A stretch of 64,000 bases of DNA from Malacoraja senta (GCA_038087875.1 CM075987.1:26600001-26664000); one strand, 5' to 3'. Numbered from the stretch's first letter, positions 1 through 64,000 are shown. The notes: a model not told the origin generated them from the letters alone. Numbers and translations: made by a program.

Positions 1-360
1 GTTGGAGACAGAGGAACACAGAGTGCTGGAGTAACTCAGTGGGTCAGGCAACATCTGTGGAGAACATGGACAGGTGACGTCTCGGTTTCGGGATCACTCT
101 TCAAACGCCAGACCCCGAAACGTCACCTATCCATGTTCTCCACAGATGCTGCCTGACCCGCTGAGTAACTCCAGCACTCTGTGAAACGTCACCTATCCAT
201 GTTCTCCACAGATGCCGCCTGACCCGCTGAGTTACTCCAGCACTCTGTGAAACGTCACCTATCCATGTTCTCCACAGATGCTGCCTGACCCGCTGAGTTA
301 CTCCAGCACTTTGTGTATAAACCAGTATCTGCAGTTCCTTGCTTCTACATTTGGAGGAAG
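1..360. mobile_element. Penelope-3'-end-derived non-autonomous repeat: inverted arm followed by three tandem 66-bp units
   Basis: 1-100 is the reverse complement of the unit GAAACGTCACCTATCCATGTTCTCCACAGATGCTGCCTGACCCGCTGAGTTACTCCAGCACT, which starts at 117, 183 and 249 (period 66). A closely related sequence forms the 3' terminus of the Penelope copies at 19040-19165 and 58342-58432. Confidence 0.75.
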
Positions 361-387
361 GAACTGCAGGTGCTGGTTTACACCGAA

Positions 388-798
388 TCATCATCGTTGA
401 AAACATTAGCGACGCAGTGGCGCTGGTTTCCAACGGGAACGGTGACGGACGCGCCACACATCTCCGTCCTCCAGTTCCTGTGGACTTCCACCGCTGGAAG
501 TTTAGGATTTTGGTGTGTGTGTGTGTTTTATCATCGTTCCTTACAAAGCTGTGTACGACAGCGATCGCAACTTCTACTGAAGTGAGGATGGCCGTTGGCT
601 CGCTAGGAGCTCATCCGCCCTTTGACAGGTCTTGTTTTTTGTTCCTGCTGGGGGTCCACAGCCCCCCTCCTCACCTGGCAAACCAGGTGGGGGAGACAGT
701 TTAGTCGCCGACTCTCCAACCATGGAGCAGGTAGCACGGGATTACATGGTACCCGTGGCGGGGGGGGGGGGGGGGGGGGGGGAACCCCCCCCGACCTG
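388..798 (-). mobile_element. Short non-autonomous non-LTR retroelement, probably RTE-related
   Basis: 8-bp TSD ACACCGAA (380-387 and 799-806) splits a host repeat (tgctggtttacaccgaa|gatagacacaaaatgc). The minus strand ends in a (GAT)n tail. The body is GC/CpG-rich with no ORF. Family assignment is inference from the tail. Confidence 0.6.
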
Positions 799-1423
799 AC
801 ACCGAAGATAGACACAAAATGCTTTCGTAACCCGTCTGAAGAATGTTTTCGACCAGAAACGTCACCTATTCCTTTTCTCCTGACCCTGAGATGCAGCCTG
901 ACCCACTGAGTTGTTCCCTGTGCAAATCAGTATTCACAGTGCCTTGTTTGTACACGTTTCCTTTGTCCACTCCCCCACCCCCTTTCTTCACATCACTGTC
1001 CTAACTTGGCTTCCAATTCTCGAATCCTTTCATGGCTTTCTGCTTATCTGCAAATTCTAGCAATCCGTTGAAAGGATGTAATGCAATAACTGGGGTTGCG
1101 ATAAGATCAAGCTGCCATTATGTAACCTAACCTCTTGCTTTGTGACTCAGATCACAATTAAGGGTTGATTTCCTGGCATGTGGAATAGTTTTCAATTACC
1201 GTCAACGGGAAGGATTTGTAATTCAGATTAAGAGTGTTTTACCAAGCCTAATGAGTTGTAACATCGGAGATTGTGGATTTGCAGACACTTTTCTCAAATT
1301 CAATTTAACAAAAATGTTTTTAGAAATCAGGGCAGATAAAGAGGGAAGGATGTCACAACTCAAGGATAATGGCAGAAATAAATAATAATATCAAAAGCAA
1401 CTTATAGGTAGAATCTGGGAGGA

Positions 1424-1710
1424 GGGCAGCACGGTGGTGCAGTGGTAGAGTTGCTGCCTCACAGACCCGGGTTCGATCCCGACTACGGACGCTGTCAGTA
1501 CGGAGTTTGTACGTTCTCCCTGTGTCCTGCGTGGATTTCTCCAAGATCACTGGTTTCCTTCCACACTCCAAAGACGAGCAGGTTTGTAGGTTAATTGGCT
1601 AGGTATAAATGTAAATTGTCCCTAGTGTGTGTAGGATAGTGTTAATGTGCAGGGATCGCTGGGCTGAAGGGCCAGTTTCCGCGCTGTATCTCTAACCTAA
1701 ACTAAATTAA
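1424..1710 (+). mobile_element. tRNA-derived V-SINE (HE1-like)
   Basis: A box GGTGGTGCAGTGG, B box GGTTCGATCC, V-domain GGAGTTTGTACGTTCTCCC...CCACACTCCAAAGAC, LINE-like 3' end and (CTAAA)n tail. Confidence 0.85.
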
Positions 1711-1826
1711 ACTATGAACATATTTTGCAACACATAAACTTGCCGACTTTGACATCACCGAAGGCCACAGATAAAGAGCCAGATTTCTGTTTCAGTATGT
1801 GTGTCATGCGTGTGATAATGGCCTGG

Positions 1827-2205
1827 CTTGCCTGCGCTTGATCCATATCCTTCCAAACCTGTCCTGTCCATGTACCTGTCTAACTGTTTTTTAAACGTTG
1901 GGATAGTCCCAGCCTCAAATACTTCCTCTGGCACCTTGTTCCATTCACCCACCACCCTTTGTGTGAAAAAGTTAACCCTCGGATGCCTATTAAATCTTTT
2001 CCCCTTCACTTTGAACCAATGTCTTCTGGTCCTCGATTCCCCTACTCTGGGCAAAAGGCTCTGTGTATCTACCCAATCTCTGCCTCTCATGATTTTGCAC
2101 GCCTCTATAAGATCTCCCCCTCATCCTCCTGCGCTCCATGGAATAGAGACCCATCATACTCAACCTCTACCTATAGCTCCATACCCTCGAATCCTGGCAA
2201 CATCC
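1827..2205 (-). mobile_element. CR1/HER1-type LINE 3' fragment
   Basis: Translates to CR1 ORF2 C-terminus (ESRTRRHWFKVKG...FFTQRVVGEWNKVPEEV...FKKQLDRYM). Confidence 0.85.
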
Positions 2206-2776
2206 AATGTTCTCCAGAAATGCTGCCTGACCAGCAGTGTACTTCTGCACAGACTATGGACTTGCGCTATAACGTGTAATCGACTGGAAACCAAGGAATA
2301 TTTTCAAGTTATTGACGACAAACTGAAAATTAAATGAGGCTGGGTCCATTTGGATGGGTGCCAAGATTCCATTTGGACACTTTCAACGCCTGTGTGCTCA
2401 GTTTAAAATCTGCTCCTGGGGATTAACAATGGTTTCACGCCATTATTAGCAACTAATCACAACGTGTTCCTGCAAATATCACTCAAGATTTCTCATGCTT
2501 AAACGAAAATCCAAGGAAGACTGAACGATGCTGCGGGTTTAATCTCGACAGCAACTACTCGCGTTGCAGTTTCACGTAATGTACTCCCAAAACCAATCCT
2601 CCATCTCCTTGAGAAAACTAGATGGCTTTTGGAGCTCACACACTTATTGACTGCCAAAAAAATGATTTTTTTACTAAATCTTCTCAGTTTTTAGTATCTG
2701 AACATACTCACGCCCAACTATCGCCTACAAATCTCAAATCAATTTGATTCTCACAAGGTGCAGTGACGCAACTTAA

Positions 2777-2915
2777 GGGCAGCACGGTGGTGCAGCGGTA
2801 GAGTTGCTGCCTCACAGCGCCAGAGACCCGGGTTCGATCCTGACTACGGGTGCTGTCTGTACGGAGTTTGTACGTTCTCCCCGTGACCTGCGTGGGTTTC
2901 CCCGGGCGGTCCGGT
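2777..2915 (+). mobile_element. V-SINE 5' part
   Basis: A/B boxes and start of V-domain. Confidence 0.8.
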
Positions 2916-2989
2916 TTGTTGATAACGGCCTGGCACCAAACAGGAATATTCCTCCCTGCTGCCTCACTGTTGAGACCGCTTGGTTTCAT

Positions 2990-3590
2990 TAAGGCAACTG
3001 AACCATCCTACCACAACCAGAGAGCAATGCTGAACTACTATCCCTCCAGATTCAGGGACAGTTTCATCCCGACTGTCAAAGCTGCCACAGCCAGACATAA
3101 AAACAGCTTTTTTCCACGAGTAGTAGCTCTACTCAATAACCAAAAATCTGTAGCCTCCTTTTGCTCTGGTATTTTATTTAATTCACATCTTTAATCAATA
3201 ATGTTTTATTATTAATGTTTGATGTTTTATGTGTCATTCTTAACTGTCACTGTATGTCATGTTGTCACTTCCGGGCAGAGCACCAAGGCAAATTCCTTGC
3301 ATGTGAATACTTGGCCAATAAACCTATTCATTCATCCATTCAACTGTTATCAGGCAACTGAACCATCCTACCACCACCAGAGAGATGTGCTGAACTACTA
3401 TCTGCCTCATTGGTGACCCTCGGACTATCCTTGATCGGACTTTGCTGGCTTCACCTTGCACTAAATTTTATTCCCTAATCATGTATCTATACACTGTAAA
3501 CAGCTCGATTGTAATCATGTATTGTCTTTCCGCTGACTGGTTAGCACGCAACAAAAAGCTTTTCACTGTACCTCGGTACACGTGCACAAC
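2990..3590 (+). mobile_element. Rex1/Babar-like LINE 3' end containing a second Rex-like 3' fragment (about 3071-3341)
   Basis: Host reads RFRDSF.PT(VIRQLN); insert reads VKAATARHKNSFFPRVVALLN and ends in a (ATTC)n tail. The SFFP...LLN C-terminal motif is typical of the Rex1/Babar clade. Confidence 0.6.
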
Positions 3591-3845
3591 ATGGATAGGT
3601 TATGTTTCGGGTCGAGACGCGAAGCATCCCCGTGACTCAGCAACGTTCCAGAAACACCCTCAGTGAGTTTTCACCAAACAAGCTCCAACACAACGTGAAA
3701 ATAATACCGCCCCCTTCTGGATAAACAGTTATCCATAAATCAACACCTAAATCAAATGATCAAATTATTCACACCGTCTTTGTGAGATGTGCGTATTATT
3801 TATTTTCTACCGTAGATAGACACAAAATACTGGAGTAACTCAGGA

Positions 3846-4155
3846 GGCACGGTGGCGCAGCGGTAGAGTTGCTGCCTCACAGCGCCAGAGACCCGGGTTC
3901 AATCCTGACTACAGGGGTGCTGTCTGTACGGAGTTTGTCGGTTCTTTCCGTGACCTGCGTGGGTTTTCTCAGAGATCTTCGGTTTCCTCCCACACTCCAA
4001 AGACGTAGAGGTTTGTAGGTTAATTGGCTTGGTATAATTGTAGAAATTGTCCCGAGTGTGTGTAGGATAGTGTTAGTGTGTGGGGATCACTGGTCAGTGC
4101 GGACTCAGTGGGCCCAGGGGCCTGTTGCCGCGCTGTTTCTGTAAACTAAACTAAA
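3846..4155 (+). mobile_element. V-SINE (HE1-like), full length
   Basis: A/B boxes, V-domain, GGGCCTGTT...GCTGT 3' end, (AAACT)n tail. Confidence 0.85.
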
Positions 4156-4225
4156 CAGCAGGCCCTTTGTGTCTATCTGCAATTACAATGGAGGTGGTTA
4201 CAGAACCAAACGTGTGTTCATTGTA

Positions 4226-4465
4226 GTGTTTAAGAAAGAACTGCAGATGCTGGAAAAATCTAAGGTAGACGAAAATGCTGGAGAAACTCAACGGGTGAGG
4301 CAGCATCTATGGAGCGAAGGAATAGGCGACGTATAGGTCGAGACCCTTCTTCAGGCTAATGTGGAGTTGGGGGGGGAGGGCGGGAAGAAGGAAGGAAGAG
4401 GCGGAGACAGTAGGCTGTGGGAGCGCCGGGAAGGAGGGAGAAAGCAAGGACTGCCTGAAATGAAG
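4226..4465 (-). mobile_element. Penelope-like element 3' end (pseudo-LTR tail)
   Basis: Reverse-complement match to the region downstream of the Penelope stop codon at 18950-19165, including the hammerhead-like motif. Confidence 0.7.
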
Positions 4466-4917
4466 TGTGTTGATAGTACATGATTTACACAAAGATATTT
4501 GCAAAGAGGTATTTACTGCTCAGCACGTTGGGCTGGCACACCAAGCAGTGAGTGCTCTCACATCTGTTTGGCCCCTCCTCTCCACTGTCCTCTGGATGTC
4601 AGCCACTCTCCTGTGGGAAGGCGCTGGTGTGGCTGAGCTTGGCCATTGTCCATCTGGGTGGGTGAGTGTTGAGGGTTAATAAGGCTTGTGCTGGGACCGG
4701 CTGGTCCTGGAGCTGAAACAAGTTTCACCTCCGCAAATTCCCTTTTTTTTTCCATTTGAACTCCAGCTGGTCTTTTGAACTTGACCAACGCCTATTGGTC
4801 ATGCGGAGAGTGAGTGGGTAAACGCACAGAGGCTTATACCCAGAGTAGAGGAATCAAAAACCAGAGGACCCAGCTTTACGGGGTGGGGGCGGGGAAAGAT
4901 TTCATAGTAACCGGCAT

Positions 4918-5224
4918 GGGCAGCACGGTGGCGCAGCAGTAGAGTTGCTGCCTCACAGCGCACAGAGACCCGGGTTCGATCCTGACCACGGGTGCTGTCT
5001 GTACAGAGTTTGTACGTTCTCCCCGTGGGTTTTCTCCGGGTGCTCCGGTTTCCTCCTGCACTCCAAAGGCGCACAGGTTTGTAGGCTATTTGGCTTTGGT
5101 GTAATTGTAAATTGTCCCTAGTGTGTGTGTGGGGTAGTATTAGTGTGTGGGGAGCGCTGGTTGGTGCGGACTCTGTGGGCCGAAGGGCCTGTTTCAGTGT
5201 TGTATCTCTAAACTAATCTAAACT
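4918..5224 (+). mobile_element. V-SINE (HE1-like), inserted in a CR1 3' fragment (about 4797-5562)
   Basis: A/B boxes, V-domain and tail; CR1 sequence on both sides. Confidence 0.8.
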
Positions 5225-5745
5225 GGAGGGGAAACTGTTTTACACAAAGGGTGGGTGCAGCAACCCTGAAGAACGAGGGTGGTGATGATTCAGGTCAAAA
5301 CCCTTCATCAAAACCCTTGTCAACAAAGGTTGTTAGTTTACTCAGAGGGTGGTGGGTGTATGGAACGAGCTGCCAGAGGAGGTAGTTGAGGCTGGGACTA
5401 TCGCGACGTTTTAGAAACATTTAGACAGGTACATGGATAGGACAGGTTTGGAGGAATATGGGCCAAATGTAGGCAGGTGGAGTAGTGTAGCTGGGGAGTG
5501 TTGGCCGGCCTGGGCAAGATGGGCCAAAGGGCCCGTTTCCACGCTGTATCACTCTATGACTCAATGAGTCCATGTGTAAGTAAACATTGGCAACCTGTTC
5601 CAATTGAAAAGGAGTGTCAGGAATCCAGCCTCATCCTCCCCGTGGCTAACACCCCCACACCCTCCATCCTCCTATACTTCATTCTTGGGACAGTAATGTA
5701 TATATTACAACCCCTCAGCATGTGCCTGCCATAGGTGCGTTTTCG

Positions 5746-6040
5746 TTTAGTTTAGTTTAGAGATACAGCGCGGAAACAGGCCTTTCGGCCCACCGAGTCC
5801 GCGCCGACCAGCGATCCCCACACACTCGCACTACCCTACGCACACCAGGGACAATTTACAATCTTTACCAAAGCCAAGTAACCTCCAAACCTGTACGTGC
5901 GAGAGGAAACCGGAGCACCCGGAGAAACCCCACGCAGCAGGTCACGGGAGAACGGACAAACTCCGTACAGACAGCACCCGTAGTCGGGATCGGGCCCGGG
6001 TCTCTGGCGCCGTGTGGCAGCAACTCTACCGCCGTGCCAG
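5746..6040 (-). mobile_element. V-SINE (HE1-like)
   Basis: (TTTAG)n tail followed by reverse complement of body and A/B boxes. Confidence 0.85.
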
Positions 6041-6392
6041 GGTGCCGCAAGCATCAGGAGCTCCGAGCTCCAAACTGCTGACTCGGTTCTGTACAGCAAA
6101 GAGTCTCAGCAAGAAAATGAACACACGCTGCTTACAATAATAACCAGGACCAGCTTCCTTGTCCAAATCCATTCCACGAAAACAAATCCGTAATTCCCTG
6201 AAGGAACTACTGTAACGCTCTGATAAGCTTCAACAAAATTCTTGGAACAAGAAATACAACAGATATTTTATTTAAACGTTGCCTCACAGCAATATGATCT
6301 ATTTGATCATTTACAGATAAAATTCTCTTTTAAGGTGAACGATGTGCTAGTTGAAGTAATGGAGTGAAAGGCCCGGATATCGGGGATGTGTT

Positions 6393-6750
6393 AGAGGATG
6401 TTCCCACTAGTGGGAGAGCCCAGGACCAGAGGTCACAGCGTCAGAATGAAAGGACGTTCCTTTAGGAAGGAGATGAGAAGGAATTTCTTTAGTCAGAGGG
6501 GGTGGTGAATCTGTGGAATTCATTCCCCACAGAAGGCTGTGGAGGCCAAGCCAATGGATATTTTTACCAGAAAGTTAGATAGATTCTTGATTAGTACGGG
6601 TGTCAGGGGTTATGGGGAGAAGGCAGGAGAATGGGTTTAGGAGGGAGAGATAGATCAGCCATGACTGAATGGTGGAGTAGACTGGATGGGCTGAATGGCC
6701 TAATTCTGCTCCTATCAGTTATGAACCCATGAGGTTATGACCTTATGATA
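6393..6750 (+). mobile_element. CR1-type LINE 3' fragment (TTATGA-tail subfamily)
   Basis: GGTGGTGAATCTGTGGAATTC motif (VVNLWNS), 3' UTR GGGCTGAATGGCCTAATTCTGCTCCT and TTATGA repeats. Confidence 0.8.
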
Positions 6751-7026
6751 GTGACTTCGAACTGACTGGGGCAGTGGAATTAGAGGACTGGCTAGCAATT
6801 TGCTTGACAATAACGTTATTCACTGATATTATGCTCCTTCGAATTAATTGGCTTTGGCGTGACTGTAGAATGCTCACTGTACCCAGTGATCACCAGTTAA
6901 CCTACAAACCTGCACGTCTTTGGATTGTGGGAGGAAACCAGAGTCACGCAGGTCAAAGGGGATTAACGTACAAACTCCGTACTGACAGCACCCGTAGTCA
7001 GGATCGAACCCGGGTGTCTGGTGCCG

Positions 7027-8301
7027 TGAGACAGCAGGAGAGAGAATCTCAACATTTTTTAAACACTAATATCTTTTATTTTTCATCGATGAGAAAAATC
7101 CTCGGCACCTGACGAGCGGAGGGGGACTCTGAGTAAGATGGCCAAAAATCACAGCCACACGTGGTAGCGTTTTATCTAAAATCAATATAAAGCGCAAACA
7201 GGAAGTGGTCAAGATTAGACTTTTAATTATATTTTGAAGGCAAGGCAGCTCTAATTAGGCAAGGCAGCTCTAATTAGGCAAGGCAGCTCTAATTAGGCAA
7301 GGCAGCTCTAATTAGGCCAAGGCAGCTCGCTTTAGCACTTTCAAAACCAAAGGCAACACAGCTTGCTTTAGCACTTTCAAAACCAAAGGCAAGGCAGCTT
7401 TCTTTAGCACTTTCAAAACCAAACGCAACACAGCTTGCTTTAGCACTTTCAAAACCAGAGGCAACACAGCTTTAGCACTTTCAAACCAAAACATTTTCAA
7501 AATCATCTGCACCTGATGAGCGCAGGGGGGCTCTGAGTAAGATGGCCAAAATCACAGCCGCACGTGGTAGCGTTTTTTCTAAAATCAATATAAAGCGCAA
7601 ACAGGAAGTGGTCAAGATTACACTTTTAATTATATAGAAGGCAAGGCAGCTCTAATTAGGCAAAGCAGCTCTAATTAGGCAAGGCAGCTCTAATAAGGCA
7701 AGGCAGCTCTAATTAGGCAAGGTAGCTTGCTTTAGCACTTTCAAAACCTTAGGCAAGGCAGCTTGCTTTAGCACTTTCAAAACCAAAGGCAACACAGCTT
7801 GCTTTAGCACTTTCAAAAACAAAGGCAACACAGCTTGCTTTAGCACTTTCAAAACCAAAGGCAACACAGCTTCAGCACTTTCAAACCAAAACACATTTTT
7901 GCATTTTCAAACCACATTTTTCAAACCACATTAAGGGCACTGACAGGTCAGTAAAACCACTCACAGTCTAATAGACATGTGTTCAGTGTTATTCACAGCT
8001 CAGGCATGAGAATTGCGACCTCTTGCTCCCCCATCTTGCAGAGAACTGAGGCACCTCCACACCTCCGGGTTTTATAGTCCCTCCGGAAGGGGCGTGGCCT
8101 TCAGGAGAGAGAATCTCAACATTTTTTAAACACTAATAACTCTTTTACTTTTCATCGATGGGAAAAATCCTCTTGTCCTGTGCAGTGGAGGGGGGCTCTG
8201 AGTAAGATGGCCAAATATCACAGCCGTAAGTGGCAGCGTTTTTTCTAAAAATCAATATACAGAACAGGAAGTGGTCAAGATCAGACTTTTAGTAATATAG
8301 A
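7027..8301 (-). mobile_element. Helitron-like non-autonomous array: three copies of a 5'-terminal module separated by 19-bp and 36-bp minisatellites
   Basis: The minus strand begins A|TCTATATTACTAAAAG at 8301, with a second TCTATATAATTAAAAG at 7638. The module recurs at about 7027-7232, 7510-7638 and 8104-8301. Units are AGGCAAGGCAGCTCTAATT (19 bp) and AAGGCAACACAGCTTGCTTTAGCACTTTCAAAACCA (36 bp). No 3' CTRR end was found. Confidence 0.55.
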
Positions 8302-9058
8302 TATATATATATGTATATATTTTTTTAAATCGGAATAAATTAAGTCATTCACCCTTCATTCACCCCAAAATAATTTGATTCGCCCCTGGGTGAAACATTC
8401 ACCAGTTTAAGAAGCACTGGCTTAGATAATATATATTACATTAGCAGTCGCCAAAGTCAATGAGACAGTATATCAGAAATGGATTACACTGCACGTACTG
8501 TTGCATTGTGCATTTAGCAAAAGCAATTAGAAATTAATTGCTAATCTTTCTCACTTGTCTCTGTGACAGTGGCGGAGAGAGAAGAACACAGCAGAAGCAC
8601 TTCAACCCACCACATGGATTCACGGAGTGATACAGCGTGGAAACAGGCCCTTCGGCCCAACTTGCCCACACCGGTCAACATGTCCCAGCTACACTGCCTG
8701 TGTTTGGCCCTCACACTCCAAACATAGAAACATAGAATCTAGGTGCAGGAGTAGGCCATTCGGCCCTTCAATATGATCATGGCTGATCATCCAAAATCAG
8801 TACCCCGTTCCTGCTTTCTCCTCATATACCTTGACTCCGTTAGCCCTAAGAACTATATCCAACTCTCTCTTGAAAACAACCAGTGAATTGGCCTCCACTG
8901 CCATCTGTGGCAGACAATTCCACAGATTCACAACTCTCTGGGTGAAAACATTTTTTCCTCATCTCAGTCCTAAACCCCTGGTTCTGGACTCCCCCAAACA
9001 TGGGGACCATTTTTTCCCGGGAATGTACCTGCCTAAATGTTTCTTAAACATTGCTTTA

Positions 9059-10022
<964 letters not shown>

Positions 10023-10417
10023 TTAGTAGTCCCTGCTTCAACTACCTCCTCTAAACTAAAGCCCAGCTGTAGGAGCCACTCATGCTTCGGCTAGTAATTA
10101 GCATATTGTATTATTTGTCTAGACATTTCTTACCAAATTATTTGGGGGTGGGCTTTTGATACGTAGATGAGCGTTGCAGCTCAGCCTTCCCTTTGCACGT
10201 CGTATCTCGCAGATGAATCTGAAGAGTTCACGAACGAAGAGGGATCTTCGTTTGAAAACCAAATTGCCTTCCCCTGACGGATGAGTGTATGCGGTTGGCC
10301 TCAGCTGTCCCTGAGCTGATGAGATCCTGTCCCAGTGGAGAATGCCTCTTGGGTTTGGGTAACCTACTGAGACCAGATATGCTACGAGAAAATGGAATTG
10401 GTAAAGTATTTTTTTTA

Positions 10418-10706
10418 GTGGCGCAGAGACAGAGTCGCTGCCTTGCAGTGCCGTAGACACGGGTTTGATCCTGACCGGGTTTGGTGCTGTCTGTGCGGAG
10501 TTTGTACGTTCTTCCCCGTGACCTGCGTGGGTTTTCTCCGGTTTCCTCCAACACTCCAAAGACCTGCAGGGTTGGTGTAAATGTAAGATTGTCCCTTGTG
10601 TGTGTGTCGGGTAGTGTTACTGTGCGGGGATCGCTGGTCATCACGGACTTGGTGGGCCGAAGGGCCTGTTTCCGCGCAGTTTTTCTCTAAAACTATAAAA
10701 ACTAAA
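10418..10706 (+). mobile_element. V-SINE (HE1-like), diverged
   Basis: Degenerate A/B boxes, V-domain and tail. Confidence 0.8.
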
Positions 10707-11116
10707 TTCAGCAGTCAAGCAGTGGTCAGGAGGGAAAGGACAGAGGAAATGTTCATAACATTAAATTTAAAAAAAAACATTTGGACAGGCACATGGATAG
10801 GAGACATTCAGATGGATATGGGCCAAATGTCCCTAGAGGGACGAGTGTAGATGGGGCATGATGGTCAGTGTGGGCAAGTTGTCTGATGGGCCTGTTTCCA
10901 TGCTGTGCACTCTATGACTCTCTATACAGTCTAACAAATGTTTTTTTCTGATGCATCTAGTTTTCATAACAGAAGAAGTGTTACTTCCATATACATCACC
11001 TCAAATTGCAAAGCTTGTAGTTCATTTTTAGTTTATAGTTTAGTTTAGAGATACAGCGCGGAAACAGGCCCTTCAGCCCATCGAGTCTGCGCCGACCAGC
11101 GATCCCCGCACACTGA

Positions 11117-11319
11117 AAGGCCTGTCCCACTTGGGCGTCATTTGCGCGTCACGCAGATGGCGTGCGAAGATTTTGTACTTACCAAAATCCTGGGGCGCCG
11201 CGCACGACTGCGCGTCACTACCTACGTCACTGCGCGTGATGCGCACCATGCGTGCATCGTGACGCGTAAATTATGTCGAGTAAATGACGAGCAAATGACG
11301 CCCAAGTGGGACAGGCCCT
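11117..11319. mobile_element. Short PIF/Harbinger-type MITE inserted in a V-SINE 3' end
   Basis: TIR AAGGCCTGTCCCACTTGGGCGTCATTTGC / GCAAATGACGCCCAAGTGGGACAGGCCCT; sits at the TAA of SINE consensus cacacTAAcact, with flanks TGA and TTA. Confidence 0.8.
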
Positions 11320-11880
11320 TTACACTGTCCTCCATCTAGCCTGTCCAATCCCTTAAGAATGTTGTATGTTCCTAAATGATGCACTCTCATCCTTCTAAAT
11401 TCCAGCGAATAAAAGCACAGTCGACCCCATTCTTTCATTCTTTTTATCCACTTGAACCGCTCACATTCGGAGATATTTTAGCCCAAGGGTCACCAATGTT
11501 GTTTAATTCAAGGCTCAATTTATGTTAAGTATTTTACAAAAGAGAATTTCAAACTACATTAAAAACAAATATAATGAAATATCCCAAACCCTCCTAATTA
11601 GAAGAGCAAGATATCCAATTAGCTGTCATTATCACTTTGATAATTACATGCGCAAACAGTAATGTAAGGATTAGGATTCCGACTTCTGTTAGCCGCCAGC
11701 CAGTGCTTCAGACAGTCACACAATGCTGGAGTAACTCAGTGGGACAGGCAGCATCTCTGGAGAGAAGGAATGGGTGACTTTCGGGCCGAGACCCTTCTTC
11801 AGGCCAATGCTGTGCCACGCTGTGCTGTTACTGGCTCGATGGGCCGAATGTCCTACCCCTGCACCGATTTTCTATGTTTC

Positions 11881-12157
11881 CAAGACCTCAACGGTGGAAC
11901 AGGCGGAGGACGATGGCTGACCTTAGTGCAGCATCACAACGGCTGGGAAGGCGGATGAAGGCTGCAGCAGAAAAGGGTCTCCGGTCGTCTTGGACTCCAT
12001 GCCACTGGATCCTGACCCAGATCCGTCAAGGACCGTGGGGTGGCTGTCTGTGCACCAGTCTCCCCACGTTAAACAAAGTCATGCACAGGCGTCCTCCATA
12101 TAGGGAATAGCACCCTGGAGACACACATGGTCAGCCATGACCGAAGGGGGCCTAAGA
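11881..12157 (+). mobile_element. Probable RTE-clade 5'UTR-derived interspersed repeat
   Basis: GC-rich block (CCACTGGATCCTGACCCAGATCCGTCAAGGACCGTG...CCAGTCTCCCCACGTTAAACAAAGTCA) resembling RTE 5' UTRs from recollection only; no TSD established. Confidence 0.35.
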
Positions 12158-13357
12158 AAGGGCTATACTTTTGCGGTATGTCATTGGTTCTCAAGCACTT
12201 TGGGGTAACTTGAGGTCAGAAAAGTTATCTACAAATGCCTGGCCTTGTACGTTGATGTGTCTTTATATACTGTTTCATAGAAAGTTGCATCAAATGCTAA
12301 ATGGAAATCCTGAGGTGGTAGACAAAATCAGCTTGAACTTGGTAAAACTTGGAAAATAGGAATTACCGAAGAAATTGTCATCGAATTTGAACAATATTAC
12401 ACCTATGCACCTATGCTCTATGTTTCTGTTTCTAACTTTTCACTGGAGTGTGGCAATTCCTCACTTGTGGAATATTTTGCTGTCAGTGATGTGGCGACAA
12501 AAACTCAAAAGGCCGTGGCTACTTCAGGTCTCAGGCTATGTCCCAGAGTGGAAACTGTTTGGAGTTTCGAAGGGCTGCAGGAAATAATGGAAAACCATAA
12601 TCCAATTTTGTTGAGTTTATCCTGAGGGCCTCATAAGTATTGACAGAACTTCTCTGGCTTCAAGCAATGTCATATTGGTCTTTAGGTCAAAGAAATGATT
12701 CTGAGCAAGTGATAACACTGAGCGACACACTGCAGCTCACGGGCTATTCATTCACTACAATGGGCCTCATCTAAGCTTATAGGTAAGGCAAAAAGTATAA
12801 GATGCAACGTTTAAGAGACAGTTACGCCGGCATTTCCTCTCTCTCCATCCCTCCCCCACCCAAGTCGCACCAGCTAACAAAGCCCTGCTTCCTTTATCAT
12901 CATTACCTTTTTGCCTATATTTAATTCATTGTTCCTTTTCTCTCTACATCATCGTCTGTATCTCTCGTTTCCCTTTCCCCTGACCAGCCTGAAGAAGGGT
13001 CCCGATCCGAAACGTCACCCATTCCTTCTCTCCAGAGATGCTGCCTGTCCTGCTGAGTCACACCAGCTTTTTGCGTCTACCACGTGGATAGGATAGGTTT
13101 GGAGGGATAGGGCCAAATGCAGGAAGGGGGGGGGGAGACAAGTGTAGCTGGAACATGTTTCCACTCTGTACGACTCCATGACTCTGCGCATTTAAAATTA
13201 AAATTTAATGGAAGGATTCTCTCCCCACAATATTAATGATTTGCAAACGGTTTGCAGCTTTATCGCATTCCTGCAGCTCAAGAGTTGTTATGTCTTAAAG
13301 ATAATGAGAAAGATAATTCATTGAAATATACAATCACGGTTGCACAAGGAGACGTAC

Positions 13358-13852
13358 GTGGCACAGCGGTAGAGTTGCTGCCTTGCAGCTCCAGAGACCC
13401 AGGGTTCGATCCTGACTACGGGTGCTATCTATACGGAGTTTGTACGTTCTCCCCGTGACCGCGTGGGATTTCCACGGGTGCTCCGTTTTCCTCCCACACT
13501 CCAAAGACGTACAGGGTTTGATAAGAATTGTAAATTGGCCCTGGTGTATAGGATAGTGCTATAGGCAGCGCGGAAACAGGCCCTTCGGCCCACTTAGTCT
13601 GCGCCAACGCGATCACCCCATACACTAACACTATCCTACACACACCAGGACAATTTACATTTATACCAAGCCAATTAACCTACAGACCTGTAGGTCTTTG
13701 GAGTGTGGGAGGAAACTGGAGCACGTGAGGAAAACCCACCAGGTCACGGGGAGAACGTGCAAACTCCGTACAGACAGCACCCGCAGTCAGGATAGAACCC
13801 GGATCTCAGGCGCTGTGAGGCAGCAACTCTACCGCTGTGCCATCGTGCTGCC
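13358..13852. mobile_element. Two V-SINEs tail to tail (+ 13358-13563; - 13565-13852)
   Basis: A/B boxes at both outer ends, V-domains in opposite orientation. Confidence 0.8.
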
Positions 13853-14630
13853 CAGCATGAAGTTTGTCACAATGGCAAACCTTCAAGAGATTTATTTTTA
13901 AAGAATTGATCCAAGCAGGATTCACTGATTTTAATCGACATGGTTGTAAGTAAGATTGACTCGATCTGAGGGAAGGATTGTTAACGCGGTGAACTGGAAT
14001 TGCTGCAGCCTAACAGATGTTCATCTGCAGTAGGTCTCCAGGTTCCGTCTGTGTACAAGTCCCTCAGGACCACACAGTTCACATTCATGACAATAGACAG
14101 GGGCGGCACGGTGGCACAGCGGTAGAGTTGCTGCCTTATGGCACGTGCAGCGCCAGAGACCCGGGTTCAACCCCGACTTTGGGTGCTGTCCGTACGCAGT
14201 TTGTACGTTCTCCCCGTGACCTGTTTGGTTATCTCCGAGATCTTTGGATCAGGCAGACGGCCAATAACCAATCAATAAAACTATTAATCATTTTGTGGAT
14301 GTGCAGAATGGCTGGTGTCAACTATTTTAATGTTCCCGAGGAAAGAACATTTAAATCTTCATAACATGCAGCGGCAGGCAGTATAGGACTATTCGGTGAG
14401 CTTATTATAACATTTTTGGCACCAAAACATAGCGACACTTGCTACCTAATTTTACCGGGTTGTCGTTTAGAGATACAGCGCGGAAACAGGCCATTTGGCC
14501 CATCAAGTCCGTGCCGACCTGCGACCCCACGCACATTAACATCACCCTACACACATTAGGGACAATTTACATTCATACCAAGGCAATTAACCTACAAACC
14601 TGTACGTCTTTGGAGTGTGGGAGGAAACTG

Positions 14631-14925
14631 AAAAAGGGGGAGAGAGAGTCGGAGAGAGGGAGAGAGTGGGAGAGCGGGGAGAGAGAGAGGGAGGGAGGGG
14701 GGAGTGGGAGGGGGAGAGGGAGAGAGGGAGAGAGAGAGAGTGGGAGAGAGGGGGGAGGGAGAAAAAGTGAGAGAGAGAAAGAGAGAGAGGAAGGGGGAGA
14801 GGGAGAGGGGGAGGGGGAGAGAGGAAATATATCTATATATGGAGAAAGGCAATGTATGGTGACAGAGAGGAAGGGTCAGAAAGAGAGCACGAGAGAGACA
14901 AGAAAGTCCAGTAAAGAGAGAGCGA
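14631..14925. repeat. GA-rich polypurine low-complexity tract
   Basis: Direct reading. Confidence 0.9.
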
Positions 14926-15215
14926 GTTTGTTTGGAGAATTCACCACCCAGTCTGTTGTTTTCTCTCTCATTATTTAAAAAAAATGTTTGACATTGTCGT
15001 CCCTGCAAAATATTTGTGTCACAGCATTCAGTAGAGACAAGGGGCACTTGGAGTACAAGATTCAGATCTAATCAGTGATCGCATAGCTGTGTAATTAAAT
15101 TATCTGATTAGCATAGCCTGGTGGCATACAATGCATTGCATCTGCATGCTAATGATTTAAAGATTCACAATATAACATAGCAGTCTTCATGCTGAAGAAG
15201 GGTCTCGCCCCGAAA

Positions 15216-15830
15216 CAATAGACAATAGACAATAGATGCAGGAGTAGGCCATTCGGCCCTTCGAGCCAGCACCGCCATTCAATGTGATCATGGCTGATCA
15301 TCCCCAATCAGTACCCTGTTCCTGCCTTCTCCCCATATCCCCTGACTCCGCTATTTTTAAGAGCCCTATCTAGCTCTCTCTTGAAAGTATCCAGAGAACC
15401 GGCCTCCACCGCCCTCTGAGGCAGAGAATTCCACAGACTCACCACTCTCTGTGAGAAAAAGTGTTTCCTCGTCTCTGTTCTAAATGGCTTACTCCTTATT
15501 CTTAAACTGTGGCCCCTGGTTCTGGACTCCCCCAACATCGGGAACATGTTTCCTGCCTCTAGCGTGTCCAAGCCCTTAACAATCTTATATGTTTCAATGA
15601 GATCGCCTCTCATCCTTCTAAACTCCAGAGTGTACAAGCCCAGCTGCTCCATTCTCTCAGCATATGACAGTCCCGCCATCCCGGGAATTAACCTGGTGAA
15701 CCTACGCTGCACTCCCTCAATAGCAAGAATGTCCTTCCTCGATTTAGGGGACCGAAACTGCACACGATACTCCAGGTGTGGACTCACTAGGGCTCTGTAC
15801 AACTGCAGAAGGACCTCTTTGCTCCTATAT
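15216..15830 (-). mobile_element. CR1-type LINE 3' fragment ((CTATTGT)n-tail subfamily)
   Basis: ORF 15308-15868 gives YRSKEVLLQLYRALVSPHLEY...FFSQRVVSLWNSLP...GYGEKAGTGY; inserted in a Penelope-derived repeat (cccgaaac|gtcgcctattcc). Confidence 0.9.
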
Positions 15831-16551
15831 TCGTCGCCTATTCCTTCTCTCCACAGATGCTGCCTCACCCGCTGAGTTACTCCAGCATTTCTGTCTACCT
15901 TCTGGGGCTGGGGTGTTCAGTTTAGTGTAGTTTCAGAGATACAGCGTTGAAACGGGGCCCTTCAGCCCACAGAATCCGCGTGGACCAGTACACTCGTCTA
16001 GCGTCCGGGTCAGCTCCAGCGTTGCTACTTACAGGGAGTTCCCCAGGTAAATGAAATGAAACCAACCAAACACAAGACCCTGACCAAAACATCACATGGT
16101 AATGTGGCTGAAATACAAAATGTCACTGAAGCCTAGCTATTATTGCTGAGAGCATCACTTAAAGCCACACGTCAACAATTACTCTTCAGTCTACTACAAT
16201 GCCGGTGCCTTATTTACAACATCTCTGCTGTTCCTTCCTACACAATGTTCTGAGTGGCGTTTTGCAAATGCATTATCTTACGTCGTTTTATTGCAACAAT
16301 ATCCTCACCGCAATAGTGTGGGAGGGAACTGCAGATGCCGGGAGAAACCGAAGATAGACACAAAGTGCTGGAGGATCTCAGTGGGTCAGGCAGCAAGGCC
16401 AGCAGATGAGGTGCAAGGGTGAATACCCATCATGAACGTGCTCCACATCAGTGCAGGAAACATCAGCAAACACACCTTTAGGAAGGGCTCCAATCAGAAA
16501 CGTCACCCATTCTGTTAAGTTTAGTTCAACTAACATCTGGTTAACTGTAAC

Positions 16552-16789
16552 CAGAGAGTTGTGAATCTGTGGAATTCTCTGCCACAGAAGGCAGTGGAGG
16601 CCGATTCACTGGATGTTTTCAAGAGAGAGTTAGATATAGCTCTTAGGGCTAATGGAATCAAGGGGTGTGGGGTGAAGGCAGGAACGGGGTACTGATTTTG
16701 GATGATCAGCCATGATCATATTGAATGGTGGTGCTGGCTCATAGGGCTGAATGGCCTACTCCTGCACCTATTTTCTATGTTTCTATGTT
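16552..16789 (+). mobile_element. CR1-type LINE 3' fragment ((TATGTTTC)n tail)
   Basis: CAGAGAGTTGTGAATCTGTGGAATTC...CCTACTCCTGCACCTATTTTCTATGTTTCTATG. Confidence 0.85.
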
Positions 16790-16882
16790 TAGTTTAGATT
16801 AGTTTAGAGATACAGCACGGAAACAGGTCCATCAGTCCACCGAGTCCTCACCGACCAGCGACCCCCGCCCATGAACACGACC

Positions 16883-16920
<38 letters not shown>

Positions 16921-17145
16921 TAACCCGCATCACTGGCGCTGTGAGGCAGCAACTCTTCCGCTGTGCCACCGTGCCGCCCAGAGGTGCTGCTTGACCCACT
17001 CAGTTACTCCAGCATTTTGTGTCTATCTTCATCTTAATAGAACAGAACAACAGACAGCCAACCACCCACCAAAGGGAGCTCAGGGCCTGGCAGACATTGA
17101 CGCAGATACAACAACCTGGCTGCTCAACACCGGATTGAGATCTAA

Positions 17146-17777
17146 AGGGCTTGTCCCACTTGGCCGTCATTTACGCGACAGGCCGGTAGTGACTGACACG
17201 CGACGGTCGCGTGCGTCATCATGCGTCCGCGCAGCCGTCTGGAGCGCGTGACGTCATTTGAAGATGGACACAAAATGCAGGAGTAACTCAGCGGGACCGG
17301 CAGCATCTATGGAGAGATGGAATGTGTGATGTTTCGGGTCGAGACTCTTCTCCAGTCTGAAGAAGGGTCTCGACCCGAAACGTCACCCATTGCTTCTCTC
17401 CAGAGATGCTGCCGGTCCCGCTGAGTTACTCCTGCATGTTGTGTCTATCTCCAATCGTCTTGGCCCCACTCTGGGAGTAGGAGTGGGGGCGGATCCGGAT
17501 CCGCAACGGCCGTGAGCACCAGGCCGAGCTCGGCGATGGTTTGCCTGCTTCTGCTGCTGTTGGAGGTGAGACGTTGTGCCGCGCCAGGGTCTTGGGCCTG
17601 TCCCACTTTGGCCGTCAGTTACGCGACAGGCTGGTGGCGCGCGAAGATTTCGTGCAGGACGAAGTCCGCACTCCTCCACGCCACTCCATGCGCCCGTCCC
17701 ACGCTACCCACACGCTACCCACACGCTAGCAGGTCGCGTAAATGGTGCGTGAATGACGGCCAAGTGGGACAGGCCCT
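17146..17777. mobile_element. Composite PIF/Harbinger-type MITE carrying a Penelope-derived hairpin
   Basis: TIR AGGGCTTGTCCCACTTGGCCGTCATT / AATGACGGCCAAGTGGGACAGGCCCT; TSD TAA (17143-17145, 17778-17780); internal ~190-bp palindrome 17262-17450; internal TIR-like copy near 17593. Confidence 0.85.
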
Positions 17778-18580
17778 TAACTACTCCTTTGGTTTATGTT
17801 TCATTCGCAAGAAGATCTTAATAGAACCTGCCCGTAAAGGTTTTTTTTATAAATGGAATTCTTTTCATTTTCTGTTGTCTTATTCAACCTTTGTAAGGCA
17901 AAATAGTTAATTTAGTGGAATCTTCAAATCTTGTAGTGCAGGCACTCGAATACATTACAGGCCCAAATTAAAGGCCTTAAGACACAATGGTGCAGATGAA
18001 GGTAGAGCTGTCTCCAGAATAACAAAGCACTTCAGCTGTCGCCTTGAAAGATGACAGAAGCAGAATTCGCAGCAAAAAGACCCAAGAAAGAGAAAGAAAG
18101 GATGGTGATGGATAACTGCATTGTCCTTGTAAAAGGATTATAGCTACAGTATTAATCTCGAAACATGGATTTCGAGGCGAGCATTGATTTTCAATTTAAA
18201 AAGAAATTTACTGATGTGCTGAACTGTAATCAAATATGGTGCAGGCAGCAAGTGGAAGTAAGAAGAGGCAGCCTCCTGGACAGATATTTGGCTTAAATCT
18301 CAATGCAGCAGTCACAGCTAAAGGAAGGGTTGTTAAATTAGATTTGGGGGGGGTGGGGTAAGTTGCATTGCACAGGGAGACTGTGTTTGGGTGACTATTA
18401 TTCAGTAAGTATTGCATACTTACCATCATCACCACAAACCAACCTCCCATCCATACCTCACACTGCCTCGGCAAGGCCAGCAGCATAATCAAGGACCAGT
18501 CGCACCCCGGCCACTCCCTCTTCTCCCCTCACCCATCGGGCAAAAGGTATAGAAGTGTGAAAACGCACACCTCCAGATTC

Positions 18581-19165
18581 TGGACTCATTGACTCCATTC
18601 AAGGACCCAAGCAATCGTTCCAGGTGCGACAGAGGTTCACCTGCACCTCCTCCAACCTCATCTATTGCATCCGCTGCTCTAGATGTCAGCTGCTCTACAT
18701 CGGTGAGTCCAAGGATAGGCATGGCGATCGCTTCGCCCAACACCTCCGCTCTGTTCGCAATAACCAACCTGATCTCCCGGTGGCTCAGCACTTCAACTCC
18801 CCCTCCCATTCCGAATCTGACCTTTCTGTCCTGGGCCTCCTCCATTGTCAGAGTGAGGACCACCGGAAATTGGAGGAGCAGCACCTCATATTTCGCTTGG
18901 GCAGTTTATACCCCAGCGGCACGAACATAGACTTCTCCAAATTCAGGTAGTCCTCACTGTCTCCTTCTCAGCTCTCCCACAGCCCTCTGGCTCCTCCTCT
19001 TCCTTTCTTCTTCCCCTCCCCCCTCCACCCTACATCAGTCTGAAGAAGGGTTTCGGCCCGAAACGTTGCCTATTTCCTTCGCTCCATAGATGCTGCCGCA
19101 CCCGCTGAGTTTCTCCAGCACTTTTGACTACCTTCGATTTTCCAGCATCTGCAGTTCCTTCTTAA
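18581..19165 (+). mobile_element. Penelope-like element, 5'-truncated (GIY-YIG endonuclease end plus 3' tail)
   Basis: ORF 18624-18950 reads NLIYCIRCSRCQLLYIGES...; 12-bp TSD ACCTCCAGATTC (18569-18580, 19166-19177). Confidence 0.9.
19040..19068 (+). ncRNA. Minimal hammerhead-ribozyme-like motif in Penelope 3' end
   Basis: CTGAAGA-A-GGGT(TTCG)GCCC-GAAA-CGTT: conserved core, stem II with tetraloop, palindromic minimal stem III; stem I is weak in cis. Confidence 0.55.
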
Positions 19166-19673
19166 ACCTCCAGATTCAAGGACAGTTTCTTCCCAACTGC
19201 AACTCCGGACTGTCAAAGCTGCCACAGCCAGACATAACAAACAGCTTTTTTCCACGAGTAGTAGCTCTACTCAATAACCAAAAATCTGTAGCCTCCTTTT
19301 GCTCTGGTATTTTATTTAATTCACATCTTTAATCAATAATGTTTTATTATTAATGTTTGATGTTTTATGTGTCATTCCTAACTGTCACTGTATGTCATGT
19401 TGTCACTTGCGGGCGGAGCACCAAGGCAAATTCCTTGTATGTGAATACTTGGCCAATAAACCTATTCATTCATTCATTCAACTGTTATCAGGCAACTGAA
19501 CCATCCTACCACCACCAGAGAGATGTGCTGAACTGCTATCTGCCTCATTGGTGACCCTCGGACTATCCTTGAATGAATTTTGCTGGCTTTACCTTGCACT
19601 AAACGTTATTCTCTTATCCTGTATCTGTACACTGTAAACGGCTCGATTGTAATCCTGTGCTGTCTTTCCGCTG

Positions 19674-22270
19674 GTACACAAAAATGCTGGAGAAACTCAG
19701 CGGGTGCAGCAGCATCTATGGAGCGAAGGAAATAGGTAACGTTTCGGGCCGAAACCCTTCTTCAGACTGATAGGGGGTGGGGAGAAGAAAGGAAAAAAGG
19801 AAAAGGAGGAGGAGGAGCCCGAGGGTTGGGGGAGGGGAGGAGACAACCAGATGGCTGATGAAGGGGAGGAGACAGCAAGGGCTAGCAGAATTGGGAGAAT
19901 TCAACGTTCAGGCCACCAGGGTGTAGACTGCCCAAGCGGAATATGAGGTGCATTTCCTCCAATTTACGGTGTTGCTCGCTGTGGCCATGGAGGAGACCCA
20001 GGACAGAGAGGTCAGATATGGAATGGGAGGGGGAGTTGAAGTGCTGAGCCACCGGGAGTTCAGGTTGGTTATTGCGGACCGACCGGAGGTGTTCGGCGAA
20101 ACGATCGCCAAGCCTCCGCTTGGTCTCACCGATGTAGATCAGCTGGCATCTAGAGCAGCGAATGCAATAGATGAGGTTGGAGGAGATGCAGGTGAACCTC
20201 TGTCGCACCTGGAACGACTGCTTGGGTCCTGGAATGGAGTGGAGGGGGGAAGTGAAGGGACAAGTGTTGCATCTCTTGCGGTTGCAAGGGAAAGTACCAG
20301 GGGAGGGGGTGGTATGGGAGGGAAGGGAAGAATTGACAAGGGAGTTACGGAGGGAGCGGTCTTTGCGGAAGGCAGACATAGGGGGAGATGGGAAGATGTG
20401 GCGAGTGGTGGGGTCACGTTGGAGGTGGCGAAACTGACGGAGGATCACTTGTTGTATGTGACGGCTGGTGGGGTGAAAGGTGAGGACTAGGGGGACTCTG
20501 CCTTTGTTGTGAGTGGGGGGATGGGGAGAGAGAGCAGTGTTGCGGGGTATGGCAGAGACCCTGGTGCGAGCCTCATCTATGGTGGAGGAGGGGAATCCCC
20601 GTTCCCTGAAGAATGAGGACATTTCAGATGCCCTGGTGTGGAACGCCTCATCCTGGGAGCAGATGCGGCGTAGACGGAGGAATTGGGAGTGGGGGATGGA
20701 GTCCTTACAGGAAGCAGGGTGGGAAGAAGTGTAGTCCAGATAGCCATGGGAGTCGGTAGGTTTGTAGTGGATGTCGGTAAGGAGTCTATCACCTGCGATG
20801 GAGATAGTGAGGTCAAGGAATGGTAGGGAAGTGTCGGAAATGGTCCAGGTGTATTTAAGTGCCGGATGGAAGTTGGTGGTGAAGCGGATGAAGTCAGTCA
20901 GTTGTGTGTGGGTGCAGGATGTGGCACCAAAACAATCATCGATGTAGCGGAGGTAGAGGTCGGGGATGGGGCCCTGGTACGCATTGAAGAGGGATTGTTC
21001 TACGTACCCGACAAAGAGGCAGGCGTAGCTGGGGCCCATGCGTGTGCCCATAGCTACGCCTTGTATTTGGAGGAAATGGGAGGAGTCGAATGAAAAGTTA
21101 TTAAGTGTAAGTACCAGCTCCGCTAGGCGGAGGAGGGTGTCAGTGGCCGGGTATAGATTGCTTCTCCGGTCGAGGAAAAAACGGAGGGCTTTGAGACCAT
21201 CCTGGTGGGGGATGGAGGTGTACAGTGACTGGACGTCCATGGTGAAGATGAGGGGGTGAGGGCCTAGAGAGTGGAATGCGCGGAGATGACGGAGAGTGTC
21301 TGAGGTGTCTTGAACATAGGTAGGGAGGGATTTAACCAAGGGGGATAGGATGGAGTCGAGGTAGGTGGAGATGAGTTCGGTGGGGCAAGAACAGGCAGAG
21401 ACAATGGGTCTACCGGGACAGTCAGGTTTGTGGATTTTGGGGAGAAGGTAAAAGCGGGCTGTGCGGGGCTGGGGAACGATGAGGTTGGAGGCTCGGTCGG
21501 GCAGGGCGTGGGAGTGGATGAAGTTGGTGATGGTGCTGGAGATGGTGGCCTGGTGCTCGTCAGTGGGGTCATGGTCCAGGGGTAAGTAGGAAGAGGTGTC
21601 CGAGAGTTGGCGCGTGGCCTCAGCTTTGTAGAGGTCGACGCGCCAGACTACCACGGCACCTCCCTTGTCGGCGGGTTTGATAACCCAATCTAGGTTGTTG
21701 CGGAGTGAGTCGATGGCAGTGCGTTCAAGGGGGGAGAGATTGGAGTGAGACAGGGGAGTGGAGAAGTTGAGGCGGTGGATGTCACGGCGGCAGTTTTTAA
21801 TAAAGAGTTCTAAAGCCGGAAGGCTGCGAGGGGGGTTCCATGAGGATGGGGTGCGTTGGAGACGGGAAAAGGGGTCATCAGTGGGGAGCGAGGACTGCTT
21901 CCCATGGAAGTGAGCTGTGAGGCGGAGGCGACGGTAGAAGCGTTCCAAGTCATGGAGGGCACGGAACTCATTGAGATGGGGACGGAGGGGGACAAAGGTA
22001 AGACCTCTGCTGAGGACAGACCGTTCGATGTCGGAGAGGGGGAGGTCGGGGGGGATGGTGAACACCCGGCAGGGATGGGGGTTGGGGCCGGAGGAAGGCA
22101 GGTGGCTGATGAAGGGGAGGGGACAGCCAGGGCTAGCAGAATTGGGAGAATTCAACGTTCAGGCCACCAGGGTGTAGACTGCCCAAGCGGAATATGAGGT
22201 GCATTTCCTCCAATTTACTGCTGATGAAGGGGAGGGGACAGCCAGGGCTAGCAGAATTGGGAGAATTCAA
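19674..22270 (-). mobile_element. Penelope-like retroelement (Neptune-type), near full length, partial-tandem structure
   Basis: 14-bp TSD CTGTCTTTCCGCTG (19660-19673, 22271-22284); two short copies of its own 3' end sit upstream (about 22098-22218 and 22219-22270); hammerhead-like motif at about 19737-19766 on the minus strand. Confidence 0.93.
19882..22155 (-). CDS. Penelope-like reverse transcriptase plus GIY-YIG endonuclease (757 codons open; native start missing)
   Basis: Motifs LSRGLTFVP, IKPADKGGAVV, FYLLPKIHK..PGRPIVS, MDVQSLYTSIP, GVAMG, YLRYIDD; Cys linker CNRKRCNTC; NLIY...YIGET..R...RFAEH endonuclease. Confidence 0.92.
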   Translation of the reverse strand: MNSPNSASPGCPLPFISHLPSSGPNPHPCRVFTIPPDLPLSDIERSVLSRGLTFVPLRPHLNEFRALHDLERFYRRLRLTAHFHGKQSSLPTDDPFSRLQRTPSSWNPPRSLPALELFIKNCRRDIHRLNFSTPLSHSNLSPLERTAIDSLRNNLDWVIKPADKGGAVVVWRVDLYKAEATRQLSDTSSYLPLDHDPTDEHQATISSTITNFIHSHALPDRASNLIVPQPRTARFYLLPKIHKPDCPGRPIVSACSCPTELISTYLDSILSPLVKSLPTYVQDTSDTLRHLRAFHSLGPHPLIFTMDVQSLYTSIPHQDGLKALRFFLDRRSNLYPATDTLLRLAELVLTLNNFSFDSSHFLQIQGVAMGTRMGPSYACLFVGYVEQSLFNAYQGPIPDLYLRYIDDCFGATSCTHTQLTDFIRFTTNFHPALKYTWTISDTSLPFLDLTISIAGDRLLTDIHYKPTDSHGYLDYTSSHPASCKDSIPHSQFLRLRRICSQDEAFHTRASEMSSFFRERGFPSSTIDEARTRVSAIPRNTALSPHPPTHNKGRVPLVLTFHPTSRHIQQVILRQFRHLQRDPTTRHIFPSPPMSAFRKDRSLRNSLVNSSLPSHTTPSPGTFPCNRKRCNTCPFTSPLHSIPGPKQSFQVRQRFTCISSNLIYCIRCSRCQLIYIGETKRRLGDRFAEHLRSVRNNQPELPVAQHFNSPSHSISDLSVLGLLHGHSEQHRKLEEMHLIFRLGSLHPGGLNVEFSQFC

Positions 22271-22578
22271 CTGTCTTTCCGCTGACTGGTTAGCACGCAA
22301 CAAAAGCTTTTCACTGAGGTACATGTGACAATAAACTAAACTGAACTATGTATTAAAATTGCTGAGTGATCGCAAAGTTCTACTTCCATTAATCTCACGT
22401 TCCTTCGTATCAAGTGCAGTTCCGGTGACAATCTGAAAGGTTTTTACAATATTAGTGTCATGCAATGTTGGCTGTTGAAACAACTGTTTCGACATAATAG
22501 ATTAAGAATTGATGATATAAAAAACATTATTTTGAGCGTGTGCACAGTTAGTTATTGAATGCCAGCACCAAATTCACA

Positions 22579-22890
22579 GGCGGCACGGTGGCGCAGCGGT
22601 AGAGTTGCTGCCTCACAGCACCAGAGACCCCGGTTCGATCCTGACTACGGGTGCTGTCTGCACGGAGTTTGTACGTTCTCCCCGTGACCTGCGCGGGTTT
22701 TCCCCGGGTGCTCCGGTTTCTTCCCACACTCCAAAGACCTACAGGTTTGTCGGTTAATTGGCTTCGGTAAAATTACAAATTGTCCCTTCTGTGTGAAGGA
22801 TAGTGAAAGTGTGCGGGGATCGCTGGTCGGCACGGACTCGGTGGGCCGAAGGGCCTGTTTCCACACTGTGCCTCGAAACTAATCTAAACT
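22579..22890 (+). mobile_element. V-SINE (HE1-like), full length
   Basis: A box GGTGGCGCAGCGG, B box GGTTCGATCC, V-domain and tail. Confidence 0.88.
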
Positions 22891-23865
22891 CAAAACAGCT
22901 TTTAAGGTTTTTTTTAGCAATTATCCTCTCAATGCAATGCCATGATCACAGTTTCTGTTAAAATGGAGCTCATGATTCACTTTCACACAGCTACCCTGGA
23001 CTTCCTCTCACCTCACCTTAAGTATTATCTTCTGCGATGTATTCTAAAGGGTCTGTCCCACTTACGTGTCCTTGTCACGCAAATTACGCTGTCCCACGAA
23101 GGTCGCACTCGATTTCATGCGTACGCACAGCCGTCTGGAGTGCGTGACGTCATTTGAAGATAGACACAAAGCCGGAGTAACTCAGCGGGACCGGCAGCAT
23201 CTCTGGAGAGAAGGAATGGGTGATGTTTCGGGTCGAGACCCTTCTTCAATCTGAAAGAAGGGTCTTGACCCGAAACATCACCCATGTTTTTGTCTATCTT
23301 CAATTTTCTTGGCCCCGCTCTGGGAGTAGAAGTGGGGGCGGATCCGGACCGCAACGGCCGTGAGCCCCAGGCCGAGCTCGGCGATCGTTTGCCTGCTTCT
23401 GCTGCTGTTGGAGGTGAGACGATGCGTCGCGCCAGGGTCTTGGGCCTGTCCCACTTTGGCCGTCAGTTCCGCGACAGGCCATTGGCCCGCAAAGATTTCG
23501 TTCGCTACAAAAATTTCGGAGACCCGCGCGATGTCGCGCACAACTCCATACAGTGGCTTGCTGCAAAAGTATTCATACCCCTTGAACTTTTCCACATTTT
23601 GTCACGTTACAACCGCAAACGTAAATGTATTTTATTGGGATTTTATGTGATAGACCAACACAAAGTGGCGCATAATTGTGAAGTGGAAGGAAAATTACAC
23701 ATGGTTTTCAAATTTTTTTACAAATAAAAAACTGAAAAGTGTCGCGTGCAAAAGTATTCAGCCCCCTTTACTCTGATACCCCTAAATAAAATCCAGTGCA
23801 ACCAATTGCCTTCAGAAGTCACCTAATTAGTAAATAGAGTCCACTTGTGTGTAATCTAATCTCAG

Positions 23866-23871
23866 TATAAA
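23866..23871 (+). promoter_or_regulatory. Putative TATA box of the transposase
   Basis: TATAAA about 60 bp upstream of the transposase ATG, between the left TIR and the ORF. Confidence 0.4.
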
Positions 23872-23932
23872 TACAGCTGTTCTGTGAAGGCCTCAGAGGT
23901 TTGTTAGAGAACATTAGTGAACAAACAGCATC

Positions 23933-24952
23933 ATGAAGCCCAAGGAACACACCAGACAGGTCAGGGATAAAGTTGTGGAGAAGTTTAAAGCAGGGTTAGG
24001 GTATAAACAAATATCCCAAGCTTTGAACATCTCATGGAGCACTGTTCAATCCATCATCCGAAAATGGAAAGAGTATGGCACAACTGCAAACCTACCAAGA
24101 CATGGCCGTCCACCTAAACTGACAGGCCGGGCAAGGAGAGCATTGATCAGAGAAGCAGCCAAGAGGCCCATGGTAACTCTGGAGGAGCTGCAGAGATCCA
24201 CAGCTCAGGTGGGAGAATCTGTCCACAGGACAACTATTAGTCGTGCACTCCACAAATCGGACCTTTATGGAAGAGTGGCAAGAAGAAAGCCATTGTTGAA
24301 AAAAAGCCATAAGAAGTCCCGTTTGCAGTTTGCCACAAGCCATGTGGGGGACACAGCAAACATGTGGAGGAAGGTGCTCTGGTCAGATGAGACCAAAATT
24401 GAAGTTTTTGGCCTAAATGCAAAACGCTATGTGTGGCGGAAACCTAACACTGCACATCAACCTGAACACACCATCCCCACTGTGAAACATGGTGGTGGCA
24501 GCCTCATGCTGTGGGGATGCTTTTCTTCAGCAGGGTCAGGGAAGCTGGTCAGAGTTGATGGGAAGATGGATGGAGCCAAATACAGGGCATTCTTGGAAGA
24601 AAACCTGTTAGAGTCTGCAAAAGATTTGAGACTGGGGCAGAGGTTCACCTTCCAGCTGGACAACGACCCTAAACATACAGCCAGAGCTACAATGGAATGG
24701 TTTAGATCAAAGCATATTCATATGTTAGAATGGCCCAGTCAAAGTCCAGACCTAAATCCAATTGAGAATCTCTGGCAAGACTTGAAAATTGCTGTTCACA
24801 GATGCTCTCCATCCAATCTGACTGAGCTTGAGCTATTTTGCAAAGAAGAAAGGGCAAAAATTTCAGTCTCTAGATGTGCAAAGCTGGTAGAGATATACCC
24901 CAAAAGACTTGCAGCTGTAATTGCAGTGAAAGGTGGTTCTACAAAGTATTGA
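23933..24952 (+). CDS. Tc1-family DD34E transposase, 339 aa, uninterrupted
   Basis: N-terminal paired-like HTH, GRPPKL, ARRKPLL, WSDETK (D1), LDNDPKH (D2), exactly 34 residues to PIENLW (E), C-terminal GGSTKY. Confidence 0.96.
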   Translation: MKPKEHTRQVRDKVVEKFKAGLGYKQISQALNISWSTVQSIIRKWKEYGTTANLPRHGRPPKLTGRARRALIREAAKRPMVTLEELQRSTAQVGESVHRTTISRALHKSDLYGRVARRKPLLKKSHKKSRLQFATSHVGDTANMWRKVLWSDETKIEVFGLNAKRYVWRKPNTAHQPEHTIPTVKHGGGSLMLWGCFSSAGSGKLVRVDGKMDGAKYRAFLEENLLESAKDLRLGQRFTFQLDNDPKHTARATMEWFRSKHIHMLEWPSQSPDLNPIENLWQDLKIAVHRCSPSNLTELELFCKEERAKISVSRCAKLVEIYPKRLAAVIAVKGGSTKY

Positions 24953-25407
24953 CTCAGGGGGGCTGAATACTTTTGCACGCGACACTTTTCAGTTTTTTTA
25001 TTTGTAAAAAAATTTGAAAACCATGTATCATTTTCCTTCCACTTCACAATTATGCACCACTTTGTGTTGGTCTATCACATAAAATCCCAATAAAATACAT
25101 TTACGTTTGTGGTTGTAACGTGACAAAATGTGGAAAAGTTCAAGGGGTATGAAAACTTTTGCAAGCCACTGTACCCCTCCGCGCTTCTCAGTGGGACCAG
25201 CCCCCTGCGGCTATACGATGCCCGTGCGCCTCAACGCGACCACGAGGTCGCGTAATTTGCGTGCCAAGGGCACGTAAGTGGGACAGGCCCTTTATACTCC
25301 AAGTCAAACGAGGAAAGGAACAGCAACCCAGGGGGCCTCATGTGTGGAAAGGCTGCTTGGTGAAATAGTTCTGTGAACACTACCAAATACAATGCTAATT
25401 ACCTAAT

Positions 25408-25775
25408 CTTGATTTCTCGAACTCCAAGAAACCCTTGCATTCCCTCTCTCTCTGTCCCTCCCCCCACCCTAGTCAACGTACTAGTTTCACTGTTGTCCTG
25501 CTGAGTTTCACTGTTCGCATCCACACGTTATCACCTTCTCCACTGCCAACAATGGACCATTGTGGGCTCCACCTTTCCTTGATCATGGTTGCTGGCTTTG
25601 GTTATCCCTTTAGCTTGCCTTTCATTCATTTGTTCCTTGTCACTTTTCATATTTCTTGTTTCCCTATCCCTTGGCTCTCAGCCTGAAGAAGGGTCTCGAC
25701 CCGAAACGTCACCTATACCTTATCTCCAGAGATGCTGCCTGACCCGCTGAGTTACTCCAGCTTTTCATGTCTACA
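25408..25775 (+). mobile_element. Penelope-like 3' end (second subfamily, long pyrimidine-rich 3' UTR) with hammerhead-like motif at 25683-25710
   Basis: Begins at a degenerate DFSNFK-like ORF end; contains CTGAAGAAGGGTCTCGACCCGAAACGTC; related copies at 12830-13080 and 28935-29090. Confidence 0.65.
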
Positions 25776-25997
25776 ACGCTAATGAATGTATGCATGTATA
25801 GCCGCCGAGAATGTCAGAATAATTTTTGGCACATTTCTTGTTTGGTGTATATTTTTTTATTCCGAATAAAGTGTATTTCAAATTTTTTTTAATCTGTTTA
25901 TCCATTCGCCAAGGATTGTCCCAAATATCAGCGACATTGTACGCTTCTCACACTTGCTTCTTCTGGTATTACAATTGATAACCAAAAACTAATTTTC

Positions 25998-26475
25998 TAG
26001 GACCAGAAGCCACAGCTTCAGAGTAAAAGGACGTTCCTTTAGAATGGAGATGAGGAGGAATTTCTTTAGTCAGAGGGTGGTGAATCTGTGGAATTCTTTG
26101 GCACAGACGCCTGTGGAGGCCAAGTCCATGGATATTTTTAAGGCAGAGATAGTTAGATTCTTGATTAGTACGGGTGTCAGGGGGTTATGGGGAGAAGGCA
26201 GGAGAATGGGGTTAGGAGGGAGAGATAGATCAGCCATGATTGAATGGCGGAGTAGACCCGATGGGCTGAATGGCCTAATTCTGCTCCTGGAATTTATTAA
26301 CAATGTTATAAGATCATAAGTGACAGGAGCAGAATTAGGCCATTCGGCCCATCAAGTCTACTCCGCCATTCAATCATGGATAATCTATCTCTCCCTCCCA
26401 ACCCCATTCTCCTGCCTTCTCCCCGTAACCTCTGACACCCGTACTAATCAAGAATCTATCTACCTCTGCCTTCAA
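25998..26475. mobile_element. Two CR1 3' fragments tail to tail (+ 25998-26300; - 26310-26475)
   Basis: EMRRNFFSQRVVNLWNSL on the + strand; reverse-complement copy of the same 3' end immediately after. Confidence 0.8.
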
Positions 26476-27290
26476 TATCAATAACTTGGTACAATTGATA
26501 ACTGGAAAATAATTTTGCAAGTGAACCAAAAGTAAGATGAGAAGAAAAAAAATCTCCTCACAAAGGCAGCTCTGGAGAGAAGGAATGGGTGACGTTTCAG
26601 GTCGAGACCCTTCTTGAGACTGATGAAACCAGCGGTTTAAACCTGCTTCTGCAGTTCCTTCCGACACGCTCCACGAACAAAAGGAGATGTGTCATCAAAC
26701 GCACGCGCTGCCTGTAAAAGATGCTGGAAGCAGATTCAACCATAATTCATAAAAGGGAATCAGATAAATGCTTCTTGAAAGGGAAATTACAGATGAAGGA
26801 GTCTGAGGAAAGAAGCAATGGTGGGACTCACTGAATAATCTGTTCAAGTAGTGAGCACAAGCTACAATGGAACAAATGGCTTCCTTAACTTTTGCATTAT
26901 TCAGTGTTCCTAGGAAAAAAGCTCTACATTTTGATATTTCATCTTTAATTGCATATTAATCATCTTTGGATTTTTTTTCCCTCACTCTGTAAACCTACCT
27001 TAAATATGCATTGATTCTGCATGTTCAACATTTTTTTCCAGCTTGTCCCACTTTCCTCTTACGCAATTACTGTAAAACATCCTTCATTGTTCAATTAACT
27101 AGTTGGCGGCCTGTGAATCCAGCCCTTTTAAATATATAGAGTCATAGAGTGATACAGTGTGGAAACAGGCCCCTCGGCCCAACTTGCCCACACCGGCCAA
27201 CATGTCCCAGCTACACTAGTAGTCACCTGCCTGCGTTTGGTCCATATCCCTCCAAACCTGTCCTATCCATGTACCTGTCTGACAATTTCT

Positions 27291-27558
27291 TTTTTTGTAA
27301 TAATATTTTTATTAGAAGCATGTACATATCATAATCAAAACACATTTTGTAAATCAATTACATATTGTTAATAGATGGGATTCCAACTATCAAAATAATA
27401 GTGGTCCTCATTTATCAATTGTATATTAACTGCTTCTATTTGGGTTTTTTTTTATAGATAGAAAGTGAGAAGAAAAAAAAGACAACGATAAAAAATAATG
27501 GTATAATTTATCAATAATACAACTTTGGAGATAGATCCGTAGATTATAAAACATATCA
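27291..27558 (-). mobile_element. L1-type LINE 3' UTR fragment inserted in a CR1 fragment
   Basis: Poly-T and TTTATT at the left end; degenerate TSD CCTGTCTGACAATTTCTT / CCCGTCTAACAATGTCTT. Confidence 0.6.
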
Positions 27559-27795
27559 CCCGTCTAACAATGTCTTAAACATTCCAGAGACAAAGTCCAA
27601 TGACCACAATGGGCACAGGAGATAATTGAGGCAGGTATTATAAAGACATTTCAAATACCCCATTTGGACATGTTCACGGATTGGAAAGGTTTAGAGGGAT
27701 ATGGGCCAAACACGAGCAAATGGGAGGACCATAGATGGTCATCTTGATGGGCATGGACATTGGGCCTGAGGGCATGTTTCCACACTGCATGACCT

Positions 27796-28078
27796 AGGCG
27801 GTTGCAGCACCTAGACTATGGAACAGCATCCCTCTTCCCATCAGAACTTCCCATCACCCCTCCATCAACTCTTTAAGTCTAGACTTAAAACTTATTTCTT
27901 CTCTCAAGCCTTTCTTGAGGTCCTCTGAGGGAGTGCTGTATGTATGTATTTATGTACGTATTGTTGATCTATGTACCACTGTATGTAGCATGTTAGTACC
28001 TGCACTGATGTAAAGCACTTTGGTCAACGAGAGCTGTTTTTAAAAGTGCTATAGAAATAAAATTGACGTGACTCGACT
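27796..28078 (+). mobile_element. L2-type LINE 3' fragment
   Basis: AVAAPRLWNSIP...FKSRLKTYFF C-terminus; 3' UTR GTAAAGCACTTTG...AAAGTGCTATAGAAATAAA. Confidence 0.75.
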
Positions 28079-29172
28079 TCTCTCACCTCCTGTATATAAT
28101 TATACCACTTAATTTCTATCGGCTTTCTTCATTCTTCCTGCGAAAGAATTTGCGTGCGGCATTTCCTGCGTCACTTGCCCGGTCTTGCCCACAGCTTATG
28201 TGCATCATCTAGAAGGTTGCTCCTCCCCTGCTCACCATTTACTGCATTACCTCAATAGACAACAGACAATAGGTGCAGGAGTAGGCCACTCGACCCTTCG
28301 AGTCAGCACCGCCATTCACTGTGATCGTGGCTGATCATCCCCAATCAGTACCCCGTTCCTGCCTTCTCCCCATATCCCCTGACTCCGCTATCTTTAAGAG
28401 CCCTATCTAGCTCTCCCTTGAAAGTACCCAGAGAACCTTCCTCCACCGCCCTCTGAGGCAGAGAATTCCACAGACTCACAACTCCTTTCATGACATCCTC
28501 ATTCATTGAAATTGCAACCCATGAGGAAATAACATTGAGAACATCCATTTACTGAAGATGAGTCTCGACCCGAAACGTCACCTACTCCGTCGCTCCATAG
28601 ATGCTGCCTCACCTGCTGAATTTCTCCAGCATTTTCTGTCCACCTTATATATCAAGAAGAGCGGTTTCTTGCTTCTCTGCCCATTAGTCTAAAAGGTAAC
28701 CAGTCAATGTTTCTCCCTCTCCTTCTCCCTCCCCAAGCCTAACCATCCTGCTTGTTTAGCTGTCCGTATACCTTCGTTAAGGTCATAAGGAATAGGAATA
28801 GAATGAGACCATTCGGCCCATCAAGTCTACTCCGCCATTCAATCAAGGCTGATCTATCTCTCCCTCCCCACCCCATTCTCCTGCCTTCTCCTTTGTTTGT
28901 TGTGCTATTTAATCCTTCAAAGAGTTCCAGCAAGAGGTTATCACCTCATCCACAGCCAACAATGGACCATTGTGGGCTCCACCTCTCCTGGGTCATCGGT
29001 GCCGGCTCTGAATTATTCTGTATACCTTTTCATACCACTAGATTCCCTCTCCCCTGACTCTCAGTCTGAAGAAGGGTCTCGATCCAAAAGATAGAGTTGA
29101 GACCCAAGGGTCTCGACCTGAAACGTCACCCATCCCTGCTCTCCAGAGATGCTGCCTGTCCAGGTGAGTTAC

Positions 29173-29531
29173 ATAGATACATAGAAAATAGGTGCAGGAG
29201 TAGGCCATTCGGCCCTTCGAGCCTGCACCGCCATTCAATATGATCATGGCTGATCATCCAACTCAGTATCCCGTACCTGCCTTCTCTCCATACCCCCTGA
29301 TCCCTTTAGCCACAAGGGCCACATCTAACTCCCTCTTAAATATAGCCAATGAACTGGCGTCAACTACCCTTTGTGGCAGAGAGTTCCAGAGATTCACCAC
29401 TCTCTGTGTGAAAAAGTTTTTCCTCATCTCGGTCTTAAATGATTTCCCCCTTATCCTTAAGCTGTGACCCCTTGTCCTGGACTTCCCCAACATCGGGAAC
29501 AATCTTCCTGCATCTAGCCTGTCCAACCCCA
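29173..29531 (-). mobile_element. CR1-type LINE 3' fragment, same subfamily as 44292-47049
   Basis: GLDRLDAGRLFPMLGKSRTRGHSL...GYGEKAGTGY; TTAC duplicated at both flanks. Confidence 0.9.
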
Positions 29532-30550
29532 TTACTCCGGCTTTTGGTATCCATCTTCAGTTTAAACCAGCAACTGCAGTTCCTTCCCACACAATTCTCT
29601 GACCCTAGTCCTTTATTCATGACGAGGAAAGATTTCATTCCGGAATTTCACACAGAAGTGTGAAAACGCACACCTCCGGATCCAGGGACAGTTTCTTCCC
29701 AGCTGCCATCAGTCTCACCCATCCCTTCTCTCCAGAGATGCTGCCTGTCCCGCTGAGTTGCTCCAGGACTCTGTGTCTATCTTCACTGATTCCCATTCCT
29801 TGACTTGACATTGAATGCATAGACCCACTGCTCTGCTCTCATGCTTCACTGTCGATAATGCTCGTTATGCGACACTTTATTGAACCTCCTTTGAGAGTGC
29901 AGAAAAACACATCAACTGCACCACGTTCATCAAAACATCATTAAGGAACACAACTAAATTGGTTTAGAATAACCTTCCATTCAGAAGTCAGTGGCTTTGC
30001 TAATTAAACTGCCGCTTTCCCAATTGCTAATGAATATTATCCTAGATTATTATCTCTGAAATTGCTTCCCATTTTATCAGTGTCCTAACTGGACCACAGA
30101 ACATCCCCCATCCCTTCTCTGCAGAGATGCTGTCTGCACCGCTGAGTTACTCCAGCATTTTGTGTCTATCTTCAGTTACTCGCTTACCTTCACTTCCTCT
30201 GTCGTTCATTGTCAGTTGACTGCACTGCATGTTTCTATTGATGTTGAGAATCTCCATTCAGCATAAGATCATAAGAGATAGGAGCAGATTTAGGCCATTC
30301 GGCCCATCAAGTCTATTCGGTCATTTAAATCGTGGCTGGTCTATCTCTCCCTCCTAACCCCATTCTCCTGCCTTCTCCCCATAACCTCTGACACCCGTAC
30401 TAATCAAGAATCTATCTATTTGCCTTAAATATATCCACTGACTTGGCCTCCACAGCCTTCTGTGGCAATGACTTCCACAGATTCACCACCCTCTGACTAA
30501 AGAAATCCCTCGTCATCTTCTTCCTCGAAGAATGTCCTTAAATTCTGAGG

Positions 30551-31225
30551 TAAATATTTTAAGTATAATATCTAAAGTGACCAGCACACAATTGGACCCG
30601 GATCCAAAATTAATAATACTCGGAACATTAGAATTAAATCAAACATTTACAACAACACAAAGAAACTTTATTGATTATAGTATAATAACGGGAAAAAAAT
30701 TAATTCTAAAAGTTTGGAAAGGCCCTATAACCCCCACAATCAAAATGTGGATTATAGAAATGACGGAGACCTTAAATGTGGAAAGAATCAGATTTTCCCT
30801 GTTGGACAAACAGGAATTATTCATTGGAACATGGTCTCCCTTTATTGATTATTTAAAGGGTCAGAATGGTTCAGCACAGGAACCTGACTAACACTCGGGC
30901 TAAAGAATGGATGAAATGTTATACTCTGAAATGTACGAATATATCTCAAACGAAGTTTTTTATCTTAATAAATGTTTCCAATCTTCTTTAACTATCTTTT
31001 TCTATTCTGTTTTCTTTTTTTTTTTTTCTTTCTCTTTTCTTTCTTTACTTCATCTATCTTTTTAGTTCTATCTAGTTTAAAAAAAATAAAAAAAAGGCAA
31101 AAGGTATTGGAGACAATGTAATAATAATAGACAATATTATCAATTTAAAAATGTAAGACTGGTAATGATGATAATATGTTGTGTACTTATCTCCAATAAA
31201 AAATATTTTCAAAAAAAAATAAAAA
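30551..31225 (+). mobile_element. L1-type LINE 3' fragment inserted in a minus-strand CR1 fragment (30262-31300)
   Basis: ORF2 end ...GKKLILKVWK...W...L..E...F...WSPFIDYL; AATAAA and poly-A; 11-bp TSD AAATTCTGAGG (30540-30550, 31226-31236). Confidence 0.9.
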
Positions 31226-31681
31226 AAATTCTGAGGCTGTGACGTCTAGTCCTAGGTTCTCCCACAAGTGTGAACATGCTCTCCACATCCACTCAACCCA
31301 AGATGGATGAAGCCTTTATCTGATGGGAAAGGAAGTTATACTTTGAATATTGGAAGTTAAACTCACTGGAAACTGCAGAATCCATTCCATTCTAACCTTT
31401 CTTCTGCATTAAAACTTTGACAAATAGTTAGCTCCACATTAGTCTTTGGTGAAGGTTAAATAGCCCTTCATAACCTGAACAGATAAGGGCGATTGATGCT
31501 TTTCATGGACTTAGTGGGTGACAGGTCTGCTTCTGTGGTGCGTGACTCAATCATCCTCTCACCCGAGGTAGACACAAAATGCTGGAATTAGTCAGCAGGG
31601 CAGACAGTATCTCTGGAGAGAAGGAGAGTTCCTCCGGATGGAACTCTGGAGAGAGGAGGGTACGGACCCTTCTCCTTCCCG

Positions 31682-32040
31682 TCTTCTTCTTCTGTCGTGT
31701 GTCTTTTAGACCTGCAGCTCCGTTGAGGCGAGCCAGGCCAACACGTGTGTCATCGTCCAGGTCAATCACACCTCATTCACCATTCGGTGGCTGGTGTTTG
31801 GGGCAACTGGTGACTATGTGTGGGCTCCACTGTCTGTGTTGGGTCCCCACACTCGCAGGAGGCACTCGCTGTCCACGAGGCCCCACCTCTTCATCGCTAC
31901 TCCATAGCGTCCGACGCCTGTCCTCAAGCGGTTGAGGGTTGTCCACTGCCTTCGGGGAAGGTCCTGGCCAGGGACGTCCATGGGTCATTGAAGTAATGGT
32001 GTAGCCTAGATGGTTCCGCTGACTTCCACTGGTCTCTCCA
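31682..32040 (-). mobile_element. Vingi/Ingi-like LINE 3' fragment (frameshifted)
   Basis: Manual minus-strand translation across frameshifts: PGQDLPRRQWTTLNRLRTGVGRYGVAMKRWGLVDS / SCECGDPTQTVE / HIVTSCP (CCHC finger); ends ACACACGACAGAAGAAGAAG. Confidence 0.75.
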
Positions 32041-33595
32041 TCTCGCCATCTGCACTAGTCCCACCTGCCTGCGTTTGGTCCACATCCCTCCAAACCTGAC
32101 CTATCCATGTACCTGTCTACCTGTTTCTTAAACGTTGGGATAGTCCCAGCCTCAACTACCTCAGTGAATGGATGGGTGACATTTCAGGTCGAGACCCTTC
32201 TTCGTCAGATAAAATAAAGTGTCAAGAAGGGTCTCGACCTGAAACATCACCCATCCGTGCTCTCCGGAGATGCCGCCTGTCCCGCTGAGTTACTCTGGCT
32301 TTTTGTATCTGTCTTCAGTTTAAACCAGCAACTGCTGTTCCTTCCCACACAATTCTCTGACCCTAGTCCTTTATATATGACAAGAAAAGATTTCATTCCA
32401 GAATTTCACACAGAAGTGTGAAAACACACACCTCCGGATCCAGGGACAGTTTCGTCCAGCTGCCATCAGGCAACTGAACCATCCTACCACAACTAGAGAG
32501 AGGTCCTGAGCTACAACCTACCTCATTGGAGACCCTCGGACTATCCTTATTCGGATTTTATCTTACACAGTATAGCGTGGTGAATCTGTGGAATTCATTG
32601 CCACAGACGGATGTGAAGGTCAAGTCAATGGATATTTTTGAGATGGAGATTGACAGATTTTTGATGAGTACGGGTGACAGGGGTTATGGGGCAAAGAAAG
32701 GAGAATGAGGTTAGGAGGGAGAGATAGATCAGCCATGATTGAATGGCGGAGTTGACTTGATGGGCTGAATGGCATAATTCTGCTCCTAGAATTTATGAAC
32801 TTATGACCTTAACGAAGGTATACGGACAGCGAAACGAAGAGGATGGCTAGGCTTGGGGAGGGACGGAGGGAGAAGGAGAGGGAGAAACATTGACTGGTTA
32901 CCTTTTAACTAAACATTATTCCCTTTATCATGTCTCAGAACTCTATGAATGGCTCGATTATAACCATGTACAACCCTTCCCCTCTCCCCTATCTTTGCAC
33001 ACCCCCAATTCAGTCTGAAGAAGGGTCTTGGCCCGAAACGTCACCTATTCCTTCGCTCCATGGATGCTGCCTGACCTGCTGTGTTTCTCCAGCATTTTTG
33101 TATTCCTTTCCACTCGTCATTTTAATTTCATGTTTCATGTATATTGTGTTTTATGACTGTTGGGAGATCAATTTCCCTCCTGGGATAAATAAAGTTCTAT
33201 CGTATCGTATCGTACAGTCTTTGCGCTGACTGGTTAGCACCCAACAAAAAAGCTTTTCACTGTACTCCGCTACACGTGACAATCAACTAAACTGTCCTGC
33301 ATTTTCCATTAAAGAGCAGCCAGAAACATATAGTAGTTATGTCCCGAGTAGAAATTGATGCCTCAGCTATTTGCTTGGCTAAATAGGCTTTAAGTGTCAG
33401 TGGAGTTTAAAGCTAAAATCTTCTAAATGGGTTGACAGGATGAGCCAGTGACCTAAGTCGACACACATACACTGCATCTTATCTCTGTACTGACCACTCC
33501 CCTGAAATCAGTCTGAAGAAAGGGTCTCGACCCAAAACATCACCCATTCCTTCCCTCCAGAGATGCTGCCAGTCCCGCTGAGTTACTCCAGCACT

Positions 33596-33649
33596 GGGGG
33601 GGGAGGTTGCAACCTTCACGTGGTCCGCCCTGTTTCGACGAATGCAATC
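33596..33649 (+). ncRNA. HDV/CPEB3-like self-cleaving ribozyme (minimal P4)
   Basis: P1 G-run (33596-33603) / CCGCCCT (33625-33631); P2 GGTTGCA (33605-33611) / TGCAATC (33643-33649); P3 ACC / GGT; L3 TTCACGT; J4/2 CGAA (33639-33642). Confidence 0.75.
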
Positions 33650-33735
33650 AACCTGGCGTGCACAATCAAATAAGATCAAATAGAACAAGTTGTCCTCCAA
33701 CTTTAGGCTGTGCACGCCATACACAAGAAGAAGAA
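33596..33735 (+). mobile_element. 140-bp non-autonomous retroelement with HDV-like ribozyme head and (AAG)n tail
   Basis: 11-bp perfect TSD ACTCCAGCACT (33585-33595, 33736-33746); tail GCCATACACAAGAAGAAGAA; no pol III A/B boxes. Confidence 0.85.
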
Positions 33736-34174
33736 ACTCCAGCACTTTGTGTTTAAGACGATGACAGAGTTTGATACAACCATTGAAGGCAGAGGTTAGA
33801 GTGTTGTCAACTCAGCCGGGAAAAGACAGCAAAAGATAACCGCTGACCAGATACGCCCCGAGGAGCAGTCATCTCCCCTCAGGTTATTCATTCTGACTTC
33901 TTAGGAACCATCTCCTAGTTGGCAGCTCTGATGGGAATAGACCAAAGAATGACACATCCTGAGATGCAGCTGTCAATTTGAGTTGCAAATGTCACAGGCG
34001 TTGCAGACACTATTCAGAAGAGGCTGAGTTAGAATCATAGAGACACAGAGACACAGAGTGATACAGGGTGGAAACAGGCCCTTCAGCCCAACTTGCCCAC
34101 ACCAGCCAACTTGTCCCATCTACACTAGTCCCACCTGCCTGCGTTTGGTCCATATCCCTCCAAACCTGTCCTAT

Positions 34175-34739
34175 CTTCTTTTCGGAATCAATTCCAGCAG
34201 CATCAACCGACTCCAACTGGTCCAGAATGCAGCCGCCCGACTCATTACCCACACCAAATCCTGGCACCACATCACCCCAGTTCTCAAAAAACTTCACTGG
34301 CTTCCCATTTCCCACCGGATCACCTACAAAATCCTGGTCCTCACCTACAAAGCCCTCAACAACCTGGCCCCCCCCTTATCTCATTGACCTCCTCTACCCC
34401 TACCAACCCTCACGGTCCCTCAGATCCACATCAGCCGGTCTCCTCTCCACTCCGAAATCAAACCTCTGCACTTTTGGAGCCAGAGCCTTCTCCAGGGCAG
34501 CTCCCAGGCTCTGGAATTCCCTCCCACAACCGGTCCGAAATTCTGAGTCCCTCACCATCTTCCAGTCCCGCCTCAAGACCCATCTCTTCACCTCTGCATA
34601 CCCTTAGTCCCATGTTCCCCTCCCCTCTGTCTTACTGCTCTATTTTGTTTTGTTTATTCCTGACTCTCAATTGTAAAGCGACTTTGAGGCCTGAAAAGCG
34701 CTATATAAATAAAATCTATTATTATTATTATTATTATTA
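34175..34739 (+). mobile_element. L2-type LINE 3' fragment inserted in a minus-strand CR1 fragment (34030-34962)
   Basis: RLQLVQNAAARL...HITPVLKKLHWLPI...YKILVLTYKAL / PYL..LL..Y.PSRSLRS...RAFS.AAPRLWNSLP...F.SRLKTHLF; one frameshift in a C-run; (TTA)n tail. Confidence 0.92.
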
Positions 34740-36875
34740 CCTGTCTAACTGTTTCGTAAACATTGGGATAGTCCCAGCCTCAACTACCTCCTCTGGCAGC
34801 TCGTTCCATACACCCACCACCCTTTGTGTGAAAAAGTTGCCCCTCAGATTCCTATTAAATCTTTTCCCCTTCACCTTAAACCTATGTCCACTGGTCCTCG
34901 ATTCCCCTCCTCTGGGCAAGAGACACTGTGCGCCTACCCGATCTATTCCTCTCATGATTTTAGACACACGGGGGGAGGGGGGGGGGGGCACGCGCTTCTA
35001 CATCTTATTGCAGAGCTGTGAAATCATACAGAGTGCCAGCCAGGCTGGTTAAATGCTTCATGTTTCTCATTGGGAGCGAGTTTGAACACAAGGCCTGAGG
35101 GGAGAAGAGATAACTCAAGAGAGATTGACAGACCGCGCCATAAAAAATTGTCTCAGACTTGAAATATTAACTCTCACGTTCCACGGATTCTGCTGAGTAG
35201 TTAGAAGAGTTATAGAGTCGTCCAGCGTGGAAACAGGCCCTTCGGCCCACACTGACCAACATGTCCCATCTACACTAGTCCCACTTGCCTGCGTTTGGCC
35301 CATATCCCTCCAAACCTGACCTATCCATGTACCTGTCTAACTTTTTCCTTAAATGTTGCGATTGTCCCAGCCTCAACTACCTCCTCTGACAGCTTGTTCC
35401 ATTCACCCACCACTCTTTCCGTGAAAAAGTTAAGCCTCAGATTCATGTTCGTAAGTGATAGGAGCAGAATTAGGCCATTCGACCCATCAAGTCTACTCCA
35501 CCATCTGAAGTACATTATGAATGCAATTATTACTTTTCCATCTCAACCATCTATTAAATATCACCCATTTATTCAGGGATATTCATAAATATTAACAGAA
35601 TAATGCCCGCTATCTGTCAACTTTCCTTCAGAAACTCTTTTTCCTCTTGGAGCCTCTTGTGTAGGTTCTAAGCCATGGAATTGTAGTCATCATGTTGATC
35701 TCTCTCGTCTCTTTTGTTTTCAAGAGAGAGTTAGATTTAGCTCTTGGGGCTAACGGAATCACGGGATATGGGGAGAAAGCAGGAACGGGGTACTGATTGG
35801 GGATGATCGTATTGAATTGCGGGGCTGGTTCGAAGGGCCGAATGGCCTACTCCTGCACCAATTCTCTATGTCTATGTGTATAAAAATATCATGCATGCCA
35901 ATGTATACGACTCAGGAACAACTACTTCCCCACTGTTATCAGGCTTCAGAATGGTCCTTCCATAAACTAGGGTACTATTCAATTAAGCTCAACGCCCCAT
36001 TTTCCCTTATCATGTATCCATCCACTGTAAATGCATTGATTGTAATCATGTATTGTCTTTCTGCTGATTCGATAGCACGCATCAAAAGCTTTTCACTGTA
36101 CCTCGGTACACGTGACAATAAACTGAACTGAAACTGAATTGTGGTCATTGGACTTTGTCTCTGGAATGTTCAAGAAATTCTTAGACAGGTACATGGATAG
36201 GACATGTTTGGAGGAATGTGGACCAAACACAGGCAGGTGGGGCTAGTGTAACTGGGACAAGTTGGCCAGTATGGGCAAGTTGGGCCGAAGGGCCTGTTTC
36301 CACACTGTATCACTCTACGATTATGACGGCAACTGTTTTAGTTTTTTTTTAGTTTAGTATAGTTTAGAGATACAGCACGGAAACAGGCCCTTTGGCCCAC
36401 ACAGGTCACGGGGAGAACGTACAAACTCCGTACAGGCAGCACCTGTAGTCGGGATCGAACCCGGCCCTGCATTTGCTGTAAGGCAGCAACTCTACCGCTG
36501 CGCCACCGTGCGTTTGAGTTTGGCTTGATAGCATTTATATATAGTATTATCTGATCGGGTTGGACAGCATGCAAAGCAAAGCTTTTCTCTGTAACTCTGC
36601 TACACATGACAATTATACAGCCAGCGTTACCTGACGTAATCTCTACTGAGCCAATATTCCAAGACAGTGTCTCATTGAAGAATTAACTTGGCCCTGAGCC
36701 TGCTTAGCTTCCGAGACCAAATTGGTTCAGGTGTTAATACAAAAAAAAAACACATGTACACATATGTCATTGCTATCAGCTTCAACCATACCTTTAGGCA
36801 TTCTGTTCTACATCCTCGTCATTCTCTGTACAGGAGTATTCCTACGAAATTCCTGATTTGCTCCATTAAACTCAC

Positions 36876-37185
36876 TTAGTTGAGTTCAGTTTAGTTTAGA
36901 GATACAGCGCGGAAACAGGCCCTTCGGCCGCGCCGACCAGCGATCCCCGCACATTACCACTACCATACGCACACACTAGGGGCAATTTACATTTATACCA
37001 AGCCAATTAACCTACCGACCTGCACGTCTTTGGAGTGCGGGAGGAAACCGGAGTTCCCGGAGAAAACGGGGAGAACGTACAAACTCCGTACAGACAGCAC
37101 CCGTAGTCAGAATCAAACCCGGGTCTCAGGCGCTGTAAGCGATGTAAGGCTGCTAGCAACTCTACCGCTGCGCCACCGTGCCGCC
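36876..37185 (-). mobile_element. V-SINE (HE1-like)
   Basis: Tail, V-domain and A/B boxes on the minus strand. Confidence 0.85.
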
Positions 37186-37395
37186 ATGTTTATGGTCGAT
37201 GGAACCGATGCACTATAATGCTGAGAACTATATTCGGCAAGTTGCATCTTCCCATTTCCTCTATCAATTGTACTGGAGTTTTGACTTGAGGCGCAATATA
37301 TCATCTGCCGGATAGCGTAGAAAACAACGATATTCACTGCACTTCGGTACACATAACAATAATAAACCTCAACATCAACCTTGATCACTTTAAGG

Positions 37396-37779
37396 CAGGG
37401 GTGGGGAACTTACGGCCTTAAGGCCACATGCGGCCTTCTAGGCCATTAAGTGCGGCCTTTTGAATGAATCCAAATTTTGTAGAACAAATCCTTTTATTTG
37501 TATTAATATGTTTTTGTTCGTCTTTTATTATTTTTATTTTAATCTTTTTTTTATTTTTTATTTTTTATTTTAAATTTATTAGAAGTACATTACATTACAA
37601 CCACATACATTAGTACTCATTAGTATTTTAATCTTAAAGTGAACGTATTTAAAATACCAAAGAGTAAAATAAGATTCAACGAAATAATCCTATATCTAGT
37701 TGAAGTTTCTTGGATGCGGCCTTATTAGATTACTGCTAACTTAATGCGGCCTTCCGACATGAAAAGGTTCCCCACCCTG
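37396..37779. mobile_element. hAT (Charlie-like) MITE containing a ~75-bp L1 tail (about 37545-37622, minus)
   Basis: TIR CAGGGGTGGGGAAC / GTTCCCCACCCTG; 8-bp TSD CTTTAAGG / GTTTAAGG; subterminal TGCGGCC repeats; the inner piece is the reverse complement of the L1 end at 53837-53918. Confidence 0.85.
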
Positions 37780-38977
37780 GTTTAAGGTCATAAGGTCATA
37801 AGTGATAGAAGTAGAATTAGGTCATTTGGCCCATCACTGGTCCTCGATTCACCTACTCTGGGCAAGTGACTCTGTGCGTCTACCCGATCTATTCCCCTCA
37901 TGATTTTATACACCTCTATAAGATCACCCCTCATCCTCCTGCGCTCCAAGGAGTAGAGTCCCAACCTACTCAACCTCTCCCTATAGCTCACACCCTCTAG
38001 TCCTGGCAACATCCTCGTGAATCTTCCCTGTACCCTTGGAGAGAAAGAATTGGTGACGTTTCGGGTCGAGACACTTCTACAGACAGTCTGAAGAAGGGTC
38101 TCGACACAGAAGTGTCACCCATTCCACTCTCCAGAGATGCTGCCTGTCCCGCTGAGAAATTTCTGTATCTATCTTCGGTTTAAACCAGCATCTGCAGTTC
38201 CTTCCTACACACTTCTCTGCACCCTTTCCAGCTTGACAACTTCTTTCTTACAATTTTGCTTTTGTTATTGTACGATTTAGTTATTTATTTAAGAATAAGT
38301 GGTAAGCCAAGATGAGGAAACACTTTTTCACACAGAGAGTTGTGAGTCCGTGGAATTCTCTGCCTCAGAGGGCAGTGGAGGCCGGTTCTCTGGATACTTT
38401 CAAGAGAGAGCTAGATAGGGCTCTTAAAGATAGTGGAGTCAGGGGATATGGGGAGAAGGCAGGAACGGGGTACTGATTGGGGATGATCAGCCCAAAGGGC
38501 CGAATGGCCTACTCCTGCACCTATTGTCTATTGTCTATTGTAACACAGTGCCCAGAACACAATGCTCCAAATGCGGCCTCACCAACGTCTTATACAACTG
38601 CAACTTGTGTTACATGCGAGCAGTAGTGACACATTGGGCAAGGCTCTCTGCCAAAACCTCCTCATTACTTGTGACCTTGTCATGCCTGCTTCATTTGAAT
38701 TAATAGTCGGATGTCTGATAATGACCTCCAGTGAGAAACTAAAGACCCTGCAATGGATGAATGGATGCTGCATTGTGGAAGGAAATCTAATTTACCCAAA
38801 ACAAAATATTATTAACGGCTTCACATAAATAAAAGGAGAATTAAAAAAAAAAAATCAGTTCATCTATGTATGCCTGCAATGGCAGCCATGCTTCAAAATC
38901 CAGCTGACTGCCGCTCCATCATCTCACATGGTGGAGACTAAACCAGACTAAATGATAAATGTGTCCAACTTTATTTA

Positions 38978-39177
38978 NNNNNNNNNNNNNNNNNNNNNNN
39001 NNNNNNNNNNNNNNNNNNNNNNNNNNNNNNNNNNNNNNNNNNNNNNNNNNNNNNNNNNNNNNNNNNNNNNNNNNNNNNNNNNNNNNNNNNNNNNNNNNNN
39101 NNNNNNNNNNNNNNNNNNNNNNNNNNNNNNNNNNNNNNNNNNNNNNNNNNNNNNNNNNNNNNNNNNNNNNNNNNNNN
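38978..39177. other. Assembly gap (200 N)
   Basis: Run of N. Confidence 1.
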
Positions 39178-39409
39178 TAGGATAGTGTTCATGTGCGGGG
39201 ATCGCTGGTCGGCCCGGACCCGGTGGGCTGAAGGGCCTGTTTCCGCGCTGTATCTCTAAACTAAAAATAATTCGGGCATATCATCAAAATGGATCCACTC
39301 AGTGTCCGTGGAACGACACCATAATGTTACATTATGATATAAAGATGATTGGAGAAACTAGGAGCTGGTACTGGAGCTATAAACACTCTCACATACATCA
39401 TTTACTTCT

Positions 39410-39737
39410 AATTTAGTTTAGTTAAGTTTCGCTTGGACATACAGCACCCTTGAAACAGGCCCTTCGGCCCACCGAGTCCAAACTGGCCATCGATTACCCA
39501 TTCACGCTAGTTTAATGTTATCCCACTTTCTCATCCACTCCCTACACACTGGGGTCAATTTCACAGAGGCCAATTAACCTACAAAACCCGCACGTCTTTG
39601 ACGTGTGGGAGGAAACCGGAGCACTCGGAGAAAACCCACGCAGGTCACGGGGAGAACGGACAAACTCCGTACAGACAGCGCCTGCAGTCAGGATCGAACC
39701 CGGGCCCCTCAGCTCTACCAGCTGCTCCACTGTGGCA
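39410..39737 (-). mobile_element. V-SINE (variant 3' region)
   Basis: V-domain and B box on the minus strand. Confidence 0.75.
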
Positions 39738-40167
39738 CCCTCTGGGTGGCCAACTTTATTCCCACCCCGTTAAACAATAGCCATCATTTCTGTGTACAAT
39801 AAAACGCATACCCACGCAATTATATTTCACAAGACAATTTACTTTCACACCAATACTTTACCCCGGTCTGCTCACTGCAAAATAAGATCCAAGTTGTTAT
39901 ATTCTTAATTACATTAATTAAGGAAATAATTCCTCATCATCACTGTTGTGAAAACACACCGCTGAGCCGGGGCAGTGGGATTTTCATTCTGTCTTCGAAA
40001 TGCAAAAAAAAATCTCAGAGGGCAGGTGTTAAAGGTGACGACTAGTTTGTAGGAAAAGGAAAGATGCAAAGCGACCTCCTGCAGGCATATAAATACTAGC
40101 CCCACCAAGAATATTTGTTAGTTATGAAAGATATCACAAAACTGCTTTGTGGAGCAATCCCACTGCA

Positions 40168-40742
40168 CAGCACGGTGGCGCAGGGGTAGAGTTGCTGCCT
40201 CACAGCGCCAGAGACCCGGGTTCCATCCTGACTACGGGTGCTTGTCTGTACGGAGTTTGTACGTTCTACCCCGTGACCTGCGTTTGTCACGGAGTCATAG
40301 AGTGATACAGCGTGGAAACAGGCCCTTCGGCCCAACTTGCCCACACCGGCCAACATGTCCCAGCTACACTAGTCCCACCTGCCTGCGTTTGGTCCATATC
40401 CCTCCAAACCTGTCCTATTGTTTCTTAAATGTTGGAATAGTCCCAGCCTCGACTACCTCCTCTGGCAGCTTGTTCCAGACACCCACCACCCTTTGTGTGA
40501 AAAAGTTACCCCTTGGATTCCTATTAAATCTTTTCCCCTTCACCTGAAACCTGTGTGCTATGGTCTTCGATTTCCTTACTCTGGGCAAGAAACTCTGTGC
40601 ATCTACCCGACCTATTCCTCTCATGATTTTAGACTATCCCTAGTGTGCAGGATAGCGTTAATGTGCGGGGATCGCTGGGGTCGGTGCGGACTCGGTGGGC
40701 TGAAGGGCCTGTTTCCGTGCTGTATCTCTAAACTAAACTAAA
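40168..40742 (+). mobile_element. V-SINE split by a minus-strand CR1 fragment (40285-40632)
   Basis: SINE 5' half 40168-40283 and 3' half 40635-40742; CR1 C-terminal coding sequence between them. Confidence 0.8.
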
Positions 40743-40765
40743 ATCAGGATGTAATGCCCAATGCC

Positions 40766-43468
40766 CAACAAAGGTAAAACAGTTATAATGGGTGACTTCA
40801 ATCTACATATAGATTGGGTGAATCAAATTGGCAGGGGTGCTGAGGAAGAGCATTTCTTGGAATGTATGCGGGATAGTTTTCTAAACCAACATGTAGAGGA
40901 ACCAACGAGAGAGCAGGCTATTCTAGACTGGGTATTGAGTAATAATAATAATAATAATAATAATAATAGATTTTATTTATATAGCGCTTTTCAGGACTCA
41001 AAGTCGAGTAATGAGGAAGGGTTAGTTAGCAGTCTTGTTGTGCGTGGCCCCTTGGGCAAGAGTGACCATAATATGGTTGAGTTCTTCATTAGGATGGAGA
41101 GTGACATTGTTAATTCAGAAACAAGGGTCCTGAACTTAAAGAAAGGTAACTTTGAGGGTATGAGACGTGAATTGGCCAAGATAGACTGGCAATTGATTCT
41201 TAATGGGTTGACGATAGATATGCAATGGAAGGCATTTAAAGACTGCATGGATGAACTACAACAATTGTTCATCCCAGTTTGGCAAAAAAATAAATCAGGG
41301 AAGGTAGTGCATCCATGGATAACAAGGGAAATCAGGGATAGTATCAAAACAAAAGATGAAGCGTACAAATTAGCCAGAAAAAGCAGCATACCAGAGGACT
41401 GGGAGAAATTCAGAGTCCAGCAGAGGAGGACAAAGGGCTTAATTAGGAAAGGGAAAATAGATTATGAAAGAAAACTGGCAGGGAACATAAAAACTGACTG
41501 CAAAAGCTTTTATAGATATGTGAAGAGAAAAAGATTAGTTAAAACAAATGTAGGTCCCTTGCAGTCAGAAACAGGTCAATTGATCATGGGGAACAAGGAC
41601 ATGGCAGACCAATTGAATAACTACTTTGGTTCTGTCTTCACTGAGGAAGACATAAATAATCTGCCGGAAATAGCAGGGGACCGGGGGTCAAATGAGATGG
41701 AGGAACTGAGTGAAATCCAGGTTAGCCGGGAAGTGGTGTTAGGTAAATTGAATGGATTAAATGCCGATAAATCCCCAGGGCCAGATAGGCTGCATCCCAG
41801 AGTACTTAAGGAAGTAGCTCCAGAATTAGTGGATGCATTAGTGATAATTTTTCAAAACTCTTTAGATTCTGGAGTAGTTCCTGAGGATTGGAGGGCAGCT
41901 AATGTAACCCCACTTTTTATAAAGGGAGGGAGAGAGAAATCGGGGAATTACAGACCAGTTAGTCTAACGTCGGTAGTGGGGAAACTGCTAGAATCAGTTA
42001 CTAAAGATGGGATAGCAGCACATTTGGAAAGTGGTGAAATCATTGGACAAAGTCAGCATGGATTTATGAAAGGTAAACCATGTCTGACGAATCTTATAGA
42101 ATTTTTCGAGGATGTAACTAGTAGAGTGGATAAGGGAGAACCAGTAGATGTGTTATATCTGGACTTTCAGAAGGCTTTCGACAAGGTCCCACATAAGAGA
42201 TTAGTATACAAACTTAAAGCACACGGTATTGGGGGTTCAGTATTGATGTGGATAGAGAACTGGCTGGCAGACAGGAAGCAAAGAGTAGGAGTAAATGGGT
42301 CCTTTTCACAATGGCAGGCAGTGACTAGTGGGGTACCGCAAGGCTCAGTGCTGGGACCCCAGCTATTTACGATATATATTAATGATTTGGACGAGGGAAT
42401 TGAATGCAACATCTCCAAGTTTGCGGATGACACGAAGCTGGGGGGCAGTGTTAGCTGTGAGGAGGATGCTAGGAGGCTGCAAGGTGACTTGGATAGGTTG
42501 GGTGAGTTGGCAAAGGCATGGCAGATGCAGTATAATGTGGATAAAGTAAAGTAAAGTAAGTTTATTTATATCGCACTTTTCAATCAAATCACTGAAGCCA
42601 AAGTGCTTTACAGAGAGAATTATCCATATAAATGAAAAATAAAAAAGGTAGAATAAAGGTAAATGTGAGGTTATCCACTTTGGTGGCAAAAACAGGAAAG
42701 TAGACTATTATCTGAATGGTGGCCGATTAGGAAAAGGGGAGATGCAACGAGACCTGGGTGTCATGGTACACCAGTCATTGAAAGTAGGAATGCAGGTGCA
42801 GCAGGCAGTGAAGAAAGCAAATGGTATGTTAGCATTCATAGCAAAAGGATTTGAGTATAAGAGCAGGGAGGTTCTACTGCAGTTGTACAGGGTCTTGGTG
42901 AGACCACACCTGGAGTATTGCGTACAGTTTTGGTCTCCTAATCTGAGGAAAGACATTCTTGCCATAGAGGGAGTACAGAGAAGGTTCACCAGACTGATTC
43001 GTGGGATGGCAGGACTTTCATATGAGGAAAGACTGGATAGACTCGGCTTGTACACGTTGGAATTCAGAAGACTGAGGGGGGATCTTATAGAAACTTACAA
43101 AATTCTTAAGGGGTTGGACAGGCTAGATGCAGGAAGATTATTCCTGATGTTGGGGAAGTCCATAACTAGGGGTCACAGTTTAAGGATAAGAGGGAAGACT
43201 TTTAGGACCGAGATGAGGAAATCATTTTTTGCACAGAGAGTGGTGAATCTGTGGAATTCTCTGCCACAGAAGGTAGTTGAGGCCAGTTCATTGGCTATAT
43301 TTAAGAGGGAGTTAGATGTGGCCCTTGTGGCTAAAGGGATCAGGGGGTATGGAGAAAAGGCAGGGATGGGATACTGAGTTGGAAGATCAGCCATGATCAT
43401 ATCAAATGGTGGTGCAGGCTACTCCTGAATGGCCTACTCCTGCACCTATTTTCTATGTTTCTATGTTT
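40766..43468 (+). mobile_element. CR1-type LINE, 5'-truncated, disrupted by two L2-tail micro-insertions
   Basis: ORFs 40761-42554 and 42742-43377 give the APE end (MGDFN, SDH), RT (YLDFQKAFD, GVPQGSVLGP, FADD) and C-terminus; inserts at about 40944-41005 and 42546-42659. Confidence 0.95.
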
Positions 43469-43543
43469 ACTATCCTTCCTCATACTAACCCATGTATGAC
43501 TCGACAACTCACTTCCGTACCCCTTGGCTAAGGGTGGCACAGT

Positions 43544-44228
43544 GACAATAGACAATAGACAATAGGTGCAGGAGTAGGCCATTCGGCCCTTTCGCGCCAG
43601 CACCTCCATTCACTGTGATCATGGCTGATCATCCACAATCAATACCCCGTTCCTGCCTTCTCCGCATATCCCCTGACTCCACTATCTTTAAGAGCTCTAT
43701 CTAACTCTGTCTTGAAAGCATCCAGAGAACTGGCCTCCAGTGAATTCTGAGGCAGAGAATTCCACAGATTCACAACTCTCTGGTTGAAAAGGTTTTTTCT
43801 CATCTCTGTTCTAAATGGCCTAACTCTTATTCTTAAACAGTGGCCCCTGGTTCTGGACTCCCCCCAACATCGGGAACATTTTTCCTGCCTCTAGCGTGTC
43901 AAATCCCTTAATAATCTTATATGTTTCTATAAGATCTCCTCTCATCCTTCTAAATTCCAGTGTATACTAGCCCAGCCCCTCCATTCTTTGAACATATGAC
44001 AGTCCCGCCATCCCTGGAATTAACCTCGTGAACCCACGCTGCACTCCCTCAAAAGCAAGAATGTTGTTCCTCAAATTTGGAGACCAAAACTGCACACAAT
44101 ACTCCAGGTGTGGTCTTACCAGGGCCCTGTACAACTGTAGAAGGACCTCTTTGCTCCAATACTCAACTCCTCTTGTTATTAAGGTCAGCATGACATTAGC
44201 TTTCTTCACCGCCTGCTGTACCTGCATG
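43544..44228 (-). mobile_element. CR1-type LINE 3' fragment ((CTATTGT)n tail)
   Basis: MQVQQAVKKAN...LYRALVRPHLEYCVQFWSP on the minus strand. Confidence 0.9.
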
Positions 44229-44291
44229 TGGTACTCGCAGTGGTGGAATGGGGCGTGAGGAATATCTTTAATCAGAGGGTGGTGAATCTAG

Positions 44292-46952
44292 GGATATTCA
44301 ATATTCAGGAGGGATAGAGAGAAAGGAAAAGGAGGTGGGGTAGCGTTGCTGGTTAGAGAGGAGATTAACGCAGTGGAAAGGAAGGACATTAGCTTGGAGG
44401 ATGTGGAATCGGTATGGGTAGAGCTGCGAAACACTAAGGGGCAGAAAACGCTGGTGGGTGTTGTGTACAGGCCACCTAACAGTAGTAGTGAAGTTGGGGA
44501 TGGCATCAAACAGGAAATTAGAAATGCGTGCAACAAAGGCAAAACAGTTATAATGGGTGACTTCAATCTACATATAGATTGGGTGAATCAAATTGGCAGG
44601 GGTGCTGAGGAAGAGGATTTCTTGGAATGTATGAGGGATAGGTATCTAAACCAACATGTAGAGGAACCAACGAGAGAGCAGGCTATTCTAGACTGGGTAT
44701 TGAGTAATGAGGAAGGGTTAGTTAGCAGACTTGTTGTGCGTGCCCCCTTGGGCAAGAGTGATCATAATATGGTTGAGTTCTTCATTAGGATGGAGAGTGA
44801 CATTGTTAATTCAGAAACAACGGTTCTGAACTTAAAGAAAGGTAACTTTGAGGGTATGAGACGTGAATTGGCCAAGATTGACTGGCAATTAGTTCTAAAA
44901 GGGTTGACGGTGGATATGCAATGGAAGGCATTTAAAGACTGCATGGATGAACTACAAAAATTGTTCATCCCAGTTTGGCAAAAGAATAAATCAAGGAAGG
45001 TAGTGCATCCGTGGATAACAAGGGAAATCAGGGATAGTATCAAAGCAAAAGATGATGCGTACAAATTAGCCAGAAAAAGCAGCATACCAGAGGACTGGGA
45101 GAAATTCAGAGACCAGCAGAGGAGGACAAAGGGCTTAATTAGGAAAGGGAAAATAGATTATGAAAGGAAACTGGCAGGGAACATAAAAACTGACTGCAAA
45201 AGGTTTTATAGATATGTGAAGAGAAAGAGATTAGTTAAATCAAATGTAGGTCCCTTGCAGTCAGAAACTGGTGAATTGATCATGGGGAACAAGGATATGG
45301 CAGACCAATTGAATAACTACTTTGGTTCCGTCTTCACTAAGGAAGACATAAATAACCTGCCGGAAATAGCAGGGGGCCGCGGGTCAAAGGAGATGGAGGA
45401 ACTGAGTGAAATCCAGGTTAGTCGGGAAGTGGTGTTGGGTAAATTGAATGGATTAAAGGCCGATAAATCACCAGGGCCAGATAGGCTGCATCCCAGAGTA
45501 CTTAAGGAAGTAGCTCCGGAAATAGTGGATGCATTAGTGATAATTTTTCAAAACTCTTTAGATTCTGGAGTAGTTCCTGAGGATTGGAGGGTAGCAAACG
45601 TAACCCCACTTTTTAAGAAGGGAGGGAGAGAGAAAACGGGGAATTACAGACCAGTTAGTCTAACATCGGTAGTGGGGAAACTGCTAGAGTCAGTTATTAA
45701 AGATGGGATAGCAGCACATTTGGAAAGTGGTGAAATTGGACAAAGTCAGCATGGATTTACGAAAGGTAAATCGTGTCTGACGAATCTTATAGAATTTTTC
45801 GAGAATGTAACTAGTAGAGTGGATAGGGGAGAACCAGTGGATGTGTTGTATCTGGACTTTCAGAAGGCTTTCGACAAGGTACCACATAAGAGATTAGGAT
45901 ACAAACTTAAATCACACGGTATTGGGGGTTCAGTATTGATGTGGATAGAGAACTGGCTGGCAAACAGGAAGCAAAGAGTAGGAGTAAACGGGTCCTTTTC
46001 ACAATGGCAGGCAGTGACTAGTGGGGTACCGCAAGGCTCAGTGCTGGGACCCCAGCTATTTACAATTTATATTAATGATCTGGACGAGGGAATTGAAAGC
46101 AACATCTCCAAGTTTGCAGATGACACTAATCTGGGGGGCAGTGTTAGGTGTGAGGAGGATGCTAGGAGACTGCAAGGTGACTTGGATAGGCTGGGTGAGT
46201 GGGCAAATGTTTGGCAGATGCAGTATGATGTGGATAAATGTGAGGTTATCCACTTTGGTAGCAAAAACGGGAAGGCAGACTATTATCTAAATGGTGGCCG
46301 ATTAGGAAATGGGGAGATGCAGCGAGACCTGGGTGTCATGGTACACCAGTCATTGAAAGTAGGCATGCAGGTGCAGCAGGCAGTGAAGAAAGCGAATGGT
46401 ATGTTGGCCTTCATAGCAAGAGGATTTGAGTATAGGAGCAGGGAGGTTCTACTGCAGTTGTACAGGGTCTTGGTGAGACCACACCTGGAGTATTGCGTAC
46501 AGTTTTGGTCTCCAAATCTGAGGAAGGACATTATAGCCATAGAGGGAGGGCAGAGAAGGTTCACCAGACTGATTCCTGGGATGTCAGGACTTTCATATGA
46601 AGAAAGACTGGATAGACTTGGCTTATACTCGCTAGAATTTAGGAGATTGAGAGGGGATCTTATAGAAACGTACAAAATTCTTATGGGGTTGGACAGGCTA
46701 GATGCAGGAAGATTGTTCCCGATGTTGGGGAAGTCCAGGACAAGGGGTCACAGCTTAAGGATAAGGGGGAAATCCTTTAAGACCGAGATGAGGAAAAACT
46801 TTTTCACACAGAGAGTGGTGAATCTCTGGAACTCTCTGCCACAGAGGGTAGTTGAGGCCAGTTCATTGGCTATATTTAAGAGGGAATTAGATGTGGCCCT
46901 TGTGGCTAAAGGGATCAGGGGGTATGGAGAGAAGGCAGGTACGGGATACTGA
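44292..46952 (+). CDS. CR1 ORF2 (partial APE endonuclease plus reverse transcriptase); open frame but lacks N-terminus and start
   Basis: GYSIFRRDR..GGGV, VYRPP, MGDFN, LDWVL, SDH, KSPGPD, NYRPVSLTS, QHGF, YLDFQKAFDKV, GVPQGSVLGP, FADDT. Confidence 0.93.
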   Translation, partial: GYSIFRRDREKGKGGGVALLVREEINAVERKDISLEDVESVWVELRNTKGQKTLVGVVYRPPNSSSEVGDGIKQEIRNACNKGKTVIMGDFNLHIDWVNQIGRGAEEEDFLECMRDRYLNQHVEEPTREQAILDWVLSNEEGLVSRLVVRAPLGKSDHNMVEFFIRMESDIVNSETTVLNLKKGNFEGMRRELAKIDWQLVLKGLTVDMQWKAFKDCMDELQKLFIPVWQKNKSRKVVHPWITREIRDSIKAKDDAYKLARKSSIPEDWEKFRDQQRRTKGLIRKGKIDYERKLAGNIKTDCKRFYRYVKRKRLVKSNVGPLQSETGELIMGNKDMADQLNNYFGSVFTKEDINNLPEIAGGRGSKEMEELSEIQVSREVVLGKLNGLKADKSPGPDRLHPRVLKEVAPEIVDALVIIFQNSLDSGVVPEDWRVANVTPLFKKGGREKTGNYRPVSLTSVVGKLLESVIKDGIAAHLESGEIGQSQHGFTKGKSCLTNLIEFFENVTSRVDRGEPVDVLYLDFQKAFDKVPHKRLGYKLKSHGIGGSVLMWIENWLANRKQRVGVNGSFSQWQAVTSGVPQGSVLGPQLFTIYINDLDEGIESNISKFADDTNLGGSVRCEEDARRLQGDLDRLGEWANVWQMQYDVDKCEVIHFGSKNGKADYYLNGGRLGNGEMQRDLGVMVHQSLKVGMQVQQAVKKANGMLAFIARGFEYRSREVLLQLYRVLVRPHLEYCVQFWSPNLRKDIIAIEGGQRRFTRLIPGMSGLSYEERLDRLGLYSLEFRRLRGDLIETYKILMGLDRLDAGRLFPMLGKSRTRGHSLRIRGKSFKTEMRKNFFTQRVVNLWNSLPQRVVEASSLAIFKRELDVALVAKGIRGYGEKAGTGY

Positions 46953-47049
46953 GTTGGATGATCAGCCATGATCGTATTGAATGGCGGTGCAGGCTCGAAG
47001 GGCCGAATGGCCTACTCCTGCACCTATTTTCTATGTATCTATGTATCTG
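44292..47049 (+). mobile_element. CR1/HER1-type LINE, 5'-truncated, young copy
   Basis: Uninterrupted ORF2 remnant and (TATGTATC)n tail; inserted in an older CR1 3' fragment (gtgaatct|gtggaatt). Confidence 0.96.
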
Positions 47050-47204
47050 TGGAATTAATTGCCACCGAAGGCTGTGAAGGCCAAGTCAATGGATATTTTG
47101 AAGGCAAAATATTCTTACAGATTGCTGATTAAGGGCATCAAAGGTTATGGGGAGAAGGCAGCAGAATGAGGAAGATAGATCAGTCATGATTGAATGGTAG
47201 AGTA

Positions 47205-47528
47205 GACTTTTTAGTTTTTGTTTTTTTAGTTTAGAGATACAGCGCAGAAACAGGCCCTTCAGCCCACCGAGTCCGCACCAACCAGCGATCTCCGCACATT
47301 AAGACAATCCTACACAAATTTGGGACAGTTTACAATTTTACTAAGCCAATTAACCTACAAACCTGTACACCTTTGGACTGTGGGAGGAAACCGGAGGCCA
47401 GGGGAAAACCCACGCAGGTCACGGGGAGGACGTACAAACTCCGTACAGACAGCACCCGTAGTCTGGATCGAACCCGGGTCTCTGGCGCTGTGAGGCAGCA
47501 ACTCTACCGCTGCGCCACCGTGCCGCCC
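47205..47528 (-). mobile_element. V-SINE (HE1-like), full length
   Basis: Tail, V-domain and A/B boxes. Confidence 0.88.
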
Positions 47529-48141
47529 AAGACTTGATGGGCCGAATGGCCTAATATTGTTCCTATAAGTTATGAATGGCCATGCCAACCAAGATGCCTC
47601 ATCTAACCGCGTTAGGCCCATTTCCCGCCAAACCTTTCCTATCCATGTACTGTACATATCGAACTACCTTTTAAAACGTAGGTCATAGTTAAAACATAAA
47701 GTTCGCCGCCAAAGTTAAAAAGTATGTAGGAAGGGACTGCAGATGCTGGTTTAAACCGAAGATAGATACAAGATGCTGGAGTAACTCAGCGGGACAGGCA
47801 GCATCTCTGGAGAGAAGGAATGGGTGACGTTTCGGGTCCAGACCCTTCTTCAGTCTAAATTACTCCAGCTTTTTGTGTCTAAAGTTAAAAAGTATCCTGG
47901 GCCTGCCCCCCCACTCTTCTCCCTCTCCCCAACCTCACGGCAACCCCCCCCCCCCCCCCCACAATGGGTCACTTGTCGTTCATTGTCCCATGCAGGAAAT
48001 GATTACATTGGATAACGAGGAGATGAAATTAGTTAATCTTGGCTGAAGAAGGGTCTCGACCCGAAACGTCACCTATTCCATCGCTCCAGAGATGCTGCCT
48101 CACCCGCTGAGTATCTCCAGCATTGTTGTCTACCTTAGTTA

Positions 48142-48565
48142 ATAGACAATAGACAATAGACAATAGGTGCGGGAGTTGTCCATTTGGCCCTTCGAGCCAG
48201 CACCGCCATTCAATGTGATCATGGCTGATCATCCCCAATCAGTACCCCGTTCCTGCCTTCTCCCCATATCCCCTGACTCCGCTACCTTTAAGAGCCCTAT
48301 CTAGCTCTCTCTTGAAAGTATCCAGAGAACCTGCCTCCACCGTCCTCTGAGGCAGAGAATTCCACAGACTCACCACTCTCTGTGATAAAAAGTGTTTCCT
48401 CATCACCGTTCTAAATGGCTTACCCCTTATTCTTAAACTGTGGCCCCTGGTTCTGGACTCCCCCAACATCGGGAACATGTTTCCTGCCTCTAGAATGTCC
48501 AAACCCTTCATAATCCTATATGTTCCAATAAGATGCCCTCTCATCCTTGTAAACTCCAGAGTATA
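48142..48565 (-). mobile_element. CR1-type LINE 3' fragment
   Basis: ORF 48239-48544 encodes the CR1 C-terminus; (ATAGACA)n tail on the + strand. Confidence 0.9.
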
Positions 48566-49231
48566 ATCTTGGCATTACGTTTGCCGTGGAAACCGTCGGG
48601 CTGAAGGGCCTGTTCCTCCGATGTTCAATCTCCCTGTGATGTTCTAATTAGCCTGCAAAGGTTGGCTGGTGGGCAGATTTGCAGATCATTCAGTTGCCTT
48701 GAAAGCAGAGTGCAGCTCAAATTGAGCCCCGACCAAAGCAGGCAGTTGGAAGCTACGCTTGTAAAACGGTTCTGACCCACTAATAGGGTGACAATTATTT
48801 CAAATTGAAAATGTTATTATTTGAAGGGAAAAGACCAAGACAATAGCAACCCTGATAAAAAAGTCCACCCTTACGGAGCAGATTATTACAGTGCTTGAAT
48901 TTGAAGCCAATTATATTGCCAGCCATCTAGTGCCAGATAAATTGGTTTGTGGCAAGGACAGTCAGCCTACGATTATTTTCCATGATGCAGAATCAGAGCC
49001 TGTTATACTATCTGTACATCAAACATTTATTGAAGATTCTGTGGAAGTCAGAATGCCGAGCAGTAAGGCACTGTCACAATATTCTTTAACTGATGAGATG
49101 TGTCTAATGCTTAACGAACTGCGGAAAGCAATATGTCTCTGTTTTATTGCCATCTTATGGTCCAAGCTTCCAACTGAATTGCATACGCCAATGTGATGTA
49201 CACATGAATCTAGTCATCATCGTTCAGTTTT

Positions 49232-49646
49232 GTGATACAGCATGGAAACAGGCCCTTCGGCCCACCGGGTCCGCACCGACCAGGGATCCCCGCTCACGAA
49301 CACTATCCTACACACACTAGGGATGATTTACATTTATACCAAAGCCAATTAACCTACAAACCTGCACGTCTTTGGAATGTGGGAGGAGACCAGAGATCCC
49401 GGAGAAAACCCACGGGGAGAACGTGCAAACTCCGTACAGACAGCACCTGTATTCAGGATTAAACCCAGGTCTCAGGCGCTGTAAACGCTGTAGGGCAGCA
49501 ACTCTACCGCTGCGCCACCGTGCCGCCCATAATCTAAACCGCAACGTGCAAACTCCACTCAGACAGCACCCGAGGTCAGGATCGAAGCTGGAAACCGGGG
49601 TCTCTGGCGCTGTGAGGCAGCAGCTCTCCCCAGTTGCTCCACCGTG
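49232..49646 (-). mobile_element. V-SINE plus a second partial SINE head
   Basis: Body 49232-49529; extra head 49545-49646. Confidence 0.75.
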
Positions 49647-49788
49647 ACGAAGACAGACACAAAATGCTGGAGTAACTCAACGGGACAGGCAGCATCTCTG
49701 GAGAGAAGGAATGGGTGATGTTTCGGGTCGAGACCCTTCTTCAGACTGCCACTATGCCACTCTCATCAGTCTGAAGAGGGGTCTCGAC

Positions 49789-50332
49789 GTACAGTTTTGG
49801 TCTCCTAATTTGAGGAAGGACATCCTTGCGATTGAGGCAGTGCAGCGTAGGTTCACGAGATTGATCCCTGGGATGGCAGGACTGTCATATGAGGAAAGAT
49901 TGAAAAGACTGGGCTTGTATTCACTGGAGTTTAGAAGGATGAGGGGTTATCTTATAGAAACATATAAAATTATAAAAGGACTGAACAAGCTAGATGCAGG
50001 AAAAAAATTCCCAATGTTGGGCGAGTCCAGAACCAGGGGCCGGAGTCTTAGAATAAAGGGGAGGCCATTTAGGACTGAGGTGAGAAAAAACTTTTTCACC
50101 CAGAGAGTTGTGAATTTGTGGAATTCCTGTCACAGAGGGCAGTGGAGGTCAAGTCACTGGATAGGTTTAAGAGAGAGTTAGATAGAGCTCTAGGGGCTAG
50201 TGGAATCAAGGGATATGGGGAAAAGGCAGGCACGGGTTATTGATTGGGGACGATCAGCCATGATCGCAATGAATGGCGGTGCTGACTCGAAGGGCCGAAT
50301 GGCCTCCTCCTGTACCTATTGTCTATGTTTCT
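49789..50332 (+). mobile_element. CR1-type LINE 3' fragment
   Basis: VQFWSPNLRKDILAIEAVQRRFTRLIPGM...FFTQRVVNLWNS. Confidence 0.9.
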
Positions 50333-50490
50333 CATTCCCAATTTGGTTGGGCTGATCACTCAATCCTTTGTCACTTGACCCCCTGTTTCATCCTGCACCA
50401 GCACACTTCTTTCACTTAACCTCTTCTGTATTCCACCCCCATCCCCAGCCTCCCCTTCATCCAGAGATGCTGCCTGACCCGCCGAGATAA

Positions 50491-50918
50491 TGGGCCTGTC
50501 CCACTTGCCGATTTTTCAGGCGACGGCCGGCGACTGTCAAGTCATTGCAGGTCGCTGAAAACCTAGCGACTGGAAGGGCGACTGTCAGAGTGGAACACAC
50601 ACACACACACACATACACACATCGCTTCCTTCACCAGCCAGTTATGCAGGCGGGGGACAGGGCAAGCGGGGGGGGGGGGGGGGGGTAGCGCTGTCTGAGT
50701 GAAATTCACGCGGTGCAAAGCCAATGTGATACAGACACAGTGACACCAAAACATGTTGAAAAATTAGCGGCAACTTGAATGAGACCGCGACTACTTACGA
50801 GAATGCGGGCACTACTCACCACCATGCAGGTGACGCCCCGGCAAACATGTGGCGACCTTGTGGCGACCTCATAGTCTCCTGTAGTCGCCTAAAAAGTCAC
50901 GTATGGGGGACAGGTCCA
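50491..50918. mobile_element. PIF/Harbinger-type MITE, internally deleted relative of 9059-10022
   Basis: TIR TGGGCCTGTCCCACTT / degenerate GGGGACAGGTCCA; flanks TAA and TTA; same internal layout with a short (CA)n. Confidence 0.8.
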
Positions 50919-51579
50919 TTATAAAGTCATAGAATGACAGAGTGATACAGCGTGGAAACAGGCCCTTCAGCCCAACTTGCCCACACCGGCCAACATATCC
51001 CATCTACACTCGTCCCACCTGCCCACGTTTGGTCCATATCGCCCCAAACCCGTCCTATCCATACACCTGTCTAACTGTTTCTTAAACGTTGATTATTTTT
51101 TTAAATAACTTTGTAATAATCAAAGTTTTTACGAAGCTTTCCGCACAAAACTTGCGGGAGAATATCTTGCTTCAGTTTGGTGACGTCTTTAAAGAATGCT
51201 CTTGTGTTTTCAGAAATGTTCGATGAAATCACTTTTACCGTCTGCAAAATGCCAAATTGCTGAGAGCTAACATGAATAACCTTTAAAATCACATTCGTTT
51301 TATACTTCTGATGTTATTTTGTGCCAATTAGGGCCAATTATGAGAGCAGTTCTCTGCTGTGGGCTAGCTGTTTACAGAGAGACGGCTGAAAGCTGCCCAG
51401 ATTAATTTTACTTAACTTGCTCATCAACCAATTACTCAAAGGAAGCCTTTAGCAGTGAATCCATGCTCACATTTCTGCAATAAAAGGTCACAATTCAAGA
51501 AAGTATCCAAAATCCTTCTCATTGACTGAACCCCTTGTTCAGTTTACTTTCGACTTTTTAACTTTTCATTTAACTTTTT

Positions 51580-51880
51580 GCGGCACGGTGGTGCAGCGGT
51601 AGACTTGCTGCCTTACAGCGCCAGAGACCCGGGTTCAATCCCGACCACGGAGTGTGTACGGAGTTTGTACGTTCTCCCCGTGACCCGCTTGGGTTTTCTC
51701 CGGGATCTCCGGTTTCCTCCCACACTCCAAAGACGTACAGGTTTGTCAGTTAATTGGCTTGGTGTAAATGTAAATTGCCGCTAGTGTGTGTAGGATAGTG
51801 TTAGTGTGCGGGGATCGCTGGTCGGTGTGGACTCAGTGGGCTGAAGGGTTTGTTTCCACACTGTATCGATAAACTAAATT
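51580..51880 (+). mobile_element. V-SINE (HE1-like)
   Basis: A/B boxes, V-domain and tail. Confidence 0.85.
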
Positions 51881-51886
51881 AATAAT

Positions 51887-52282
51887 CACACATATATGCA
51901 CACATACATATACACACACATACATATACACACACATACATATACACACACATACATATACACACACATACATACACACACACATACATACACACACACA
52001 TACATATACACACACATACATATACACACACATACATATACACACACATACATACACACACACATACATACACACACACATACATATACACACACATACA
52101 TATACACACACATACATATACACACACATACATATACACACACATACATACACACACACATACATATACACACACATACATATACACACACATACATACA
52201 CACACACATACATATACACACACATACATATACACACACATACATATACACACTCACATAAACATTATACAAACACATTATA

Positions 52283-52315
<33 letters not shown>

Positions 52316-52336
52316 GTACACACACACACACACACA

Positions 52337-52413
<77 letters not shown>
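51887..52413. repeat. Compound (CA/TA) microsatellite with a 16-bp higher-order unit, then pure (CA)n
   Basis: CACACACATACATATA-type units; direct reading. Confidence 0.97.
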
Positions 52414-52417
<4 letters not shown>

Positions 52418-52883
52418 TCACATCTGTGGGACATTTGGTGAAATAATACACAGGAGAATGGCTTCCTCACAGTGAAAACGTTTCAGAAAGTAATCAATGG
52501 TTGTTCATTTTCTAAAGCAACCTTCCATGCTGTTCTTGAGCAAGTAGCCTCTCTCATTTTCACACTTGGACAGTGCTTTTAAAACTGGACATTCTCTTTC
52601 TGTTGAATACATGTATTGCCCTCTATAGATCGAGTAACCCTCCATTTGAAACAGCACGGATGGATGACTCCATGAAGTCAGATACTGTCTTTATGCCAAG
52701 GACAGATAATATTGGCCGGGATATTGTTCACTTCTCCTAAAGACGCATCAATATCTCCCACAACTATTCACTGCTTTAAGAATACTTCAAGCTCTTTTAA
52801 CATAAGCATTGATTCAATTATTTTCTTTGTGTAGGAAGGAACTGCGTTTAAACCAAAGATAGACACAAAACATGCTGGAGTAA

Positions 52884-54076
52884 AGGGCCTGTCCCGCTTG
52901 GGCGTCATTTGCGCGTCATTTACGCGACATCATTTACGCATCAGAAGAGACTGGGAACAAGAGTTAGCTATTAAAATTTCAAAGGAAAGTTGGAATGAAC
53001 ACTTATTAACGTGCATAAATGTTCGATTAATGTAAGACAAACTTTATTACAATTTAAAATTTTACATAGATTATATTATTCGAAAACTAAAATTCATAAA
53101 ATTTTCCCAAATGTTTCATCTATTTGTGATAAATGTCAATCCCAAGAAGCTACTATAGCGCACTCATTCGTTTTCTGTACAAAAATTCAAAAATTTTGGA
53201 ATGAAATTTTTGAAATCTTTACAAAGTTATTTAAAATAAGACTGATACCCAAAGCAGAATGGATTATCTTCGGAATAACGGAAGATGGCCCAGAACTAAA
53301 TGTGTTTCAAAAGAAACTAATGGACTATGGGTTAATAACTGGAAAAAAGCTAATTCTAAAATTTTGGAAGAAGGCTCCAATACCAACTATAAATATGTGG
53401 ACTTCAAATATGTTCGAAACATTACACCTAGAAGAGATAAGACTCCTCCTAGCAGGTAAACCAGATCACTTCCACCTGACGAGGTCTGCATTTATAGAAT
53501 TATTACAAATATAGGGTGCAAAAGTACTTTAAAAAAAATTGAGGTCAGGTAATGGGGGATGATAGTTGAAGAGTTGGTATGTCCCATTTACGTAATGCTC
53601 ATAAAAATATTTGTTTCTCTCTTTTCCTTTTTCTCTTTTTCTTTCTTTTCTAGGGTCTATTTCTTAACTCTTTTTCTTTTGTTTTTAATTTTGTTCTTAT
53701 AGGGTCTTCGTCCTTTTTTGTTGTCACATTTTCTACACTTTCACTTTTTCCTTCACTTTCATCTTTCTTTCAATCTTTTCTTTTTCTAGTGTAAAAAATA
53801 AATGGAGTACATTAATTGTAAGAAGATATAAATGACGAGTACTAATGTATGTGGTTGTAATGTAATGTACTTCTAATAAATAAAAATTTATAAAAAAATA
53901 AATTTAAAAAAAATAAAAATCATTTACGCATCACGGCGCACGTGATGTGTGCATGGTACGCATTACACGCGCATGGTGCGTGATGACGTAGGCAGTGACG
54001 CCCCAGGATTTTGGGATTTAAAAATCTTTGCGCGCCCTCTGCATGACGCGCAAATGACGCCCGTGAGACAGGCCCT
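52884..54076. mobile_element. Short PIF/Harbinger-type MITE (family of 11117-11319) split by an L1 insertion
   Basis: TIR AGGGCCTGTCCCGCTTGGGCGTCATTTGCGCGTCA / TGACGCGCAAATGACGCCCGTGAGACAGGCCCT; TSD TAA (52881-52883, 54077-54079) inside the host gctggagTAActcagcg. Confidence 0.85.
52944..53918 (+). mobile_element. L1-type LINE 3' fragment
   Basis: ORF 53011-53514 reads LLQFKILHRLY...CDKC.......AHSFVFC (CCHC finger); poly-A tail; 15-bp TSD ATCATTTACGCATCA (52929-52943, 53919-53933). Confidence 0.93.
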
Positions 54077-54877
54077 TAACTCAGCGCGACATACAGCATC
54101 TCTGGAGAGAAGGAATGGGTGACCTGAAGAAGGGTGTGAAGAAGGGTCTCGACCTGAAACGTCACGCATCCCTTCTCTCTAGAGACGCTGCCTGTCCCGC
54201 TGAGTTACTCCAGCATTTTGTGTCGATCTTTGATTCTTTTCTTTGTCAGACAAAGATCAAAAAAGACAGATGCACCCTGTTATCTAGCCCAAGAAAACAA
54301 ATGGTGAAAGTTATGAAATGTCTGAAGAAGGGTCTCGACTCCAGCTTTTTGTGTCGATCTTTGGTGGAGGTTAACCTTCACCCAAGAAAGCCTGAGGCAG
54401 GGAAGTTTACACGATGGCGCGCGGAACAGAATACCTATTCATACTTGGGATGGAAAGTGTGGACCTTGATCATGCAGCCTTATCACAGTGAAGATACCTT
54501 CGTTATCTGGATAAGCCAAGGAAATAGATTTCCTGAACATCAATTTCAGCACAGATGCTTCTGCGATGTGGCAACAACCCTGATATTATGGAGGTCTCAG
54601 AAGCAGGTTGCTCATGTCCTGTACAGAGTCTCAGAATAAAGTTTACATCATTCTGACAGGCTGTTCAATGATATCAAATACGATGCCCTTGAAAATTGGG
54701 TCTTTGGCACGGCTTTCGTTATAGTTGCATCTTGATTGAGTTTCCATTTGCGGCATGGCTAAATCCCTGGATTCTGTAGAAGGAAATTGTCAAGCTTTTA
54801 AAATTGTTTTTCCAGCCTGAACATAGATGGAGGGCTATTCAGTGGCCAAAGTCATACATATTTTTATTAAAATGGTA

Positions 54878-55238
54878 GTCATAGACTGATACAGCGTGGA
54901 AACAGGTCCTTCGGCCCAACTTGCCCACACTGACCAATAAGTCCCATCTGCACTAGCCCCACCTGCCTGCATTTGGCCCATATCCCTTCAAACCTGTCCG
55001 ATCCATGCACCTGTCCAAATGTTTCTTAAACATTGGGATAGTCCCAGCCTCAACTACCTCCTCCGGCAGCTCATTCCATACACCCACCACCCTTTGTATG
55101 AAAAAGTTACTCCTCATGTTCCTATAAAATCATTTCCCCCTTCACCTTAAACCTATGTCCTCTGGTTCTCGATTCCCCTACTCAGGGCAAGAGACTGTGT
55201 GTGTCTACCCGATCTATTCCCCTCATGATTTTGTACAC
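54878..55238 (-). mobile_element. CR1/HER1-type LINE 3' fragment
   Basis: Same subfamily as 1827-2205 and 40285-40632. Confidence 0.85.
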
Positions 55239-55382
55239 AAGAGAACCAGTTATGGAAATCTGAAGACAATGAAATATCTGCCATAAAGGATGTTTTGGCC
55301 TTTCATTAAGGAGGACATTTATGTAAGAAAATAGGGAAATATAACCTGCAGAAGATTCAAAATAAGCATTTGCTGACATTTA

Positions 55383-56046
55383 TTTCAAGAGGACTAGAGT
55401 AAAAAAAATTGGGATGTAATGTTCAGGCTCTGTAAGGCACTGGTCAGGCCACATTTGGAATATTGTGAGCAATTTTGGGCACCATATCTGAGGAAGGATG
55501 TGCTGGCTCTGGAGAGGGTCCAGAGGAGGTTTACAAGAATGTTCCCAGGAATGATTAGATTAACATATGATCAGTGGCATTTGACGGCACTGGGCCTGTA
55601 CTCGCTGGAGTTTCGAAGGATGAGTGGGGGGACCTCATTGAAACTTGTCAAATAGTGAAAGGTCCGGATAGAGTGGATGTGGAGAGGATGTTTCCACTAG
55701 TGGGAGAGTCCAAGACCAGAGGTTACAGCCTCAGAATTAAAGGACGTTCTTTTGGGAAGGAGATGGGGAGGAATTGTTTTAGTTAGAGGGAGGTGAATCT
55801 GTGGTATTCTTTGCCACAGACGGCTGTGGAGGCCAAGTCAGTGGATATTGGAATTATTTGCCACAGAGGGCCAAGTCAGTGGATATATTTAAGGCAGAGA
55901 TAGATAGATTCTTGATTAGTACGGGTGTCAGGCGTTATGGAGAGAAGGCAGGAGAATGGGGTGAGGAGGGAGAGTTAGATCAAACATGATTGAATGGCAG
56001 AGTAGACTTGATGGGCCAAATGGCCTAATTCTGCTCCTATCACTTG
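55383..56046 (+). mobile_element. CR1-type LINE 3' fragment, degraded
   Basis: KALVRPHLEYCEQFWAPYLRKDVLALERVQRRFTRM; frameshifts; small internal duplication near 55830-55890. Confidence 0.88.
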
Positions 56047-56247
56047 TGAGTACAATTATACCTGGGAAGTTATTTGAAGAATGCAACAATTGTTCATTTA
56101 ATTTTTTGAATAAGCCATTTAATTAGACAATGACATAAACACCTGGAACATGAAAGCCAATCTAAATCCACTTTTGCCAATAATCTTTGTTAATTGCATC
56201 ATGAAAATTACAATGAGAAATCCCGGCCAAACTAATGAAGAAACAAT

Positions 56248-56535
56248 GGGCAACACGGTGACGCAGCGGTAGAGTTGCTGCCTCACAGCGTCAGAGACCC
56301 GGGTTCGATCCCGACCACGGGTGCTGTTTGTACGGAGTTTGTACGTTCTCCCCGTGACCACGTGGGTTTTCTCCGGGTGCTCCGGTTTCCTCCCACACTC
56401 CAAAGACGTACTGGTTTGTAGGTTAATTGGCTTGGTGTAAATGTAAACATTGTCCCTAGTGGGTGTGCGGGGATCGCTGGTCGGCGCCGAAGGGCCTGTT
56501 TCTGCGTTGTATCTCTAAACTAAGCTAAACTAAAC
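56248..56535 (+). mobile_element. V-SINE (HE1-like); an additional 3' half follows at 56620-56737
   Basis: A/B boxes, V-domain and tail. Confidence 0.85.
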
Positions 56536-57263
56536 ATTCCCCCTTTCCCTCTCCCCCGTCAGACATCTGTACTTGCACTCATTTCCACTTCCCCCTCACC
56601 TACATCATGTGCAGGTATAAATTTAAATAGTCCCTGGTGTGGGTGGGATAGTGTTAGTGTGCGGGGATCGCTGGTGGGCGCGGACTCGGTGGGCCGATGG
56701 GCCTGTTTCCGTGCTGTATCTCTAAACTAAACTAAACAGGAAAGTTAAAGCTTGTCCCAAGATGATTAACTTTCTGGCTTTCACCATTCTTTTGAATTCA
56801 GGCTAAACTGACGTCCTCATTTCCAAGGGCTAAATGGTCCCTTTCATTAATATCCAGCTATATACATTAAGCTTGCACACTCTGTTTTGCTTGACAAATA
56901 TACTGAAAGGTTATTAAAATATTATACTGGATAAATTGTATTGGGATCTCGGTAAGTCACAGAAGGATCTTGAACATAAATCTGCAATCTGCCCTCTGAC
57001 TCAGAGCACAGTACAAAAGTACAACTTGTTGCTATGATAACGCTAGAGAATAGTGCAGCGTTTGGATAAATTGGAGACCTTTCGGACAGCTAGGACTTTG
57101 GGTACATGTGGAAAGTTACCAGTTTCAAAATAATTTAAATTCTGAAAACTAAGTTCACATATTGAGTTAAGAGAGCAATTTTTCTCGTGGTACTAGCAAA
57201 GAACTGCCTCATGCTGATCAGCTACACACGTTGTCTTCAACATAAAATCTATGAGTTCCGGCT

Positions 57264-57572
57264 TTTAGTTTTCGGTTTTAGAGATACAGCGCGGAAACAG
57301 GCCCTTCGGCCCACCAGCTCCGTGCCGATCAGCGATCCCCGCACATTAACACCATCCTACACACACTGGGGACAATTTTTACATTTATACCAAGCCAATT
57401 ACCTTACAAACCTGCACGTCCTTGGTGCGTGGGAGGAAACCGGAGCACCCGGAGAAAACCCACGCAAGTCACGGGGACAACGTACAGACTACATACAGAC
57501 AGCACCCGTGGCCAGGATCGAACCCGGTTCTCTGGTGCAGTGAGGCAGTGGCTCTACCGCTGCGCCTCCGTG
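57264..57572 (-). mobile_element. V-SINE (HE1-like)
   Basis: Tail, V-domain and A/B boxes. Confidence 0.85.
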
Positions 57573-57574
57573 TA

Positions 57575-58560
57575 ATATACAATAAATTATAAATCATAAA
57601 CTTTTTTTTTTTTCGGGAAAAAGAGAAAAAAGGAAAGAATGAAGAAAAAGAAAAAAAAGAAAAAAAAAGAGAGAAGAAAAGACCCCTGAACTGCAAAGAA
57701 GTGCGAGAAGAGAAGAGAAAAAAAAAACCGGAGATATGTCCCACTGTCCTTCCCCCCCACCCCTTGTTGAAGACATTCAGTGAAAGGAGACCATGTTTTG
57801 GAGAATTGGTCTACTTTATCAGCCAAAACAAGCCTTAATTTTTTCCCTTCACCTCCCCCCTTGAATCCATTCAAAGACCCAAGCAGTCGTTCCAGGTGCG
57901 ACAGAGATTCACCTGCATCTCCTCCAACCTCATCTATTGCATCCGCTGCTCTAGATGTCAGCTGATCCACATCGGTGAGACCAAGCGGAGGCTTGGCGAT
58001 CGTTTCGCCGAACACCTCCCGTCGGTCCGCAATAACCTACCTGACCTCCCGGTGGCTCAGCACTTCAACTCCCCCTCCCATTCCGTATCTGACCTCTCTG
58101 TCCTGGGTCTCCTCCATGGCCACAGCGAGCAACATCGGAAATTGGAGGAAATGCACCTCATATTCTGCTTGGGCAGTCTACATCCTGGGGGCATGAACAT
58201 TGAGTTCTCCCAACTCTGCTAGCCCTTGCTGTCCCCTCCCCTTCATCAGCCCTCTGGTTGTCTCCTCCCATCCCCCAGCCCTCGGGCTCCTCCTCTGCCC
58301 TTTTTTCCTTTTTTCCTTTCTTCTCCCCACCCCCTATCAGTCTGAAGAAGGGTTTCGGCCCGAAACGTCGCCTATTTCCTTCGCTCCATAGATGCTGCTG
58401 CACCCGCTGAGTTTCCCCAGCAATTTTGTGTACCTCAATTTTTTCTAAATGTAGTGTCTCGGTCATTTCAGTAATCCACATCTTCATTGTGGGAACTGTT
58501 ATCTTTTTCCAGAATTTGAGTATACGTTTTTTCGCAGTGATTAACCCGTAGTCAAGGGAA
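57575..58560 (-). mobile_element. L1-type LINE 3' fragment split by a Penelope insertion
   Basis: LDYGLITAKKRILKFWKK..VPTMKMWITEMTETLHLEKI (58433-58560) continues as KLRLVLADKVDQFSKTWSPF (57770-57845). Confidence 0.85.
57846..58432 (+). mobile_element. Penelope-like element, 5'-truncated (GIY-YIG end plus 3' tail with hammerhead-like motif at 58342-58369)
   Basis: ORF 57896-58222 nearly identical to the C-terminus of 19882-22155; 13-bp TSD CCTTAATTTTTTC / CCTCAATTTTTTC. Confidence 0.92.
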
Positions 58561-59209
58561 TTATAAATTTTTAATCTGAAAACTAAGTTCACACGTTGAG
58601 GTAAGTGAGCATTTTTTCTCCTGGAACTGGCAAAGAACTGCCTCATGCTGATCAGCTTCATATGGTGAGTGTCTTCAACTTTAAATCTACGAGTACTGGG
58701 TGTACTGCCCTGCTATACCGCAGCTAGTAAGAATGTCTTTGTTCTGATGTCGGTACATGTGGCAAATAAACATCTGACTCTTGATGAGATGGCATTGTTA
58801 CTTTCCCCAGAGTTTTTGCCGGTTTCGTTGTCAAAGCAAATCAACTGAAACGAACGCAGCTTGTGCATAATCCACTCTTCAGCCAGAGGGTGGTGAATCT
58901 GTGGGATTCCTTGCCTCAGACGGCTGTGGAGGCCAAGTCAGTGGATATTTTTAAGGCGGAGATTGACAAATTCTTGACTAGTACTGGTGTCAGGGTTTAT
59001 GGGGAGAAGGCAGGAGAATGGGGTTGAGAGGGAGAGATAGATCAGCCACTATTGAATGGAGGTGTAGACTCAATGGGCCGAATGGCCTAATTCTGCTCCT
59101 ATCACTTATGAACTGATGAACACGTTTCAACATTCTATGCTAACATTTTGGGCATTGAGGAGGCAGCATAACTCTTCTATGTAATTCCACCTTTAGAATA
59201 TAGAATGTC

Positions 59210-59525
59210 ATTTAGTTTAGTTTAGTTTAGAGATACAGCGCGGAAACTGGCCCTTCGGCCCACCGAGTCCGCGCCGACCAGTGATCCCCGCACACGAACA
59301 CTACCCTACATACACTAGGGAGAATTTACATTTACACCAAGCCAATTAACCTAGAAACCTGTACGTCTTTGGAGTGTTGGAGGGAACCGAAGATCTCGGA
59401 GAAAACCCACGCAGGTCACGGGGCGAACGTACAAACTCCGTACAAGCAGCACCCGTCGTCGGGATTGAACCCGGGTCTCTGGCGCTGTAAGGCAGCAACT
59501 CTACCGCTGCGTCACCGTGCCGCCC
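59210..59525 (-). mobile_element. V-SINE (HE1-like), full length
   Basis: Tail, V-domain and A/B boxes. Confidence 0.88.
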
Positions 59526-59749
59526 ATTTATTGCACGTAAGCATGACGATGGAGCAATCTCATACAAAACCAAATGGTATCTGACTAAATAAATTCCTCA
59601 TCACCTCCTTCCTAAACGCACATGCTTTTATTCTGAGGCTGTGGCATCTGGTCCTAGACTCTCCCACTAGTGGATCTTTCTCTGATTGTATCAATGTCTT
59701 GTATCTTGCACACTTTTCTATCTTTTTACTGCCTTAAAAGATTACACTC

Positions 59750-60166
59750 AGGAGTTTAGAAGGATGAGAGGGTATCTCATTGAAACATATAAGATTGTTC
59801 AGGGCTTGGATGCGCTCGAGGCAGGAAACATGTTCCCGATGTTGGGGGAGTCCAGAACCAGGGGCCACAGTTTAAGAATAAGGAGTAAGCCATTTAGAAC
59901 GGAGACGAGGAAACACCTTTTCTCACAGAGAGTGGTGAGTCTGTGGAATTCTCTGCCTCAGAGGGCGGTGGAGGCCTGTTCTCTGGATGCTTTCAAGAGA
60001 GAGCTAGATAGGGCTCTTAAAAATAGCGGAGTCAGGGGATATGGGGAGAAGGCAGGAACGGGGTACTGATTGGGGATGATCAGCCATGATCACATTGAAT
60101 GGCGGTGCTGGCTCGAAGGGCCGAATGGCCTGCTCCTGCACCTATTGTCTATTGTCTATTGTCTAT
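59750..60166 (+). mobile_element. CR1-type LINE 3' fragment ((CTATTGT)n tail)
   Basis: EFRRMRGYLIETYKIV...GYGEKAGTGY. Confidence 0.9.
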
Positions 60167-60167
60167 T

Positions 60168-60465
60168 ACAGAAGTGTGAAAATGCACACTTCCAGATTCA
60201 TGGGATAGTTTCTTCCCAGCTGTTAACAGGCAACTGAACCATCCTCCCACCAGCTAGAGAGCGGCCCTGACCTCCCATCTACCAAATTGAAGATCTTTGA
60301 ACTCACTTCAATCGAACTTTATCTTGCACTAAATGTTTTGTCCTTTGTCAGTACACTGTGGACAGCTTAATTGTAACAGCGTATAGTTTTTCCTTTTACT
60401 GGAGTACACGTGATAAAAAACATTTCACTGCACCTCGGTTACATCCGACAACGCAAACTAAACTA
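60168..60465 (+). mobile_element. Rex1/Babar-like 3' fragment, diverged
   Basis: CAGAAGTGTGAAAATGCACACTTCCAGATTC...AGGCAACTGAACCATCCT, as in the host at 18550-19510. Confidence 0.55.
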
Positions 60466-60971
60466 ATGTGCATTGTCAGAACATGGAACCAAAAACTCAC
60501 AGAATTCTTAACAACATTGAAAAACCAGTTTAGGAGGAAGAAAATTGGCGAAGATAGTAATATGTTTAACCTTTCAAGATAAGTTGTCTTTGAGTATCTG
60601 TTACAAGTCTTTAGGGATTTTTATATAATGACATTTACACAAATTGTGCTGATCCTCTCACCTTTATCATCTCTTACACACAACCATCAGTAACCTGATG
60701 AAGCTGCACTCGTCTAAACTCAGATTCAGGTTATTCCTCCACTGGACTGGTGCCCGTCCATTGATTCTTTATCTGAGTGTCATATTGTTCTTCTCTGCAG
60801 CTGATTTAAATGCTTTAGTCTTTAGAGATACAGCGCAGAAACAGGCCTTGGGCCTACAAATTCCATGCGGACTCGGTGGGCCAAAGGACCTGTTTCCGCG
60901 CTGTATCTCTAAACTAAACTGATATTACATTTCCTTACATAAGTATTACACTACAGGTTTCGCACAAATGC

Positions 60972-61290
60972 CTTAGTTTAGTTTTGTTTTAGTTTACTTT
61001 AGAGACAGCACAGAAACAGGCCCTTTGGGCCACCGAGTCCGCGCCGACCAGCGATCACCCCGTACCCTAGCACTATCCTACACACCAGGGACAATTTACA
61101 ATTTCCCAAAGCCAACTAACCTACAATCCTGCATATCTTTCAAATGTGGGAGGAAACCGGAGCACCTGGAGAAAACCCACCAGGTCACGGGGAGAACGTA
61201 CAAACTCCGTACAGACAGCACCCGTAGTCAGGATCGAACCCGGGTCTCTGGCGCCGTGAGGCAGCAACTCTACCGCTGCGCCACTGTGCC
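60972..61290 (-). mobile_element. V-SINE (HE1-like), full length
   Basis: Tail, V-domain and A/B boxes. Confidence 0.88.
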
Positions 61291-61668
61291 ATTTAAATAC
61301 GGTGGAGTAAGATAATCTCACAATAACAAATGCGTAATGTTTCTCAAAGTCATCTGGTAGGTTTTTACTGGTGTGGAAATGGTTTGAAAGCACATACTTG
61401 CCCGTCATTGAAACAACATGCAGAATATCCTGTAAATTGATTCATCTACTGCCATGGAGGTCAAAAGGAACTGTTTGCTGATAATTACAAAGGAGTTCTC
61501 AAGTCCAGAGTTTCACCATTCACTTTGCCACAGTGACAATTTATAATCTAAGATGCCAGGACTCGAGGGTCTGAGCTATAGGGAGAGGTTGGGCAGGCTG
61601 GGTCTCTATTCCTTGGAGCGCAGGAGGATGAGGGGTGATCCTATAGAGGTGTATAAAATCATGAGAGG

Positions 61669-62404
61669 CAGGGGCGGAAAACCCGGGGGGGGCCAGAGGG
61701 GACACGTCCCCTCCATGTTTTGAGAGGTGGGGGACAACCCCCCCCCCCCCCACGTTTTTGTGATCCGTATATTAAAACCCGGTGAAATCTCCGTTTTCCG
61801 CGAGACAGTGGGGGTGGGACTGAAGATCGAGGGCGCCGATTGGACGAGAGAGACGTCAGTCAGCAGGCAATGGGGGCGGGACATGATAATTCAGCGCAAT
61901 GATTGGAGGAGGGAGACGTGGCATAGGCCTGCGCTTCATTCGCAGGCTGGATCGAACCCGGCCGGGTCTCCGGCGCTGTCCTGTCCCCACCCGAGTGACC
62001 AACCCCCCCCCCCCACCACGGGTGGCCGGAGAGGTCGGCAGCAAAGATCCTCCGCTATAGGATCTTTGGTCGGGAGTCAGACGGGCGCGGTGCCCCCCAG
62101 GCCCACAGCCAGCGCAGAGAAACAGCGCTAAACCCAGCTCAACTCTGCCTGTCCAACCAGGTGAGCCTATAGCCTTCCTGGACGCGGGAAATATGGCCAG
62201 CGCGGAGAAGCAGCGCTGGTGTCCCGTCAGTCCAGGCAGGGCTGTAGTTAACCCGGTGAGACAGGCAGAGTTGAGCTGCATTTAGCGCTGGATTGAGCCT
62301 CCGAAGCCTCGCGTGTGTGTGTGTGAGCGTGCGCATGCGCGCGCGGCCGACAAAAAATTGTGTCCCCCGTCCCCTCCATGTTTTGATAGCGAGTTCCGTT
62401 CTTG
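61669..62404. mobile_element. GC-rich hAT-type MITE inserted in a CR1 fragment
   Basis: Perfect 8-bp TSD ATGAGAGG (61661-61668, 62405-62412); termini CAGGGGCGGAAA / GTTCCGTTCTTG (degenerate TIR); subterminal direct repeat GTCCCCTCCATGTTTTGA at both ends. Confidence 0.78.
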
Positions 62405-63110
62405 ATGAGAGGAAGAGATCGGGTAGATGCACAGAGTCCCTTGCCCAGAGAAGGGCAATCGAGGACCTCAGGTGCTGACTGTGTGTGGAGTTTGTACCTC
62501 CTCCGATTGTATCGGGGAGCTCCGGTTTCCTCCCACATCCCATTGACATGCGGACATGTATTCCGGTTAGCACGCAACAAAAGCTTTTCACTGTACCTCG
62601 GTACACGTGGCAATAAACTAAACTGCAAACCGTAAACCATCACTGACGAACTTGTGAACTTAGGTTTGCTCTTCAATCTTTTGTCCCTCGTTTCAAAATA
62701 GATCCTTTGGTTATTTAACGTTGTGGCCATTTGTCGTGCTCAAATTGGCGGTTGTATTCAAGATATTTCAACAGCAAATATATATTTAAAATACTTAATT
62801 GGCTGTAAAGTGCTTTGGGGGCATCGTAAGGTCACGGGAGGTGCAGCATTAATGCTCCTCCTTCAGTTTATATTCTGCAATTAAACTGGCATTCATTTAA
62901 CTCTCTTGCCAATTATGTAGTTTTACAGTTTACGACCCTGAAATAGGTCTGTGTAACGACAAAATTAAAAAAATGTGCTGCAGAGTTTAAAATGACATTA
63001 ATGCGGAGTGAGAAATGTTTTGTGAACTTTATTTGGGGGGGGGGGGAAGCTAAGGGTGGGGGGGGGGGGTACTGAACGAGGGTGGGTCGGTGTAAATTTG
63101 TACATTGTAC

Positions 63111-63749
63111 AAGACCGAGATGAGGAAAAACTTTTTCACACAGAGAGTGGTGAATCTCTGGAACTCTCTGCCACAGAGGGTAGTTGAGGCCAGTTCATTG
63201 GCTATATATTTTTTATTTTTTTATTTTTATTTTATTAGAAGTAAGTACAATTGTATACAATCATATTTTCATAATACCTTTTATGTACAGCTTCTTATTT
63301 TAAATTTTTTTTGAAATAAAGAAGAAAAAGAAAAAAGTTAGATAATGAAAAATAGAAAAATGTGAGATATATAGTGTGTGAAAAAGAAAAATAAAGAATG
63401 AAATAAGAAAGTTGAGACATAGAAAATAGAAGAGAGAGAATAAAAGAAAAGATGAGAAGAAAAGAAAATAGAAGGAGATCATTTATAATCTTGACCATCC
63501 GCAGTCACGGATTAGCTTTTACACCTGTTTTGCACCATACGTTTCCAAAAAGACGACAAACATTGGCTATATTTAAGAGGGAGTTAGATGTGGCCCTTGT
63601 GGCAAAGGGGATCAGGGGGTATGGAGAGAAGGCAGGTACGGGATACTGAGTTGGATGATCAGCCATGATCATATTGAATGGCGGTGCCGGCTCGAAGGGC
63701 CGAATGGCCTACTCCTGCACCTATTTTCTATGTATCTATGTATCTATGT
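63111..63749 (+). mobile_element. CR1 3' fragment split by a minus-strand L1 3' UTR (63208-63560)
   Basis: 12-bp TSD CATTGGCTATAT (63196-63207, 63561-63572); CR1 frame KTEMRKNFFTQ...LAI|FKRELDVAL resumes after the insert. Confidence 0.9.
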
Positions 63750-64000
63750 ACATTTCCTTTAACATCGTCTGCTTTGATCTGTCCTTTTCACACCTTACGT
63801 CCTCTTTATACCCTTCCATATCTCTGTTTTCCCTCTATAAGATCACCCCCTCATCCTCCTGCGCTCCAAGGAACAGAGTCCCAGCCTTCACCTAAACCCA
63901 TGTCCTCTGGTCCTCGATTCCCCTACTCTGGGCAAGTGGCTGCGTGCGTCTACTCGATCTATTCCTCTCATGATTTTGTACACCTGTATAACAACACCCT

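What the first reader, a model, noticed from the sequence alone, without database searches (positions are those of the whole stretch)
33596..33735. 140-bp mini-retroelement whose 5' end is a compact HDV/CPEB3-like ribozyme
Seen: a perfect 11-bp TSD (ACTCCAGCACT) delimits the element. Its first 54 nt read G8-A-GGTTGCA-ACC-TTCACGT-GGT-CCGCCCT-GT-TTCG-A-CGAA-TGCAATC. This satisfies the nested double pseudoknot: 7-bp P1 with a G.U pair at the cleavage site, 7-bp P2, 3-bp P3, L3, P4 reduced to a UUCG loop, and J4/2 CGAA carrying the catalytic C at 33639. The predicted cleavage site falls at, or one base from, the TSD boundary, as expected if self-cleavage defines the RNA 5' end. Established: HDV-like ribozymes head R2, RTE and ingi/L1Tc retrotransposons, and as I recall the mammalian CPEB3 ribozyme has the same L3 (UUCACGU) and J4/2 (CGAA). 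Inference: this is a promoterless, ribozyme-released SINE-like family mobilised by a Vingi LINE. P1 has one G-G mismatch in this copy (GGGGCGG would be perfect), from mutation or a homopolymer error.
Basis: partly seen in the sequence, partly recalled or inferred. Interest (0 to 1): 0.9.

Follow-up and report, generated by a model that had tools for sequence, protein, structure and literature searches.

The report
Ribozyme-headed 140-bp SINE-like retroelement family
This is one copy of a very abundant 140-base jumping element whose first 54 bases have the fold of a hepatitis-delta-type self-cutting RNA placed exactly at the element's start, so the RNA probably cuts itself free of host transcripts before being copied back into the genome.

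Summary
Window 33596-33735 is a 140-bp insertion between perfect 11-bp target-site duplications. It belongs to a family with at least 5,632 matches in the 1.94-Gb genome. Of 40 independent copies with duplications of 9 nt or more, 27 start at the first G, give or take the ambiguity of a G in the target.

The first 54 nt fit the HDV double-pseudoknot: P1 7 bp with G1.U, P2 7 bp, P3 3 bp, and C-N-A-A before the P2 3' strand. The family consensus fits better than this copy. Its P1 is GGGGUGG, which pairs fully, and its P2 is all Watson-Crick. P4 is missing. L3, J1/4 and J4/2 equal the Rfam CPEB3 consensus. The HDV-class models give the best-scoring hit in each of three Rfam scans, and are the only hits in one, but none reaches its gathering score.

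There is no covariation within the family, no RNA data and no cleavage assay.

Verdict: probably a real ribozyme-released non-autonomous retroelement. It is a new variant of the R2-SIDE/NARTc kind.

The parts
33585..33595 (+). 5' copy of the 11-bp target-site duplication (ACTCCAGCACT), part of an older and far more abundant host repeat
   Evidence: empty-site paralogue at window 281; loose ends
33596..33735 (+). whole 140-bp non-autonomous retroelement copy
33596..33602 (+). P1 5' strand (G1-G7). The predicted cleavage site is immediately 5' of 33596. This copy has G at 33600 where the family has T.
33603..33604 (+). J1/2 (G/A then A). The first base varies G/A between the two main subfamilies.
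33605..33611 (+). P2 5' strand (GGTTGCA here, GATTGCA in the consensus)
33612..33624 (+). P3 (ACC/GGT) enclosing L3 TTCACGT. C33617 pairs with G33632 as a one-pair P1.1.
33625..33631 (+). P1 3' strand CCGCCCT. T33631 makes the G1.U wobble.
33632..33638 (+). J1/4 G plus a 5-7-nt variable linker that stands in for P4
33639..33642 (+). J4/2 C-G-A-A. The putative catalytic C is at 33639. The second base is G or T in subfamilies.
33643..33649 (+). P2 3' strand TGCAATC (pseudoknot partner of 33605-33611)
33650..33724 (+). structured 3' module: an 11-bp stem (33654-33664 with 33709-33719) enclosing the hairpin 33687-33703. It is the presumed reverse-transcriptase recognition domain.
   Evidence: 86 nt, -23.9 kcal/mol, z -4.93, 0 of 200 shuffles as stable
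33725..33735 (+). (AAG/GAA)n tail
33736..33746 (+). 3' copy of the target-site duplication

Best explanation
A roughly 140-nt non-autonomous non-LTR retroelement (SINE-like, with no RNA-polymerase-III-type head) that carries a minimal, P4-less HDV-class self-cleaving ribozyme as its first 54 nt. Proposed cycle, with each step marked as shown or inferred:
1. Copies are transcribed passively inside host or read-through transcripts (inferred).
2. The ribozyme folds into P1/P2/P3/P1.1 and cuts immediately 5' of G1. This frees an RNA whose 5' end is the element's first base (the fold and the 5' ends are shown; cleavage is inferred).
3. The strongly structured 3' module plus the (GAA)n tail is used in trans by a LINE reverse transcriptase for target-primed reverse transcription (inferred; the partner is unidentified).
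4. Insertion gives 9-15-bp target-site duplications at T-rich|A sites and a sharp 5' junction at G1, sometimes with 1-5 extra bases (shown).

The window copy is a slightly damaged member, with a G-G clash in P1 and a G.U pair in P2.
For: Family and mobility:
- 40 of 40 scored genome hits are 96-100% identical over the full length, out of 1,488 first-look candidates.
- 5,632 matches to a J4/2-P2' pattern, and 1,923 exact matches to the 35-nt 5' half. The reversed-pattern controls gave 0 in both.
- Of 55 independent copies with a 5' anchor, 40 have duplications of 9-15 nt, mode 11.
- In those 40, the duplication abuts G1 in 16 and overlaps it by 1-2 ambiguous G in 11. It leaves 1-5 extra bases in 10, and 3 are outliers.
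- No conserved sequence lies upstream of G1.

Fold:
- Consensus P1 GGGGUGG/CCGCCCU has 7 of 7 pairs, and P2 GAUUGCA/UGCAAUC has 7 Watson-Crick pairs.
- P3 has 3 pairs, and the C22-G37 pair is kept in 31 of 31 distinct rows.
- Overall 97.7% of cells are paired, against 19-44% when partners are slid by 1-3 columns.
- C44 and A46 are invariant in 44 of 44 aligned copies.
- The nested minimum-free-energy fold of the 54-mer is exactly P1+P3.

Subfamily-level variable sites all fall where the fold tolerates change:
- J1/2 G/A.
- P2 A-U to G.U, in 6 of 31 distinct rows.
- The linker that replaces P4.
- J4/2 CGAA to CUAA: about 28 of the first 100 listed by my eye count, and 11-49% of depth in four other coded organisms.
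- P1 G32 to A, which turns the U.G wobble into U-A.

Rfam:
- RF00094 scores 19.7 bits on the window copy.
- RF00622 scores 12.9 and RF02682 14.4 bits on L012.
- On L061 the only three hits at E up to 10 are RF00622 (23.0 bits, E 1.4e-4), RF02682 (16.2) and RF00094 (14.1).
- Five of the six HDV-class alignments place P1, P3 and the catalytic C in the predicted register. The sixth, RF00622 on L061, agrees for P1, P3 and L3 but is mis-threaded from the P4 region on, so it does not place the catalytic C.
- None of these models scores P2, so the 7-bp P2 is independent support.
- L3 UUCACGU, CCCUGU and CGAAU are identical to the CPEB3 consensus while the three helices differ in sequence.

Other:
- No tRNA or other small-RNA head.
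- Precedent: R2 SIDEs have the same architecture (PMC3414825, abstract read). Minimal HDV-like ribozymes lacking P4 exist (PMC10879173, passage).
Against: - No Rfam family reaches its gathering score. The best sub-threshold scores are 12.9-23.0 bits against thresholds of 35-50. Part of the 23.0-bit CPEB3 score comes from a chance match of the upstream flank and a mis-threaded P4.
- There is no covariation inside the family. 0 pairs change on both sides, and 483 of 500 shuffles reach the observed covariation score. Copies are too alike, and post-insertion changes are neutral anyway.
- The nested folding energy of the 54-mer is no better than shuffles (z +0.92; 168 of 200 fold at least as well).
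- The relaxed descriptor is not rare in random sequence, at 6 starts per 1.536 Mb.
- P4 is absent and P1.1 is a single pair, so activity may be weak.
- A sharp 5' end alone could equally be a transcription start.
- No partner LINE shares the head or the tail.
- My copy sample is biased. L001-L030 are the best BLAST hits to this copy, and L031-L062 were fished with exact words from inside the element. Conservation figures are therefore inflated.
Confidence: 0.7

Rival explanations
1. The 5' pseudoknot is real but is not used for cleavage. It would serve as a protein-binding or stabilising 5' structure, or as an internal promoter at the DNA level (as Pr77 does in L1Tc). The sharp 5' end at G1 would then be a transcription start.
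For: - A defined 5' end fits a transcription start as well as a cleavage site.
- The ribozyme core lacks P4 and has a one-pair P1.1.
- Rfam scores are below threshold.
- L1Tc's first 77 nt are both promoter and ribozyme (PMC3383444, abstract start in the listing).
Against: - The catalytic-core letters that matter only for chemistry are all present: the G1.U wobble, C-N-A-A, and L3 identical to CPEB3. C44 is invariant in 44 of 44 copies.
- There is no A/B box, tRNA, 5S or 7SL similarity.
- One subfamily carries TTTT inside the head, which would terminate RNA polymerase III.
- This rival is not exclusive of cleavage.
Confidence: 0.15
2. The resemblance is chance. The head derives from some unrelated sequence, and the HDV-like pairing scheme is a coincidence found by an attentive reader.
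For: - The relaxed descriptor occurs about 4 times per Mb of random sequence.
- There is no covariation in the family.
- The fold has no energetic excess over shuffles.
Against: - The hit sits with its cleavage site at the first base of the element, a chance of about 1e-5 by my arithmetic.
- HDV-class families give the best-scoring Rfam hit in each of three scans and are the only hits in one, out of 4,227 families.
- 18 single-stranded core letters equal the CPEB3 consensus.
- There were 0 descriptor hits in about 0.5 Mb (both strands counted) of real flanking sequence.
Confidence: 0.08
3. One reading: the element is a short internally deleted derivative of, and is mobilised by, a Vingi/ingi-type LINE that carries the same ribozyme head and the same 3' end.
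For: - The ingi/L1Tc clade and its non-autonomous NARTc carry HDV-like ribozymes (PMC4035085 and PMC3383444, abstract starts in the listing).
- The modal 11-bp duplications are near the roughly 12 bp I recall for ingi. That figure is recalled and comes from no call.
Against: - Patterns that demand the head or the tail next to a non-SINE body returned 10, 8, 13, 1, 127, 14 and 5 hits.
- All the hits I inspected were SINE copies with indels, truncations or unique junctions. No recurrent longer element appeared.
- The one intact LINE I looked at is L1-type, with a poly(A) tail and no similarity to the SINE.
- These searches need exact words, and each exclusion passes a true LINE only about 30-56% of the time. 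A diverged or rare partner is therefore not excluded.
Confidence: 0.05

Closest known systems
R2 SIDEs and R2/R1 hybrid SIDEs of Drosophila (Eickbush & Eickbush 2012, PMC3414825; abstract read)
   Same: The architecture is the same: an HDV-like ribozyme at the very 5' end fused to a LINE-type 3' end. These elements have no coding capacity, propagate by target-primed reverse transcription, and get their 5' end from self-cleavage of a co-transcript.
   Different: SIDEs are rare, sit in rDNA target sites, and are plainly internal deletions of known R2/R1 parents with a full-size ribozyme. This family is dispersed, has at least 5,632 matches, has a 54-nt ribozyme without P4, and has no parent found.
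NARTc / SIDER elements with the Pr77/L1TcRz head in trypanosomatids (PMC3383444, PMC4035085; abstract starts in the listing)
   Same: These are abundant, dispersed non-autonomous elements that share an HDV-like ribozyme at their first bases with target-site-duplicated insertions.
   Different: They occur in protist hosts. Their 77-nt head doubles as a promoter, and the head is shared with the autonomous L1Tc/ingi. Here no autonomous element with the head was found, and the core letters resemble CPEB3.
Mammalian CPEB3 ribozyme (Rfam RF00622)
   Same: L3 UUCACGU, P1-3'/J1/4 CCCUGU and J4/2 CGAAU are identical. Both have a 7-bp P1 starting GGGG, a 3-bp P3 and a weak one-pair P1.1 (consensus printed).
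   Different: CPEB3 is a single-copy intronic element with a P4 helix. The scores here are 12.9-23.0 bits against a gathering score of 35, and the P1, P2 and P3 sequences differ. The SINE head works like CPEB3 but is not a member of that family.
Minimal HDV-like ribozymes (drz-Mtgn, theta ribozymes; PMC10879173, passage)
   Same: They have the same P4-less, roughly 50-60-nt double pseudoknot.
   Different: They are known from metagenomes and gut phages next to tRNA genes. The paper says the origin and function of most minimal variants are undetermined. Here the setting is a eukaryotic retroelement head.

Membership tests
HDV-like (delta-class) self-cleaving ribozymes | Nested double pseudoknot: P1 of about 7 bp, P2, a 3-bp P3 and P1.1, in the order P1-P2-P3-L3-P3'-P1'-J1/4-(P4)-J4/2-P2' | tested here: met
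   The descriptor hits this element. In the alignment 97.7% of cells are paired, against 19-44% when partners are slid. P4 is absent, as in minimal members.
HDV-like (delta-class) self-cleaving ribozymes | G1.U wobble closing P1 at the cleavage site, and a catalytic C in J4/2 followed by N-A-A | tested here: met
   G1.U is present in 30 of 31 distinct rows. C44 and A46 are invariant in 44 of 44 copies. The middle base is G or U.
HDV-like (delta-class) self-cleaving ribozymes | Score at or above Rfam gathering for RF00094, RF00622 or RF02682 | tested here: not met
   There were 0 hits at gathering. The best scores are 19.7 of 50, 23.0 of 35 and 16.2 of 44 bits. These models cannot score P2, and they penalise the missing P4.
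HDV-like (delta-class) self-cleaving ribozymes | Compensatory covariation in the helices | tested here: inconclusive
   0 pairs change on both sides in 31 distinct rows. Only one-sided, pair-keeping changes were seen. Between this head and the CPEB3 consensus all three helices differ while the core letters match.
HDV-like (delta-class) self-cleaving ribozymes | Site-specific self-cleavage giving a 5'-OH product | not testable with these tools
   This needs an in vitro transcription and cleavage assay or 5'-OH RNA mapping. No RNA run was listed.
Ribozyme-headed non-autonomous non-LTR retroelements (R2 SIDE / NARTc kind) | Ribozyme cleavage site coincides with the element's first base; insertions show target-primed reverse-transcription hallmarks | tested here: met
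   In 27 of 40 copies the duplication abuts G1 or overlaps it by 1-2 G. In 37 of 40 it lies within -5 to +2. Duplications are 9-15 nt and the tail is (GAA)n.
Ribozyme-headed non-autonomous non-LTR retroelements (R2 SIDE / NARTc kind) | Head and/or 3' end shared with an autonomous LINE in the same genome | tested here: inconclusive
   Searches found none.
Classical SINE (polymerase-III head from tRNA, 7SL or 5S) | 5' head homologous to a small RNA with an internal A/B-box promoter | tested here: not met
   ARAGORN found 0 genes. No tRNA, 5S, 7SL or snRNA hit appeared at E up to 10.
CPEB3 ribozyme family (RF00622) | Rfam gathering score; single-copy intronic locus with a P4 helix | tested here: not met
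   Scores are 12.9-23.0 bits against 35. The element is dispersed in thousands of copies. P4 is replaced by a 5-7-nt linker.

The most novel reading that the evidence does not exclude
The head of this retroelement is a true relative of the mammalian CPEB3 ribozyme: it has the same L3, J1/4 and J4/2 letters, while the helices differ in sequence yet stay complementary. CPEB3-type ribozymes would then be an old vertebrate retroelement module, and the 'mammal-only' intronic CPEB3 ribozyme would be an exapted retroelement head. The element would also be the smallest known self-releasing retroelement, a 54-nt ribozyme plus an 86-nt reverse-transcriptase handle, thriving without any parent LINE that shares its ends.
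Probability: 0.15. Interest if true: 0.85.

Novelty: new variant of a known kind. Interest (0 to 1): 0.62.

Why it matters
HDV-like ribozymes are known to head some LINEs and a few rare or protist non-autonomous derivatives. Here the same trick appears in a very compact form: a 54-nt, P4-less core in a 140-nt element. The family has multiplied to thousands of copies in a large animal-sized genome, and it is present in runs labelled as at least four other organisms.

If the cleavage is real, three things follow:
- Minimal HDV-like ribozymes, whose origin and function were called undetermined (PMC10879173), gain a natural eukaryotic role.
- It would show how a promoterless SINE can live off read-through transcription.
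- It offers a candidate evolutionary source for the CPEB3-type core.

It would also be a handy minimal cassette for studying ribozyme-defined 5' ends in retrotransposition.

Tried and rejected
**Partner LINE**
- I searched the own genome with patterns that use IUPAC 'not' letters to demand the ribozyme or the 3' end next to a non-SINE body.
- One search was mis-registered and became a copy count instead.
- Every hit I inspected was a SINE with indels, a 5' truncation or a unique junction.
- The three clustered hits on C5 are whole SINE copies inside a tandem array.
- A Pfam RVT_1 scan gave 159,857 first-look candidates, too many to sift, and its loci could not be cut out.
- The one intact LINE I fetched is L1-type with a poly(A) tail and no similarity to the SINE.
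- BLAST of the SINE against all held loci and the window found only further SINE copies.
- A scan for other (GAA)n 3' ends in about 260 kb found no LINE tail.

**RNA evidence**
- No RNA holder was listed.
- The four runs laid are contigs of uncertain kind, one of them probably DNA. They give no starts or ends.

**Other**
- Covariation within the family: none, as expected for near-identical copies.
- Nested-fold energy of the head is not informative.
- Host taxon: an Atlas look-up of the L1 ORF2 gave only 'Eukaryota, commonest Chordata (phylum known for 1)'.
- Earlier-findings look-ups gave nothing on this genome.
- Ruminski et al. 2011 is not held.
- Repbase and Dfam could not be consulted.

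Full report
**1. What is at the coordinates**

One search shows ACTCCAGCACT at 33585-33595 and again at 33736-33746. Between them are 140 bp that begin GGGGGGGGAGGTTGCAACC and end in CAAGAAGAAGAA.

The flanks belong to another, far more abundant repeat. Its depth is about ten times that of the element. An uninterrupted copy of that repeat stands at window 281. Contigs from other runs also read straight across the site (loose ends at 33595). The 140 bp are therefore a true insertion with an 11-bp target-site duplication.

**2. It is a family**

- A search of the window's own 1.94-Gb assembly gave 1,488 first-look candidates. All 40 scored were 96-100% identical over essentially the full 140 bp.
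- A pattern across the J4/2-P2' region matched 5,632 times.
- The exact 35-nt 5' half, with G/A allowed at two sites, matched 1,923 times.
- The reversed-pattern controls gave 0 in both searches.
- I held 64 copies in loci. Six are segmental or tandem duplicates and were dropped. Three lack the 5' anchor.
- Of the 55 independent copies left, 40 have target-site duplications of 9-15 nt, mode 11.
- Upstream flanks share nothing.
- Sites are T-rich just before the duplication, and the duplication starts with A in 25 of 40.
- Tails are (GAA)n.
- Contigs of four runs labelled as four other coded organisms from four studies also hold the element at 85-99% likeness. The family is therefore shared by several taxa. 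Their kind (RNA or DNA) is not on record, and one is probably DNA.

**3. The 5' end**

In the 40 copies with good duplications:
- The duplication abuts G1 in 16.
- It runs 1-2 G into the G-run in 11. About a quarter of targets would continue with G by chance, so these are ambiguous.
- It leaves 1-5 extra bases in 10.
- 3 are outliers.

The element's 5' end is thus sharply fixed at the first G of GGGGTGGG. That is the predicted cleavage site.

**4. The fold**

The family consensus reads, from tool output:

GGGGTGG-GA-GATTGCA-ACC-TTCACGT-GGT-CCGCCCT-G-TTTCGA-CGAA-TGCAATC

- P1 is 7 of 7 pairs, with G1.U and U5.G wobbles.
- P2 is 7 Watson-Crick pairs.
- P3 is 3 pairs.
- C22 pairs with G37 as a single-pair P1.1.

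On 44 aligned copies (31 distinct rows), 97.7% of pair cells are standard pairs, against 19-44% when the 3' partners are slid by 1-3 columns. C44 and A46 never vary. The nested minimum-free-energy fold of the 54-mer is exactly P1+P3. In the whole element the nested fold picks P2 instead, as expected for a pseudoknot.

The stretch between G37 and C44 varies in length and sequence between subfamilies: TTTCGA, TTTTCGA, TTTGA, TTCGA, TGCGA. There is therefore no conserved P4 or UUCG loop. This is a P4-less, minimal HDV-type core. Such minimal forms are known from metagenomes and phages (PMC10879173, passage).

**5. Comparison with curated models**

At gathering thresholds nothing in the window hits Rfam. 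In small permissive scans of three copies, the HDV-class families stand out among 4,227 families:

| Copy | Rfam family | Bits | E-value |
|---|---|---|---|
| Window copy | RF00094 | 19.7 | 0.7 |
| L012 | RF00622 (CPEB3) | 12.9 | 0.29 |
| L012 | RF02682 | 14.4 | 0.69 |
| L061 | RF00622 (CPEB3) | 23.0 | 1.4e-4 |
| L061 | RF02682 | 16.2 | 0.25 |
| L061 | RF00094 | 14.1 | 3 |

- On L061 these three were the only hits at E up to 10.
- On the window copy and on L012, 1 of 3 and 2 of 3 hits respectively were HDV-class. The others were weak, unrelated hits.
- Five of the six alignments use the predicted register for P1, P3 and the catalytic C. The 23.0-bit RF00622 alignment on L061 shares it for P1, P3 and L3 only.
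- These models carry no P2 and expect a P4. The 7-bp P2 is therefore independent support, and the low scores are partly explained.
- Part of the 23.0 bits comes from a chance flank match and a mis-threaded P4.
L3 UUCACGU, CCCUGU and CGAAU are identical to the element, while the P1, P2 and P3 sequences differ but stay complementary.

**6. Is it more than chance?**

- My relaxed descriptor finds only this element in both strands of the window.
- It finds 45 of 64 family copies and nothing else in 199 kb of loci.
- It finds 6 starts in 1.536 Mb of Markov-random sequence.
- A hit somewhere is therefore unremarkable. A hit whose cleavage site lies within a base of an independently defined retroelement terminus is about a 1e-5 event (my arithmetic). 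The consensus also meets much stricter criteria.

Evidence against or neutral:
- No compensatory change exists within the family. Copies are near-identical, post-insertion mutations are neutral, and my sample is biased, so this is uninformative rather than negative.
- The nested energy of the head is not unusual (z +0.92).

Every site that differs at subfamily level is one the fold tolerates: J1/2, A-U to G.U in P2, U.G to U-A in P1, the P4-replacing linker, and the N of C-N-A-A. With only two such sites lying in helices, this is weak support.

**7. The rest of the element**

Nucleotides 55-140 fold into an 11-bp stem (33654-33664 with 33709-33719) around a 6-7-bp hairpin. The fold energy is -23.9 kcal/mol, z is -4.93, and 0 of 200 shuffles are as stable. 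A (GAA)n tail follows. I take this as the handle for a LINE reverse transcriptase. That is inference.

**8. The partner**

- Patterns that demand head or tail beside a foreign body returned only SINE variants and singletons.
- An intact L1-type LINE exists, with ORF1 of 341 aa, ORF2 of 1,271 aa, a poly(A) tail and a 15-17-bp duplication. It shares nothing with the SINE.
- The T-rich|A target and the duplication length would suit an L1-like endonuclease. The (GAA)n tail and the structured 3' end suggest a stringent LINE instead.
- I cannot decide between these. Nothing speaks for Vingi.

**9. Known relatives and novelty**

- The architecture is that of R2 SIDEs (PMC3414825, abstract) and of NARTc/SIDER with the L1Tc ribozyme (PMC3383444 and PMC4035085, abstract starts in the listing).
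- Reviews list HDV-like ribozymes in R2, L1Tc and various animals, including lamprey (PMC8256844, passages).
- R2's conserved L3 region CCUCCUCGUGG (PMC5035012, passage) differs from CCUUCACGUGG here at three letters.
- Four full-text searches found no paper describing an HDV-like-headed SINE in fishes or other vertebrates.
- Repbase and Dfam were not available, and Ruminski et al. 2011 is not held. Prior description there cannot be excluded.
- I rate it a new variant of a known kind: a minimal P4-less core with CPEB3-type letters, 140 nt in all, thousands of dispersed copies, and no parent in sight.

**10. Verdict**

| Claim | Confidence |
|---|---|
| Retroelement family | about 0.97 |
| Genuine HDV-class fold at its head | about 0.85 |
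| Self-cleavage defines the 5' end in vivo | about 0.7 |

Interest is 0.62.

Noticed in passing
window 33520-33595 and 33736-33760; paralogue at window 281-324: The element sits inside another, much more abundant repeat (...GCTGAGTTACTCCAGCACTTTGTGT...). Its summed contig depth in four runs is about ten times that of the SINE. I recall this motif from skate and shark repeats, but that rests on no call.
   Followed up: partly
L063 (G000:C1:189424600-189432400, minus strand): An apparently intact L1-type LINE: ORF1 of 341 aa, ORF2 of 1,271 aa with endonuclease and RT, a poly(A) tail and a 15-17-bp target-site duplication. Many genome hits show the same 1,271-aa open frame, so this L1 family looks recently active.
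   Followed up: partly
L006-L011, L019 (contigs C522, C2222); L064 (C5:3616300-3624300): SINE copies with identical flanks recur every 17-22 kb on two contigs. Three copies sit 1.9-3.5 kb apart inside a tandem array of about 75-80% self-similarity. The element has been carried along by segmental or satellite amplification.
   Followed up: partly
L033 (C1:355370568-355373602, minus strand, about 1505-1562): A stub made of the 54-nt ribozyme followed by only about 19 unrelated bases, with AGCATCATA repeated on both sides. It is either a deletion or an aberrant insertion that kept just the head.
   Followed up: no
L030 (C10:25879040-25882179, about 1501): The duplicated target runs 6 bases into the element's GGGGTG start, and the downstream flank itself reads ...GGGGTGTGGG. 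This may be microhomology at the 5' junction.
   Followed up: no
window 33697: This copy has C where about 100% of contig depth in four other runs, and most genome copies, have A. The change breaks the innermost pair of the 3' hairpin.
   Followed up: yes
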